Part shown: positions 1 to 64,000 of the stretch, one piece after another | How positions within the stretch are numbered: the stretch's first letter is position 1 | Layout of the letters: each line of letters starts with the position of its first letter | DNA from: Chloroflexota bacterium | Lineage (GTDB): Bacteria > Chloroflexota > UBA11872 > VXNJ01 | Length of the DNA stretch: 64,000 nt | Direction of reading: 5' to 3' | NCBI GenBank assembly: GCA_965261345.1 | Contig: OZ253449.1 | Location: forward strand, 1,056,001-1,120,000 | Position numbers and translations under genes: made by a program | Notes under the pieces: generated by a model | The model's database searches: none | Told to the model about the DNA's origin: nothing | What the model saw: only the letters and a program-made list of their open reading frames with translations

Positions 1-170
1 CTGGCGCCGGATGGAGCAGGTGGGCCGGGGCGGACTGGCGGCCCTGCTTGCCAACGACGGCTGCGAACCGACCCTCCGCCGGGACCCGGTGGCAGCGCCG
101 CCGGGCGCTGCGGCGGAGATCGTGGACGTCCTGCTGGAACTGGTGACCGCGCCCCGGTCGGGGCGGTCCG

Positions 171-2237
171 ATGACCGATCAGACCCGCGGCAAGGTGACC
201 GCCGACCACCTCGACCGCATGGCGTACCTGTACGTGCGCCAGTCCAGCCTGCGGCAGGTGGTAGAGCATGGCGAGAGCACCCGCCGCCAGTACGACCTGC
301 GGGGTCGGGCCATCTCCCTGGGCTGGGATGCCGACCGGATATGCGTGATTGACTCCGACCTTGGGCGTTCGGGGGCCGACTCGGACCGCGAAGGCTTCCG
401 ACGCCTGGTTACCGAGGTGTCCCTGGGCAACGTCGGGATGGTGCTGGGGCTGGAAGTCTCGCGCCTGGCGCGCAATAACGCCGACTGGCAGCGCCTGCTG
501 GAGCTGTGCGCGCAGTCGGACACCCTGATCCTGGACGAGGATGGGATATATGATCCGTCCAGCTTCAACGACCGCCTGCTGCTGGGCCTGAAGGGCACGA
601 TGTCGGAAGCCGAGCTGCACGTTATGAAGTCCCGTCTGCGGGGTGGACTTCTGGCCAAGGCGCGGCGCGGCGAGCTCAAGATCGCGCTGCCGGTGGGATA
701 CTGCTACGACCCTCTCGACCGCTGGGTGCCGGACCCCGACGCCCAGGTGCAGGAGACCCTGCGCACGTTCTTTGACGTCTTCCAGCGCAGCGGCTCGGCG
801 CGGGCTGTGGTGGCGTACTTTAATGCGAACGGTCTGCTGATCCCGCTGCGGTCCCGCAAGGGCCCGGGCAAGGGCGAACTCTTCTGGAACAATCTCGATC
901 ACGGCCGTGCGCTGTCGATCCTGCACAACCCCGGTTACGCCGGGGTTTACGCCTACGGACGCACCCAGCGGCGGCGGCGCGGCGGCAGCCGCCGGTCAGC
1001 CAAGGCGCCGCGCAGCGAGTGGATCGCCCTGATCAAGGACCACCATCCCGGCTACATTTCCTGGGAGCGATTCGAGGCCAACCAGGCCCAGCTGGCGCGC
1101 TCGGCCAGGGCCCATGGCGCCGACCGCCGCCAGGGACCGGCGCGCGAGGGGACGGCCCTTCTGCAGGGGGTGGCCATCTGCGGGAAATGCGGGAACCACC
1201 TGCAGACGCGCTACGACGGCTCCCGCACCAGGCCCCGCTACGTATGTCACCGCGACGGGATCGCCAACGCCAGACCGATCTGCCTCTCGATTGCCGGCGC
1301 GGGGATCGACCGGGCCGTAGCCGATCTGGCTCTCGAACTGATGACTCCGCAGGTACTGCAACTGGCGCTTGGCGTACAGGACGAACTGGAGCGCCGCCTC
1401 AGGGAGGCCGACGGCCTGCGGTCCCGGGCCGTGCAGCGCGTCCGCGAGGCGGCCGATCTGGCCGGCCGCCGCTACCGATTGGCCGATCCGCACAACCGCA
1501 TGGTCGCCGACGTGCTGGAGGCCGAGTGGAACGCCTGCCTGCAGCGCCTCGAGCAGGCGGGCGCTGAGTACGAGCGCCGGCGCGAGCAGGATCGGCAACG
1601 GTTCGACAGTCAGCAGCAGCGGCGGATCGCCGAACTTGCGACCAACTTCCCCAGGGTGTGGAACGATCCCGGGACCCCGGCCCGGGAGCGCAAGCGCATG
1701 CTGCGGCTGCTGGTCGAGGACGTTACGGTGTCAAGGGGCCAGGAGGAGATCAGGCTGGGAGTGCGTCTGCGCGGCGGGGTCGCCCGCGAGCTGACCGCGC
1801 CCCTGCCGATGTCGGGCGCCCAGCTGTACCGCACCCCGGTCGAGACCGTCGCCCTGGTCGACGAAGCGCTTGAAGGCCACACGATCGGCGCGATCGTGGA
1901 GATCCTGCGGCAGCGCGATCACCGCCCGCCGCGGGGCGCGCGCTACACCCGCACCGCCGTGCAGGCCATGATCTACGCCCACGGGCTGCGCACGCGCTAC
2001 CAGCGTTTGCGCGATCGGGGCCTGCTTAGCGTGTACGAGGTCGCCGGGCGGCTTGGGATATCTGAGAGCGGAGTCCGCGACCGGCGGCGGCGCGGGCTGC
2101 TGGTGGGCCATCTGGCCGACGACAAGGGCGTGCGTCTTTACGAATGGCCGCCGGGCGGGGCCGGTTCATCTCATGCCGCCGGGGGGACCGCCGACGAACT
2201 GTCGCAAGTTAGCAATGAGGCGCAGTATGCAACCTGA
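171..2237 (+). CDS. Large serine recombinase (resolvase + recombinase + Zn-ribbon + C-terminal HTH-like region) of a mobile element
   Basis: AYLYVRQSS catalytic Ser motif, LEVSRLARN, CGKCG...YVC...C zinc ribbon, 688 aa. Confidence 0.92.
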   Translation: MTDQTRGKVTADHLDRMAYLYVRQSSLRQVVEHGESTRRQYDLRGRAISLGWDADRICVIDSDLGRSGADSDREGFRRLVTEVSLGNVGMVLGLEVSRLARNNADWQRLLELCAQSDTLILDEDGIYDPSSFNDRLLLGLKGTMSEAELHVMKSRLRGGLLAKARRGELKIALPVGYCYDPLDRWVPDPDAQVQETLRTFFDVFQRSGSARAVVAYFNANGLLIPLRSRKGPGKGELFWNNLDHGRALSILHNPGYAGVYAYGRTQRRRRGGSRRSAKAPRSEWIALIKDHHPGYISWERFEANQAQLARSARAHGADRRQGPAREGTALLQGVAICGKCGNHLQTRYDGSRTRPRYVCHRDGIANARPICLSIAGAGIDRAVADLALELMTPQVLQLALGVQDELERRLREADGLRSRAVQRVREAADLAGRRYRLADPHNRMVADVLEAEWNACLQRLEQAGAEYERRREQDRQRFDSQQQRRIAELATNFPRVWNDPGTPARERKRMLRLLVEDVTVSRGQEEIRLGVRLRGGVARELTAPLPMSGAQLYRTPVETVALVDEALEGHTIGAIVEILRQRDHRPPRGARYTRTAVQAMIYAHGLRTRYQRLRDRGLLSVYEVAGRLGISESGVRDRRRRGLLVGHLADDKGVRLYEWPPGGAGSSHAAGGTADELSQVSNEAQYAT

Positions 2238-3325
2238 TCCCGCGGACAGTATTCCAGTTCGTACAGGTCGCGTCCCGCTACCTGCTCGGTCGGCAGGCTG
2301 GTTACGACGAAGCGGGCGTTGGGCCGCGGCGGCCGGGGCGCGCCGTCCCGGCCGGTATGCCCGGGCAGGTACTCGGCCTTGCCCACCACCCGTCGGGTCC
2401 TGGACCAGGTCCCGGCAAGGGTCTGGTGGGTAAAGCCGCGGAAGCGCCGCGAGGGCTCCCCGCTTGCAAGGCAGCGCCGCCGCGAGCGCTCGAGCGGGCG
2501 GGCGATCTTTTTCTCCAGGCGCGGGTTGCGCGCCAGGCCGAAGAGGTAGTCGATCCCCTCCCGTTCGCACCAGGTCATGATCGGATCGCGGCCAAAGCCC
2601 GAGTCGCCGCGCAATACGATCTGCGTTTCGGGCCAGGCGGAGCGGATCTTCTCTACCAGCGGCGCGATCTCGGACACCGCATCCGACCCCGGGGCGCTAT
2701 CGGAGGGGCGCAGGCGGCAAAGCAGCAGATGCTCGCCGCAAAACACGTACAGCGGTAGATAGCAATAGGAGTCGTAATACCCGTGGAAGAACCGTCCTTC
2801 TTGCTTGCCGTGCAGCTTCACGTCGGTGGCGTCCACGTCCAGGACGATGCGCGCCGGGGGAGCGGGATGAGATTCCAGGAAGACTTCGACCAGTAGGTCG
2901 TCCAGCTGAGCGAAGTTGGCCGCGATCCGGCGGTAGCGGTCCTTGGACGCTTCATCGGGACGCGAGTTCTCCAGGCGGCACAGCGTCGCCGCCGATCCGA
3001 GTGCCGAACCGTCGCTGCGCTCCAGCAGCATTCCCAGCAGCGGATCGCTGCGCAGGCGGTTGTGATCTACAAGGTCCTCGTAACCGCCGCAGATCCCGTA
3101 CACACGCTGGCGCACCAGGTCCAGGACGGAGTGGACTACGTAGGCCGGGTTGCGGTGGTCGACAAAGCAGGCCGCCGCGCGCGCGAGCAGGTCGATGAGG
3201 TTATCTGCCTCGCGCAGCAGGGCAAGCCCGCCGTCGGCGGAGATATCGCCGCCATTGAAGTTGCCCACCATTCGGCGGCGGCCGAGCCGTGAGAACTCGA
3301 GCTGGACCGGGTTAGACTCTGCCAT
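2238..3325 (-). pseudogene. IS1380-family transposase (DDE_Tnp_1_4), C-terminally interrupted
   Basis: LDVDATD..LHGKQEGRFFHGYY, LRGDSGF motifs; similarity stops at YCPR, before the conserved G-x-x-E-N-R-I-K-E segment; the remaining codons to 2171 are antisense of the recombinase. Confidence 0.85.
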
Positions 3326-3594
3326 CAGAAACGCCCTGCGATGGTTTGTGTGTTGTAACCCAATTATCGTCGGGCGTCTCTGTTTTTAAGGAGTGGGGTG
3401 GTACCGAAGACCCGTCCGGCAGCGCCCTCAAGCGGTGGTGTCGGAGCCTGAATCGGCGCTCCCCGAGCCCGGGACCGCAATAGCACTCTGCGAACCGGCA
3501 AACGCCGCCGGATTGGGCTCGAACCAGCCCTGTCAGTCCCTGGGAGCGGTTGACTCCGGGGCAGCGTGGCGGCAAGGCTCGTGCAATATCCGGG
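2238..3594 (-). mobile_element. IS1380-family element, 3'-truncated
   Basis: Transposase ORF inside; IS1380-like end CCCGGATATTGCAC (minus strand, 3581-3594) directly adjacent to CTAG; the other end is replaced by the recombinase gene. Confidence 0.75.
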
Positions 3595-5031
3595 CTAGCG
3601 CCAGGCCGCCCCCCAGGAACTGGCCTCGTAGTTGGAGCGGATGAGCCATTCGGTCATCACCTGGATCAGCTCCGATCGTTTTGCGCCGTGTTCAGGGTCG
3701 TGCCAGAGGTTTTCGAGCTCATCGGGGTCTTTGGTCAGGTCAAATAGCTGGCCGTGCGGTTGGTCGATAAAGTGCACCAGCTTCCATTGGCGCGATCGCA
3801 CCATCGTCATGTAGTCGGTGGTTAGGCCGACCCTGTCCCAGCGACCCATTTCCGAGAAAACGTATTCGCGACCGGCAAATTCACGGCCCTCCAGGGCCGG
3901 TACCAACGTCTGGGCCTCGAATGGATCGGGGAATTCGGCCCCGGCCAGGTCCAGGATCGTTCCCGCAAGATCGAACCATTCAATCTGCTCAGCCACCCGG
4001 CGCCCGCCCGCGAAGCGATCGGGCGCCCATACCAGCGCCGGAACGCGCGTGACCGAATCGTACATCGTCCATTTCTGCGAACTGAAATGGTCGGTTAGGG
4101 TATCGCCATGGTCGGAGGTGAAGATGATCACCGAGTTGTCCAGCAGCCCCCGATCGGCCAAAGCCTGCCGAATTCGTCCGATCTGGGCGTCGATGAGCGA
4201 GACATTGGCCATGTAGTAACGCCGCTGGTGCTGGCGTTGGGCCTCGGTGGGATTGGGCAACAGTTTGGTCGAATCGCCCGGCGTCCGGTTTTGGTGAGAA
4301 GCCATATCCCTAAACACCGGCGGTTGTGAACCTCGCTCACTTTCGTTTAGCGGAACCAGCGGGAATTTCGTATCGGCATAGCGGTCAATCCAGTCCGGTG
4401 TCGGGTCATAGGGCGGATGGGGTCCCGGAAATCCGATTTCGAGGAACAGCGGTTGATCGGAATCATAGCGGCCGATCCAATCGACGGCCATCCGGCCGAG
4501 GAAATTGTCGGGGTGCCAATCGGGGTCCTTCTCCCAGGGAAAAGCGCCCAGCGAAGTTTCAAAGTCTTCGCGTGCGTGCAGGTCGGTCTCGTGATATTTG
4601 TCTATTCCATGGGCTGCCATGGCCTTTTCCCACTCGTCGCGGTAACCGCCGGCAACTCGTCCCCGCTGCTTGTTTTCAACGTTGTAACGGTAGTCGAACT
4701 GCCCCTGCACGTCGAACGGGGTAAAGTGCATCTTCCCGATGCTGGCGGTGAAATAGCCGGCCCGGGCCAGATTCGGCACCCAGGTCTGCGACCATGGTTG
4801 CTCGTTGCGCAGCATCCCGGTGGTGTGCGGATAGCAACCGGTGAAGAAGGCACAGCGCGCCGGTCCGCAGGAGGGCGCATTGACGTGGCAATCATCAAAC
4901 GAGATTCCCTCGCGGACGAGGCGATCAAGGTGGGGGGTTTTGAGGTGATCAAAGCCCAGCGCGGCGATCGTGTCGTAGCGCTGCTGGTCGGTGATGATCA
5001 GGATGATATTGGGGCGGTCAACCGTAGGCAC
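3595..5031 (-). CDS. Sulfatase (Cys-type, choline-sulfatase/arylsulfatase-like)
   Basis: PNIILIITDQQR, CGPAR formylglycine motif, GKMH, SDHGD. Confidence 0.92.
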   Translation of the reverse strand: MPTVDRPNIILIITDQQRYDTIAALGFDHLKTPHLDRLVREGISFDDCHVNAPSCGPARCAFFTGCYPHTTGMLRNEQPWSQTWVPNLARAGYFTASIGKMHFTPFDVQGQFDYRYNVENKQRGRVAGGYRDEWEKAMAAHGIDKYHETDLHAREDFETSLGAFPWEKDPDWHPDNFLGRMAVDWIGRYDSDQPLFLEIGFPGPHPPYDPTPDWIDRYADTKFPLVPLNESERGSQPPVFRDMASHQNRTPGDSTKLLPNPTEAQRQHQRRYYMANVSLIDAQIGRIRQALADRGLLDNSVIIFTSDHGDTLTDHFSSQKWTMYDSVTRVPALVWAPDRFAGGRRVAEQIEWFDLAGTILDLAGAEFPDPFEAQTLVPALEGREFAGREYVFSEMGRWDRVGLTTDYMTMVRSRQWKLVHFIDQPHGQLFDLTKDPDELENLWHDPEHGAKRSELIQVMTEWLIRSNYEASSWGAAWR

Positions 5032-5341
5032 GGCGGAAATATCCAGTTTTGCTGGGCGTTCGCGTCGCCGCTATTGTCCGGTTAGCAACCACGCCGCCAG
5101 CCCGGGATCGCGCGGGGCTCGGATCGCAAAATCCACATTTGGTCGAGAGCGGCAATTGCCCTGGCGAATTAAACGCGCGCGCAGCCAATTTTTGGCGCAA
5201 CTTTTGGCGCAATGATCCGAAATGGTCAACCGGGGGACTGGAATATTTAAATTGCTAGTTTCCGGATCGGATCGATCCGCTAATTGGCTGCGGTGGTTTG
5301 ACCGATCTGAGTTAGCGGCGACCTCGGCAGGCGAACCCCGT

Positions 5342-6772
5342 CTACCGCCTGCCATCGGCGCAATGGCTGGTCCAATATATTGACTCGACAAGGAAAGTGC
5401 CTAGCGCCTCCATCAATTCGGCGCGGATCGAGCGGTGGTCCGGATCGGCCCACAGATTTATCAATTCCTCCGGGTCGTTTCGCAGATCAAACAACTGTCC
5501 ATCAGGCGGGCCCAAAAGGTGGACCAGCTTCCAGTCCCGCGACCGCACCATAGAAACGAAGTCGCACCCGAGTCCCACCACTTCCTCGCGGCCATGCTCG
5601 GAAAACACATAGTCGCGGCCCGCAAAATCCTCTCCTTGCAGCGCCGCGATCAAGGAGTCGGCCTCAAAGGCCTCCGGAAAATCGGCGCCGGCGATTTCGA
5701 GGATCGTTGCCCCTAGATCGAACCATTGGGTCAGGGCCTCGACCTTGCGCCCGCCGGAAAATCGCCCGGGCGCCCAGACAATCGCCGGGACCCGCGTGAC
5801 CGAGTCGTACATCGTCCACTTCTGCGAACAGAAGTGATCGGTGAGGGTGTCGCCGTGGTCGGAGGTAAAGATGATCACCGTGTCTTCAAGCAAGCCGCGA
5901 TCGGCAAGCGAGCGGCGGATCGCGCCAATTTGGGCGTCGATTAGCGAGATATTGGCCATGTAGAAACGGCGCTGGCGCTGGCGGTGGGCTTCGGCCGGGA
6001 AGGGCACGAACTTGATTGAGTCGTGGGCGACCTCGGCGTTGTGCTGGGCCATATCGCGCAGCAACTGCGGATGTTGGTCGCGTTCGGAGAATCGCAACGG
6101 GGTCAGCGCGAACTCGGTGTCCTCGTAGAGCTCCAACCAGTCCGGGGTTGGGTCATACGGCGGGTGCGGCCCAGGGAAACCGACGGTGAGAAAAAACGGT
6201 TTTTCCTGCTCGTAGTTTGCGACCCACTCGCACGCCGCCCGACCCAGGAAGTTGTCGGGGTGCATGTCGGGGTCCTTTTCCCAGGCGAAAGCTCCCAGCG
6301 CAATCCAGAAATCCGGGCGCTTTTCAAGGTCTTCGCGCTGGTACTTGGTCATCCCGCGATCGGCCAGCGCCTTGTCCCATTCATCCCGGTAGGCGCGCCA
6401 TTGACGAAAACGCTGTTTGTTCTCGACGTTGAAACGGTAATCAAACTGACCGGAAGCGTCAAACGGCGTAAAGTGCATCTTGCCTACGTTGGCGGTGTGA
6501 TAGCCGGCCCGGGCGATATTGGGAACCCAGGTCTCCTGCCAAGGGTCGCCGTTACGCAGCATTCCGGATGTATGCGGCCACCTTCCGCTAAAGAGGCTGC
6601 AGCGGGCCGGCCCGCATGCTGGGGCATTGACGAAACAGTTGGAAAGCGTAACGCCCTCGGCGACCAGCTGGTCCAGGTGCGGTGTTTGGGCGTAGTCGTA
6701 GCCGAGCGCGGCAATCGTATCGAAGCGCTGCTGATCGGTAATGATTAGGACGATGTTGGGGCGATCTTGCAT
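5342..6772 (-). CDS. Sulfatase, tandem paralog of the 3595-5031 gene
   Basis: MQDRPNIVLIITDQQR (ATG at 6772), CGPAR, GKMH, SDHGD; long identical blocks shared with the neighbour. Confidence 0.92.
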   Translation of the reverse strand: MQDRPNIVLIITDQQRFDTIAALGYDYAQTPHLDQLVAEGVTLSNCFVNAPACGPARCSLFSGRWPHTSGMLRNGDPWQETWVPNIARAGYHTANVGKMHFTPFDASGQFDYRFNVENKQRFRQWRAYRDEWDKALADRGMTKYQREDLEKRPDFWIALGAFAWEKDPDMHPDNFLGRAACEWVANYEQEKPFFLTVGFPGPHPPYDPTPDWLELYEDTEFALTPLRFSERDQHPQLLRDMAQHNAEVAHDSIKFVPFPAEAHRQRQRRFYMANISLIDAQIGAIRRSLADRGLLEDTVIIFTSDHGDTLTDHFCSQKWTMYDSVTRVPAIVWAPGRFSGGRKVEALTQWFDLGATILEIAGADFPEAFEADSLIAALQGEDFAGRDYVFSEHGREEVVGLGCDFVSMVRSRDWKLVHLLGPPDGQLFDLRNDPEELINLWADPDHRSIRAELMEALGTFLVESIYWTSHCADGRR

Positions 6773-7110
6773 AGAACCGAGTTGCGGAATGCGGGGGAAC
6801 CGTGTTTGAACGATTTTGTCCTTGCGGGTCGGCGGAGTCGGCGCGCAGGCGGCCGGGCTAAATTCCCTCCCGCCGGTCGACCAACTTGTCCGATCGGCGC
6901 GCCCAACCCGTCTGTATTGGCCTGTCCGCGAGATTCCGGTCGGCGCCGGATTTCGACCGCTCCAGCCCACCACCATCCCGACGGCCAACTGCTGCCAAAA
7001 TCAACAAGGGGCAATCGCCCGGCGGGCCGTTCGTTAGCCGCGGTCGACACCCGCACCGGCTGCCCGTCTAACTTGAATTTGCCGCGAACAAACAGAAAGC
7101 GTTAACTGCC

Positions 7111-7545
7111 GTGCCTTGGTGGGGATGGATCGCCCTCGGGGGCGGGTTGATATTGACCGAATTGCTAGTCGGCGGGCAGCTGTATCTCTTGTTTGCGGCG
7201 ATTGCCGCCCTGGCCGTCGGAGTCGTGGTGGCAATATTCGGGGGCACTCCGCTCTGGCTGCAGTGGACGATCTTTGGTATTACCGCCCCGGTCCTGGTTT
7301 TGGGGTTGCGCAGGCAGGCCTACGCCAAATTCAACCGCTTCGGCGGTTACCAAAACATAGCCGGCGAATACGCGATCGTGGATGCGGAAATCGCCCCTGG
7401 CGAGCATGGCCTGGCCGAATTGCACGGGGCCCAATGGGCAGCCCGGAACATTGGCGCAACCCCACTTGCGGCCGGCCAACGGGTTAGGGTTGCCGGCGTG
7501 GATCAATTAACCCTTAACCTTGTTGAGGAAGCAGGCGACGATTGA
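7111..7545 (+). CDS. NfeD-family membrane protein (short, OB-fold)
   Basis: Hydrophobic N-terminus then G...W.A....G.RVRV C-terminal pattern; overlaps the SPFH gene. Confidence 0.85.
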   Translation: MPWWGWIALGGGLILTELLVGGQLYLLFAAIAALAVGVVVAIFGGTPLWLQWTIFGITAPVLVLGLRRQAYAKFNRFGGYQNIAGEYAIVDAEIAPGEHGLAELHGAQWAARNIGATPLAAGQRVRVAGVDQLTLNLVEEAGDD

Positions 7546-8501
7546 CGCCAGGAGTGGGTAACGTGGATATTTCGGTTCTAGTCCTTTTGGTATTTCTGGC
7601 GATCGTGGGAATCGTGGTGCTGGCCAAAACCGCGATCATCGTGCCGCAGCAGTCGGCCTACGTAATGGAAATGCTCGGACGCTACCAAGCCACCTACCAA
7701 GCCGGGTTCCATATCGTCGTTCCGTTCATTCAACGGGTGGCCTACAAACTATCGCTAAAAGAAGAAGCAATTGACATCCCCGAGCAGGTCTGCATTACCC
7801 GCGACAACGTCCAGGTTGGGGTTGACGGGGTCATCTACATGCAGGTCCTCGATGCGCGGGCTGCTTCCTACGGGATCGCCAACTTCCGCTTTGCCATCAC
7901 CCAGTTGGCCCAGACCACACTCCGTAGCGAGGTCGGCAAGCTCGACCTGGACCGAACGTTTGAGGAACGCTCATCGATCAACCTGTCGGTCGTAGCCGAA
8001 CTTGACAAAGCCTCCGCGGCCTGGGGGGTCAAGGTGCTCCGCTACGAAATTCGCAATATCACCCCACCCTCTGACGTGCTTTCGGCAATGGAAAAACAAA
8101 TGCGCGCCGAACGCGAAAAACGGGCGGTGGTCCTTACCTCGGAGGGCGAACGCGACGCCGTAATCAACGCCGCCGAAGGCGCCAAGCAGCGGGTTGTACT
8201 GGAGTCGGAAGCTGCCCGGCAACAGCAGATCAACGAAGCCGAGGGGGAGGCCGAGGCGATATTGGCCATCGCCAACGCGACCGCCGACGGACTGCGGGCC
8301 ATTGCCACGGCGGTGTCCAACGACGGTGGCCAGGACGCCCTGCGGCTTAGGATCGCCGAACAGTACGTATCCGAATTTGGGAAGCTGGCGCAAGCGGGCA
8401 ACACCTTTGTTGTGCCCGCCAATATGACCGATCTGGCCTCTATGATCGCCCTGGCCACGTCAATGGTCCGCGGCAGCGGCGATACCGATTCCGCAGCGTA
8501 A
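7542..8501 (+). CDS. SPFH/stomatin-like protein (QmcA/paraslipin-like)
   Basis: ITRDNVQVGVDGVIY, AQTTLRSEVG, MEKQMRAEREKRA. Confidence 0.92.
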   Translation: MTPGVGNVDISVLVLLVFLAIVGIVVLAKTAIIVPQQSAYVMEMLGRYQATYQAGFHIVVPFIQRVAYKLSLKEEAIDIPEQVCITRDNVQVGVDGVIYMQVLDARAASYGIANFRFAITQLAQTTLRSEVGKLDLDRTFEERSSINLSVVAELDKASAAWGVKVLRYEIRNITPPSDVLSAMEKQMRAEREKRAVVLTSEGERDAVINAAEGAKQRVVLESEAARQQQINEAEGEAEAILAIANATADGLRAIATAVSNDGGQDALRLRIAEQYVSEFGKLAQAGNTFVVPANMTDLASMIALATSMVRGSGDTDSAA

Positions 8502-8822
8502 AGGCCGATGCTGATCGCAAGTCCGGCTCCGGGAAAAGGTCGGGCCGGCCGGTAGTTGACACAACCCGTTGAGCAGGCAACCGGCAATCTGCAAGGCCGC
8601 GGGAATCTCGGCCGCTACCGGTTGCGTGTACGCCGGCGACCTTCGCCCCGAGCTCAAATGGACTCCGCGCATCTAGTGCCAAGCCGCCGCCGATCCGCCT
8701 TCGCGCCTTGCTGCAACCTTCAGCCGCTAGCGCGCGTACCATACGACGACGCGATCGGGCGATTCAGCCTCAGAGTAAAGTTAACCGGCAGGCTGTAGAA
8801 CTTATAAAGAAGGTCCGCTCAA

Positions 8823-9887
8823 ATGAGCCTATTTAAACGAATCATTACCGGGCTCCTGATGGTCCTAGTGCTTGCCGCGATCGCCGCCTGCGACGAGCAG
8901 GAAGATGCGCGCGAAAGCACTCTTGATGACATCCTCGAGAGGGGCAATCTGGTCTGCGGAATCAAGGCCGACACGCCCGGATTCGGCGTGCTCAATCCGG
9001 ACGGAACGGCCGAAGGCAACGACGTCGACTACTGTCGAGCTCTGGCCGCAGCCATTTTTGGCGACCAATCCAAAGTCGAGTTCCAGGAAGCTACCTCGGG
9101 TAACCGTTTCGAATTGCTGGCCGCCAAGGAAATTGACGTCTTAATCCGCACCACCACCTGGACCGCCAGCCGGGACGCGGACCTCAAAGTCGCTTTTGCC
9201 CCGACCACGTTCTACGACGGCGCCGGAATCATGGTTAAAGCCGATGCGGGCCTATCCAGCGTTAACCAGCTTGGCGGCGCGACAATCTGCATCCTGGACG
9301 GAACCAGCACTCAGGGTGCGGTTTCCGACTACTTCGCCGAGCAGGAGCTCACCTACGAAGAGCTCACGTTCCAGGCGAATCCGGAGTTGCGGGCCTCATT
9401 CATCAGCGATCAATGCGATGCCTGGTCGTCTGACAAATCCCAGCTCGGTGGACACCAGTTCACCCTCACCGCAGACGGTGTCAACGCGGTAGTTCTACCG
9501 GAAACCCTCTCCAAGGAACCTCTCGGACCGAGCGTCCGTGACTACGACTCGGAATGGGAAGACGTGGTTCGCTGGGTGGTCAACGGGATGATCATCGCCG
9601 AGGAGCAGGGCGTAACATCGGCCAACGTCGGCCAGATGGCTGCCAACCCGCCGAATAACACCGTCGCCCGCCTGCTGGGAGTCGGTTTCTCAGGTGGCGC
9701 CCCCAGCAACCTTGGCATAGGCCACGGCAAGATCCCCGGCACGTTCATGCAGAGCGTAATCGCCCAGGTTGGAAATTACGGGGAAACCTATGATCGGACC
9801 CTAGAGCGGGTCGGCCTCACCCGCGCCGGATCCCCGAACGCCTCGTACCAGGACGGCGGGCTACTCTACGCACCGCCAATGCGGTAG
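8823..9887 (+). CDS. Amino-acid ABC transporter substrate-binding lipoprotein (AapJ/BztA-like)
   Basis: Lipobox-like IAAC, TTWTASRD, LPETLSKEPLGP, GGLLYAPPMR. Confidence 0.9.
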   Translation: MSLFKRIITGLLMVLVLAAIAACDEQEDARESTLDDILERGNLVCGIKADTPGFGVLNPDGTAEGNDVDYCRALAAAIFGDQSKVEFQEATSGNRFELLAAKEIDVLIRTTTWTASRDADLKVAFAPTTFYDGAGIMVKADAGLSSVNQLGGATICILDGTSTQGAVSDYFAEQELTYEELTFQANPELRASFISDQCDAWSSDKSQLGGHQFTLTADGVNAVVLPETLSKEPLGPSVRDYDSEWEDVVRWVVNGMIIAEEQGVTSANVGQMAANPPNNTVARLLGVGFSGGAPSNLGIGHGKIPGTFMQSVIAQVGNYGETYDRTLERVGLTRAGSPNASYQDGGLLYAPPMR

Positions 9888-9908
9888 AACTGGCAATTCA
9901 ATAACCGA

Positions 9909-9946
9909 ACCAACGAGCGGGGTTAACCCCGCTCGTTGGTCTTTTC
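9909..9946 (+). terminator. Intrinsic terminator/mRNA-stabilising hairpin between SBP and permease genes
   Basis: Perfect inverted repeat ACCAACGAGCGGGG-TTAA-CCCCGCTCGTTGGT followed by CTTTTC. Confidence 0.7.
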
Positions 9947-9953
9947 GGCACCG

Positions 9954-11135
9954 ATGACCGCGATGAAGCTCAAGGAAAGCCTGAGCAACATCTGGTTCCG
10001 AGAACGTTCGCGCTCGCGGTTGATAAACGTGGTGGTGGGAACTACCGCCGGAATAGTCGCCATTTACGTTGCGGTTTCGATCGCGACTAATTTCTTTGAT
10101 TTTGATTTTCTGTTCGGTCCCTACGGCAGCCCTGATCGCAGTTCGATCATCGCGCAACTGGACGTGGAGGCCAGCGATCCCAGATGGCTGGGAATGCTCA
10201 AGGGCGCGGGCAACACCCTTTCGGTGGTGATCTTTGCAATTGCTCTCGCCTCGCTGCTGGGGTTGGCAGTGGGAGTGGCCAGGCTCTCAAGTAACCCGAT
10301 CGTTAGCCGGCTGGGCAAGGTTTACGTCGAGCTTTTTCGAAACCTTCCGCTGCTCCTGATCATGTTTTTCTTTGCCTTTGCAGTATTCCGCCAGCTCCCG
10401 CTAATTGAGGGCGGATCAGGACTGGGAAGAGCGTTCTATATCAGCAATCGCGGACTGGCCATCCTCTGGCCCGAGGCGGCCAATTCGTTCTGGTGGATTT
10501 GGCTGGGCGCCGTCGTGGCGGCCGGCGCGGCCGGCTGGCTGCTGCGGAAACAGCGCCTCCGAATCGAGGACGAAACCGGACGGGTGACCCGTCCCAACAC
10601 CTGGGGATTGGTGCTATTTGTGATCATCGCGGCGCTCGCCTATCTGGCTTTGGGATTGCCGATTCGCCCGAGTTTCCCCGAGGTTGTCCAATCCGAATCG
10701 GGGTTCTTTACCTACACCGGTGGCAACTTGCTCGGCCTTGGCTACATAAGTGCGCTGGTGTCGCTGTCACTGTACTTTAGCGGCTTCATCGCCGAAATTG
10801 TCCGTGGTTCGATACAGGCGGTTCCGCACGGGCAGACCGAGGCCTCGGCCTCATTGGGTCTAACCGCCTACCAGCGTTTCACCCTGGTCGTCCTTCCGCA
10901 GGCGCTGCGAATCATGCTCCCTTCGCTTAACAACGAGTTCCAGAATGCCAACAAGGATTCGACCCTGGCCCACGCGATCGCCTATGGCGAGATCGTCCTG
11001 ATATCCAATCGGATCATTAACAACTCCGGCAATCTGCTGCAGACCTACGCGTTCATTTTCCTGGTGTTTGTCATCACCAACCTGATTATTTCCTTCGTGA
11101 TGAACACGATTAATCGCAACGTGCAGATCAAATGA
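9954..11135 (+). CDS. Amino-acid ABC transporter permease (AapQ-like)
   Basis: YVELFRNLPLL, AEIVRGSIQAVPHGQTEA (EAA motif); start uncertain (9936 lies inside the hairpin). Confidence 0.88.
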   Translation: MTAMKLKESLSNIWFRERSRSRLINVVVGTTAGIVAIYVAVSIATNFFDFDFLFGPYGSPDRSSIIAQLDVEASDPRWLGMLKGAGNTLSVVIFAIALASLLGLAVGVARLSSNPIVSRLGKVYVELFRNLPLLLIMFFFAFAVFRQLPLIEGGSGLGRAFYISNRGLAILWPEAANSFWWIWLGAVVAAGAAGWLLRKQRLRIEDETGRVTRPNTWGLVLFVIIAALAYLALGLPIRPSFPEVVQSESGFFTYTGGNLLGLGYISALVSLSLYFSGFIAEIVRGSIQAVPHGQTEASASLGLTAYQRFTLVVLPQALRIMLPSLNNEFQNANKDSTLAHAIAYGEIVLISNRIINNSGNLLQTYAFIFLVFVITNLIISFVMNTINRNVQIK

Positions 11136-12475
11136 CGGCCCTGGCCAATCACCGGCATTCGCTCGGTCGCAGCTTGGTCTGGGCGCGCGAAAACCTTTTT
11201 GATTCGCGTGGCAATGCCGCCCTGAGCATTGTTTCGGTGCTGGTCGGGGCGCTGCTGGCTTTCCTCGTGCTCAAATTCGTGCTCTTTGAGGCCAATTGGG
11301 GCCTGGTCGCAATCAACCGCAAGCTGTTCTTCATCGGCAGCTACCCCGCCGACGAGGAATACCGAATCTGGATTGCGGTTTTCTTGGCCGCCGCACTGGC
11401 GGCGGTTACCTACGGCATTTGGGTCGGGCGGATGAAACCGCTGGTGGTAACCGTTGCCGTCCTGGCCGCGGTCATCCTAACCCTCGGCCTGGGTACCCAG
11501 TTTCAAATTGTGGAAAGCCAGTACAGCGAGGAGTTTGTCTCCGCCGGGCAGACAACCGTGGTCACCGGAGTGGAACGGCAACTGGTGCAGGAGGACGGTT
11601 GGGCTCCACGCTGGCTGTACTCGATATCACTCGGCCTGGCGGTGCCATTCGGCCCGACCTGGATCCTCGTGGCGATCCTATTTGCGGCACTAATTGCCGC
11701 CGCCCAGGCGGGGCACTATCTGGCGCGCTGGAAGCAGAATCCCATTCTGCGCCAATCCATCGGGGCCGGATGGGTCCTGCTGGTGCCGATCACGCTGGTG
11801 CTCCAGATCGGGGTGTCGATCGGGCATTGGGAAAGCGTATTTCTCGACATCCTGGTGTTTGCGGTCGGCGGGGTCTTCTCGTTTCTGATCGGCCTAATCC
11901 TAGCGTTGGCGCGATCCTCCCGTTACACGGCGATCCGACTTTCGGCGGTCGGCTACATCGAGACGGTGCGGGCCGCTCCGTTGCTGGTCTGGTTGCTTTT
12001 TGCAACCTTCCTACAGGATGAACTCGGTCCGATCGGCCAGGCGTTCAGCGGCATCGATCTGGTCTTTCGGGTAATGGTGGTATTCGCCTTTTTCGGCGGT
12101 GCCTACATCGCCGAGGTCATCCGTGGCGGTCTGCAATCCATAACGAAAGGCCAATTCGAGGCCTCCGAAGCAATCGGCCTCAGCCCGCTGCAGATGTACG
12201 TGTTCATCATCCTGCCGCAGGCGATAAAGGCGGTAATTCCCGCAATCATTGGCCGGTTCATCGCGCTGTGGAAAGACACCGCCCTGCTGGCGGCGATATC
12301 GTTGGTGAACACCCTTGAAAAGGCCAAAAAAGTCCTCGGTGGGCAAGCCGACATCGCCGAAGGGGCATTTTTCGAGGTTTACATCATCGTCGGCCTAATT
12401 TACTGGACCGTGTCCTACGTACTCTCCCGGCTCGGCGCCGCCGCCGAAGACCGATTGGGTCAAAGCCCGAGGTAA
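11132..12475 (+). CDS. Amino-acid ABC transporter permease (AapM-like)
   Basis: [31 protein letters not shown]. Confidence 0.88.
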
Positions 12476-12498
12476 TTGCCACCAGAAATGGACCACAT

Positions 12499-13251
12499 AT
12501 GACAGTTCAAAGCGACTATGAGATCGTCCAACTCCGGGGGGTGGTCAAGCGTTTCGGCGATTTTGTCGCTCTTAAGAACATCGATATCTCGATCAAAGAG
12601 GGCGAGGTCGTAATCATCATCGGGCCATCCGGCTCAGGCAAGTCCACGCTTTTGCGGACAATCAACCAGCTAGAGAAGCACGATGCCGGGACCGTCACCG
12701 TAGACGGAATTGAATTGACCGACGATGCCCGGAGCCTTGCCAAGATCCGGACTGAGACCGGCATGGTCTTTCAGCAATTTAATCTGTTCCCGCATCTGAC
12801 GGTTCTGCGCAACATCACCCTGGCGCCCCAGAAAGTGCGGCACATGCCGCAAAAGGAAGCCGATCAGCTGGGTCTTCGACTGCTCAACCGGGTAGGGATT
12901 CCCGAGCAGGCGGACAAGTTTCCGGGGCAGCTTTCGGGCGGACAGCAACAGCGGGTGGCAATTGCGCGCGCGCTGGCCATGAACCCCAAGGTAATGATGT
13001 TTGACGAACCGACTTCAGCCCTCGACCCGGAAATGATCAATGAGGTCCTCAAGGTGATGGGCGAGCTGGCCGAAACCGGGATGACCATGATCTGCGTGAC
13101 CCATGAGATGGGTTTTGCACGAAATGCCGCCGATCGGGTGATCTTTATGGACGAGGGTGAAATCGTCGAAAAGGCAACTGCCGAGGATTTCTTCAACAGC
13201 CCGCGCGAAGAGCGCACCAAGCGATTCCTAGATCAGATCCTCACGCACTGA
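12499..13251 (+). CDS. Amino-acid ABC transporter ATP-binding protein (GlnQ/AapP-like)
   Basis: [27 protein letters not shown]. Confidence 0.95.
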
Positions 13252-13618
13252 CCATGCGAAATTAAGTTGCGCCGCACAAGCTAGCCGTTGGGGCCGGCTG
13301 GCTTCAGCTTTTATGGTAGGTCGGGAGGTGTATTGAGTTCTCAACGCAGCCGGGCACTTCGGCTGCGACGATGCAATGTGGGCCACTGCGGGCATTCTCA
13401 AGCACGGCCTCCAATTGCCGATCGCGTCGATCCTAATGCAATCACCGCCGATGACCGGACTTTCCGCATTGCCCGCGGTGCAACACGCTCGGGTCCACCG
13501 GACCGGACAATTTCAAGAACCTCGTACTAAGGCTTCCGCTGACAATCTTATGGGAGACTGCCCGAACGGCTCGGTTGCCCACCTGTGAGCGAGGTGCCGA
13601 GAGGGAATCACCGTACTC

Positions 13619-15820
13619 GTGACACTTTACGCGCATTCGACGAATAGCAGAGGGAAGCGCCAACCGCTGGCCGACCACCTGCGCAACGTTGCCGAACTCG
13701 CACGTGAGCGGGCTCAGCCCTTCGGCGGAGGCGACCTTGCCTTTCTCGCTGGCATTTGGCACGACGCGGGCAAGGCGGACCCCGAATGGCAGCGTTACCT
13801 TCGCGAGAGCGAGGCTGGCACGCGCGGACGCGGCACCGGTCCGGATCACAAGTGCGCGGGCGTGCTGCAGGCAGAGGAGAGCGACCATCCCTGGTATGTA
13901 GGGCACCTGATCCATGCGCACCACGGCGGTCTCGCCGACCCTCAGACTGACTTTCGTGCCTGGTTGAGTGAGAAGCGGAACCTCCCCGGCCCAAGACGCG
14001 CTCTTGAAGCCCTCCTCGCTGAACTGCCCAACTTCTTTGATCAGCTAACCCTGGCGATCCCGCTACACATTAAGAAAAATAATCTTGCCGCGGAGTTCTT
14101 CTTGCGCATGACCTACTCTGCGCTCGTCGACGCGGACAGCCTCGACACTGAGGCGCACAATTTGAGCGGCGTGCTTTCCGGCCGTGGAGGCACCACCACG
14201 CTCCCGGAACTCTGGCGTCGCTACGAGGCCTTTCTGGCGAGCGAGCCTTCCGCGCCGGGCGGTGACGTCAACCGCGTCCGGCGCGAGGTGCACGAGGCGT
14301 GTCTGTCGGCGGCGTCCAACCCATCCGGCATCTTCCGGTTGACGGTCCCTACCGGCGGCGGCAAGACGCGCTCCGCGATGGCATTCGCCCTCCGCCACGG
14401 GATCGAGCACGATATGCGGCGCGTTGTCGTGGCCGTTCCCTTCACGACCATCACCCAGCAGACCGCCGAGGTGTACCGGCGCATCTTCGAACAAGATCAC
14501 GAGGAAGCCAGCCGAGTGGTGCTCGAGCACCACTCGGCTGGAGTGGAGGGCGCCAGGGCAAGTGCGAGTGATGATGAAGGCCCCGCCCCTGATGTCGTCT
14601 GGCAGCGCCTCGCCGCCGAGAACTGGGATGCGCCCCTCGTCGTTACCACGACCGTGCAGTTGTTCGAGAGCCTCTTCTCCAATCGGCGCGGCAAAACCCA
14701 GAAGATCCACAACCTCGCCGGTAGCGTGATCATCCTCGACGAGGCGCAGGCGCTGCCGGCTGGCTTGCTCGCCCCCATTCTCGATGGCTTGCGCCAGCTC
14801 ACCGAGCACTACGGCGCCAGCGTAGTGCTTTCGACGGCGACGCAGCCTGCATTCGACCTCGTTGACGGGTTCAGAGACATCACGGCCAGCGAGATCGTGC
14901 CCGACCACGCCCGGCACTTTGAGATGCTCAAGCGCGTCGAGTATGACTTTTCGAGAATCGACGAGCCGAACGAGTGGTCGGACGTCGCTGAGCAGATGCG
15001 CAAGGGGCGAAGCGTGCTTGCGATCGTGAACACAAAGCGCCACGCGATGGAACTGCTTGACGCGCTCGGCGATCCAGATGCCTTGCACCTCTCGACCCTC
15101 CTCTGTAGGGCGCACCGCGACGAGGTGCTCGATGAGATCCGGCAGCGGCTCTCCGTGGGCGAGCCGTGTCGTGTCGTAAGCACACAGGTGGTGGAGGCGG
15201 GTGTCGATCTCGACTTCGCGATTGTGTTTCGCGCCGAGGCTCCGCTCGACTCCATCATCCAGGCGGCCGGACGCTGCAACCGCGAGGGGCTGCTCAAGAT
15301 CCCGGGACGTGTGGTAGTGTTCAGGCCGCCGAATGAGACGTCGCCGCCAGGCGTCTACCGGTCCGGACGAGACATCGCGCGAGTCGTCCGTGAACTTCCG
15401 GGTTTCGATCCACACGACCCCGAGGCCATGCGGCGGTACTTCGAGTTGCTGTTCGGAACGGCTGTGGACACCGACGCGAAAAAGGTGCAACAGGCCCGCA
15501 AGAACCTCGACTTCCCAGCCGTGGCTGACAGATTCCGCATGATCGACGATGACGCCTGCGACGTCATCGTCGACTACCCTGAGAGCGATGCGACGAACAT
15601 CGATCGCCTTGTCGAGCAATTGCGTGCCCGCGAACGTCCCGCCCGCGCGATTCTGCGCGACCTTCAACCCCACATGGTCTCAATCTACCAGAGCGAATAC
15701 GAACGGCGGCTTAGGGATGGGTTCATTGAAGAACTGTTGCCCGGCGTTGGGCGCTGGCCGCGGGGGTATTATCACTCCGTGCGGGGCATCACCGACGCGG
15801 ACCCCGACACGATCTTCTGA
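13619..15820 (+). CDS. cas3: Cas3 HD nuclease-helicase
   Basis: LADHL..V, WHDAGK, HH, LVDADSLD, VPTGGGKT, DEAQ, STAT, QAAGRCNR. Confidence 0.96.
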   Translation: MTLYAHSTNSRGKRQPLADHLRNVAELARERAQPFGGGDLAFLAGIWHDAGKADPEWQRYLRESEAGTRGRGTGPDHKCAGVLQAEESDHPWYVGHLIHAHHGGLADPQTDFRAWLSEKRNLPGPRRALEALLAELPNFFDQLTLAIPLHIKKNNLAAEFFLRMTYSALVDADSLDTEAHNLSGVLSGRGGTTTLPELWRRYEAFLASEPSAPGGDVNRVRREVHEACLSAASNPSGIFRLTVPTGGGKTRSAMAFALRHGIEHDMRRVVVAVPFTTITQQTAEVYRRIFEQDHEEASRVVLEHHSAGVEGARASASDDEGPAPDVVWQRLAAENWDAPLVVTTTVQLFESLFSNRRGKTQKIHNLAGSVIILDEAQALPAGLLAPILDGLRQLTEHYGASVVLSTATQPAFDLVDGFRDITASEIVPDHARHFEMLKRVEYDFSRIDEPNEWSDVAEQMRKGRSVLAIVNTKRHAMELLDALGDPDALHLSTLLCRAHRDEVLDEIRQRLSVGEPCRVVSTQVVEAGVDLDFAIVFRAEAPLDSIIQAAGRCNREGLLKIPGRVVVFRPPNETSPPGVYRSGRDIARVVRELPGFDPHDPEAMRRYFELLFGTAVDTDAKKVQQARKNLDFPAVADRFRMIDDDACDVIVDYPESDATNIDRLVEQLRARERPARAILRDLQPHMVSIYQSEYERRLRDGFIEELLPGVGRWPRGYYHSVRGITDADPDTIF

Positions 15821-15923
15821 GGCCACCGCGTCTGACGTTGATTTGGACGCGCCCCCTCTCGCCTATTTAGAGGCTTGTCAGGCGGTGGATACCGCGGGCG
15901 GATGCCCAGTCGAGGAGTGAGTC

Positions 15924-16583
15924 ATGGTTTGGTCACGTAGTCTGCCACCGTTGGAGACTAAGCTGTGGGGTGACTTCGCGTGCTTCACTCGCCCCGAGAT
16001 GAAGGTTGAGCGCGTGACCTATCCGGTCATGACGCCATCCGCCGCGCGGGGCGCGCTTGAGGCGATCTTCTGGAAGCCGCAGGTCGCCTGGCACGTTGAG
16101 GAGATTCACGTTCTCAAGCCGATCGCCTACACGTCGATCCTGCGGAACGAGATCAACGACCGGCAGAGCGACCGCTCCGCGCGGCGCTGGGCGCAAGCTG
16201 GCGGCGGCTACGATGCATCCGCTAATCGCGCCCAGCGGCACACGCTCGCGCTGCGCGATGTGACGTACGTCGTGCGTGCGCAACTCGTGCTCCAGGATGG
16301 CGTAGACGACCACATCGCCAAGTACCGCGACCAGTTCCGCCGCCGAGTTGCCTCGGGCCGCTGCTTCGCTACGCCCTATCTCGGCTGCCGAGAGTTCAGC
16401 GCATCGTTTGGCGAGCCGGAGCCCGGCGATGCGCCGATCGAACGCAGCGAGGATATCGGTCTCATGCTGCTCGACATCGACTACGACCCCGATGGCGGCG
16501 GTCGGGGTACGCCGCGGTTCTTCCGCGCATCGCTCGATCACGGTGTGCTGCGCGTCCCGGATCGCTTCGCGGAGGTTTCGTGA
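15924..16583 (+). CDS. cas5c: Type I-C Cas5c (Cas5d)
   Basis: WGDFACFTRPEMKVERVTYPVMTPSAARG, PYLGCREF. Confidence 0.96.
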   Translation: MVWSRSLPPLETKLWGDFACFTRPEMKVERVTYPVMTPSAARGALEAIFWKPQVAWHVEEIHVLKPIAYTSILRNEINDRQSDRSARRWAQAGGGYDASANRAQRHTLALRDVTYVVRAQLVLQDGVDDHIAKYRDQFRRRVASGRCFATPYLGCREFSASFGEPEPGDAPIERSEDIGLMLLDIDYDPDGGGRGTPRFFRASLDHGVLRVPDRFAEVS

Positions 16584-18346
16584 TGCTTCTGAGCAAGTTG
16601 AGGGAGTACGCGGACGAGCGACTTGAGGATCAACTCCCCCCGCTCTACGCGAACACGCCCGTCGCCTGGATCGTTATGCTCGACTCCGATGGCCACGCGA
16701 TCTCGCCGCAGCCTATCTCGCGTACCGACCCGAGCACCACGCGCGGGAGGCGCGGCCTCGATATGACTGCGCCCGAAGTGCAGCGTGCGGCTGGCATCAA
16801 GCCGCTGCTGCTTGCCGACAACGGCGAGTACACGTTCGGGCGGGCACGCGATCCCGCGAAGCAGGCACGCGTCGATCAGGCACACGCCGAATACCGCGAA
16901 CTCCTCGATCGCTGCGCGATCGAGACGGAGGAGCCGGCGGTGCTTGCCGTGAAGCGATTCTACGAACGCGGCGGCGCCGACCAGCTGACCCTCGGCGAGG
17001 ACTGGGACTACGGACTCAAGGTCACCTTCGAGGTGACACTGGAGGACGGCGCGCTTCAGCGTCCGATCGACTTGCCCGCAGTGCAGGGGTTTTGGCTCGC
17101 GTCGAACACACCCGACGCCGGCGCCGACAATCAATGTCTCGTGTGCGGCGAGTCGAAGCCAGTGCTCGATCGCCTCCAGGCGAAGATCAAGGGGATCCGC
17201 GGCGGCCAGTCCTCGGGCACGTCGATCATCTCCGCCAACTCCTCGGCGTTCGAGTCGTACGGGCTGAAGGCATCAAGGGTCGCGCCCACGTGCCGGGAGT
17301 GCGGGGAGTCGTTCACGCGCGCACTGAACAGCCTGCTCGCCGATGAGCGCACCAGCTTCGGCGCCGCGGACGCGACGTTCGCCTTCTGGACGCGCGAGCA
17401 TGTTGGATTCGACTTTGCAGCCCACATGCGGCAACCCGACTCCGCGCAAGTACAGGCGCTCATCGAGTCTCCGCGAAGGGGGCGTCAGACGACGCTCGGA
17501 GACGAGACGGCGTTCTACGCCGCCTCGCTCTCGGCGAGCGGCGGGCGGGCTGTGGTCCGGGACTGGATCGATACGACCGTGGAGAGCATGGAGGACAGCG
17601 TTGCGCGGTGGTTCAGACTACAGCGGATCGCCGACCCACGGGACGAGGACCCGGAGGACATGCACCCACGTCCGCTGAGTCTCTTTCAGCTTGCGGCATC
17701 GACGGTGCGGGACGCGCGCCGCGACCTTCCCGTCACGGCGCCGCGCTCGCTGTTCCGGGCCGCTCTGTCGGCTACACCGATACCGCTGGAAGTCGCCTTC
17801 CAGGCCGTTCGGCGCTGTCGCGCGGAGCAGGGCGTCACCCGCCCCCGCGCCGCGCTCATCAAGCTTGTCCTGCTGAGCCGGGAGACAACCCCGCCAAAGG
17901 AGAACTACATGGTTGCCCTTGAGACCGAACACCCGTCGCCCGCCTACCACTGCGGCCGCCTGCTCGCGGTCATCGAGGATGTGCAGCGGGCGGCGCTTCC
18001 GCGTGTGAACGCTACCATCGTCAACCGCTACTACGGCGCGGCGTCGTCCACGCCCGCGGTTGTGTTCGGCGCGCTGCTGCGGGGCGCGCAGCCCCATCTC
18101 GCGAGGCTGAAGCGCGACCGTCCGGGCACCTACGTCAATCTTCAGCGCCGCCTCGAAGAGGTCATGGCGCAGATCGGCGACTGGCCAACGACACTTCCGC
18201 TTAGGGAACAAGCCCTGTTCTCGCTCGGTTACTACCACCAGCGGGCGCATGGCAGAGCAGAGATGGCGAGCCGCCGGGCGGCGCGTAATGCCGATCCAGG
18301 CGCCGAAGGCCCGAAGACCGATACCGAACAGGAGCACCAATCATGA
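16580..18346 (+). CDS. cas8c: Type I-C Cas8c/Csd1
   Basis: QCLVCGE, IISANSSAFESYG, AYHCGRLLA, FSLGYYHQR; position between cas5c and cas7. Confidence 0.94.
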   Translation: MMLLSKLREYADERLEDQLPPLYANTPVAWIVMLDSDGHAISPQPISRTDPSTTRGRRGLDMTAPEVQRAAGIKPLLLADNGEYTFGRARDPAKQARVDQAHAEYRELLDRCAIETEEPAVLAVKRFYERGGADQLTLGEDWDYGLKVTFEVTLEDGALQRPIDLPAVQGFWLASNTPDAGADNQCLVCGESKPVLDRLQAKIKGIRGGQSSGTSIISANSSAFESYGLKASRVAPTCRECGESFTRALNSLLADERTSFGAADATFAFWTREHVGFDFAAHMRQPDSAQVQALIESPRRGRQTTLGDETAFYAASLSASGGRAVVRDWIDTTVESMEDSVARWFRLQRIADPRDEDPEDMHPRPLSLFQLAASTVRDARRDLPVTAPRSLFRAALSATPIPLEVAFQAVRRCRAEQGVTRPRAALIKLVLLSRETTPPKENYMVALETEHPSPAYHCGRLLAVIEDVQRAALPRVNATIVNRYYGAASSTPAVVFGALLRGAQPHLARLKRDRPGTYVNLQRRLEEVMAQIGDWPTTLPLREQALFSLGYYHQRAHGRAEMASRRAARNADPGAEGPKTDTEQEHQS

Positions 18347-19248
18347 CCACCGCCACGACTTCGACCAGCGAAGTCAGCCGCCGCCACGACTTCGTCCTGT
18401 TGTTCGATGTGCGCGACGGCAATCCCAACGGCGACCCCGACGCCGGCAACCTGCCACGTGTCGATCCCGAGACGATGCAGGGCCTCGTGACGGACGTTGC
18501 GATCAAGCGCAAGGTGCGCGACTATGTTGACATGGCCCACGGCGACGAGAGTGACGGGCGCTTTAAGGTGTACGTGCAGCACGGCCAGTTCCTCGGGAAG
18601 CGGCGGGAGAGGGTCTTCAACCGTCGCGCGAGTGGCGAGGGGACGCCGGATCCGAGTGACGCCCAGACGTGGATGTGCGCTGAGTTTTATGACGTACGCA
18701 TGTTCGGTGCCGTGATGTCCATGAGGGAGCACAACGCCGGGCAGGTGCGAGGCCCGATGCAGCTGACATTCGCGCGGTCGATCGACCCCATTGTGCCCCT
18801 CGACTTCAGCATCGTCGGCCCGGCCCAGAACCGGCAGGACGTGAATCGCGAGGATGCCGACGGGCAGGCTACCAACTACGGGACGATGGGCCGCAAGTCC
18901 ACGGTCCCCTATGGGCTGTACCGCGCGCACGGCTTCTTCAATCCTCACTTCGCCAAGAAGACGGGCGTGGACGGCGAGGACCTCGCGCTCTTCTGGAATG
19001 CCCTCGAGATGATGTGGGACGTCGACCGCTCCGCTGCGCGGGGGGAGATGGCCTGCCGGGGGCTCTACGTCTTCAGTCACGATAGCAAGCTCGGTAACGC
19101 CGCCGCGCATCGCCTGTTCGACCTCATCCGTACGCTGCCGAGCACATCGGACGCGCCGCGATCGTTCTCCGACTACACCGTCGAGCACCCGCCCGACGGA
19201 CCCATCGAGGGGGCCTCCGGTGTGACGCTCACAACGCTGGTGAGCTGA
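18343..19248 (+). CDS. cas7c: Type I-C Cas7/Csd2
   Basis: GNPNGDPDAGNLPR, DVRMFGAV, MGRKSTVPYGLY. Confidence 0.96.
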   Translation: MTTATTSTSEVSRRHDFVLLFDVRDGNPNGDPDAGNLPRVDPETMQGLVTDVAIKRKVRDYVDMAHGDESDGRFKVYVQHGQFLGKRRERVFNRRASGEGTPDPSDAQTWMCAEFYDVRMFGAVMSMREHNAGQVRGPMQLTFARSIDPIVPLDFSIVGPAQNRQDVNREDADGQATNYGTMGRKSTVPYGLYRAHGFFNPHFAKKTGVDGEDLALFWNALEMMWDVDRSAARGEMACRGLYVFSHDSKLGNAAAHRLFDLIRTLPSTSDAPRSFSDYTVEHPPDGPIEGASGVTLTTLVS

Positions 19249-19265
19249 GCCGCGGGGCCGCCGCC

Positions 19266-19928
19266 GTGCAAGGAGCCGTCACGCCATGGGACGAGAATGA
19301 GTTGTTCGACGTACCGATCTCGGCCATCGAGCACTTCTCCTACTGCCCGCGGCAGTGCGCCCTCATCCACGTCGAGCAGACCTTCGAGGAGAACGCCTAC
19401 ACCATTCGCGGACGCATCTCCCATGAGCGCGTCGATAGCGGCGAGACCGAGAACCGGCCCGGCATTCGCGTGCTGCGCGGCCTTCCGCTCTGGTCGGAGC
19501 GTCTCGGCCTCCGTGGCAAGGCGGACGTTGTCGAACTGCGGGCGGGCGAGCCTCCCTTCCCGGTCGAGTACAAGGTAGGCCGCAGGCGCCCTCCGCACGC
19601 CGACCTGCAACTCTGCGCACAAGCCCTGTGTCTCGAGGAGATGCTCGGGACTGACGTGCCCGAAGGCGCAATCTACTCCCACGCCGAACGGCGGCGCTAT
19701 CGGATCCCGCTCCACGGTGCATTGCGGCAGCAAACGGTCAGGCTGGTAGGGGAAATCCGGGAGCAACTGCGCCGGCAAGTATTGCCACCGGCGGTCGACG
19801 ATGCCCGCTGTCCGCCATGTTCTCTCGTCAACGCGTGTCTACCCCAAGTAGCTGCGCAGCCGCATCGCTTACGCGGCATGCAGGGCGCGCTCTTCCGACC
19901 GCTGGAGCCAGTAAGCGAAGATGCATGA
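19266..19928 (+). CDS. cas4: Cas4
   Basis: YCPRQ, GKADVVE, VEYKVG, QLCAQALCLEEM, C..CSL...C. Confidence 0.95.
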   Translation: MQGAVTPWDENELFDVPISAIEHFSYCPRQCALIHVEQTFEENAYTIRGRISHERVDSGETENRPGIRVLRGLPLWSERLGLRGKADVVELRAGEPPFPVEYKVGRRRPPHADLQLCAQALCLEEMLGTDVPEGAIYSHAERRRYRIPLHGALRQQTVRLVGEIREQLRRQVLPPAVDDARCPPCSLVNACLPQVAAQPHRLRGMQGALFRPLEPVSEDA

Positions 19929-20952
19929 ATTGCTCAATACGCTCTACGTCACGACGCAGGGAGCGATGCTTCGCCTCGATCACGACACCGTGCGCGTCAT
20001 CATCGAAGATGAGACCCGCGCCCGACTGCCCCTCGTGCGATTGCAGGCGATCGTAGTCTTCGGCCGCGTCACGATTACAACGCCGCTGATTCACCGCTGC
20101 GCCGAAGATGGGCGCGGCGTTGTGTGGCTCACTAGGCATGGTCGATTCCGCGCCCGCCTCACCGGCCGTACGCTCGGCAACGTCATGCTCCGCAGAGCGC
20201 AGCATGAGGCACTCGGCGACCCTGATCGGACGCTGGCCCTCGCGAGACAGTACGTCGCGGGCAAGGTGCAGAACGCGCGTACCCTCGCCCTCCGCTCAGC
20301 TCGCGACAGCGCGGGAGCGGACGACGAAGCCGAGCTTCGCGCAGTCGCGGACAACCTCGCCTCGCTCCTCGGTGACATTCGCGATGCGCCCGATCTCGAT
20401 GTGTTGCGAGGGATCGAGGGCTTCGCGGCGCGAGCCTATTTTGGGGTATTTGGGAGGATGGTCCGCGCGGACCGGGCTGCGTTCACGCCGGACGGCCGTA
20501 CTCGGCGCCCCCCGCGTGACCGCGCGAACGCGCTGTTGTCGTTCTGCTACGCACTGCTCCGCGGCGAGTGCGAAGCGGCGCTCGAAGGCGTCGGCCTCGA
20601 TCCGCAAGTTGGCTACCTCCACGCGCTCCGCCCAGGGCGGCCCGCCCTGGCGCTCGACCTGATGGAGGAGCTCCGGCCCGCTATCGCGGACCGGCTCGTG
20701 TTGCGCATGATCAACCGCCGTCAGATCCGCGTCGACCACTTCGAGGAGATGCCCGGGGGTGCCGTCAGCCTTAACGAACAGGGGCTTCGCACGATCCTGG
20801 CCGAGTACTCGCGTCGCAAGGAGAGCGCCGTGCAGCACCGTCTCCTCAAGGAGCGCATCCCCGTGGGTCTCATACCCCACGTGCAGGCGCGACTCTTGGC
20901 CCGCCACCTACGGGGGGATTTGCGGCACTATCTCCCATACCGGGCACGTTGA
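19921..20952 (+). CDS. cas1: Cas1 (type I-C)
   Basis: LLNTLYVTTQG, LRGIEG, RRPPRD..NALLSF, LALDLMEELR. Confidence 0.96.
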   Translation: MHELLNTLYVTTQGAMLRLDHDTVRVIIEDETRARLPLVRLQAIVVFGRVTITTPLIHRCAEDGRGVVWLTRHGRFRARLTGRTLGNVMLRRAQHEALGDPDRTLALARQYVAGKVQNARTLALRSARDSAGADDEAELRAVADNLASLLGDIRDAPDLDVLRGIEGFAARAYFGVFGRMVRADRAAFTPDGRTRRPPRDRANALLSFCYALLRGECEAALEGVGLDPQVGYLHALRPGRPALALDLMEELRPAIADRLVLRMINRRQIRVDHFEEMPGGAVSLNEQGLRTILAEYSRRKESAVQHRLLKERIPVGLIPHVQARLLARHLRGDLRHYLPYRAR

Positions 20953-20974
20953 GGCGAGGCCAGAGGAGTGGACG

Positions 20975-21268
20975 ATGATGGAAATCCTCGTTGCGTACGA
21001 CGTGGCCACCAATGACACTGCGGGCCGGAGACGGCTGCGCCGTGTGGCGCAGGCTTGCGAGGCGTACGGCCAGCGCGTTCAGAATTCGGTGTTCGAGTGC
21101 GTGTTGAGCGACGCCGACATGGAGATGCTCGTCGCCAGGCTGCGCGCGGAGATGGATGAGACTGATGACAGCATCCGCATCTACCGCCTCCGGGAGCCGC
21201 TGTCCCGGCACCTTCTGACGTTCGGTGCGCGGCCTCCGTTCGACCAGCGAGGCACGCTGGTCTTTTGA
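20975..21268 (+). CDS. cas2: Cas2
   Basis: ILVAYDV..RRLRRVA..C..YGQRVQNSVFEC; GAGGAG RBS before ATG 20975. Confidence 0.95.
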   Translation: MMEILVAYDVATNDTAGRRRLRRVAQACEAYGQRVQNSVFECVLSDADMEMLVARLRAEMDETDDSIRIYRLREPLSRHLLTFGARPPFDQRGTLVF

Positions 21269-21448
21269 GTCACGCAACCGCGCGAACCTCCGGCAATCAC
21301 TATCAGGCCGGGTGCCCGCACACTTTTTTGCCCTTAAAGAAGGCAATTCGGCGGGAAGCAAGGGTGTTGAACGCCTCGCGAGGAATTAAAACCGACCGTG
21401 AGTTGACAATAATCGAGCATACGAGCCCCGCAACAGGGGTTTCGAAGC
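21269..21448 (+). promoter_or_regulatory. CRISPR leader
   Basis: Lower-GC noncoding region between cas2 and the first repeat; contains TTGACA. Confidence 0.7.
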
Positions 21449-24400
21449 GTAGCGCCCGGCTTTCGGGCCGGGCGGGGATTGAAACGCGTTGCCAGCGGCG
21501 GTCAGGGAGTAGATGCCCCTGTAGCGCCCGGCTTTCGGGCCGGGCGGGGATTGAAACGTGTACATATATGTTGGTAGACGCAAGCGTTACGATCGTAGCG
21601 CCCGGCTTTCGGGCCGGGCGGGGATTGAAACATGCCCGGCCTGCTCGTCCACGCCCCGGACGGCGAGGGTAGCGCCCGGCTTTCGGGCCGGGCGGGGATT
21701 GAAACAAGTTGGACGACGGCGGCGCGTCCACTGGCTCCAACAGGCGCGACCTACCGGGTAGCGCCCGGCTTTCGGGCCGGGCGGGGATTGAAACTACAAC
21801 TCGGCGACGCGGAAATTTCGACACCGTAGCGCCCGGCTTTCGGGCCGGGCGGGGATTGAAACTCCTCCACTGGCTTTCCCGTCAGCCAATGATCAAACCG
21901 GGTAGCGCCCGGCTTTCGGGCCGGGCGGGGATTGAAACGATAAGTAGCCCGTGGGCGTCCTGATCGAGGCGATCAGCGTAGCGCCCGGCTTTCGGGCCGG
22001 GCGGGGATTGAAACAAGTGCGCAAGCTCGAGGGTCGCCGGGGCGGACTGCGCCAGGTAGCGCCCGGCTTTCGGGCCGGGCGGGGATTGAAACACCGTCAA
22101 CGACGCTGATCGGTCATCGGACAGTCCCTAGCCCGTAGCGCCCGGCTTTCGGGCCGGGCGGGGATTGAAACGGGAGTGGCTAGTAGCGCCCCTTTCGCGA
22201 CCGACGCCGGATCATCCCCGGCCGAGTGGCTAGTAGCGCCCGGCTTTCGGGCCGGGCGGGGATTGAAACGGTATTGGCCTGACCGAGCCCGCCGATATCA
22301 TCGTTGACACCAGTAGCGCCCGGCTTTCGGGCCGGGCGGGGATTGAAACTCCTTACAGGATGTAGCGCCTTTCCGCCGGCAAGCTCGCGACTCACCGTAG
22401 CGCCCGGCTTTCGGGCCGGGCGGGGATTGAAACAACGTGCCGGCCTTATACCGCGAACGCGATGCTCGTGAAGTAGCGCCCGGCTTTCGGGCCGGGCGGG
22501 GATTGAAACCTTACTGGCCGCGCCGGCGCGACAGTTACGTCCCGTGTAGCGCCCGGCTTTCGGGCCGGGCGGGGATTGAAACGCTCGTTCTGGCTATGCT
22601 CGGGATCTGCCGGATCAAAAATTGGTAGCGCCCGGCTTTCGGGCCGGGCGGGGATTGAAACGATTTCAACAGGTGTTCGGCCTCTCGAGCGCTACAACGG
22701 CGTAGCGCCCGGCTTTCGGGCCGGGCGGGGATTGAAACCGTTGATTGGATGCGGCGAATCGCCGGCATCGACTCAACGGGTAGCGCCCGGCTTTCGGGCC
22801 GGGCGGGGATTGAAACTCTTACCGCCTCTTGCCGCGCCAGCTGACGCGTTGCCTGACCGTAGCGCCCGGCTTTCGGGCCGGGCGGGGATTGAAACTTCGT
22901 ATGCAGGACAACAGCGGGGATTGAAATTCCAGCGATTGCCCATGTAGCGCCCGGCTTTCGGGCCGGGCGGGGATTGAAACAAGTGGCTACTTTCGGGACC
23001 CTGGCGCTGGCCGGGGTCAGGTAGCGCCCGGCTTTCGGGCCGGGCGGGGATTGAAACATATACATCCGTAGCAACGCTTTGCCCATTGAAACAAGATTTG
23101 GCATCGTAGCGCCCGGCTTTCGGGCCGGGCGGGGATTGAAACTGAACATCCTTTCGGCCGGCGATCTGATAGCGCTGAGCACGTAGCGCCCGGCTTTCGG
23201 GCCGGGCGGGGATTGAAACATTGCTCCAGCGACTCCGCGACCGGGCGGGGATTGAATCGCGAGCGTGAATGACGTAGCGCCCGGCTTTCGGGCCGGGCGG
23301 GGATTGAAACCATCCTGATCGGCCACGCGCGGGTTCGGGCGTGGACGCAACGATTTCCAAGTAGCGCCCGGCTTTCGGGCCGGGCGGGGATTGAAACGGT
23401 GTGCCCATGACCGTCGATCAAGTTGCGACAACCACTGTAGCGCCCGGCTTTCGGGCCGGGCGGGGATTGAAACGTGAGCATGATCGCTGACCGAGCGGTC
23501 CTGCGCCTGCTGGTAGCGCCCGGCTTTCGGGCCGGGCGGGGATTGAAACGGTAAGTGCCCGGCGTCGATCAAGTTGCGCAACCACTGTAGCGCCCGGCTT
23601 TCGGGCCGGGCGGGGATTGAAACGTGAGCATGATGCTGACTGAGCGATTCCTGCGCCTGCTGGTAGCGCCCGGCTTTCGGGCCGGGCGGGGATTGAAACC
23701 TAAGGTACCCGTTCATCCCGGCTCCCTCTGGTAGCGCCCGGCTTTCGGGCCGGGCGGGGATTGAAACTTGCGATAAAGCTAATAGCGAGCGCGCGCAAGC
23801 CGAGTAGCGCCCGGCTTTCGGGCCGGGCGGGGATTGAAACATATCGGTAAGCTTTAGCTTGTAAATAAGCAGTGCGTAGTAGCGCCCGGCTTTCGGGCCG
23901 GGCGGGGATTGAAACTCTACGAACCAAAAGCGAGCGTGGTAGCGCCCGGCTTTCGGGCCGGGCAAAGCGACTCGCCCACCAAAAGACGCGTAGCGCCCGG
24001 CTTTCGGGCCGGGCGGGGATTGAAACTGGATCAACGGCACCGCTCTCTCTATCCACAACGGCGTAGCGCCCGGCTTTCGGGCCGGGCGGGGGTTGAAACA
24101 TCCAAAATCAAACCTGTATCGCAGCTTCGTTCGTGTAGCGCCCGGCTTTCGGGCCGGGCGGGGATTGAAACGTTGAAGGGGTCGCAGACTAAGCCATTGG
24201 TCAAGCGGTAGCGCCCGGCTTTCGGGCCGGGCGGGGATTGAAACCAGCTTCTCGCTGAGCAGGCGCTCCAGCACGTCTGGTAGCGCCCGGCTTTCGGGCC
24301 GGGCGGGGATTGAAACTTGTCCGACTCCACGTTCTCGCGCACCAGATCAGCCAGTAGCGCCCGCCTTTCGGGCCGGGCGGGGATTGAAACGGGGAGTTCC

Positions 24401-24534
24401 GGCCCGCCATGCTGGTCCCGTTCAAGTAGCGCCCGCCTTTCGGGCCGGGCGGGGATTGAAACCAGATCACTGCGGCGTGGCGGCCGAATACTTTCAAGTA
24501 GCGCCCGGCTTTCGGGCCGGGCGGGGATTGAAAC
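21449..24534 (+). CRISPR. Type I-C CRISPR array: 41 repeats (one truncated), 40 spacers
   Basis: 37-nt repeat GTAGCGCCCGGCTTTCGGGCCGGGCGGGGATTGAAAC with internal hairpin and ATTGAAAC 3' end; single-base variants at 24063, 24354, 24426; 25-nt partial repeat at 23939. Confidence 0.98.
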
Positions 24535-24721
24535 ACGATCGCTGCCTTGGCGACTTCGCCTGATCTACAGGATCCCGGTGCCGCTGGCACCGGGATCCTG
24601 AAAGTGCTAATGCGCGATCATCCCGACAGCATCGGTCCAAAGCAGCTGCGCACGCTACAACAAAGGCTCAGGCAATGGCGCTCGGTGATGGCTAAAGAGC
24701 TCGTTTACGGGGTCGTAAACA

Positions 24722-26473
24722 GGACGTGTCCCACGGTGTGGTGTAACTAAGCCGTCCTCTACGTTTAGGGGTTCGGCAGCTGCAACTCTGTAGAGTTGCA
24801 GCTGCCGGCAGGGCCGGCAGATGGTTGCTGGGGCTTGCTGGGGGAGTTTCGAGTCCTTGGCTGTGACGGCGACTGCCGGTAAGGCGTCCATCATTTTGCC
24901 AGTTGCGACCATGGCGCGGTCGTGGTCATATGGGCTTCCATGGGTCCGAAGGCCGGCCCCGGCCCGTAACGGCTCGCATTCGGGCTCACCGGGCCGGGTT
25001 TGTTGGGAAAGTCGGCCCAATTCGACGCTAGTGATCCTTATTTAGGCCCAGCTAGCGCCAAGCCGGGCGCACGACCTTCCATTTCCCTGGAGGGCGCTAC
25101 GGCCCCCGGCGGCGGTTGCTACCCCGCCGGCAATGCCAGCGGGGACTGCCTCTCTCCCGGAGATGGGGGTTGGCCGATTAAGGCCATCGAGTGCCTGGAC
25201 ATATAGCGGCGCTCGGATGCGAGCCATTCGTCGTTCTGCTCAATTAGGACCGCTCCGATAAGGCGCAGGACCGAGTCATCGTCGGGGAAGAGCTGCACTA
25301 CCCGGGTGCGGCGCTTTAGCTCGCCCATAACGCGCTCCAGGGGATTGGTGGACCAGATCTTGCGCCAGTGCGAAGGCGGGAAGGCGGTGTAGGCAGTCAG
25401 GGCGATCTCGGAGTCCTCGAGGATCGTGGACAGTTCCGGATACTTGCGCTCTAAGCGATCGGCGAAATCTCCGAAGGCGTCCATGGTGCTCTGCTTGTCA
25501 GCCTGCCCAAACACCGACGCCAGTCCGGCTGCCACCAGCCCGCGGTCGCCGCTTCTGACCCTTGGCAGAAGATTGCGCCCAAAGTGTGTCCTGCACGTCT
25601 GCCAGGCGGCCTCGGGAATAAGCTTTGTCACCGCGTTGCCGATGGCTTGGTTCCCATCGGAGATCACCAGCCGCACGCCGGATAGACCGCGCGTTACCAG
25701 GGAGGCGATCAAGTCCTCCCCGAAGCCCTGCGCTTCGCTGTGGCCGATTGCAAGCCCCAGCAGCTCGCGATGGCCGTTCTCGTTTATGGCCATTGCTATG
25801 CCCACCGCCCGCGACCTTACCGCATGCGCGTTTCGGGCTTTTACGTAGGTGGCGTCGAGATAGAGGTACGGGAAGGTCGTATGCGCGAGATCGCGTTCGC
25901 GGAAGGCATTGACCATCTCGTCGATGCCTTTGCAGATCCTTGACACCTCGGACCTGGAGATCCCGGCGTTTACTCCCATCGCCTCCACCAGCTTGTCGAC
26001 CTTGCGGGTGGAGACGCCCTTGCTGTAGGCGGTCATGATGACGCCGTAGAGGGCCTGGTCGATGCGGCGCCGCCGCTCCAAGAACTCGGGGTAGTAGCTG
26101 CCTTGGCGCAGCTTGGGCAGGGCAATCTCGATGTCGCCCGCCCGGGTGGAGAGGGTGCGCTTGCGCGAGCCATCAAAGCCGATTGCGACGCTCGCCGTTG
26201 CGCTCGTGCGGTTGGGCGCCGATGTTTTCGGCCAGGCCGGCGTCAATAAGTTCCTGGTAGGCGTGCCGTACGGCGCTGCGGACGAATTCGCTGCTGTCAA
26301 ACCCTTGCTTGGCGATAAGGGCAAGCAAGGTCTGATAATCAAGTTGGGCCATCGATGGTTCCTCGACGAAGTAAGTGAATTGACTCCGTAGAGGTTTACA
26401 CGATGGCCCTTTGTCATCGCGTTGGCTTAGTTGATCAAGCGGGTGCTCTTACACCACTCCAGGGGACGTGATC
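24722..26473 (-). mobile_element. IS256-family element with imperfect terminal inverted repeats and 8-bp target-site duplication
   Basis: CGTAAACA at 24714-24721 and 26474-26481; ends GGACGTGTCCCACGGTGTGGTGTAA / TTACACCACTCCAGGGGACGTGATC. Confidence 0.9.
25119..26352 (-). pseudogene. IS256-family (mutator) transposase with an N-terminal frameshift
   Basis: LYLDATY, LVISDG, WQTCRTHF, WSTNPLER; the likely N-terminus MAQLDYQ...IGAQPHERNGERRN (ATG 26352) is in another frame and stops near 26172 (real or sequencing error). Confidence 0.85.
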
Positions 26474-26920
26474 CGTAAACAGCCGCGATGGTGCGGTCGA
26501 CGATGCCGAAATCGTACGTGTAAACGCACCAATTGGGGCCGAATAAATGCGCAGAAACTTCGGTCACATATTTAGATGAGGCAACGGAAACCGGACAAAG
26601 TAACTGTCGCGGATCAGGGGGTTGTGCCGGGCGGCTCGGATCGGCATCTTCACGCCGAAGTACGTTAGCTACGGTCGCAAACCGGGATAGTGAGTATGAG
26701 AGCGGATGGCCGACGCCCACCCGGAAATTTTCTCGGAAAACATCCTCCGCCGGACAAAGTCCGCCTGGCCTAAACGGCGGCTACTCAGTGATTGAGGCGA
26801 CTTGGACTGCCAATGCGGCCGTCGGTGGAGGGCGGGCTGCCCATGGGTCTTTCAGGGAACCTGAACGTGTCCACGCGAACTTACTTCCCAGCGGAAGATT
26901 CGCGATTAAGTCCCTCAGGG

Positions 26921-26992
26921 TCCCCCCAGCAGGACTCGAACCTGCGCGCATGGTTTAGGAAACCACTGCTCTTTCCTCTGAGCTATGGGGGG
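26921..26992 (-). tRNA. tRNA-Arg(CCT)
   Basis: Acceptor CCCCCCA/TGGGGGG, D-arm AGCTCAG..GAGC, anticodon arm GTGGT-TTCCTAA-ACCAT, T-loop GTTCGAGTC; CCA not encoded. Confidence 0.93.
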
Positions 26993-27028
26993 CATGCTCG
27001 CAAAGGCATTTGGCAACTACCAAACAGG

Positions 27029-27772
27029 CTAGGACATCATGTTGCGGGGGATGGTTAGGGTGTCAAATTTAGCCAGGGCCGCATCGATGTGGGCTTGGCC
27101 GTAGCGGAGCGAGATTCCGTGGTGCCCAGGAAAAAGCCCGGTCAGGCCAAAATCGCGAAACTGGCCAATGCTTTGGCCCAATTGCCACGGCGAGGTTTCG
27201 GGGGCCCAATTGAGCACCACGTCGCCGTTGCTAAAAACCAGATCGCCGGAAAACAAAAAAGTGGTCGGGCCGTCGCGGAGCAGGTAGGCATTGTGGGGAT
27301 TGGCGTGGCCCGAAGTAGCAAAAACCTCCAACCGCAGTGACCCGACCGCAATTTCGTCGCCGGCGTCTACCTCACGCTCGACCGGGAAGGTCTGGAATCG
27401 GTAGTCCGGTGGATAGCGTCCGGCCGCGCGGGCGCGCGTCAGATTTATCGCGTCCTCGTCACCTTCTTCAAGCCAGCGGCGGGTTCCGGTAGGGACGATC
27501 GCCTTCAGGCCGAGATTGTCAACGAGCCAGGCTGCACCGCCCGAATGATCGCCGTGGCAGTGGGTAAGGATCAATTGGTCGATTGAGCCCGGATCGATCC
27601 CGTCGCCGGCGATGTTTTTCACGATCAGGTCGGGGTCAACTCCCCCGCCGGCATCAATTAGCGCTCCCCGGACCCCGTCATGGACTAGGTAGATGTGGCA
27701 ATCTCCACGATTGGAGATTCCCATTCCCATTTGCCCACCGCCGACCAGGTATACGTTTTCACGCAGCTTCAA
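27029..27772 (-). CDS. MBL-fold metallo-hydrolase
   Basis: THCHGDHSGG, GH, SGD, PGH. Confidence 0.88.
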   Translation of the reverse strand: MKLRENVYLVGGGQMGMGISNRGDCHIYLVHDGVRGALIDAGGGVDPDLIVKNIAGDGIDPGSIDQLILTHCHGDHSGGAAWLVDNLGLKAIVPTGTRRWLEEGDEDAINLTRARAAGRYPPDYRFQTFPVEREVDAGDEIAVGSLRLEVFATSGHANPHNAYLLRDGPTTFLFSGDLVFSNGDVVLNWAPETSPWQLGQSIGQFRDFGLTGLFPGHHGISLRYGQAHIDAALAKFDTLTIPRNMMS

Positions 27773-27819
27773 TGCAAATTCCTTTTGATGCTGGAGCGCA
27801 GATTCAGCCGCGCTCGCGC

Positions 27820-29310
27820 TCAGAACCAGCGCGAGACGACCACCTTGTCCTCGGTAAAGAATCGGACCGAATCTTCGGCCTGGGCGTGCAAATCGCCAAA
27901 GAACGAATCCTTCATCCCACCGAAGTGAAAGAACGCCATCGGCGCCGCCACGCCGATATTGATCCCGATATTGCCGGCACGGACCTCCGATGAAAACTGG
28001 CGGGCCGATTTGCCCGAGCTGGTAAAGATACAGGCCATGTTGCCGTAAGGCACGCGGTCGATGATTGCGATCGCCTCGTCCAGGTCACTGGCCTTCATAA
28101 GGCAGAGCACCGGCCCGAATATTTCATCGTTGGCAACGCTCATTTCCGGGTCAACGCCGGCAAAGAGAGTTGGGCCCAGGAAATGCCCGCCGTCGCGCCC
28201 GGCCACCGCCTGTCCGCGGCCGTCGACTAGCAATTTGGCACCCTCGGTCACGCCGGTTTCAATGTAATCGATTATTCGCGCCCGGCTCTTGGCCGAAATG
28301 ACCGGACCCATTGCCGTCTGCGGATCAAATCCGTCACCGACTACGAGTTGGGAGGCCTTGGACGCCAGTTCCTCGCGAGCGGCCTCGTAGGCGTCGCCGA
28401 CCGCCAGCACCACCGAGCCGGCCAGGCAGCGCTGCCCGGCGCACCCGTAGGCCGATTCCAGGATGTTGTCGATTGAGGGATCCAAATTGGCGTCGGGCAT
28501 TAGGACTATGTAGTTCTTGGCCCCGCCCTGGGCCTGGACCCGTTTGCCATTGGCGGTCCCCTGCTGGTAGACCGAACGGGCCACCGGCGTGGATCCGACG
28601 AAGGAGATGCCCTGCACGTCGGGGTGGTCGAGCAACGCCTGGGCGGTCTGGCGGCCGCCGTGCAGGAGGCTGAGTATCCCGGCCGGCAGACCGGCCCGTT
28701 CGGCCAATTCCACCATGATCACCTGCGAGAGCGGAGTCTGCTCGGACGGCTTGATGATGAACGTGTTTCCGGTGGCAATCGCGTAGGGAATAAACCAGAA
28801 GGGCACCATCGCCGGGAAGTTGAACGGTGCGATCGCGGCGAATACGCCCAGCGGTTGGCGTACCGCATATTCGTCAATCCCCTTGGCGACATCCTCCAGG
28901 TTGCGGCCCTGCATCAGGGTCGGAACACCGACCGCCACGTCGACATTCTCGATCGCCCGCCGCACTTCGCCGCGCGCTTCGGCCAAGGTCTTGCCGTGCT
29001 CGAGGGTCACGATGCGGGCGATTTCCTCAAAGTCCTCTTCAAGCAGGTGCTTGTAGCGGAAAAGATGCTGTGCCCGATCGACCGGCGGAACCTTGCGCCA
29101 ACCGGCAAAGGCTTGCAGCGCCGCCGCCACGCAGGCGTCAACATCGGCTTGGCTCGAGTCAGGAATTGCCGCGATTGCGGCCCCGGTGGCCGGGTTTTCC
29201 ACCCGGATCAGATCCTGGCTCGAAGCCGGCAGCCACTGCCCCCCAATGAAATTGGGAAGCGGGGCGTCGGGTTCGGCCTCCGCGAGGATTCGGGAGCTGG
29301 TTTTCATCAT
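27820..29310 (-). CDS. mmsA: CoA-acylating methylmalonate-semialdehyde dehydrogenase (MmsA/IolA)
   Basis: PFNFPAMVP, FVGSTPVA, GGAKN, AGQRCLA, FGGMKDSFFGDLHAQ; AAGGAG RBS before ATG 29310. Confidence 0.88.
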   Translation of the reverse strand: MMKTSSRILAEAEPDAPLPNFIGGQWLPASSQDLIRVENPATGAAIAAIPDSSQADVDACVAAALQAFAGWRKVPPVDRAQHLFRYKHLLEEDFEEIARIVTLEHGKTLAEARGEVRRAIENVDVAVGVPTLMQGRNLEDVAKGIDEYAVRQPLGVFAAIAPFNFPAMVPFWFIPYAIATGNTFIIKPSEQTPLSQVIMVELAERAGLPAGILSLLHGGRQTAQALLDHPDVQGISFVGSTPVARSVYQQGTANGKRVQAQGGAKNYIVLMPDANLDPSIDNILESAYGCAGQRCLAGSVVLAVGDAYEAAREELASKASQLVVGDGFDPQTAMGPVISAKSRARIIDYIETGVTEGAKLLVDGRGQAVAGRDGGHFLGPTLFAGVDPEMSVANDEIFGPVLCLMKASDLDEAIAIIDRVPYGNMACIFTSSGKSARQFSSEVRAGNIGINIGVAAPMAFFHFGGMKDSFFGDLHAQAEDSVRFFTEDKVVVSRWF

Positions 29311-29373
29311 TGCCTTACCACTCCTTGTGTTCAAAAGCAGGTTGGAATTATCTATCGCCGCGCGAAATCGATT

Positions 29374-30366
29374 TTATGGATTCGGCAGGCCCTGCCCGCG
29401 GCGGGCGTGGATTTGTTCGCAGATGACCCCGCCGATCAGAAATACAAGCGCTGCCAGGTAGATCCAGATCAACACCGCTAGAAAAGAGGCAATCGAGCCG
29501 TAGATCCAGTCGAATTGATCGAAAAGTGAAAAATAGGCCCAGAATCCGATCTTTAGGATCGGAATCGCGATTGCGCTAAATGCCGCGCCAGGGATGGAGT
29601 TGCGGATGGTAGATCTTCTTCCCGCCAATATCTGATACAGCGCCCAGGACGCGGCAAAGCCCATCGCCACCGAGAGCAATTCGAAGAGTCCCCGGTAGAC
29701 CCAGTTGTCAAAAAAGGCAATCAGTTCGTCCCAGCCCAGCAACCCGGCCAAGACGATTCGCGGGAACTCAATTACCGAGATCATCAATCCGGCCAACGCG
29801 GCCACTCCCAACAGCGCCAGTACGCCTCCTAGGGCGGTGCCGATGCCGACCACCCAAGGGGTGTCCTCCAGCTGCCAGGCCGCTGCCAGGCCGCGGCGGG
29901 CGGCGCTTACGATTTGCAAAGCCGACCACAACAAGGCCATCGCCGCCAGTAGCAGGGCAGGCCCGCCGCCCGGTGGCGGCTGCAAGACTCCATCGGGCAG
30001 GATCGACCGGTCCAGCGCCAGATTGGCTTCGGCCAGGATCAACCAGCGCTGGTAGAGCACATTGCCCCATTCGGTCGATGAGAGCAGGACCGCCGAGGCC
30101 AGCAGCAGCGGAAAAAGCGCGAAACTGGCGTGAAAAGCCATCGCCGCGGCATGAGTATGGCAGCCGCGGCCGAAAAACTCCCGGCCAACCGCCAGCAACA
30201 GCCGCAAATTTTGGCGCGGCTCCGCCCGGATTCCAATCAAATCTTTAATTTGTCGGTCAATCGACAAGTCGACAAGTGGTTGGCAGCGCCCGCCTGGCCC
30301 CGTTCGCGGCGACCTCGCGTTCGTAGGTTGCCTAACGTGGTGGCCCTCGGAGATCGGTGTGGCCAA
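29374..30366 (-). CDS. YihY/BrkB-family membrane protein
   Basis: AAAMAFH..FALFP, IYGSIAS...LIWIY; the true start is probably downstream of 30366. Confidence 0.8.
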   Translation of the reverse strand: MATPISEGHHVRQPTNARSPRTGPGGRCQPLVDLSIDRQIKDLIGIRAEPRQNLRLLLAVGREFFGRGCHTHAAAMAFHASFALFPLLLASAVLLSSTEWGNVLYQRWLILAEANLALDRSILPDGVLQPPPGGGPALLLAAMALLWSALQIVSAARRGLAAAWQLEDTPWVVGIGTALGGVLALLGVAALAGLMISVIEFPRIVLAGLLGWDELIAFFDNWVYRGLFELLSVAMGFAASWALYQILAGRRSTIRNSIPGAAFSAIAIPILKIGFWAYFSLFDQFDWIYGSIASFLAVLIWIYLAALVFLIGGVICEQIHARRGQGLPNP

Positions 30367-30375
30367 TGGCTTGGT

Positions 30376-31227
30376 TTAGGCAAAACTCTGTTTCCCCAGG
30401 CGATCGAGCAGGCCTTCGCCCTCCCCGCGATTTGTGGTCCAATCATGGAGCCGCAGCCCCACGCTCTCCTGTAGTTGGGCGGTCAACCCGCCATCGGCAA
30501 CGACCACTGACCCGGTCATATACGACGCATCCGCGCTCGCCAGAAACGAGATCACCGCGGCCATTTCGGCGGGTTGGCCAGCTCGCCGCAGCGGATATAT
30601 TTGCGACCACGTTTCCATAATGTCGGGGTTGGCATCCAGCCCCTTCTGCATTCGATCAGTAATGATCAACCCTGGGCATAAGGCATTGACCCGGATCCCG
30701 AGCCGGCCCAGGTCAACCGCGGCCACCCGGGTGAGCCCGATCACCGCGTGCTTGCACGCATCGTAGACGGTGCGGTCCGCCTCCGAGAGCAGACCGTGCA
30801 CCGAGGCGATGTTGATGATGGCCCCGTCGCTCTGTCTGGCAAGGGCCGGAGTTGCATGGCGGATCAGCAGCTGGGTGGCCACCACCATCACCCTGAACTG
30901 GTCCTGCCAATCGTCGGCTTCGACCTGGTCGATTCGCAGCTTCGGCCGCGGCGGAGCGGCGTTGTTGACCAGAATGTCCAACCGCCCGAAGCGATCCAGG
31001 GCGTGCTCGATGACCGCTTGCGGTGCCTCGGGATCGCCAAGATCGGCGGTCAAATAGCCTGCTTCAAATCCAGCATCGCGCAGCTCGCGGGCCGCGTGTT
31101 CACCCTTTTCGGCCTGAACGTCGACCAGTAATACCGCCGCCCCCTCGCCGGCCAGCCTTGCAGCGGCGGCCAACCCGATGTTCTGGGCGGCGCCGGTTAC
31201 GATCGCCGCCCGCCCCTGGTGTCGCAT
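30376..31227 (-). CDS. SDR-family oxidoreductase
   Basis: TGAAQNIG, LVNNA, Y.ACK, VNALCPG. Confidence 0.9.
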   Translation of the reverse strand: MRHQGRAAIVTGAAQNIGLAAAARLAGEGAAVLLVDVQAEKGEHAARELRDAGFEAGYLTADLGDPEAPQAVIEHALDRFGRLDILVNNAAPPRPKLRIDQVEADDWQDQFRVMVVATQLLIRHATPALARQSDGAIINIASVHGLLSEADRTVYDACKHAVIGLTRVAAVDLGRLGIRVNALCPGLIITDRMQKGLDANPDIMETWSQIYPLRRAGQPAEMAAVISFLASADASYMTGSVVVADGGLTAQLQESVGLRLHDWTTNRGEGEGLLDRLGKQSFA

Positions 31228-31352
31228 GTTCGCGGTAACTCCGGAATTGGACCGTTTATTTGGCGGTCAGATTTATAAATGAACAACGTCGGCTGCACGA
31301 TTCATTTTGCCGGCGTCCTTTATCGCTCACGGCTATCGCGAAGCAGGTTCCA

Positions 31353-32129
31353 ATGTCAATCCTTGCAGGCCACTGCGCCATCGTCACCGGTGCGGGTACC
31401 GGCATCGGGGTGGGAATCGCCCGTCACCTGGCCGCCGCCGGCGCCTCATTAGTGCTATCGGCCTACAACAGCTTCGAGGGCTGCCAGGCACTGGCCGATG
31501 AGCTAAATGCTGGCGGCAGCGAGGCACTGGCGATAAAGGTGGACCTGCGCGGCTCCTCTGATGCCGGCCAGCTAGTTGATGCCGCGATCGCGCGTTGGGG
31601 ACACCTGGACGTTTTGGTTAACAATGCCGGTTACACCCTGGCGCGGCCATTTATCGAATGCAGCGAGGGCGATTGGGATGATCTCTTTTCGATCAATTTG
31701 CGTTCGATGTTTATCACCTGTCGGGCGGCCGCCCCGCACATGATCGAGCGCGGCTATGGGCGAATAATCAACATTTCCTCAGTCCACGGCCTCCAGCATC
31801 TTTCAAACCTGGTCATTTACGGGGCCACCAAAGGCGGGATAAATGAATTCACGCGCGGCCTGGCAGTCGAACTGGGCCCCTCGGGCATCACCGCCAACGT
31901 GATCGCTCCCGGGGCCATCTACGTGCCGCGCTACGACCGGGTCGGGGCCGACAAGGCAACAATGGCGGCGGCGGTGCCCAATGGCAAGCTGGGCGACGTC
32001 GATGATATCGGTCGCACGGCCGCGTTTTTGGCCGATCCAGCCGCCAGCTACATCAGCGGCGAAATCATCTATGTCGATGCCGGTTTAACTTCCAAGATGG
32101 CGCTCTCCGGCGGTGCTACCCGGGCTTGA
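31353..32129 (+). CDS. SDR-family oxidoreductase
   Basis: TGAGTGIG, LVNNAG, YGATK. Confidence 0.9.
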   Translation: MSILAGHCAIVTGAGTGIGVGIARHLAAAGASLVLSAYNSFEGCQALADELNAGGSEALAIKVDLRGSSDAGQLVDAAIARWGHLDVLVNNAGYTLARPFIECSEGDWDDLFSINLRSMFITCRAAAPHMIERGYGRIINISSVHGLQHLSNLVIYGATKGGINEFTRGLAVELGPSGITANVIAPGAIYVPRYDRVGADKATMAAAVPNGKLGDVDDIGRTAAFLADPAASYISGEIIYVDAGLTSKMALSGGATRA

Positions 32130-32148
32130 GCAGGAGCCTGCCGCCCCG

Positions 32149-33096
32149 TCAATCGCCGGTTTCTAGGAAGGCCAACTGCCCGGCGGCCAGCTCGATGTCG
32201 GCCGCTTGCAGGGCCTCATCGAGCTCGGCTTGATTGGCCGTCCAGAACACCCCCAGCGAACCAAATTCCTGGTTTAGGGTGTAGGCCAGGGCAACCTGGA
32301 CCGGTGAGATCCCCAGTTGCGCGGCCAACTGGCGGGCGCGGGCCAGTCGATCCCAGTTTTCCGGCACGTAGTAGGAATCGACCATCGATTGGTTGGAGCG
32401 GTCGGCAGGATCGTAAATACCGGCAAAGAAGCCGCCACACTGGGCCGACCAGGCCAGATTGGGTTTGCCGGTGGCCCGCAGCCGCGCACGCTCGCCAGGT
32501 TTTACGTTCAGGCAGCCCGCGAATCGCGGAACCCGTTGCGTGGCCAGTCCGAAATGGTTGGACAGCAGCGCAAAGCCGGTCAGCCCGGCGTTGGCGGCAT
32601 AGGCGTTGGCGCGCTCGAAGCGATCGAGCGACCAGTTCGAGGCCCCGACGGCACGGATCCTGCCGGCGTCAAGATGCGGGTTGACCCAATCCATGATCGC
32701 GCCCACATCGACTTCAGGATTGTCGCGGTGGAAGAGCCACACGTCGATGTAGTCGCTTGCCAGCGCGTCCAGGCTGGCGGCGATGTCGGCGTCAATTTCA
32801 GGCTTTGTAATGCGACCCAGCGACTGTCCGGAAGGCGGGTGTATGCCCTTGGTAATCACGATGATCCGTTCGCGATTTCCCCGCTCGGCCATCCATTTTC
32901 CGATCACCGATTCCGAATAGGCGATCCCGTCGCGTATGGCATATATGCGGCCCGAATCGAGCGCATTGCCGCCGCCGGCAACATAAGCATCGAGCATTGC
33001 CGCATGGTGATCGAAGCTTTCCGGAAAGTAATCTTCAGTCCCCAAGACTGCTTGCGAAAGCGGAATTTTCGCTCCGGCAACCTCTACGTATCGCAT
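32149..33096 (-). CDS. Aldo/keto reductase
   Basis: GGNALDSGRIY, TKG, FHRDNP, IRAVGASNW. Confidence 0.85.
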   Translation of the reverse strand: MRYVEVAGAKIPLSQAVLGTEDYFPESFDHHAAMLDAYVAGGGNALDSGRIYAIRDGIAYSESVIGKWMAERGNRERIIVITKGIHPPSGQSLGRITKPEIDADIAASLDALASDYIDVWLFHRDNPEVDVGAIMDWVNPHLDAGRIRAVGASNWSLDRFERANAYAANAGLTGFALLSNHFGLATQRVPRFAGCLNVKPGERARLRATGKPNLAWSAQCGGFFAGIYDPADRSNQSMVDSYYVPENWDRLARARQLAAQLGISPVQVALAYTLNQEFGSLGVFWTANQAELDEALQAADIELAAGQLAFLETGD

Positions 33097-33228
33097 CGCT
33101 CTTAAACCCGATTCGACTATGCCCCGCACCCCTGCGCCCGGCAGGCCCCGGAGCATTTATTCTGACCCGCATTCTTGCCTGAACCGGTCGCCGATCAGTC
33201 GGCCAATTCCCGACCAGCCCGGCGCCCG

Positions 33229-34192
33229 TTAGCCGGATTCGAGGAAATCCAACTGCGCCGGCGTGAGCGTCACGCTGGCAGCTTCCAAGGATTGCTCCAG
33301 CTCGAATCGGTCGGCCGCCCAGAACACCCCCAGCGACCCAAAATCCTGGTTAAGGGTGTAGGCCAGAGCAACCTGGGTGGGGGCGAGCCCCATTGCCCTT
33401 GCCAGTTGCCGTGCGCGGTCGCGGCGGGGCGAAGTTGCCCGGGTGCGCGTAGGCGGCAGCGAACTCCCGATCAACGCCGGCCGATTGGTTATCAGTGGAT
33501 GCGAAGAAGCCGCCACACTGGGCTGACCAGGCCAGGTTGGGGACCCCCAAACCGGTCAACCGGGCGCGGTCAGCCGGGTCGACATTGCGTGCGCCCGGCC
33601 AGCGCGGGGCCAGCTGGGTGGCCAGGCCGAAATGATTGGACAGCAGCGAAATTCCCGGCAGGTTGTTGGCGGGCGCGTATTGGTTGGCGGCCTCAATTCG
33701 ATCCAGCGACCAGTTGGAAGCCCCCCGCACACCGATCGGCTGTGCGCTGATATGGGCGCGGGTCCAACTTCCGATCGCTGCCACCTCAACATTCGGGTTG
33801 TCGCGATGGAACATCCAGATGTCGATGTGGTCAGTCCCCAGCCGGTCGAAGCTGGACCTGATGTCGTAGTCGATGTAGGCCTTAGTCGTTCGCGCCAGGC
33901 CGAGACCGCGCGGACGTCGGTGCGCCCCCTTGGTGATGAGTACGACCCGGTCACGGTTGCCGCGTTCGGCCATTCAGCGGCCCAGCAGCAGCTCGGCCTC
34001 GCCACAACCGTTGGGCCAGCCCCGACCGCGCATTGCATAGAGGCGGGCGGTATCGATCGCGTTCCCTCCACCACGCAGATAGGCATCAAGCATTCGGCCG
34101 CGGAAAGCGTAGTCGGAAAGAAAATATCGCTCGGTTCACAGGACCGCTCGGGCGACCGGTCGCCCGATCCCAAGAATCTCAAGGCAGCGCAT
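33229..34192 (-). pseudogene. Degenerate tandem copy of the adjacent aldo/keto reductase
   Basis: Shared blocks (MAERGNR, FHRDNP, GASNWSLDR, LLSNHFGLATQ, PNLAWSAQCGGFFA, QVALAYTLNQ) spread over several frames; TGA in place of Gly in AVL-G-TE. Confidence 0.8.
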
Positions 34193-34293
34193 CAGCAACC
34201 GTTCCAGGCGGCTGGATTTTCGCCCCCGCGTGGGAGAATCGCAGGTTGATTGGGGCCAGCGCATATTCTGGCCGCCACGGACGGAAGGTCAAG

Positions 34294-34749
34294 TTGGACG
34301 CAGCCGATATCGCTCCCGATTTTCAGATTCCCTCCACCGGCGGGGGTGATGTCTCGCTTGCTGCAGCAGTAGCGTCAGGCAAGGTCATACTCGCTTTTTA
34401 CCCCAAGTCGTTTACAAGTGGCTGCACCCACGAGATGGAGGTTCTGCGATTCCTGCACCCACGCTTTGCCGCCGCCGGGGTCGAGATCTTTGGCGTCTCG
34501 GTTGACGACATTGAAACCCAGCACCGCTTCAAGAAAACGCTCGGCCTGCCATTTGAGCTTTTGGCCGACGATGACAGCGCGGCGCGGGCGCTCGGTTGCC
34601 TGCGCGAATCGGGCAAGGCCGAACGCGACGTATATGTCATCGGACCCGGCCGCGAGATTGAATACGCGGTCCACAAGCTAGACCCGCGCTCAGAGGACCA
34701 ATACCGGTCACTTTTGGTAGCAGTCGGCGCTGATGCCGAAAACCTCTAG
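34294..34749 (+). CDS. Peroxiredoxin (Bcp/AhpC-TSA family)
   Basis: APDFQIP, FYPKSFTSGCTHE, GVSVD, LPFELLAD; start uncertain. Confidence 0.82.
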   Translation: MDAADIAPDFQIPSTGGGDVSLAAAVASGKVILAFYPKSFTSGCTHEMEVLRFLHPRFAAAGVEIFGVSVDDIETQHRFKKTLGLPFELLADDDSAARALGCLRESGKAERDVYVIGPGREIEYAVHKLDPRSEDQYRSLLVAVGADAENL

Positions 34750-34764
34750 TCGAGGATTTCGGCA

Positions 34765-35634
34765 TCAGCCGGATTGCGGGAAGTCGCGCCACGCCGTCAA
34801 CAGGAACCCAAACCCCAGCAGCACCAGCGCATAGACCGAGAGCAAACCAATCGCCTGCGGTCGGGTAGGTCCGGAATAACCAGCGGAGAAATCACCGTCA
34901 TCGGCAATCCCGGCAAAGACCTCCATTAGAGTGCCTTGTCCGTAGGCGGTCGGCTCGAGTCGGTGCGGTAGGTAGTCGGGCAGGGCGTCCCAGAACCCGT
35001 CCCCGACGGCGGCGGCGATCTCGGTGATAAATGGCACGAAAAGGAAGAACACGAACGGTATCGCCATCCCGGCGGCAGCCGAGCGGGTGAGCACCGCGGT
35101 GGAGAAAGCGACAAATCCGTAAAAGAGCAGGATCCCGATCGAGGCCGCGAAGCGGTCGGCCAGATCGACTAGGAAGCCGCGCGGCGGCGAGATCGATATC
35201 GTGTCGAAGATGTAGTCGCCGGCCAGCATGAAAATCCCGGAGAGGACCATCGTCGCGGTCACCGCCATCACGACCGAGCCAACCAGCGCCAGGAGCTTGG
35301 CCAGCAACACCTCGTGCCGGGCCGGCCCGCGCGCAAACAGCTGGCGGATCGTACCCCAACTAAATTCAGATCCGACCGCAAAAGCGGCGAAGATGACCGC
35401 CAAGTAGGAGCCGAACTGGACATTTAGCGCCAGCACAACCAGAAACCCCTGCGGGAAGCCGATCAGCGACCCTAGGGTCTGGGTCAGCCCGACGTCGTCA
35501 TCCAGCTGGATTTGCGATACCAGCTTGAAAAGCACGATCGTGGCCGGACCGATCAGGAGCAACAGGGCAAGCAGCACCCAGGACATCCGGCGGCCCAGGA
35601 TCTTTTGGAATTCGGCCGCCACGAGGCCGCTCAC
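34765..35634 (-). CDS. ABC-2-type transporter permease
   Basis: Multi-TM protein, GSEFSWGTIR..R..VLLAK; coupled to the ATPase gene. Confidence 0.82.
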   Translation of the reverse strand: MSGLVAAEFQKILGRRMSWVLLALLLLIGPATIVLFKLVSQIQLDDDVGLTQTLGSLIGFPQGFLVVLALNVQFGSYLAVIFAAFAVGSEFSWGTIRQLFARGPARHEVLLAKLLALVGSVVMAVTATMVLSGIFMLAGDYIFDTISISPPRGFLVDLADRFAASIGILLFYGFVAFSTAVLTRSAAAGMAIPFVFFLFVPFITEIAAAVGDGFWDALPDYLPHRLEPTAYGQGTLMEVFAGIADDGDFSAGYSGPTRPQAIGLLSVYALVLLGFGFLLTAWRDFPQSG

Positions 35635-36596
35635 GCTTCTCCCCGATCCTTAGTCTGGTCGAGGAAGAACGTCTCCAGATCGACTCCGGCCGAGGCGATT
35701 CCACTCACTCGCACGCCGGCTTCGACCAGGGCCGCGTTGACTTTACCCGCGTCTAGCTGATCTACATGAACGACCAGTTCGTTATTTAGCTCACGCGAAC
35801 TCGACCACCCGTTTTCGCCCAGCACGGCGATCGCGGCGGCGGGGTCGTCCACGCTAAAGCGCACCCCGCGCCCGCTGGTTAGCAGGTCTGACACGCGTCC
35901 CTGCACGACGGTTTTGCCAGATACCAGAATGCCGACTCGATCACAGGTTTGCTCTACTTCGGCCAACAGGTGCGAGGAGAGGATCACGGTGGCCCGGGAG
36001 TTCTGGGCGACGCTGCGGATGAGGTTGCGAAACTCGTGGGCGCCGGCCGGGTCCAAACCGGCGGTCGGCTCGTCGAGGACCAGCAATTCCGGATCGACCA
36101 TCAGCGCGTTGGCCAAACCAAGGCGTTGGCGCATGCCGGTCGAGTAGGTCTTGAATTTGGAATCGGCGCGGTCGAGTAAGCGGACCGCATCGAGCACCTC
36201 ATCGATCCGGCGACGCTCGATCGAGCCCCAGTAACGGCCCATTACTTCAAGATTCTTGCGCCCCGAAAGATAGGGGTAGAAAAGCGGCGCCTCGATCACC
36301 GCGCCAACGCGGCGCAGCAACTCCGGGCGACCTTGCTTGATGTCCTGGCCAAACAGTTCGATCCCACCAGATTGCGGCTTGATCAGGCCCAGGAGCACGC
36401 CCAGAAACGTCGTCTTGCCGGCCCCGTTGGGTCCCAGCAACCCGTACACGCAGCCGCGCGGCACGTCCAACTCCATTCCCGCGAGAGCCTGCACCCTGCC
36501 GTAGCGCTTGCTCAGCCCACGCGCCCGAATGGCCAGTTGATTCCCACCATCGTTTCGATTGACGACGGTCGGCGCTGAATCTTGGAGGTTCTGCAT
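35631..36596 (-). CDS. ABC transporter ATP-binding protein
   Basis: GPNGAGKTT, YSTGMRQR, LDEPTAGLD, SSH. Confidence 0.92.
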   Translation of the reverse strand: MQNLQDSAPTVVNRNDGGNQLAIRARGLSKRYGRVQALAGMELDVPRGCVYGLLGPNGAGKTTFLGVLLGLIKPQSGGIELFGQDIKQGRPELLRRVGAVIEAPLFYPYLSGRKNLEVMGRYWGSIERRRIDEVLDAVRLLDRADSKFKTYSTGMRQRLGLANALMVDPELLVLDEPTAGLDPAGAHEFRNLIRSVAQNSRATVILSSHLLAEVEQTCDRVGILVSGKTVVQGRVSDLLTSGRGVRFSVDDPAAAIAVLGENGWSSSRELNNELVVHVDQLDAGKVNAALVEAGVRVSGIASAGVDLETFFLDQTKDRGEA

Positions 36597-36768
36597 ATGG
36601 CATCGCCATTCTCGCACGCAATACCCGCGCCGATGGGGTGGGGGTTGCTCCCGGTGGGTTATCCGAACCGCAATTTTGGGGTCCGATTGGGCCGCCCGCG
36701 GGGCGCCTTTGGCAAAATTGGAATGAACGCCTCCGCAGCGGGCGCGGCCAGCGCCAGGACCAAGGTTC

Positions 36769-38256
36769 GTGCGCACCCAGCTAACGATCGACCGACACAA
36801 CCAAATCGCCCGGGTCCAGCCCAAGCTCTATAGCCATTTCATCGAACACCTGGGCAATTGCACCTATCCCGGGATCTGGGTAGGGCGGCAGTCGCCAATC
36901 GCCGGCCTCGATGGTCTGCGCCGGTATACGGTCGAAAAGCTGCGCGGGGTCAGCCGGGGGACCGTCTACCGCTGGCCCGGCGGCTGTTTTGCCGACCATT
37001 ACCACTGGCGCGACGGCATCGGTGACCCGGCCGAGCGCCCGGTTACCCGCAATATCTGGTGGGGTGGACCGGAAACCAATCAATTCGGAACCCACGAATT
37101 CATGCGTTTTGCCCAGGAGCTGGAGGCCGACACCTATGTGTGCGGAAATATCGGCTCGGGAACACCTTCCGAAATGATGGATTGGCTCGAATACTGCAAC
37201 GCCGCCGAAGGCGAACACAGCCTGGCCCGGCAGCGGGCGGCCAACGGGCATCCCGCTCCATTCGGGGCCAAGTGGTGGGGAGTGGGCAACGAGAACTGGG
37301 GTTGCGGAGGGACCCTGCGGGCCGAAGAATACGCCGCCGCCTTCCGCCGCTACGCCAACTACCTGGGGAAAATCCGCCAGGGGGCCGAGCTGGTGGCGGT
37401 CGGGCACACGCCGGAGTGGAACCGACGGTTTCTAAGCGGGCTGCGCGGCGAGCGGTCTTTTGCCAATCTGGACCACCTCTCGCTGCATCGTTACCTCTTC
37501 AACGGCGGACCCGATGTGGGCTTTAGCGACGAGGACTATTACGCCTTGATGTCCGAGCTGCAGGTGGTTGAAGACGACCTTATCCGAGCCGATGGAATTC
37601 TGGCCCACCACGAGGATCCCGGCAAGCCGATCGGGATCGTATTTGATGAGTGGGGCGTATGGTGCCGCTCGGTGGCGCGCCCCGAAAATAGAGTTGAGCA
37701 GATAAACACCGTGCGCGAGGCGATTTGCGGGGCGGTAATGCTCGACTACTTTACGAACTATTCGCACCGGGTCGTAATGAGCAACGTTGCCCAGACTGTA
37801 AACGTGCTCCAATGCCTGGTGAAGGTCGACGGCCACGCCAACTGGACAACTCCCAACCTGGACATCTTCGAGTTCTACCGCTCGCACGTGGGCAACGATG
37901 CGGTCGCGGTTGCCGACGACGGCCCGTCGCTCTTCGCCTCCGGCGACGCCGGCCGGCCGGTCCGGCAGATCAGCGCCTCGGCCTCGATCGCCCCCGACGG
38001 ATCATCGGGCAGTCTCTGCCTAACCAACCTGCACCTGACCGAATCGATTCGGATCCGCGCCCGGGTGGTCGAATCCGGAGTTGTATCGTCCAGCGCTCTG
38101 GTTCTGAGCTCGGGCGACCCAGGTCACCACAACAGTGCTAACGATCCCGACCGGGTGCGATCGCAGATTCATCCCTCCCGGGCAATCGACGGCCAGCTGG
38201 AAATCGACGTCCCCCCGCACGCCACGGTGCAGGTGTGGCTTGAACTTGCCGCCTAG
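36769..38256 (+). CDS. Alpha-L-arabinofuranosidase (GH51)
   Basis: FIEHLG, RWPGGCFAD.YHW, GVGNENWGCGG, FDEWGVW, AQTVNVLQ. Confidence 0.9.
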   Translation: MRTQLTIDRHNQIARVQPKLYSHFIEHLGNCTYPGIWVGRQSPIAGLDGLRRYTVEKLRGVSRGTVYRWPGGCFADHYHWRDGIGDPAERPVTRNIWWGGPETNQFGTHEFMRFAQELEADTYVCGNIGSGTPSEMMDWLEYCNAAEGEHSLARQRAANGHPAPFGAKWWGVGNENWGCGGTLRAEEYAAAFRRYANYLGKIRQGAELVAVGHTPEWNRRFLSGLRGERSFANLDHLSLHRYLFNGGPDVGFSDEDYYALMSELQVVEDDLIRADGILAHHEDPGKPIGIVFDEWGVWCRSVARPENRVEQINTVREAICGAVMLDYFTNYSHRVVMSNVAQTVNVLQCLVKVDGHANWTTPNLDIFEFYRSHVGNDAVAVADDGPSLFASGDAGRPVRQISASASIAPDGSSGSLCLTNLHLTESIRIRARVVESGVVSSSALVLSSGDPGHHNSANDPDRVRSQIHPSRAIDGQLEIDVPPHATVQVWLELAA

Positions 38257-38283
38257 AAGAGCCCCGATCCCAGGGACGACGCA

Positions 38284-39183
38284 GTGAAAATCCTGGTAAC
38301 CGGCGGCGGCGGTGACATCGGGTCGACGGTGGTGCGGCGGCTGATGGCCGACCACAACATCACGATTCTGGATCGGTCCCGATCGCCCGATCATCCCGAT
38401 CTGCCGCATTTGCTGGTGGACCTTGAAAACGCCAAAATGACCGCCTCGGTGGTGCGCGGGTTCGACCGGGTGGTGCATCTGGCCGCCATCCCCGACCCCT
38501 CATCGGGCCCGGCCGACGTCGTGTTTCGGGTAAATACGCTAACTACCTTCAATCTGCTCGAGGCTGTCCGCGCCAACCGGATTGCCCGGATCGTCTACGG
38601 CTGTTCGGAATCGGCTTCTGGATTTGGCATACACAACCGGCGCTTCAAGCCGCTGTATCTGCCAATCGACGAAAGCCATCCGTCGATCCCGCACGAAGCC
38701 TACGGATCGAGCAAATTGATCGGCGAGATCCTGTGTCGCCAATATGCCCACGCCTACGACATCGAAGCGATTTCCCTGCGCTACGCCTGGGCCTGGGGCG
38801 GGCGCCGCAACCGCGAAAGCTGGCTGAAGATCCTCTCCCGTGGGTCTGGCGGCGGGAGCAAGGACTGGTTGGGGGCCTGGATTGCCCATGACGATATCGC
38901 CCAGGCGGTTCAGCTGGCCTGCGAGTACCAGTTTCCGCTTCCGCTGCCGAGATTCGAGCGCTTTTACCTAACCGCCCGCGACAATTTCACCGACCTCGAT
39001 TCGCTGGCGCTGGCCAATCGCCATTGGCCGGTCGATCCACCCGAAATCGTTAAGCCCGAACTGTTTGCGCAGAATCCGCAGGCCTCGCTATTTGACCTGG
39101 ACAAGGCCAGGCGGCTGCTCGGTTACAGCCCGCAGGTCGCGATGGCCGATATGCGCTCCCGCTTCGGGGTAGAGCGGGCATGA
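38284..39183 (+). CDS. NAD-dependent epimerase/dehydratase
   Basis: ILVTGGGGDIG, VVHLAAIP, YGSSK. Confidence 0.88.
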   Translation: MKILVTGGGGDIGSTVVRRLMADHNITILDRSRSPDHPDLPHLLVDLENAKMTASVVRGFDRVVHLAAIPDPSSGPADVVFRVNTLTTFNLLEAVRANRIARIVYGCSESASGFGIHNRRFKPLYLPIDESHPSIPHEAYGSSKLIGEILCRQYAHAYDIEAISLRYAWAWGGRRNRESWLKILSRGSGGGSKDWLGAWIAHDDIAQAVQLACEYQFPLPLPRFERFYLTARDNFTDLDSLALANRHWPVDPPEIVKPELFAQNPQASLFDLDKARRLLGYSPQVAMADMRSRFGVERA

Positions 39184-40046
39184 GCGTGCGGATCGCTTTC
39201 CTGGCTGGACTGGGCTTTGCCTGCTGGCCGGTCGATCGGGTAGTTAAGACGCTCGGCGATTTGGGCTACGAGGGTATTGAATGGACGACCGCCCATTTTT
39301 CGCCGCGGGATCCGGCCAAGGCCCGCCGGGCGGTCGAGCTGACTCGCGGAGCGGGCCTTGAGGTTTCGCGAATCATGGCCCACGAGGATTTCGTCTGCCT
39401 AGACGATGCCGAACGCGAGCGTCGGATCGATGCGGTGATCGGTTCAGTTCAGCTCGCCGGCGAATTGGACGTTGCCACGGTCGGCTCGATGACCGGCCCG
39501 GCCCCCTGGGATCGCGGGGCTCCAAGGGTGGGCGTTGACATTGCCGAGGGCGAGGCCTGGGAAATGGCGCTGGACGCCCACCGGCGGATCGCCCGGGTCG
39601 CCGAACGAAGCGGGGTCACCATTTCGTCGGAGGGTGTGTTCGGAATGCTGGCCCACGATTTCTACTCGCACCGCTACCTGCTCGAACAGGTTGATTCGCC
39701 CGCGCTGGCGGTTAACTTCGACCCGTCGCACGGAATCTTAAGCGGCAATCTTGACATTGCCTGGATGATCGAACGGTGGGCGGGCAATATCGTTCACTGC
39801 CATCTAAAAGATGCGGTCGGGATTTCGCAGCGGGTTGGCGAATTCGTTTTTCCGCTTCTGGGCGAGGGTCGAGTTGACTGGACGGGCTTCTTCCAGGCCC
39901 TGGAGAAGATCGGATACCAGGGATTCGCCTCGGTCGAATTTGAAAGCTGGGACTATCTGCGTCAGGTACTTGGCAACGACCCGGCGCGCGCGGCGGCCAT
40001 CAGCATCCGCCAGGTAAGGGCGCTGCGCGAACAGGCCCGCGCCTAA
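39180..40046 (+). CDS. Sugar phosphate isomerase/epimerase (TIM barrel)
   Basis: GYEGIE, NFDPSH, HCHLKD, GEGRVDW, SVEFE. Confidence 0.85.
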   Translation: MSVRIAFLAGLGFACWPVDRVVKTLGDLGYEGIEWTTAHFSPRDPAKARRAVELTRGAGLEVSRIMAHEDFVCLDDAERERRIDAVIGSVQLAGELDVATVGSMTGPAPWDRGAPRVGVDIAEGEAWEMALDAHRRIARVAERSGVTISSEGVFGMLAHDFYSHRYLLEQVDSPALAVNFDPSHGILSGNLDIAWMIERWAGNIVHCHLKDAVGISQRVGEFVFPLLGEGRVDWTGFFQALEKIGYQGFASVEFESWDYLRQVLGNDPARAAAISIRQVRALREQARA

Positions 40047-40097
40047 ACGGACCTTTCCCGGACCGGACAAGCCCAGTGGGCAACCCCGGCACGACCC

Positions 40098-40970
40098 CTA
40101 GGTCGGCACGATTGCCAGGCGCGGTTCGGCAAACCGCGGGTGGTGGCCGGCAACTACCGCCTGCTGTTCGCGCCCATTAAGGCGCCGGAACCGCTCGGCG
40201 GCAGAAATGAGGTCTGGCAGCAGCGAGACCTCGCCGGTACCCGGCGCGGTGTGCACCCGCTGGGAAAAAAGCCAGTTGGCGGCATCATCGATTTCGCCGC
40301 TCTCGCGCAGCGGGTCATACCAGGTCGTACAGTCCTTTTCAGCCGATCCCCAGCCGCCGCGGACAAGAATCTTTATGCACTGGATGCCCACATCGTGCTC
40401 GTTGCAGTAGTCGATCAGCGCCTGGGCGTCTTGGCGGTATTGGCGGTTGCCCCACAGACCCTTGGCCACCGGAAACATGACCGTGTCGAAGTCAAAGCGC
40501 TTCAATCCAGCCAATATCACCGACGGTACATACGGACCATGCCCGGTTATCCCCAGCCAGCGGGTGTGGCCCTGCTCACGCATTTCCCGGAGCGCGGCGA
40601 TGGCCCCGTCCGGATCAAGCGCGGCGTCCAACTCGGCCATCGTGGTGACCGCGTGCAGCTGGAACAGATCGAATCGATCGGTCTGCAGACGCTCAAAGGT
40701 CGTGCGGATGTCGGCCCAGGCCTCGGTCTTGGTGCGCCCCTGGGTCTTGCAACCCAAAAACACCTTCTCGCGGATCCGCGGTAGCCAGCTTCGCATTCGC
40801 TCCATTGCCTGGCCGTAGGCCGGGGCGATGTCGACGTGGTTGACACCCGCGTCAAGGTAGTGTCGCATTGCCGTATCGACCGCAGCCTGGTCGACGCGGC
40901 CGAATGCGGCGGCACCGACGGTGATGATTGTGCTCTGGTGGCCGGTCCGGCCAAGCCTTCGCTGTTCCAT
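40098..40970 (-). CDS. Aldo/keto reductase
   Basis: RRLGRTG, DIAPAYG, DLFQLHAV, GITGHG. Confidence 0.88.
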   Translation of the reverse strand: MEQRRLGRTGHQSTIITVGAAAFGRVDQAAVDTAMRHYLDAGVNHVDIAPAYGQAMERMRSWLPRIREKVFLGCKTQGRTKTEAWADIRTTFERLQTDRFDLFQLHAVTTMAELDAALDPDGAIAALREMREQGHTRWLGITGHGPYVPSVILAGLKRFDFDTVMFPVAKGLWGNRQYRQDAQALIDYCNEHDVGIQCIKILVRGGWGSAEKDCTTWYDPLRESGEIDDAANWLFSQRVHTAPGTGEVSLLPDLISAAERFRRLNGREQQAVVAGHHPRFAEPRLAIVPT

Positions 40971-40979
40971 GGTGGTTAC

Positions 40980-42425
40980 CTACCAAACTGAGAGCCGCTC
41001 GGGCAGGGGATCGACGGTAAAGGCCATCCGGTCGGCCAGGCGCTCATAGAGTTCAAGTTTTAGCGACCGATGTTCGGCGCTGTCCCAAAGATTGGTGTTT
41101 TCGCCCGGGTCGGTCCGCAGGTCGTATAGCTCCCCGCTCCCGGTCCCGTGCGCCACCACCAGTTTTGCATTGCGGGTGCGCACCATGGTTACCTGGGCCG
41201 ATGGCTCCATGTGCCAGGGCATGGCGTTGTAGTACTCCGAATAGATATCCTCGCGGTGCCGATGCCGATCCGCCTGGCCGGTCAATATCGGCCACAGGCT
41301 CTGGGCCTGCATTCCGGGCGGGCGCGCTTGTTCGCAGGCATCCAGGATGGTGGGGGCGATGTCGGAGAGTTCCACCAGCGCGCCGGACCGCACCCCGGCG
41401 CCGACCCGGCCCGGCCAGGAAACGATCAGCGGGACCCGCAGCGCGCACTCGTACATGTACGGACCCTTCCAGTAGATGCCGTGGTCGCCGAGCATCTCGC
41501 CGTGATCGGACATAAAAATCACGATCGTATTTTCGGCCTGACCACTCTCTTCCAGGTGGGCAAGCAGGCGTCCGACCTGGTCATCGACCAGGTCGCACAT
41601 CGCAAAGTAGGCAGCCTTTATCAGGCGGTGATCGTAATCGGACATTTCCGGGTAGACGTGGGCCTTCGCGGTGGCGTAGGCGCCCTCGTGATCGATTCGC
41701 TGGAAGTGCGGCTTGTTGGCCAATTCGCCATCCACGAAATTGGGCAGCGGTAGGTCGTTTAGTCGGTCCAAGTAACGCTCCAGGTATTCGCGTGGAGGAT
41801 CGAACGCGTGATGCGGGTCGAAGATGTTTACCGAATAGAGCCAGGGGGCTTCAAACCCCGCCCGGGCATTGATAAAGTCCATGGCCTTATTAACGCACCA
41901 AGTGGTCTGGTGCCACGGGGCGTCCATCGCCACGTTCACGTGCGGGTTCCCCTGGTAGGGTTCGCTCTGGTAGGAGAGGCCGTTCTGTTCGAGCCAGTTG
42001 ATGTATTGATTGTTGGGCCAATTGCGCCCGGGATGGTGTGACCAATCAAAGACCGCGTACCCGTCGTCAATGCGGCGCTCGCCAACCGGAGCCGCTTCCT
42101 CGTTGCAGGCCGAGATGTGCAATTTGCCGGAGAGCCCGCAAAAATATCCGGCATCGGCAAGCTGCTTGGTGATCAACAGCTCATCGGCCGGAATGTTGGC
42201 TCCGTTTTGTCGTCCGCGGCAGGTCCGCGGATAACGCCCGGTCAAAAAACTGGACCGCGAAGGGGTGCAGACTGAACTCTGCGAATAGCACCAGTCAAAG
42301 GTGGTGCCCGATTCGGCCAAGCGGTCGATATTCGGGGTTTTGACCCAATCGTTGCCGTAGACGCCAAGGGTGTCCCAGCGCTGTTGGTCAGTACAGATCC
42401 AGAGGATGTTGGGGGGTTGGGACAT
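40980..42425 (-). CDS. Sulfatase
   Basis: PNILWICTDQQR, CTPSR, GKLH, SDHGEMLGDHG. Confidence 0.92.
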   Translation of the reverse strand: MSQPPNILWICTDQQRWDTLGVYGNDWVKTPNIDRLAESGTTFDWCYSQSSVCTPSRSSFLTGRYPRTCRGRQNGANIPADELLITKQLADAGYFCGLSGKLHISACNEEAAPVGERRIDDGYAVFDWSHHPGRNWPNNQYINWLEQNGLSYQSEPYQGNPHVNVAMDAPWHQTTWCVNKAMDFINARAGFEAPWLYSVNIFDPHHAFDPPREYLERYLDRLNDLPLPNFVDGELANKPHFQRIDHEGAYATAKAHVYPEMSDYDHRLIKAAYFAMCDLVDDQVGRLLAHLEESGQAENTIVIFMSDHGEMLGDHGIYWKGPYMYECALRVPLIVSWPGRVGAGVRSGALVELSDIAPTILDACEQARPPGMQAQSLWPILTGQADRHRHREDIYSEYYNAMPWHMEPSAQVTMVRTRNAKLVVAHGTGSGELYDLRTDPGENTNLWDSAEHRSLKLELYERLADRMAFTVDPLPERLSVW

Positions 42426-42624
42426 TGGAACCTAATTAACTCCAGCAGCAACCAAAGTGCCCCTGCATTTTTGCCCGAACGCTCATTCGAAGCAGCCGTC
42501 AAACCGACCGGATACCGATTCGTCGATAGCGTTGCCGCGTGTGACGCGACGAATAAACGCCTCTCCCGAGGGCAGCATCTATTACATTTTTTACTGAAGG
42601 CATTTAAAAACTAGGGGCTGGACG

Positions 42625-43512
42625 ATGGACGATACGAAACCGACTGTTGCGTTCGTGGGGGTGGGGCGAATGGGCTCCAATATGGCACTTCGCCTAAACG
42701 ACTGCGGTTACCAGATCGCCAGTGTGTTCGATGCCAACCTGCACATGGCCATGGTGTTGGCAAACAACATCGGCTGCCAAGTCGCCGAGAGTCTGGCGGC
42801 GGTGAGCGCGAGCGCCGCGGTGATTTTCACCGTGGTCAACGACGACGCCTCGATGCGGGATATCTTCCTGTCCGGAAATGACAATCTGCTGGTCGGAGCG
42901 GCCGGAAAGCTTTTTATCAACTGTGCCACCCTTTCGCCCGCGATCCACCGCGAAGTCGATGCCGCGGCCGCCGCGGCCGGCGCCGAATCGCTCGAGGCCT
43001 GCATGGCATCGAGCATCCCGCAGGCCCGCGCCGGGACGCTTTACCTGATGACCGCCGGCTCCGATTCGGCCCAGCAGCGGGCTGCCGGCCCGCTCGCCGA
43101 CCTGGGCATGGTACGAACGATCGGTTCGGTCGGGCAGGCCGCCCAGGTCAAGGCCCTAGTCAACATGGTCATGAACATCAACACCGCCGGCCTAGCCGAG
43201 GGCCTGGGCCTGGCTGACGCGCTGGGGCTCGATCTGGACACGGTCATGGAGGTTTTCTCACAGACCGGGGCCAATTCGCGGGTTCTGGAGACCGACGGCG
43301 CCGATATGCGCGATCGCGACCATGAGGTCTATTTCTCGGCAGCCCACGCGGCCAAGGACTCATCGATCGCCATCGACCTGGCCGAGGAGGCCGGGCTGCG
43401 GCTGCCGCTAGCCAACGCCACCCGGGACCAGTTCCTAAGGTTGATCGCGGACGGCAAGGCCGACCTCGACAAGAGCGCGGTCGCCGAGCTGACCTTCAAG
43501 GGCCGCAGCTAG
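42625..43512 (+). CDS. NAD(P)-dependent oxidoreductase, 3-hydroxyisobutyrate dehydrogenase family
   Basis: VGVGRMG, KALVNMV, KD. Confidence 0.85.
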   Translation: MDDTKPTVAFVGVGRMGSNMALRLNDCGYQIASVFDANLHMAMVLANNIGCQVAESLAAVSASAAVIFTVVNDDASMRDIFLSGNDNLLVGAAGKLFINCATLSPAIHREVDAAAAAAGAESLEACMASSIPQARAGTLYLMTAGSDSAQQRAAGPLADLGMVRTIGSVGQAAQVKALVNMVMNINTAGLAEGLGLADALGLDLDTVMEVFSQTGANSRVLETDGADMRDRDHEVYFSAAHAAKDSSIAIDLAEEAGLRLPLANATRDQFLRLIADGKADLDKSAVAELTFKGRS

Positions 43513-43786
43513 TACCTCCCCCCGCCTGTGCGGGGACGAAGTAGACCGTTGAACCCTCCGGGACGCGGGTTCGCACGCCGCTGGCAAGATCATGGCCGTC
43601 TAGCCAGACCGCCAGCCCTGGCCGCAGGCCATGGGTGGTCTCGTTAGAAACCAGGCGTTCACGCACCCCGGGATAAGCCGCCTCAAGGGCGTCAATCAAC
43701 TCCCCGACCGTTCGGCCGGGGAGCTCGACTTCAACCTGCCCACCGGTTTGTTCGCGCATCGCCCGGGGGACATGGACGATTGGCAT
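43496..43786 (-). CDS. MoaD/ThiS-family ubiquitin-like protein
   Basis: V.VP..MR..TGG..EVELPGRTVGELIDALE..YPG; VYFVPAQAGG followed by a short extension. Confidence 0.82.
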   Translation of the reverse strand: MPIVHVPRAMREQTGGQVEVELPGRTVGELIDALEAAYPGVRERLVSNETTHGLRPGLAVWLDGHDLASGVRTRVPEGSTVYFVPAQAGGGTSCGP

Positions 43787-43811
43787 GGGCGGTTACTTTG
43801 GCAGTGGCCCT

Positions 43812-46097
43812 TTAGGACCCGTTGGCAAGGGCGGCTTGCAATGCCGGCGGCGACATCGGAAGCGCCCGCAGGCGTTTGCCGGTGGCCGCAAATATCGCGT
43901 TGGCAATCGTCGCCGGAGGCGGAACGATGCTTGATTCGCCCACTCCGCGCACGCCGTAGGGGTGTCCCGGGTTGGGCACTTCGACGATGATGGTTTCGAT
44001 CATCGGTAGATCCAGCGCGGTGGGCAGCCGGTAATCTAGCAGGCTGTGGTTGCGTAGGCGACCCTGGTCGTCGTACCAGTAACCCTCATTGAGGGCCCAG
44101 CCGATCCCCTGGACCACGCCACCCTGCATCTGTCCCTCAACGTAGGGCGGGTATACCGCTTTACCGGCGTCCTGGGCGATCGTGTAGCGGAGAATCTCGA
44201 CCTTGCCGGTTTCCAGGTCAACTTCCACGTCCGCCGCGTGGGTCGTAAACGACGCCCCGCGTTGGGTCGGAGTGACCGTGGCGTTACCCACAATTTCGAG
44301 TTCGTGTTCGCCCAGCAGGGCGGCCGCTTGGGCGAACGAGAGTTCGTTGCCGCCGCCGACAAAATATCCGTCGGAGGCTTCGACGTCGGCCGGATCCACG
44401 TCCCAGAGACCGGCCAGCGCGACCCGCATCTTGGCAAGGATCTCGCGGGCGGTCTCATAGGCCGCGTAGCCGGTGGCAAAAGTCACGCGTGAACCGCCGG
44501 TCACCGCGGTGAAGGCGACCTCGTCGGTGTGGCCCACGATTGGGATGATGTCCTGCTCGGAGATCCCCAGCGCTTCGGCCATCTGCATGGCAATCGAGGT
44601 TCGCGTGCCACCGATATCGGTCGATCCCTCGATCAGGGTCACCGTACCGTCGGCGTTAACCCGCCCCGAGGCCGAGGAGGTCATTCCGGCGTTGAACCAG
44701 AAGCCCGAGGCCATCCCGCGGCCGCGCGCTTTGTTCGGTTCGGAGGATTCACCCAGTTCACTCTGCCAGTGGGCTGAATCGCGAATCGCCTCGACGCATT
44801 CGATGTTGCCCACCCGCGGGAAGGGCGGCCCATCGGCTCGCCAGTCACCTTCCTTAGAAGCGTTCTGCAGCCGGAAGGCGATTGGGTCAAAACCCAGTTT
44901 TTCACAGATCTCGTCGACCGTGGTTTCCACCGCAAACTCGCTCATCGTCGCCCCGGGGGCGCGGTAAGCGTGCGAATGCGGTTTGTTTACCAGAGCGTCG
45001 TATCCGTCAACCCGAACATTGGTGGTCGAGTAGGGGGCAAAAGCGCAGACGCAGCCGGGGTGAATCGGCGATCCCGGGTAGGGCCCGGCCTCGAACCAGA
45101 ACTCGCCTTGGACGGCGGTAATCTGGCCTTCATTGGTTACACCAATCTTGACCCCCATCCAGGTGCCCGGAGTAGGGCCGGTGGCCCGGATTACCTCATT
45201 GCGGTCCATCGCCATCTTGACCGGGCGCCCGGTCCGGCGCGACATTACCGCAGCCAGCAATTCCAGGTAAGAGGTCGTCTTGCCGCCGAAGCCGCCGCCG
45301 ATTTCCATCGGTACGACCTTGATCTTGGAGACCGGGATCTGCAGCAGATCCTCCAACTCGTTGCGGATTGCAAAAGCGCCCTGCGATGAGCACCAGACTT
45401 CCAGATGCCCATCCTCGTGCCACAGCGCGGTGGCATTGTGGGTTTCGATGTATCCCTGGTGGACGGTGGCCGTCTCGTAGACGTTCTCGAAGACGTGGTC
45501 GGCGGCCGCAAAGCCAGCCTCGACGTCACCTTCCTCATAGATTCGGTGCTCGGCCACGTTCGACGGTTCCTCACCGGCCTGGCCTTCGGTCATGGTCCGG
45601 ATCTCGCTCAGAATTACCGGCCCACGGCCTTCCCGTACCGCCCGCGCCGACATGACCGGCTCGAGAATCTCATAGTCGACCTTAATCAGGCGCGCAGCCG
45701 CTTCGGCGGCGTGCGGATCGCTGGCCGCCACCGCTGCAATGGCGTGACCGTCGTAGAGGACCTTGTCGACCGCCAGCAGGTTCATGGCTTTGAACTTGGT
45801 AGATTGCAGTCCGCCTTCGCCGATATCGGTCAGTCCGGCCTTGGGTTGGGGCAGATCGGCGCTGGTTATTACCGCTCGCACGCCGGGATATTTTTCCGCC
45901 TCCGAAGTGTCGATCGAGCGGATATTGGCATGGGCGTGCGGGGAGCGCAGGACCTTGCCGTAGAGCTGACCGGTCAACCAGATGTCGGAGCCATAGGCTG
46001 CTCGTCCGGTGACCTTGTCAACCCCGTCGTGTCGGACCGGCGATTTTCCAAGGACCTTGAAGTCACCAGTCTTAACCAGTAGGGATTCGGTTGCCAT
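43812..46097 (-). CDS. Xanthine dehydrogenase/CoxL-like molybdopterin-binding subunit
   Basis: DKVTGRAAY, GGGFGGK, AYRAPG, GQMQGG..QGIG, GVRGVGE. Confidence 0.9.
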   Translation of the reverse strand: MATESLLVKTGDFKVLGKSPVRHDGVDKVTGRAAYGSDIWLTGQLYGKVLRSPHAHANIRSIDTSEAEKYPGVRAVITSADLPQPKAGLTDIGEGGLQSTKFKAMNLLAVDKVLYDGHAIAAVAASDPHAAEAAARLIKVDYEILEPVMSARAVREGRGPVILSEIRTMTEGQAGEEPSNVAEHRIYEEGDVEAGFAAADHVFENVYETATVHQGYIETHNATALWHEDGHLEVWCSSQGAFAIRNELEDLLQIPVSKIKVVPMEIGGGFGGKTTSYLELLAAVMSRRTGRPVKMAMDRNEVIRATGPTPGTWMGVKIGVTNEGQITAVQGEFWFEAGPYPGSPIHPGCVCAFAPYSTTNVRVDGYDALVNKPHSHAYRAPGATMSEFAVETTVDEICEKLGFDPIAFRLQNASKEGDWRADGPPFPRVGNIECVEAIRDSAHWQSELGESSEPNKARGRGMASGFWFNAGMTSSASGRVNADGTVTLIEGSTDIGGTRTSIAMQMAEALGISEQDIIPIVGHTDEVAFTAVTGGSRVTFATGYAAYETAREILAKMRVALAGLWDVDPADVEASDGYFVGGGNELSFAQAAALLGEHELEIVGNATVTPTQRGASFTTHAADVEVDLETGKVEILRYTIAQDAGKAVYPPYVEGQMQGGVVQGIGWALNEGYWYDDQGRLRNHSLLDYRLPTALDLPMIETIIVEVPNPGHPYGVRGVGESSIVPPPATIANAIFAATGKRLRALPMSPPALQAALANGS

Positions 46098-46102
46098 ATT
46101 CT

Positions 46103-46600
46103 TTATTCCTCTTTTCGCATTCGTTCGCCCGCGTCGATTACCGCGCGGACGATCTTGTCATAGCCGGTGCACCGGCACAGATTGCCAGCAAGCCAGAACC
46201 GGATCTCGTGTTCGCTGGGGTTGGGGTTTTCCTCAAGCAAGGCCTTTGTCGAAACAATAAAACCCGGCGTGCAGATCCCGCACTGGAGGGCCGCGTTTTC
46301 CAAATATGCTTGTTGGATTGGGTGCAGCTGATCCGGTGCCCCGACGCCTTCGATCGTGGTAATTTCGCTGCCGGCCGATTCGATCGCGAGCACGCAGCAG
46401 CTGTTGACCAGGCGACCGTCCATGATCACGTTGCAGGCCCCACAGTTGCCGTTGTTGCAACCTTCCTTGGCCCCATACAGGTGGAGCGTCTCGCGCAGTA
46501 CGTCAAGCAGGCTCTCGCGCGGCTCGCACAGGTAGTCGTGCTGCTCTCCGTTGATCGTGGTGGTTACGTGGGTCTTGCCGGAAACTAGGTTAGTGGGCAC
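46103..46600 (-). CDS. CoxS-like 2Fe-2S subunit
   Basis: GCNNGNCGAC, QCGICTPG, NLCRCTGY. Confidence 0.93.
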   Translation of the reverse strand: MPTNLVSGKTHVTTTINGEQHDYLCEPRESLLDVLRETLHLYGAKEGCNNGNCGACNVIMDGRLVNSCCVLAIESAGSEITTIEGVGAPDQLHPIQQAYLENAALQCGICTPGFIVSTKALLEENPNPSEHEIRFWLAGNLCRCTGYDKIVRAVIDAGERMRKEE

Positions 46601-47486
46601 TGTAGGACTCTCCTCTGGCGCGGGCGACTGCGCCGCGCAAGGCGCGTTTGGTCAATATGCCGCTTAAGTGTTTACGGTATTCGATGGTTCCGCGCATGTC
46701 GGTAATTGGTACGGCCGCCGCGATCGAGTGCCCGGCAGCCAGCTCGCAGGCGGCCTCGTCGGCAACCTGGCCGATCAGCGCCGCGCCAGCTTCGGCAACG
46801 TAGAGCGGGGTCGGGGCGACCGCGCCCAGGCCGATTCGCGCGGCAGTGATTACGTCTCCGTCCAGCTGCACCCAGGCCCCGGCCGAGACTACCGCGATGT
46901 CCATCTCGTTGCGCGGGATAAAGCGAAGGTAGAAAGCCCCCGAGTTGGCCGCTTGCGCGGGGATCGTGAGCGAGACCAGCAATTCGTTGTCAGCTAGCAC
47001 ATTGCGGCCCGGGCCGGTGCAGAAATCCTCGACGGGCACCGTCCGCATCCCTCCTGGACCGGCGATGTTGCAAGTTGCCGAGTAGATGATCAACGGAGGC
47101 GTCGAATCGGCGGCCGGCCCCGAATTACACAGGTTGCCGCCCATTGAAGCGCGGCCTTGAATCCCGGTGCCACCGATTATCGAAGCGGCGTCCACCAGGC
47201 CCGGAAAAGAGCTTTTGACCGTCTGGTCGGCGTAAATGTGATAGCAAGGAACCGCCGCACCCAGGGTCAGCGAGCCGTCCGCGGCAACCGAAATTTCAAC
47301 CAGTTCCGGAATGTGCTTGGCGTCAACGAATACGCTGACATCGCGTGCCCATTCGCGCACTTGCACAATCAGGTCGGTACCGCCAGCCAGCATCCTGGCT
47401 TGGGCACCGTGTTGATCGAGTATTTCGACCGCATCGGCGATGCTGGTGGGCGCCGCGTATTTGATTGCTTGCAAGGCAAACTCCAA
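46590..47486 (-). CDS. CoxM-like FAD-binding subunit
   Basis: LAGGTDL, GGNLCNSGPAAD, GAVAPTP, PITDMRGT.EYR. Confidence 0.9.
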   Translation of the reverse strand: MEFALQAIKYAAPTSIADAVEILDQHGAQARMLAGGTDLIVQVREWARDVSVFVDAKHIPELVEISVAADGSLTLGAAVPCYHIYADQTVKSSFPGLVDAASIIGGTGIQGRASMGGNLCNSGPAADSTPPLIIYSATCNIAGPGGMRTVPVEDFCTGPGRNVLADNELLVSLTIPAQAANSGAFYLRFIPRNEMDIAVVSAGAWVQLDGDVITAARIGLGAVAPTPLYVAEAGAALIGQVADEAACELAAGHSIAAAVPITDMRGTIEYRKHLSGILTKRALRGAVARARGESYSAH

Positions 47487-47652
47487 ATTCGTACATGGCG
47501 CTGTTGACGCGTTGTTGATCCTTTTCCAAAAAAGGTCACTTCACAACACGCCAGTAAAAGAATAAGGAAAACGCGATGGCCAAGCGGAGTAGGCCGGCCC
47601 GCCTATGCTTTAAAAATGTCGCAGCGGCCACTTTACGCCAGGAATTGCCAGC

Positions 47653-49122
47653 TTGCAAGATCTACCCCCGAACATCATTCTGATGATCACCGACCAGCAG
47701 CGGTTCGACACGATCGGGACGTTGGGGAGTCCCTATGTGGACACTCCCAACCTTGACCGCCTGGTCGCCGAAGGCATAGTTTTCGGGAACGTTCACATCA
47801 ACGCCCCGGTCTGCGCCCCTGCGAGGGCCAGCCTTTTTAGCGGACTTTCGCCGCACAACACCGGCGTGCAGCGCAACGATTCGACCTGGCCCGACGGTTG
47901 GGTTGCCACCCTGGCCGAGAGCGGTTACTACTGCGTCAACATCGGCAAGATGCACACCGGTCCGTACACCGCACCGTTCGGCTTCGACGAGCGCTACGTG
48001 GTTGAAAACAAGGATCGCCAAGGCCTTCCGATCAAGTTCTTCGACGAACTGGACCGGGCGATCGCGGCCCACGGCCTGGAGAAGCCCGGCCGGCCGATGT
48101 ACGAGCGTGAGAACGCCGATTGGCAGGAACGGATGGGGGCCTTCGAATGGCCGATAGCCTCGCACCTGCATCCCGACGAGTTCGTCGGCGATACCGCCCT
48201 CTGGTGGCTCGATCAACGTGGGCGCAGTTACCCGCTAAAGCAGCCGCTCTTTTTGGAAATTGGATTCCCGGGGCCGCACCCGCCATTCGATCCGCTCCCC
48301 GAATTGGCCCAGAAATGCATGCAGCGCGAGTTCCCGCTGCTGGAGGTTACCGAGGATGAATTGGACGCCCAACCCAAAGGGTCGAAGCGTTTGCGGCAGC
48401 ATTTTGAAAGCTTCGTCCACGACCCGATCGTCCATGACGCCAGGGCCCCCCACGCCCAGCGTCAGCGTCAGCGGGCCTACTATATGGCCAACTGCGAGAT
48501 GATTGACCGCAAGGTGGGCCAGATCATCGACCGCCTAGACGACCAAGGGCTTCTGCAAAACTCGGTAATGATATTTACCTCCAACCATGGCGAGAGCCTC
48601 GGCGATCACGGCCTGATTGAAAAATGGAACATGTACGACTGTGTCACCCGGGTGCCCACGATTGTTTGGGGACCGGAACGTTTTGACGGCGCGAGGGGGG
48701 TCGACGACCTCTACAGTTGGTTCGATTTGGGGCCGACCATCCTGCAGGTCGCCGAGATCGAGCCACCACCTTATTTTGAGGCGATCAGCATGCTTCCACA
48801 TCTTCTCGGCGACCAGGAAGCCAGCGGGCGTGAGGCGGTTTTTTGCGAGGCCGCGCGCGACCGGACCATGCGCGACATTGAGTACCAGATCATGATGCGT
48901 ACCCGGGACTACAAGTGGGTTGAATTCTTGGGCGAGGAACGCGGCCAACTTTACGACCTGGCCGAGGATCCAGACGAGTTGCACAATCTTTGGGACGAGG
49001 CGGACCGGCGGACCGATATGCTGGCCCAGATCGACAGCTGGTACGTTCGCTCCTCGGCCAAGGCGAACCTGCGTTTCGCCCGCACCGGGATCGATCCGCT
49101 GATTGCGGACCGCCGCAACTAG
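47653..49122 (+). CDS. Sulfatase
   Basis: PNIILMITDQQR, CAPAR, GKMH, GFPGPHPP; TSNHG in place of TSDHG. Confidence 0.9.
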   Translation: MQDLPPNIILMITDQQRFDTIGTLGSPYVDTPNLDRLVAEGIVFGNVHINAPVCAPARASLFSGLSPHNTGVQRNDSTWPDGWVATLAESGYYCVNIGKMHTGPYTAPFGFDERYVVENKDRQGLPIKFFDELDRAIAAHGLEKPGRPMYERENADWQERMGAFEWPIASHLHPDEFVGDTALWWLDQRGRSYPLKQPLFLEIGFPGPHPPFDPLPELAQKCMQREFPLLEVTEDELDAQPKGSKRLRQHFESFVHDPIVHDARAPHAQRQRQRAYYMANCEMIDRKVGQIIDRLDDQGLLQNSVMIFTSNHGESLGDHGLIEKWNMYDCVTRVPTIVWGPERFDGARGVDDLYSWFDLGPTILQVAEIEPPPYFEAISMLPHLLGDQEASGREAVFCEAARDRTMRDIEYQIMMRTRDYKWVEFLGEERGQLYDLAEDPDELHNLWDEADRRTDMLAQIDSWYVRSSAKANLRFARTGIDPLIADRRN

Positions 49123-49143
49123 GTTTGCCGGGGTCAATCCGCG

Positions 49144-50229
49144 ATGAGCAACACTTTCGGGACCGCCCTAAGGATCACGACCTGGGGCGAATCACACGGG
49201 GAGGCGATCGGAGCAGTCATCGACGGTTGCCCGCCGCGGCTGGCGCTCTCGCCGGCCGACATCCAACCCGATCTCGACCGGCGCCGACCGGGTCAGAGCA
49301 GCATCACCACCCAGCGTCGCGAAGCCGATCAAGCCGAAATTCTCTCGGGAGTATTTGACGGGCTGACCCTGGGCACCCCGATTTCGATCCTCGTTCGCAA
49401 CGCCGACGCCCGTGGCAAGGACTACGAGTACATGCGCCGACTGTACCGCCCCTCGCACGCCGACTACACCTACCAGGCCAAGTACGGCATACGCAATTGG
49501 CGCGGCGGCGGTCGCGCCTCGGCCCGCGAGACCATTGGACGCGTTGCCGCCGGCGCGGTCGCCCGCAAATTGCTCGACCAGGCCTTCGGAACCGAGATCG
49601 TTGCGTTCGTAAAGCGCGTTGCCGAAATCGAGGCGCCGGATTGCACCGCCACTGTCAACCGGGCCCTGGTTGACGCCAGCCCCACCCGGGTGCCCGACCC
49701 GGTATCGGCGGCGGCCATCTTTGATCGCATCGACCGGGCCCGCCGCGCCGGGGACTCGCTGGGCGGAGTCGTCGAATTCGTATGCCGCAACGTCCCGCCC
49801 GGCCTGGGTGAACCGGTATTTGGCAAGCTGGATGGCGAGCTGGCCCTGGCCATGCTGTCGCTGCCGGCTGCCAAGGGGTTTGAGATCGGTTCCGGATTTG
49901 CCGGTACCTACCTGTCCGGATCAACCCATAACGACGAGTTCTACATGGATGGCCAGCGAGTGCGCACGCGTACCAATCGCTCGGGCGGAATCCAGGGCGG
50001 GATCTCCAACGGCGAGGCAATCGTCGGCCGGGTCGCCTTCAAACCCACCGCCACAATCCTCAAACCCCAACTGACGGTCGATGAAGACGGCGGCGCGGTC
50101 GAATTCGGCGGGCGCGGTCGCCACGACCCATGCGTGCTGCCGCGGGCGGTTCCAATCGTCGAGGCAATGTGCGCCTTGGTCCTGTGCGATCAGGCTCTGC
50201 GCCACCAAGCCCAGAACGACTTTCTGTAA
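49144..50229 (+). CDS. aroC: Chorismate synthase
   Basis: [36 protein letters not shown]. Confidence 0.97.
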
Positions 50230-51525
50230 GTGACTGACGAGTCCGGGGCGAGGGCGGCCTACCGCCAGCGTGGCCCGGTCGCCTCGCTGATGCTCTTCCG
50301 CCTCAATCTCTATTGGTTGGGGCTTTCGGTGCTCTGGGGAGGTCTCTCGATCGTCTACCTGCCCGACCGGGTCGAGGCCCTGGTCGGCCCCGACATCAAG
50401 GGCACGATGTTGGGGCTCATCACCGCGGTGGGAGTGACCGCGGCCATCGCCGTGCAACCGCTGGCCGGTGGGCTTTCCGACCGGGCCTGGTCGCGGTGGG
50501 GACGGCGGCGGCCGATGATGCTGGCCGGGGCATTGGCGACCTCGGTCTTCATCTTGCTGCTCTCGCTAACCGCCAGCTACGCCGCCCTGTTGGCGCTGAT
50601 CCTGTGCGCGCAGATCTCGGAGAACACATCACGGGGGGCATACAAGGGGGTTTTGCCAGATCTGGTCGGGATCACCCAGATGTCCCGGGCCTCGTCGGTG
50701 AACGGAATTTTCAACATCTCAGGGGTGGCAATCGGCGCCGCCATTGCTGGCGTCATGCTCGACGCCGGTGTGGTCTGGGGGTTCCTGATCGTCGGGGCGC
50801 TCACCCTGGCGCTTTCGGCGATCGCGTCCTTTGCGCTGATTCCGGCCGGCCCGCTCTTTCCGGCCGGCCATCAGCCGCGGCTGCTAACCGAATTGGGCCA
50901 GGTCGTATCCCAGACCCGCGCCCACCCCGGTTTCGTGCGGGTGATCATCTCGCGCCTGGTATTTTTCGGGGCGGTCCTGGCATCCGACAACACCCTGCTG
51001 TACAACCTGCGCGATCGGCTGGGAATTGACAACCCCGGACAGGCGACCTCGGTACTCTTGGGGATCCTGCTCATCAGCGCGGTCCTGGTGGCCTGGCCGG
51101 CCGGAATGTTCGGTGATAGGTTCGGCCGCAAAAAAGTCGTTTACGCGGCCTGCGGGCTGGGGGTGATCGCTTCGCTGAGCGCTGCTTTCATAGTCAGCTT
51201 TGGCGGGATGGTGGTCGCGGTCTCACTGCTGGGAATGGCTCTGGGGATGTTCACTGCCGGTGATTGGGCCTTGTTAGTCGATAAGTTGCCCAAGCCCGAT
51301 AGCGCCGGCCTCTACCTGGGACTGGCCAACTTCGCCGGCGCCGGCGGGGATGCGCTGGGTACCCTCTGGGCCGGGATCGCGCTTGACCTTGGCAATCGCG
51401 TCGGACACCTGTGGGGGTTTAGCGCGGTCTACCTGATCATGGGCGCCCTTATGGCCCTGGCCGCGTTCATCCTGCGGCCGCTGCAGGACGAAGTGGCGGT
51501 CCTGGCGGTTGACCCGGCCGGCTGA
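50230..51525 (+). CDS. MFS transporter
   Basis: About 12 hydrophobic segments, GGLSDR...GRRRP and GDRFGRK motif A. Confidence 0.85.
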   Translation: MTDESGARAAYRQRGPVASLMLFRLNLYWLGLSVLWGGLSIVYLPDRVEALVGPDIKGTMLGLITAVGVTAAIAVQPLAGGLSDRAWSRWGRRRPMMLAGALATSVFILLLSLTASYAALLALILCAQISENTSRGAYKGVLPDLVGITQMSRASSVNGIFNISGVAIGAAIAGVMLDAGVVWGFLIVGALTLALSAIASFALIPAGPLFPAGHQPRLLTELGQVVSQTRAHPGFVRVIISRLVFFGAVLASDNTLLYNLRDRLGIDNPGQATSVLLGILLISAVLVAWPAGMFGDRFGRKKVVYAACGLGVIASLSAAFIVSFGGMVVAVSLLGMALGMFTAGDWALLVDKLPKPDSAGLYLGLANFAGAGGDALGTLWAGIALDLGNRVGHLWGFSAVYLIMGALMALAAFILRPLQDEVAVLAVDPAG

Positions 51526-51547
51526 ATTTAGACGGCGCCTTTTTGAT

Positions 51548-51769
51548 CTAACGGCGGCCGGTCTCCAGATAGTCGAGCGCCTTGGCGTAACTGTGTTTGG
51601 CCAAAAAATGCGCGAGCTGGCGGTCCGGCTGACGCTGGGCCAGCGTCGCCACCTGCTCCATTGCCATCCGCAAAGGCCCGGCGGAATCGGTTTTGCCATC
51701 TCCCAGTTGCTCGGTCAGCTTGGCGATCGACCTAAGCGCGAGGGTGATTTCTTCGGTCAGATCAGTCAA
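51548..51769 (-). CDS. Small hypothetical protein
   Basis: 73 aa, start overlaps the M20 stop; ..QLAHFLAKHSYAKALDYL. Confidence 0.55.
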   Translation of the reverse strand: MTDLTEEITLALRSIAKLTEQLGDGKTDSAGPLRMAMEQVATLAQRQPDRQLAHFLAKHSYAKALDYLETGRR

Positions 51770-52899
51770 TGAGGCATCCCTTGCGCGTACCGCCGTACGA
51801 CATCTTCATAGAGGTTGACACAAGCTGCGACCTGCCCGAGCTCGACGTATTCACGGGCCGAGTGCGCCTGGGCGATGTCGCCCGGCCCCAGGACCACGAA
51901 ATCCAGTCCCCGAGGCGCATAGGCGGCAGCGTCGGTGCTGTAGGGGACCCCGATCGGTTCGACCTGGCCGGCCGGTTGGCAGGCCCGCATCGCCGCCCGC
52001 ACGATGGGCGCGGCCGGATCCGATTCCACCCCCGGCTCGGCGGCGTAGGGATCCTCGACCAGGATCGCCGGGTTGGCGGCCAGCAGGTCGCGGATCGTCC
52101 GATGGACCGCCATCGGGTCCTCGCCGGGCAGCATTCGCCGGTCGACCATTGCCCGACAGCTGGCTGGCACCACGTTGACCTGGACTCCGCCGCTGATAGT
52201 TGAAACCGTCAATTTGGCCTCGCCGCACAGTCCGTGCGGATGCGCCGGCATTATCTGATCGGGCAACGTCCGAAGGTCGGCAATGGCATCTAACATCGCA
52301 TAGATGGCGTTGCTGCCCAGTTCGGGGTTGGCGGTGTGGGCGGACTTCCCGGACGCGGTCAACCCAAAGCGCAGTATTCCCTTTTGCGCGATAACCGGCG
52401 CCAGGCCGGTGGGTTCACCGACGATGACCGCATCCGCGGAGACATCGGCGGCCAGGTGGTGCGCCCCGCGTTTTCTATATTCCTCGTCAACCACTCCGGC
52501 CAGGATCACGTTGACCGGCGGTGGGTCGGCGACCAGGCGCTCCAGCATCAGCAGGGCCGCGGCCATGGCTCCCTTAACGTCGCAGGCGCCGCGGCCGTAG
52601 AGACGTTGGCCCTCGCGTACCGGACGGGCACTACCCAGCTCTCCCTCCTGCGGTACGGTATCGAGATGGATGTCAAAAAGCAGGGTGTTGCGATGCCCGC
52701 CGTCAAGCGCGAGCAGAACGTTCTTCCGGCCGTCAACTACCAACTGGCGGGTTACCGCGAGCCCAATGCGGGCACCAAATCCGGCGACAAAGTCGCCGTA
52801 ATCGTTCTCGCCCGCCCGCCCGGCGGGCATATCGGGATTAACCGATTCGATTGCAATCAGTTGGCTGAGCAACTCGGCGGCGCGCTCACCGTCATTCAT
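51766..52899 (-). CDS. M20-family metallopeptidase/deacylase (ArgE/DapE-like)
   Basis: HLDTVP, GRGACDVKG, DEE, GEPT, GPGDIAQAH. Confidence 0.9.
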   Translation of the reverse strand: MNDGERAAELLSQLIAIESVNPDMPAGRAGENDYGDFVAGFGARIGLAVTRQLVVDGRKNVLLALDGGHRNTLLFDIHLDTVPQEGELGSARPVREGQRLYGRGACDVKGAMAAALLMLERLVADPPPVNVILAGVVDEEYRKRGAHHLAADVSADAVIVGEPTGLAPVIAQKGILRFGLTASGKSAHTANPELGSNAIYAMLDAIADLRTLPDQIMPAHPHGLCGEAKLTVSTISGGVQVNVVPASCRAMVDRRMLPGEDPMAVHRTIRDLLAANPAILVEDPYAAEPGVESDPAAPIVRAAMRACQPAGQVEPIGVPYSTDAAAYAPRGLDFVVLGPGDIAQAHSAREYVELGQVAACVNLYEDVVRRYAQGMPH

Positions 52900-52977
52900 A
52901 TTTGGAAATCCGCGGACTCGGCTGCAACATGCGGGCTTGGGCACCCAAGCCCTAGTTTGACCGGGCCGCCAAACCTA

Positions 52978-55833
<2,856 letters not shown>

Positions 55834-55903
55834 TCAATTCTTAGCTAAAAATTCCAAATACAAGCACAGCCAAACCTATTCAGTGAGATCAGAAACCACT
55901 CTG

Positions 55904-55929
55904 GAATTGCATGAAATTTCATGCAATTC
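55904..55929. promoter_or_regulatory. Perfect 26-bp palindrome upstream of nrdA (putative operator)
   Basis: GAATTGCATGAAA-TTTCATGCAATTC. Confidence 0.5.
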
Positions 55930-56038
55930 GGAGGATCATTTTGGCGACACCGTGTAATACGGAGTCTAACGATATATCATAAATTCGCATCGACCAAGCG
56001 CAATTGGATGGAGTTTTGTAATAAATGTCCACGCCGCC

Positions 56039-56054
56039 ACACCATATGTTGTGG
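56039..56054. promoter_or_regulatory. NrdR box candidate
   Basis: ACACCATATGTTGTGG resembles the consensus acaCwAtATaTwGtgt; lies upstream of nrdA. Confidence 0.65.
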
Positions 56055-56264
56055 TGATCGATAAATTTATAGGACCGCTGATTGGGCTGAGATTACGCTT
56101 TATTCACTCAAAAAAGGCACTGGATCGCCGCTCATTGAGCCGCGTCCACCAATTCACTGGAAATCGCAAGCTTGCCGTCCCACTTACGGATTCCGATGAC
56201 ACGATTTACATTCGCCTTACAAACCCCTATATGAAGCTGCGAAATACGCCAGTGCGACCTTTGT

Positions 56265-56645
56265 TCAGCTGACCGATTTTCGACCGGCAAACCCCTCTTG
56301 CGGATAGTGCCAATAGGTAATGTCGGGCTCGCCCAGGCGATAACACCAACAAACGTCGCGATCGGCTCTGCGGCCAGGGAAGTCGATGATTCCCTCATCT
56401 AGATCGCGAACCAACACTCCCTCAGCAGCGAGTTCAACCAGCAGATCGCCGACCGCTTGCAACAACTCGGGCAGACCCTTGGCCGGGCTGTCATCGCCAG
56501 AGAGACCTTCAATGGCCCGACCCCAAGCACGTAAATCGGCGCGGTGTCGGGCGATCTGGTCCAGGCGCTCGATCGTTGCCGGGAGCGCCGCGCGGGCCTC
56601 GGCCAGGCTGTAAACCCGGTCGCGGTCACCTGGCTTTCTCGGCAA
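56265..56645 (-). CDS. DUF2203-family protein
   Basis: YSLAEARAALP, GVLVRDLDEGIIDFP, WCYRLGEPDITYWH...GFAGRK. Confidence 0.85.
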   Translation of the reverse strand: MPRKPGDRDRVYSLAEARAALPATIERLDQIARHRADLRAWGRAIEGLSGDDSPAKGLPELLQAVGDLLVELAAEGVLVRDLDEGIIDFPGRRADRDVCWCYRLGEPDITYWHYPQEGFAGRKSVS

Positions 56646-56657
56646 CTTGCTAGTCAG

Positions 56658-57731
56658 CTATTCGTCGTCGTCGGGCGAGGACTTGCCGCCGCCGGCGAAC
56701 TTTGGAGGCTGGCGGTTCCAAGGGTTCCAGCCGCCCTTGTCGGCGATCATCATCTCGTCGGCGACAAGGCGTTGGAAGGCCGCATCGGATATCGCCGCGA
56801 CCTCGGCGAGGAGTTCATCCGACAGCTTCCACTCGGCTGCCCGGGCGGCGTCGTTAACCTCCGCGGGGGTTCGGAATCCAACCAGCGCGGTGGTAACGAC
56901 CCGGTGTGAGAGCACCCATGCCAGCCCCAGATCGGGCAGGGTGTGGCCCTCGCGTTCGGCAATCGCTCGCAACTCGTCCTGGGTCTGCACGTTCAGCGGG
57001 AAATGTTTTTTGCGATCAAAGAACGGCATCCCGAAGGCGTGCCCCGAATCTCGCCAATCCCAGGAATCAAACTCATGGTCGGCGGTCATGTTGCCGGCCA
57101 GCAGGCCATGGGCAAGCGAACCGTAGCTCATGATGCCAACCGCGTTTTGCTCGCACCATGGCATCACGTCGCGCTCGATCCGGCGCTCCAGCATCGAATA
57201 ACCCATCTGGTTGGCGACCAGTTTTACGTGCTTGGAGCATTCGTCCAGCATCTCCGGCATGAAATTGGAGACCCCGATGTAGCGGATCTTGCCGGCTTTC
57301 TGTAGTTCTTCCAGGGCCCGCATCGTCTGCTCAAACGGCGTATCGACGTCCGGCCAGTGGATCAGCAGCAGGTCGATGCGGTCGGTCTGCAGGTTTTTCA
57401 GGCTCTGTTCGCAGGATTCGAGCACGTGAGCGCGGGTGCCATTTCGCTCCATCCGTTTTTCGGCATCGTTCCAGGCGATCCCGCATTTGGTAACTATGAT
57501 CACCTGGTCACGGATCGGTTTCAGCGCTTCCCCCATGACCCGCTCGGAGTGTCCCAGTCCGTAACCGGCCGCGTTGTCAAAGCAGGTAACTCCCAGGTCG
57601 AATGCCCGCATCACCGCAGCCTGGCCCTCGCCATCGTCGACCGCCCCGTATTGGGTGCCCCCCATTGGCCAGCCGCCAAAGCCGACGACCGACACCTCTA
57701 GGTCGGAATCGCCAAACTTGCGATATTCCAT
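56658..57731 (-). CDS. Aldo/keto reductase
   Basis: FDNAAGYGLGHSE, TKCG, DLLLIHWPD, GKIRYIGVSNF. Confidence 0.9.
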   Translation of the reverse strand: MEYRKFGDSDLEVSVVGFGGWPMGGTQYGAVDDGEGQAAVMRAFDLGVTCFDNAAGYGLGHSERVMGEALKPIRDQVIIVTKCGIAWNDAEKRMERNGTRAHVLESCEQSLKNLQTDRIDLLLIHWPDVDTPFEQTMRALEELQKAGKIRYIGVSNFMPEMLDECSKHVKLVANQMGYSMLERRIERDVMPWCEQNAVGIMSYGSLAHGLLAGNMTADHEFDSWDWRDSGHAFGMPFFDRKKHFPLNVQTQDELRAIAEREGHTLPDLGLAWVLSHRVVTTALVGFRTPAEVNDAARAAEWKLSDELLAEVAAISDAAFQRLVADEMMIADKGGWNPWNRQPPKFAGGGKSSPDDDE

Positions 57732-57867
57732 TGGTACCACCATTCCTTGCGGGCAGTTGCCCAATAACCAAAGCCCACGGGCGTTGAAACTCCTTGCCGA
57801 TTATTGACAATCCGGCCGCCGGGCCGGCCCGGCGCGGCCCCATTGCGCGGCCAGAATCGCGCGGGCC

Positions 57868-58428
57868 ATGATCGCGTTCTGGTTCAAGCTCGCCGCCGCC
57901 ACTGTGGCCGTTGCGCTGCTTTTGGCAGTCGTCTATCTGGTTTATCTTGCCTCGGTAGCCGGCCTGGTCCAGGTCCCGGCCCTTGCCGGAGTATCCGGCG
58001 AGAGCGCCGCCGCCCTGGGTGATTCCGGGGCTACCGCCACGCCGGCTTCGTTCACCCGGGTGCTGGAGGCCTCGGCGGTGGTCGAGAGCCCCCAGGGTTG
58101 GACCGATATCGGCATCTCAGCGGTGGCGTTCAATCATTACGTGGCCGCTAGCGGCCGGGCGAGCCCGCAACTTGAATGGGCGCGGGCGCGGGTGGCCGGT
58201 GCCAGCGTGGCGGTCGAGGGCGAGCTTCGTGGGCACCTAAACGTCCCTTTCGCCGGCCATTTACAAACCAGCGTCGAAGGCCAGGAATTGATCCTGCATC
58301 TGGCAGTTGAACGATTCGGCGTCCTGCCGCTCCCGCAGCTCCTGTTCGGCGACGGCGTACAGGTGCGCGTTCCCGCCAGCCGGTTCCTGCTCTCACTGCT
58401 CGGCCTCGGCCGGGCGGCGGTGGGGTAG
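57868..58428 (+). CDS. Hypothetical membrane-anchored protein
   Basis: N-terminal TM helix; ORF fills the gap between genes. Confidence 0.55.
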   Translation: MIAFWFKLAAATVAVALLLAVVYLVYLASVAGLVQVPALAGVSGESAAALGDSGATATPASFTRVLEASAVVESPQGWTDIGISAVAFNHYVAASGRASPQLEWARARVAGASVAVEGELRGHLNVPFAGHLQTSVEGQELILHLAVERFGVLPLPQLLFGDGVQVRVPASRFLLSLLGLGRAAVG

Positions 58429-58429
58429 C

Positions 58430-59425
58430 TTAAACCGGGTGCTGGTCGGACCGCTTGAGCCAGTTGACGCTGGTGGCCTTGGTCCCGCGGACCAGGCGGC
58501 GCACCTCGGCCCGGCGGGCAGTCGGCAGATGCTGTTTTTCCAGCCAGGCCCGCGAAGCTACGTACTTGGTCATTGCCACCTCGATCGGCAGGCGCGAATC
58601 CGGAAATTGCGCATAGAAATCAAGTAGTTTCTCACGCTGGATTGTCAGGGTCGACAGCGCCGTTATCGCCTGCACGGTGGCCGGGCGGGCGGTTTGCCCC
58701 AGCAGGGCCAGCTCGCCAAAATGGTCGCTTTCGTCCAGCTCGTGATATCGCGTCCGTGGTCGGCCCTGGCGCCGGTCATAGCTGACCACATCGAGGAGCG
58801 CCCGACCACGCCGGATATAGTGCAGGTCGACGCCATAGTCGCCCTGCCGGAATACGAACCGGCCGGCTGGAAAGTGGCCCCAGGCAAATCTTTGTGCCAG
58901 CGACTCAAGCTCGTTGGCCGACAGATGCGAGAAATAGTCCAGTTTGCGCAGATAGGCAGTCAACACGGTTCGTAGGTACGACTCGTTTAGCGCCCGGACA
59001 AGCTCGGATTCCTGTCCGAGCGGGCCCACCAAGCGCGACAGATCCAGCACCAGGATTTCACTGCCCGTTTCGGTGACCGCCAGGATCGGATCCGGATGTC
59101 CGATCGCACTTTCGAAATTTCCAAATACCGCAAGCTCTCCGACCACCCGGCCGCGCCGCTCGCGCTCATCGGGGTGCGAGGGCGTCGAAATCCGCACCTT
59201 GCCGGTCGCCACCACGTAGAGACTGTGATCGCCGATCCCCGGTTCGGTGATGACGGTGTTGGCCGGCGAGACCAGCAAGGTGCCGCGGCGCGCCAGTTGA
59301 CGCCGCAAGTTCGGCGGCAGCGAATCGAATATCTCGATCTCCGCCAGCGCCTCTTCAAACCTTCCGGTGCGAATCTTCCAACCCAGTGCCCGGACGGCGT
59401 AGGAGAGCGAGTCAATCAGCCCCAA
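58430..59425 (-). CDS. Tandem cyclic-nucleotide-binding domain protein
   Basis: Domain 1: IFDSLP..ITEPG..SLYVVATGKVRI..GELAV; domain 2: YFSHLS..VFRQGDYG..LHYIRRG..FGELALL...RPATV. Confidence 0.85.
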   Translation of the reverse strand: MGLIDSLSYAVRALGWKIRTGRFEEALAEIEIFDSLPPNLRRQLARRGTLLVSPANTVITEPGIGDHSLYVVATGKVRISTPSHPDERERRGRVVGELAVFGNFESAIGHPDPILAVTETGSEILVLDLSRLVGPLGQESELVRALNESYLRTVLTAYLRKLDYFSHLSANELESLAQRFAWGHFPAGRFVFRQGDYGVDLHYIRRGRALLDVVSYDRRQGRPRTRYHELDESDHFGELALLGQTARPATVQAITALSTLTIQREKLLDFYAQFPDSRLPIEVAMTKYVASRAWLEKQHLPTARRAEVRRLVRGTKATSVNWLKRSDQHPV

Positions 59426-59442
59426 AAACTCACACTCCTCTT

Positions 59443-60999
59443 CTAAGGCTCTTCTATGGCGCGGTCGGTCGGTTCAACGTCCTCGTCTGGTCCTCCCGCC
59501 GGCGGCAGCGCCCGCAGGAAATCGCCGATCTCGTCAGCGAATTCGCTTGACTGGTCATCGTAGCACTGGAACGGGTCGGCAATGCTTAGAACCTTCCCGT
59601 TTACGGCGATCGATTCCCAGTCCAGCACATACGGCACCAGATCCCAGACCCCGGCTGCGGCCACCTCCCGCCAACCGTCAATGTAGGAATAGACGCGGTA
59701 GAGGCGACCTTCCCAAAGTGCGTAATCTGATAGTCCGTGGCGCAATTCGGACCAATCGACGTGTTCGGCCGCGTCAGCCTTAGCCAGCGCCCGCAGGACC
59801 TTGGCGCGGGCATGGGCGCGGGTGTCCAATGGCGGCTCGGAAACCGCCCGCTGGGCCACCGGGGTCGGCAACAGGAAGCGCATCCGGGAATGCTCGCGCA
59901 GCGCCGTAAATACGCTCTGGCGGGGGTCGATGATGTGGTATGCCTGATCCACCTTGAGCAGATCACGGTCGCTCCACCCGAGGGAGCTGCCGTCGGCAAA
60001 TTCGCTAAGCACCTTCTTTTTGGAAACCCAGTCCAAATGGCCATCTAGCGTCATTGGATCAGATTCGAGCTGATCTAGGACCTGTTCCCAGTTCTCAAGG
60101 GTCCATGCGGTATCGGCATCTCTGCCCGCAAACCGCCGGGTGGCCTCGTTGAGGTATTGGCGCTGCACGTCAACCGCCGCAATCGATCCGTAGCGCTCCT
60201 CCGAGACAGTCCAGTCGCCCACCGTGTTGGCGGCAATTTGGCGCAGATCGCGCACCGGCGCTTCAAGCTGGAGCGATTGCGACCAACCGGCGTCGAGCAA
60301 CTGGGCCACTAGGGCGGTGGTGCCGATCTTGAGGGCAGTGGCAAATTCAGACCGATTGCAGTCGCCGATGATCACGTGTAGGCGCGGCCGGGAACCCAAC
60401 GGCTCATCGCGCAAGTTGATGATCGGGCGGCCGCCGTAGCGCACCCGCCGTGAAACGCCCACATCGGCGAATCCGGCGCGCTGGCTCAGTTGGTATTGCC
60501 CGGGCCGGCCGCGCCCGGAAAAACTGATCAGGCCGGCACCGGCAAAGATCTGGCGGGTCACCAGAAAGGGCATTAGCCCGGAAACTACCGTCTCGTCGTC
60601 GGGACGGCGGCGCATCGAATAGCTCTCATGGTACCCGAAGGTGTTGCCGCAGTAGTCGGTGTTGCTCTTGACAAAGTAGATCGGGTCCTGCCGCTGCAGG
60701 CGTGCAAGTGTTTCCAGCAGAATCGGTTCGATCGCCAGCTCATGGGCCACCAGAGCGGCCAGGCTGCGGCATTCGGCAGTGGCGTATTCAAGGTGCCCTG
60801 AGTCGATCAGCAGGCGCCCGCCGTTGAACAGGAACCCGCCGTTGGCCGGGGTTTCGCCCCACTCGCGCGGCGCCGGGTCGACGACCCCGTAGCGGTATCC
60901 GTCAAAGATGTCGGTCTTGACCAATGCCGCCGCCAGCTCCGGTTCCACCGCACCGGTTACTCCGAATTCGATCTCGGTGCCGAACAGGGCATCTTGCAT
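59443..60999 (-). CDS. pafA: Pup/UBact ligase, PafA family
   Basis: FGTEIEFG, NGGFLFNGGRLLIDSGHLEYATAEC, NTFGYHESY, PFLVTRQIFAGAG, INLRDEP, RLHVIIGDCNRSE, DTRA. Confidence 0.85.
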   Translation of the reverse strand: MQDALFGTEIEFGVTGAVEPELAAALVKTDIFDGYRYGVVDPAPREWGETPANGGFLFNGGRLLIDSGHLEYATAECRSLAALVAHELAIEPILLETLARLQRQDPIYFVKSNTDYCGNTFGYHESYSMRRRPDDETVVSGLMPFLVTRQIFAGAGLISFSGRGRPGQYQLSQRAGFADVGVSRRVRYGGRPIINLRDEPLGSRPRLHVIIGDCNRSEFATALKIGTTALVAQLLDAGWSQSLQLEAPVRDLRQIAANTVGDWTVSEERYGSIAAVDVQRQYLNEATRRFAGRDADTAWTLENWEQVLDQLESDPMTLDGHLDWVSKKKVLSEFADGSSLGWSDRDLLKVDQAYHIIDPRQSVFTALREHSRMRFLLPTPVAQRAVSEPPLDTRAHARAKVLRALAKADAAEHVDWSELRHGLSDYALWEGRLYRVYSYIDGWREVAAAGVWDLVPYVLDWESIAVNGKVLSIADPFQCYDDQSSEFADEIGDFLRALPPAGGPDEDVEPTDRAIEEP

Positions 61000-61005
61000 G
61001 CGGGA

Positions 61006-61197
61006 CTACTGCCCTCCCGGTTGCGGCGTGGGGTTGGGAATCTCACGAATGATTCGCCGCACCCTCTCGCCTAGCTCCTCTTCCTCGCTCTTGTCCGGCG
61101 AATGGGCGGGGTCCTCGGTCTCGGTTTCCGGTTTACTCGGAGCTTCAGTTTCCAACCCGATGCGGACGCTCAACATGGCGCGTTGCTCTGCTTTCAA
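61006..61197 (-). CDS. Pup/UBact-like small protein modifier (63 aa, C-terminal GGQ)
   Basis: GGAGGA RBS 9 nt before TTG 61197; acidic low-complexity body; ends ..PTPQPGGQ*; lies between dop and pafA. Confidence 0.85.
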   Translation of the reverse strand: MKAEQRAMLSVRIGLETEAPSKPETETEDPAHSPDKSEEEELGERVRRIIREIPNPTPQPGGQ

Positions 61198-61255
61198 TTT
61201 GCCCCATCCTCCAACGCCGGACGGATACCATGGCACCCGTCATTAGATAACATTT

Positions 61256-62800
61256 TCAACCAACGACAGCTTCGGACCCCATAAGCGCCCCGACTAGTTC
61301 GTCCACGTCGGCGGCCGCCTCAACCTTTTCGGCCAGGGCTGCAATAGTTCCCGAATGGACCTGCGAGAGGTCCAGGTGAAACCGCCGGCCGGAAATTTCA
61401 AGCGTCGCCGAATCCCATTCCATCTCCTTGACGTGGCCGCCAAAGTGCGAGATAAGCCTTCCGCGCAGGCGCGCCCGCGTGTCGCCGGGCGGTTGTTTGA
61501 GGTGGGCCCGGGCTTCTGTGGGGTCAAGCAGGGTGCCGATTCGACCCTCGGCCACCAGCTGGTCATAGATCGAATACCTTGGGTCAAGGTAGTGGTAGGC
61601 GACGTCTAAGCGCCGCAGTGTTTCGGCCGGCAGGCCTGCCTGGCCGGGTGCGACTTGCTCAATCAGCTGCAATTTGGCGCACCAGTCGAGGAAATCACCG
61701 GCACCCTCCGGATCGCGACGTAGCAGATCGAGCAGGCGTCGCCACTCGGCGGCAATCCAGTCGCGCTCCGGTCCGCGCAGATCGGCTTCCTCAATCGCCT
61801 GCAGGTAGATTTCCAGCACGTCGAGCATCCCCAACTGGCCGCGCGAGGTCGGCACCATGGCGCAAAGCGCGGGGTCGCGTGAAAACGTCCGGATCGCCTG
61901 CAGCGGGTCGTTGAGGGCGATTCGGAAGTCGTGCCCCTGTTCGACTAGGTCCAGCACCAGCGAGGTCATTCCCACCTTGAGCGCCGTCTGTAGCTGGCTG
62001 CGGTTGGCATCGCCGCAGATCACGTGCATCCGGCGATAGGCCCGGCGGTCGGAATGCGGCTCGTCGCGGGTATTGAAAATCGGACGCTTTGCAGTCGTAT
62101 TTATCCCGGTTATCTGTTCAAAAAAATCGGCCCGCTGGGAAATCTGAAAAGTTACCGCCGGGTCGGCGAAGCGGCCCTCGCTGCCGGCCTTACCGGCACC
62201 GGTCAGGGCGATTCGCGAGACCAGGAAGGGCACAGTCTGGGCGATTAAGAAATCCATCCCGACCGACCGGTTCAAAAGGTAGTTTTCATGGGTTCCGTAT
62301 GAACGGCCGTGATAGTCGGTGTTGTTCTTGACCAATAGCACCTCGTCGGTCGAGCGGGCGTTGCGCTGGCGCTGACAGGCAAGTAGGAGTTGTTCGCCGG
62401 CGGCGTCCTGGCGGGCGACCTCGAATGCCGAACGGGTGGCATCGGTGCAGTACTCGGGATGGTTGTGGTCGTTGTAAAAGCGCGCGCCGTTGGGCAGGAT
62501 CGTATCGGCGATCAGCTCGGCCCGGGAGAGCCTGGCACTCTCGCCCGCCACCGCGGCCAGATCGTGCGGGTCGCGGGCCAGGCGGTGACGCCGGCCGAAG
62601 AAATCCAGGCGGCCGTCCTCGCCCGAATAATCCCAGCCGCGATGAATCGGACGCAGGCAGAGCGAGCGGACCAAGGTCGAGGCCAGGAACCCAAAATCCA
62701 CTGGCTCGGCAAAACCCTGGCAGATCATCCCGTATTCGGTCTCGATTCCCATTGGGCGCAGCCCGCCGAGTTGACCGTTTGGCAGCTGGAAGGCGGTCAC
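61256..62800 (-). CDS. dop: Dop-family deamidase/depupylase
   Basis: MGIETEYG, WDYSGE Dop-loop-like insert, NGARFYNDHNHPEY, KNNTDYHGRSYGTHENY, SQRADFF, RPIFNTRDEPH, HVICGDAN. Confidence 0.88.
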   Translation of the reverse strand: MTAFQLPNGQLGGLRPMGIETEYGMICQGFAEPVDFGFLASTLVRSLCLRPIHRGWDYSGEDGRLDFFGRRHRLARDPHDLAAVAGESARLSRAELIADTILPNGARFYNDHNHPEYCTDATRSAFEVARQDAAGEQLLLACQRQRNARSTDEVLLVKNNTDYHGRSYGTHENYLLNRSVGMDFLIAQTVPFLVSRIALTGAGKAGSEGRFADPAVTFQISQRADFFEQITGINTTAKRPIFNTRDEPHSDRRAYRRMHVICGDANRSQLQTALKVGMTSLVLDLVEQGHDFRIALNDPLQAIRTFSRDPALCAMVPTSRGQLGMLDVLEIYLQAIEEADLRGPERDWIAAEWRRLLDLLRRDPEGAGDFLDWCAKLQLIEQVAPGQAGLPAETLRRLDVAYHYLDPRYSIYDQLVAEGRIGTLLDPTEARAHLKQPPGDTRARLRGRLISHFGGHVKEMEWDSATLEISGRRFHLDLSQVHSGTIAALAEKVEAAADVDELVGALMGSEAVVG

Positions 62801-63549
62801 CCGGCGACCTCGGCCAGCTCAAGCAGATGCGCCCGCGGGCGACAGCGCAGTCGCAGCGGAATTCCGGACCAGCCGAGGCCAATGCTTACGTGGCAGAGCC
62901 GGCCACCCAGGACCATCACCCCATCGGCGGCCGGCAATCGATTGCGGGTGTTGGTCGGGGTCGGCAACATCGGGATGTTGAGTTGGCCCCCGTGGGTATG
63001 GCCCGAAAGGGCCAGGTCGCAGCGGTAATCGCCCACATCAAATACACCGTCCGGTGAATGGGTCAACAGAAGGGTGCCGAGGCCCTGGTCTGAACCGGCG
63101 TAGGCACTTGCGATATCGTGGCGTGCGCGATGCGGGTCATCGGTGCCGATCAGGTTCAGCCTCCGGTCGCCAATCCGTACTTGGACCGACTCGTTTACCA
63201 GCAACCGTACCCCGCTGGCGGCCAAGACGTTGACAACTTGCCCCGGGTCCAGCAGCAGATCGTGGTTGCCGAGGCAGGCGAATGCCCCCAGGCGCGGCCT
63301 GATTCGACCAAGCGCCCGGGCGGTTTCGGCCAGGGCCGGGCCATTTTCAGCGATGTCGCCGGTAACGCACAGGAGATCGCAGGCGACCGGGGCCAAGGAC
63401 CGCAGAGCGCGCGACGGGAAATCGTCGGCGCTACGGGCATGAATGTCTGAGACATGCAAGATCGAAATCCCGGCCAACCCCGAACCATTGGGGAGCGGCA
63501 GGAGGATTTTCTCCAGGATATTCCCGGCCCCCGGACTTGTTTGGTTCAT
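62797..63549 (-). CDS. Calcineurin-like metallophosphoesterase (YkuE/YaeI-like)
   Basis: SDIH, TGD, GNHD, HSPD, GHTHGGQ; stop overlaps the dop GTG start. Confidence 0.88.
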   Translation of the reverse strand: MNQTSPGAGNILEKILLPLPNGSGLAGISILHVSDIHARSADDFPSRALRSLAPVACDLLCVTGDIAENGPALAETARALGRIRPRLGAFACLGNHDLLLDPGQVVNVLAASGVRLLVNESVQVRIGDRRLNLIGTDDPHRARHDIASAYAGSDQGLGTLLLTHSPDGVFDVGDYRCDLALSGHTHGGQLNIPMLPTPTNTRNRLPAADGVMVLGGRLCHVSIGLGWSGIPLRLRCRPRAHLLELAEVAG

Positions 63550-63599
63550 ATTTGTCTATTGAATTGATCGACCCGATTACCTAGAAAGTTTGACCGCAT

Positions 63600-64000
63600 A
63601 TGGACTCCGGCCACATCTCCAAGATCGGTATCCTCACCGGCGGGGGCGATTGCTGTGGGCTCAACGCTGCAATCCGTGCGGTCGTCCTGCTGGCACATCG
63701 TCGCTCGTGGAGCGTGCGCGGCTACCTAGACGGCTGGGCCGGGGCGGTGGCCAACCATTGGCGTGAGCTAACTCCGGACGCGGTGGCTGAGATCATCTAC
63801 CAGGGTGGGACTATGCTGGGCACCTCGCGCACCGATCCGCGTTCCGACGCGAGCGCATATGCCCGGGTCGAGGCGCTCTTCGCCGATGGCGGGATCGACG
63901 CCCTGGTTGCCATCGGCGGCGACGATACGCTATCGGTGGCGGCTCAACTGGCCGCCGATGGCAACCCGGTCGTCGGCGTTCCCAAGACGATGGACAACGA
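63600..64000 (+). CDS. pfkA: 6-phosphofructokinase, probably PPi-dependent (runs off the window)
   Basis: IGILTGGGDCCGLNAAIRAVV, GGTMLGTSR, IGGDDT, VGVPKTMDN. Confidence 0.9.
   Translation, partial: MDSGHISKIGILTGGGDCCGLNAAIRAVVLLAHRRSWSVRGYLDGWAGAVANHWRELTPDAVAEIIYQGGTMLGTSRTDPRSDASAYARVEALFADGGIDALVAIGGDDTLSVAAQLAADGNPVVGVPKTMDN

Follow-up and report, generated by a model that had tools for sequence, protein, structure and literature searches.

A three-gene locus in a Chloroflexota genome probably encodes a self-contained protein-tagging system of the Pup/UBact type, in which a Dop-like amidase, a small tag and a PafA-like ligase are predicted to place a reversible, non-proteasomal mark on proteins. 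The same explanation, judged probable as a whole, holds that this system is confined to a single class-level group of Chloroflexota, and that the metallophosphoesterase (MPE) and cNMP-binding protein genes at its two ends are lineage-specific neighbours outside the conserved system. The novelty lies in a new kind of tag, in a three-gene relative of pupylation for which no proteasome or unfoldase was found. The window analysed is a stretch of 64,000 nucleotides (contig OZ253449.1, positions 1,056,001 to 1,120,000) from a source genome that consists of a single 2.39-Mb contig with a marker completeness of 95.4%. Five co-oriented ORFs on the minus strand were confirmed at positions 58430-63549 of the window:

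62797..63549, minus strand: metallophosphoesterase (MPE), YaeI/LpxG-like, 250 aa (PF00149, 40.6 bits)
61256..62800, minus strand: Dop-like deamidase/depupylase gene, 514 aa from a GTG start (PF03136, Pup_ligase, 416.6 bits)
61006..61236, minus strand: putative tag gene, a small ORF of at most 76 aa with the C-terminal end PGGQ (no Pfam or NCBIfam match)
59443..60999, minus strand: PafA-like ligase gene, 518 aa (PF03136, Pup_ligase, 342.3 bits)
58430..59425, minus strand: tandem cNMP-binding-domain protein, 331 aa (PF00027, cNMP_binding, two stretches, 74 bits)

The MPE stop codon and the GTG start of dop overlap in GTGA, the ATG of pafA follows the tag stop after 6 bases, and the 17-base gap between the pafA stop and the cNMP gene, which starts with TTG, contains AAGAGGAG, a good ribosome-binding site. 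The sequence-only reading had described five tightly packed, co-oriented minus-strand genes, and the coordinates and all of the junctions match that description, the dop overlap depending on the GTG start. An in-frame ATG at residue 17 is an alternative start that would replace the overlap with a 45-base gap; homology to Dop starts at residue 15 of the 514-aa frame.

The gene at 61256..62800 is identified as a Dop by its alignment with solved structures, its Dop-loop and its best match with a UBact-type Dop. Over its whole length the product aligned with Acidothermus Dop (5lrt/4b0r) at 282 bits, versus 168 bits for PafA structures, and carries a Dop-loop insertion with a WDY motif, as well as the DH.HPEY active-site stretch. 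The NCBIfam models gave 363 bits for Dop and 266 bits for PafA, and the UBact-type Dop of metagenome locus L097 found this gene as its best match (285 bits, vs 233 bits for the PafA-like gene). The catalytic motifs of the Pup_ligase family are kept in both enzymes, and both score under the NCBIfam equivalog cut-offs.

The gene at 59443..60999 falls on the PafA side, its predicted ligase role resting on signatures and on matches with UBact-type proteins. The protein has no Dop-loop, its catalytic Asp is followed by a PafA-type EYATA motif, and it has in common with the UBact-system PafA a 13-residue insert and the sequence RDEPL (vs RDEPH); this motif comparison draws on Table 1 of PMC7947786. 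With the UBact-type PafA of L097 as query, this gene scored best (279 bits vs 191). In the PafA/Dop tree the ligase was sister to the UBact-system PafA with 98% SH-aLRT and fell outside the actinobacterial PafA clade, although the deep split between Dop and PafA received a support of only 16%. Against the predicted ligase role, this gene scored slightly higher to actinobacterial Dop than to PafA, with 216.6 vs 184.4 bits in the PDB comparison and 266 vs 261 bits with NCBIfam.

Both enzymes were present in 37 of the 41 genomes of the order and in 31 of the 301 genomes of the phylum sample, where they were confined to 3 of 68 families. A homologous ORF lies between the two enzyme genes in all of the relatives' loci fetched (27/27), and the last 22 codons differ on average by 9.6 synonymous vs 3.7 non-synonymous codon differences (378 pairs); because of these homologues and this excess of synonymous change, the small ORF is no chance ORF. 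Purifying selection acts on the tag at the codon level. The layout comprises an N-terminal EAPxKPxExP motif, an acidic stretch and then L.E..RIIRE.P.PTPQPGG(Q/E), with 17 invariant columns in the alignment, RIIRE and PTPQPGG among them. The C-terminal end PTPQPGG(Q/E) is invariant across the fetched loci, the source genome having ...RVRRIIREIPNPTPQPGGQ, and over 28 loci the ending was GGQ in 12 and GGE in 16. The likelier starts are a TTG at 61197 (63 aa, with GGAGGA 9 nt upstream) or an ATG at 61176 (56 aa).

The tag family is isolated, with 24 cluster representatives at E<=0.001 among 1.84 billion proteins, and a GG[EQ] ending was seen in 119 of 120 database homologues among the matches listed. 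Searches of Pfam and NCBIfam returned no family match for the tag, including Pup (PF05639) and UBact (PF20513). With hhalign, the E value was 0.0045 (probability 7.8%) against Pup and 0.081 against UBact, the yardstick being the 0.084 obtained for Pup against UBact. The tag is best described as a predicted disordered protein of about 45-63 residues, a candidate third sequence family beside Pup and UBact.

By homology, the working of the system would comprise three steps. Since the tag of the source genome ends in Gln, deamidation of this residue to Glu by Dop would come first; PafA would then phosphorylate the gamma-carboxylate of the tag with ATP and join the tag to lysine side chains of its targets; and Dop would also strip the tag off the targets, making the mark reversible. 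Dop is kept in all 16 loci with a GGE tag, which argues for tag removal, beyond deamidation alone.

Neither prcAB nor arc/mpa is present in the window, as had been claimed from the sequence, and none was found elsewhere in the genome. There were no PF00227 (20S proteasome) matches and no tblastn match with UBact-type PrcA and PrcB; the best TIGR03689 (Mpa/ARC) match reached 143.9 bits vs a cut-off of 504.75 and covered the AAA core only, and the best match of the Mpa/ARC OB-domain model PF17758 reached 12.7 bits vs 23.4. PF03136 matched only the two locus genes, and no extra copies of pup, dop or pafA were found. Among the relatives, Mpa was found in none of the 41 order genomes (E<=1e-60), and in the third family the five genomes searched all gave only FtsH-like matches of ~150 bits for Mpa and no PF00227 match (0/5). 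These profile and BLAST searches, which would miss a very divergent or unrelated reader, gave signal in the positive controls (C. glutamicum for Mpa; 10 of 14 genomes for PF00227). Seven of the 41 order relatives had a weak PF00227 match (22-46 bits), in each case to one divergent proteasome-beta-like gene, unlinked to the locus and without a PrcA or PrcB equivalog match, and one of these genes is in G005, a relative without dop and pafA. The searches of the genome and of its relatives support the claim of a Pup/UBact-type conjugation module without proteasome or ARC/Mpa. Because neither Mpa/ARC nor 20S turned up in this genome and the relatives searched, the mark is probably not a proteasome degradation signal; a non-degradative role of the putative tag is plausible, and not more than that, because another AAA+ protease could read it.

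The most likely use would be that of a reversible regulatory mark, read via the conserved N-terminal motif of the tag, with hand-off to another AAA+ machine as the main alternative. According to this alternative, which we consider somewhat unlikely, the tag would still be a degradation signal, with FtsH, Lon or a Clp unfoldase as its reader in place of Mpa and the proteasome. It gains from the recruitment of an AAA+ unfoldase by the tag in all studied relatives, as described in PMC8223512 and PMC12288473, from the other AAA+ genes of the genome (e.g. an FtsH-like frame of 654 aa and another frame of 665 aa), and from the EAPxKPxExP motif, which stands apart from the ligase-binding end and could be a receptor site. 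However, none of the 28 loci has a linked AAA+ or protease gene. Pup binds the coiled coil of Mpa through a long helix, and the proline-rich, conserved N-terminus of the tag argues against a Pup-style helix of this kind.

The coupling to cyclic nucleotides fared less well. The sequence-only reading had joined all five genes in one module, in which the cNMP protein would sense a cyclic nucleotide and gate tagging while the MPE turned the signal over, and this we regard as clearly improbable. Several observations fit it: the cNMP protein holds the only PF00027 matches in the genome, the short gap behind pafA has a good ribosome-binding site, orthologues adjoin pafA in all three same-genus loci fetched and, by coordinates, lie ~320 bases past the pafA match in two more genus members, and homologues are found 2-2.3 kb downstream in genera g4 and g5. 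Moreover, G005 and G007, two family members without dop and pafA, are also without the cNMP gene, and the second cNMP domain keeps an FGE...RPA motif, which we take to be phosphate-binding-cassette-like; the match of the protein to the Pat cNMP domain of NCBIfam was weak (35.4 bits). A ligand-bound regulator of Dop is reported from M. tuberculosis, namely CoaX with pantothenate. On the other hand, the cassette Arg is missing from the first cNMP domain, a single deletion or a gap in the assembly could explain the co-absence in G005, and the searches of the genome found neither a class III nor a CYTH cyclase. In the sister genus g3, where dop-tag-pafA is intact, four of five genomes showed no cNMP gene and the fifth (G015) has a 78-aa remnant of it with 2 stops; in the two further families, f2 and f3, the surroundings of the locus showed no homologue in any of the 10 and 7 loci, respectively.

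The MPE adjoins dop in 8 of 10 loci of family f1, was found in none of the 17 f2/f3 loci, and is a family-level syntenic neighbour. By coordinates it stands ~2.2 kb from dop in three of five genus members, an S9 peptidase gene filling the gap in the one such locus fetched, and it is kept in G007, which has lost dop and pafA. It matched the YaeI (115 bits, under the 188 cut-off) and LpxG models; it is not a recognised cNMP phosphodiesterase. As a whole, the earlier interpretation is supported for the conjugation module without proteasome or ARC, is plausible only in its non-degradative part, and is not supported as stated in its coupling to cyclic-nucleotide sensing and turnover, given a cNMP gene that is beside pafA in one genus only, the lack of a cyclase match in the genome and an MPE that is not a recognised cNMP phosphodiesterase. 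The cNMP protein, the sole cNMP-domain protein in the genome, may have a genus-level accessory role.

A further reading, very improbable, denies that the small ORF encodes a protein tag: the two enzymes, of glutamine-synthetase fold, would use some other gamma-glutamyl substrate, or the small product would be a modified peptide. Such a view would agree with the lack of detectable sequence similarity of the tag to Pup or UBact, and with a conjugation that is only predicted, from sequence; but the ORF lies between dop and pafA just as the tag gene does in Pup and UBact operons, the terminal GG(Q/E) is invariant across loci with a Q/E alternation like that of Pup, catalytic motifs are kept in both enzymes, and in a complex model the conserved C-terminal 21 residues of the tag lie on the active-site face of the ligase. 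This model reached an ipSAE of 0.86 (best of three controls, 0.00), with runs agreeing in at least 72% of contacts and a partner pLDDT of at least 54, and in it the GhExE strand, the catalytic-Asp stretch and helices 330-372 of the ligase form the contact surface for residues 35-55 of the tag. Of the solved complexes, 58 of 80 reach the pass mark, as do 2 of 110 mismatched pairs; because structures of Pup with PafA and with Dop have already been solved (4bjr, 7oxv and others), the pass may reflect fold memory.

Least probable of all is an ordinary split pathway whose Mpa and proteasome genes escaped detection because they fall in an assembly gap or are extremely divergent, as the completeness below 100% and the weak PF00227 matches in seven relatives might suggest, but the genome is one contig, four kinds of query (Pfam, NCBIfam, OB-domain model and tblastn with UBact-type proteins) came back empty, the controls gave signal, the absence repeats in the 41 order and five third-family genomes, many of them single-contig, and the weak matches are single beta-like genes.

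Among known systems, the likeness to the mycobacterial cAMP-regulated acetyltransferase Pat and to the reported control of Dop by CoaX/pantothenate is one of concept only, a small-ligand sensor controlling lysine modification; here the putative sensor is a separate protein that has no effector domain, the cyclase searches of the genome were negative, and the cNMP-pafA linkage is limited to one genus. The pupylation of Corynebacterium glutamicum (arc-dop-pup-pafA) is described, in PMC8223512 and PMC12288473, as non-degradative and working without 20S genes, with ARC disassembling ferritin. The absence of 20S genes and the compact dop-pup-pafA layout, also present in a 1.7-Mb Actinomycetota genome (L093), bring it near to our locus, whereas Corynebacterium keeps ARC/Mpa, acting on tagged ferritin, and none was found in the Chloroflexota genome or in the 46 relatives tested. 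With the actinobacterial Pup-proteasome system (mpa, dop, pup, prcB, prcA, pafA) the Chloroflexota system has in common the enzyme family, the inferred chemistry, the Dop-loop and a tag end of GGQ or GGE that alternates by lineage; it differs in enzymes under the equivalog cut-offs, a tag without a PF05639 match, a ligase outside the actinobacterial PafA clade, and a genome in which no Mpa or 20S was found.

The UBact-proteasome system of Gram-negative phyla (Mpa-Dop-UBact-PrcB-PrcA-PafA), reportedly described originally by Lehmann et al. in 2017, was exemplified here by L097, with PF20513. Of the 27 metagenome loci that have the enzyme pair, 25 show UBact and a spacing of ~1.9 kb, and in L097, the one locus annotated, the spacing contains two proteasome subunit genes. 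The Chloroflexota tag differs from UBact in falling outside PF20513 and in ending in PTPQPGG(Q/E) vs RYRQRTG(Q/E), and Mpa, PrcB and PrcA were not found in the Chloroflexota locus or genome. Both systems have a paralogous pair of Dop and PafA with the tag gene directly after dop, ligases that are sisters in the tree with the insert and RDEPL in common, best matches of Dop to Dop and of PafA to PafA, and a short disordered tag that has a G(Q/E) terminus and a basic helix equally far from it. The three-gene system would accordingly be a relative of the UBact-proteasome operon, with unfoldase and proteasome genes that were either lost or never present.

Five open reading frames on the minus strand occupy the coordinates reported by the sequence-only reading, which had described them as a Pup/UBact-like conjugation operon possibly linked to cyclic nucleotides:

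62797-63549, minus strand: metallophosphoesterase (MPE), calcineurin-type, 250 aa
61256-62800, minus strand: Dop-like enzyme (gene 1), Pup_ligase family, PF03136 416.6 bits
61006-61236, minus strand: tag, small ORF ending PGGQ, no family match
59443-60999, minus strand: PafA-like ligase (gene 2), Pup_ligase family, PF03136 342.3 bits
58430-59425, minus strand: cNMP protein, 331 aa, two cNMP_binding stretches, PF00027 74 bits

The junctions were likewise as that reading had them: the MPE stop and the dop start overlap (GTGA), the pafA ATG follows the tag stop after 6 bases, and the 17 bases between pafA and the cNMP gene, ahead of the latter, contain AAGAGGAG. Three starts are candidates for the tag, namely a GTG (76 aa), a TTG at 61197 behind GGAGGA (63 aa) and an ATG at 61176 (56 aa). 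The GGGAGGG ribosome-binding site of pafA, located 6 bases before its ATG, is formed by the invariant Gly-Gly codons of the tag (window positions 61006-61020, with pafA starting at 60999); since these codons serve both purposes, the end of the tag and the translation initiation of the ligase are physically coupled. Promoter and terminator counts in 57500-64000 were not above the shuffled expectation, and no Rfam match was obtained in 50000-64000.

The window genome yielded exactly two PF03136 matches, genes 1 and 2 (416.6 and 342.3 bits, for a cut-off of 25), and both missed the NCBIfam equivalog cut-offs (Dop, 363 vs 492.3 bits for TIGR03688; PafA, 260.8 vs 551.3 bits for TIGR03686). A Dop-loop with a WDY motif was present in gene 1, where it aligned to actinobacterial and UBact-type Dop, and was absent from gene 2; this loop of ~40 residues is described as missing from PafA (PMC7947786, section 6; likewise PMC12288473). 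Gene 1 could also be aligned over its whole length to the Acidothermus depupylase structure (282 bits, vs 168 bits for PafA structures) and, judged by these comparisons, is a predicted Dop. Gene 2 is the harder of the two to assign: it scored slightly higher to actinobacterial Dop than to PafA, and it carries GVS in the alpha-loop region and, after the catalytic Asp, the EYATA motif, which is PafA-specific according to Table 1 of PMC7947786.

A tree was built from 77 sequences, comprising the pairs of 15 Chloroflexota, 14 sequences each of Dop and PafA from Actinomycetota, and 19 other-phylum sequences chosen among the 120 homologues listed. Each Chloroflexota paralogue formed one clade (100%), and gene 2 was sister to 13 UBact-side PafA sequences from other phyla (98% SH-aLRT), with which it has the insert and RDEPL in common, without being nested among the 13 sampled. 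The midpoint root parted the Dop side from the PafA side, with a deep branch support of only 16%. For the other-phylum homologues, 80 metagenome loci were fetched, of which 27 hold both enzymes; a UBact ORF and a dop-pafA spacing of about 1.9-2.3 kb were found in 25 of these 27, and the metagenome locus L097 displayed the order Mpa-Dop-UBact(PF20513)-PrcB-PrcA-PafA. Gene 2 therefore appears to group with the UBact-system PafA. When the L097 proteins were searched by tblastn on the genome, the best hit of Dop was gene 1 (285 vs 233 bits) and that of PafA was gene 2 (279 vs 191 bits). A ligase scan of genome contigs leaving out the window's clade recovered seven PafA loci, from Phycicoccus and related Actinobacteria, at 35% identity.

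The search for a proteasome and Mpa/ARC, neither of which the sequence-only reading saw in the window, was extended genome-wide by profiles and tblastn on a single contig of 2,393,548 bases with 95.4% marker completeness; the positive controls of the PF00227 and Mpa searches came up as expected. PF00227 (20S subunits) gave no matches in the genome, and UBact and the UBact-type PrcA and PrcB, used as tblastn queries, found nothing. The Mpa model TIGR03689 reached at best 143.9 bits (cut-off 504.75), a match confined to the AAA core in a frame of 654 aa, and no protein of the genome passed the proteasomal-ATPase OB domain PF17758 (best 12.7 vs 23.4 bits). None of the 41 genomes of the order gave an Mpa match at E<=1e-60, and the N-terminal 250 residues of UBact-type Mpa, in a search run without a positive control, matched in none of 41 relatives. 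In f3, the third Chloroflexota family with the enzyme pair, all five genomes tested gave only FtsH-like matches of ~150 bits to the Mpa model and none to PF00227. A single weak PF00227 match was detected in seven of the 41 order genomes; the two that were inspected (L037:1099-1866 and L038:1492-2241) are lone beta-like proteins with homology from residue 2, unlinked to the tagging locus and without a PrcA/PrcB equivalog match, and one of them belongs to a genome devoid of dop/pafA. The dop-to-pafA spacing leaves no room for proteasome genes in any of the 20 order loci. As for the fate of the tagged proteins, the main rival explanation is that the tag hands them to another AAA+ machine; the favoured reading is that of a reversible non-proteolytic mark.

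The enzymes were found in 31 of the 301 genomes of a phylum sample, all within three of 68 families (f1, which includes the window's genus, 5/5; f2, 16/18; f3, 9/9), and the adjacent pair was present in 37 of the 41 order genomes, window genome included. That this phylum is Chloroflexota follows from the names borne by homologues of the ligase and of the tag. Loci were fetched from 27 relatives (20 from among the 36 matching relatives in the order, plus seven of the nine third-family genomes), and in all 27 the genes of the two enzymes had a small ORF between them. The tag-to-pafA spacer was variable in f3, about 250-850 bases (L068:7317-7956, L071:6579-7256, L070), vs about 10-30 in the other two families. 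Four of the seven f3 loci also had a same-strand 294-aa ORF 430-660 bases upstream of dop (L068:4109-4993, L069:3931-4815, L073:4260-5144, L074:9001-9885), which in L068, the one subjected to a family scan, was a carbon-nitrogen hydrolase. In a 1.7-Mb Actinomycetota genome (L093:6916-9966), dop and pafA directly flanked the gene of a canonical Pup with a GGE end.

With three near-duplicates left out, the remaining 25 of 28 tags were aligned, which revealed 17 invariant columns, including L.E, RIIRE and P.PTPQPGG, and a second conserved motif, EAPxKPxExP, N-terminal of the RIIRE/PTPQPGG part. The invariant residues are encoded by 2-4 different codons, and the last 22 codons showed a mean of 9.6 synonymous vs 3.7 non-synonymous codon differences (378 pairs); the tag is therefore a protein under selection. 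Among the 28 loci the tag ended in GGQ in 12, the window genus among them, and in GGE in 16; Dop was kept in all 16 GGE loci, which is read as selection for tag removal. The last Arg/Lys lies 13 residues from the tag end, so that the trypsin remnant expected on lysine is 12 residues long (EIPNPTPQPGGE) instead of the GGE proposed by the sequence-only reading; GGE on lysine, the signature usually sought by mass spectrometry, is not expected to serve for this tag family.

No Pfam or NCBIfam model matched the tag. PF05639 (Pup) did not match the window tag, nor anything in the genome or the 25 tags at E<=10; PF20513 (UBact) matched neither the window tag nor the 25 aligned tags, and recognised the L097 tag at 74.5 bits. 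Profile comparisons with hhalign gave E 0.0045 (probability 7.8%) for the tag vs 12 canonical Pups and E 0.081 for the tag vs 20 UBacts, neither significant; with Pup vs UBact as a yardstick performing no better (E 0.084), a distant common origin is neither shown nor excluded. A word-indexed profile search returned 153 clusters, every named one being a 'hypothetical protein' and mostly from Chloroflexi/Chloroflexota records; one record carries the label Gammaproteobacteria and another Actinobacteria. Among the 120 homologues listed, 119 end in GG[EQ] and 117 in PTPQPGG[EQ], and the exception looks like a frameshift. When 1.84 billion representatives were searched exhaustively with HMMER, just 24 proteins came up at E<=0.001, six of them new with respect to the profile search and all six ending in PQPGGE. 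About 150 'hypothetical protein' database clusters can now be named as a tag family. In one HMMER match, P0243 (2246 aa), three stretches matched tag profile positions 33-47, which may reflect similarity of low complexity or repetition of an RIIRE-like motif.

A model of the ligase and tag complex scored 0.86, and the best of three controls 0.00; of 80 solved complexes 58 attain the mark used, and of 110 mismatched pairs two do. The runs shared at least 72% of contacts, with a partner pLDDT of at least 54, and placed tag residues 35-55 on the ligase at its GhExE strand, its catalytic-Asp stretch and its helices 330-372. Because solved Pup-PafA and Pup-Dop complexes exist, this pass may partly reflect fold memory.

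The distribution of the two flanking genes was compared with that of the enzymes, whose co-conservation with a sensor and a phosphoesterase the sequence-only reading had named as a check. MPE was in the fetched span of all 10 f1 loci (adjoining dop in eight) and in none of the f2 (n = 10) or f3 (n = 7) loci; the cNMP gene was near six of the 10 f1 loci and, again, none from f2 or f3. Of 18 family relatives 17 carry MPE, among them G007, a genome without dop/pafA, and the co-conservation did not hold. The phosphofructokinase gene on the other side of MPE travels with it. By coordinates, MPE is about 2.2 kb from dop in three of five genus members, and in the only one of these loci that was fetched the gap is filled by a 653-aa S9 prolyl-oligopeptidase-family gene (L050:3078-5039).

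In the genome, PF00027 matched the cNMP protein and nothing else. Orthologues of this protein abut pafA in the three loci fetched from the window's genus (g1) and, by coordinates, in two more genus members. The sister genera g4 and g5 have weaker homologues 2-2.3 kb downstream, with a CBS-pair gene and a citrate-transporter gene in between, and that of g4 contains one in-frame stop; in g3 the gene was not found in four of five genomes, and the fifth has a 78-aa remnant with two stops. Both G007 and G005, another family relative without dop/pafA, also lack the cNMP gene. The MPE and cNMP genes are taken to be syntenic neighbours of long standing in a single family, and the cNMP protein may have an accessory role at the genus level.

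The link to cyclic-nucleotide sensing and turnover was mostly not supported: of the two types of nucleotide cyclase searched, class III (PF00211) and CYTH, none was found in the genome. The only NCBIfam matches of MPE at E<=0.01 were YaeI (115 bits, cut-off 188) and LpxG (78 bits), which do not settle its substrate. A CBS-pair protein of 163-178 aa lies on the same strand directly downstream of pafA in g3, g4 and g5 (L054:8984-9475, L055:9286-9822, L057:4271-4798), and it is a small-ligand-binding module, like the cNMP protein of g1. The idea that pafA is as a rule followed by a small-ligand sensor was rejected, since despite the CBS-pair gene in three f1 genera and the cNMP gene in g1, f2 and f3 have unrelated genes as neighbours: FabA-like, MarR, an unassigned 318-aa protein with weak glycosidase-like matches, cysteinyl-tRNA synthetase, CN-hydrolase and ornithine cyclodeaminase.

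Pupylation is usually pictured as a proteasome-targeting system, and Corynebacterium, its single well-studied proteasome-less case, still depends on the ARC unfoldase. The locus described here is a minimal system of dop, tag and pafA, related to UBact and confined to one Chloroflexota group; its tag represents a third family, and neither unfoldase nor proteasome was found. A lineage that keeps the writer, the eraser and the tag under strong selection without unfoldase or proteasome would show another use of this chemistry, and would offer a clean system for asking what a bacterial ubiquitin-like mark does alone; it also bears on origins, with tagging either preceding proteasome coupling or being kept after proteasome loss. 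A more speculative scheme, which we consider improbable as a whole, is free-standing, reversible ubiquitin-like signalling: the Chloroflexota-specific tag would be put on lysines by the PafA-like enzyme and taken off by the Dop-like enzyme, its N-terminal motif, which is conserved and rich in proline, would recruit a reader, and in g1 the sole CNB-fold sensor of the genome, with a ligand other than cAMP/cGMP, would gate the ligase or the eraser, with no unfoldase or protease attached.

Dop/PafA have been recorded in Actinobacteria, Nitrospirae, NC10, Armatimonadetes, Verrucomicrobia and Nitrospinae as well as in Firmicutes and Proteobacteria, and as single copies in Planctomycetes (PMC7947786); Chloroflexi is nowhere named in the main text of that paper, whose 2,689 supplementary family sequences might include Chloroflexota members. 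The accessible part of PMC7203096 contains neither 'pupylation' nor 'UBact'. No paper on pupylation or a PafA system in Chloroflexi/Chloroflexota was found in a search with most subscription journals outside its scope, which is not proof of absence. Compared with the actinobacterial Pup-proteasome system, the locus is alike in a tag ending in GGQ/GGE, and differs in a tag outside PF05639, in enzymes below the equivalog cut-offs, and in that no Mpa/ARC or PrcA/PrcB was found. From the UBact order Mpa-Dop-UBact-PrcB-PrcA-PafA it differs in that the tag abuts pafA and falls outside PF20513, and its ligase is sister to, and outside, the sampled UBact-side PafA sequences, with their insert and RDEPL.
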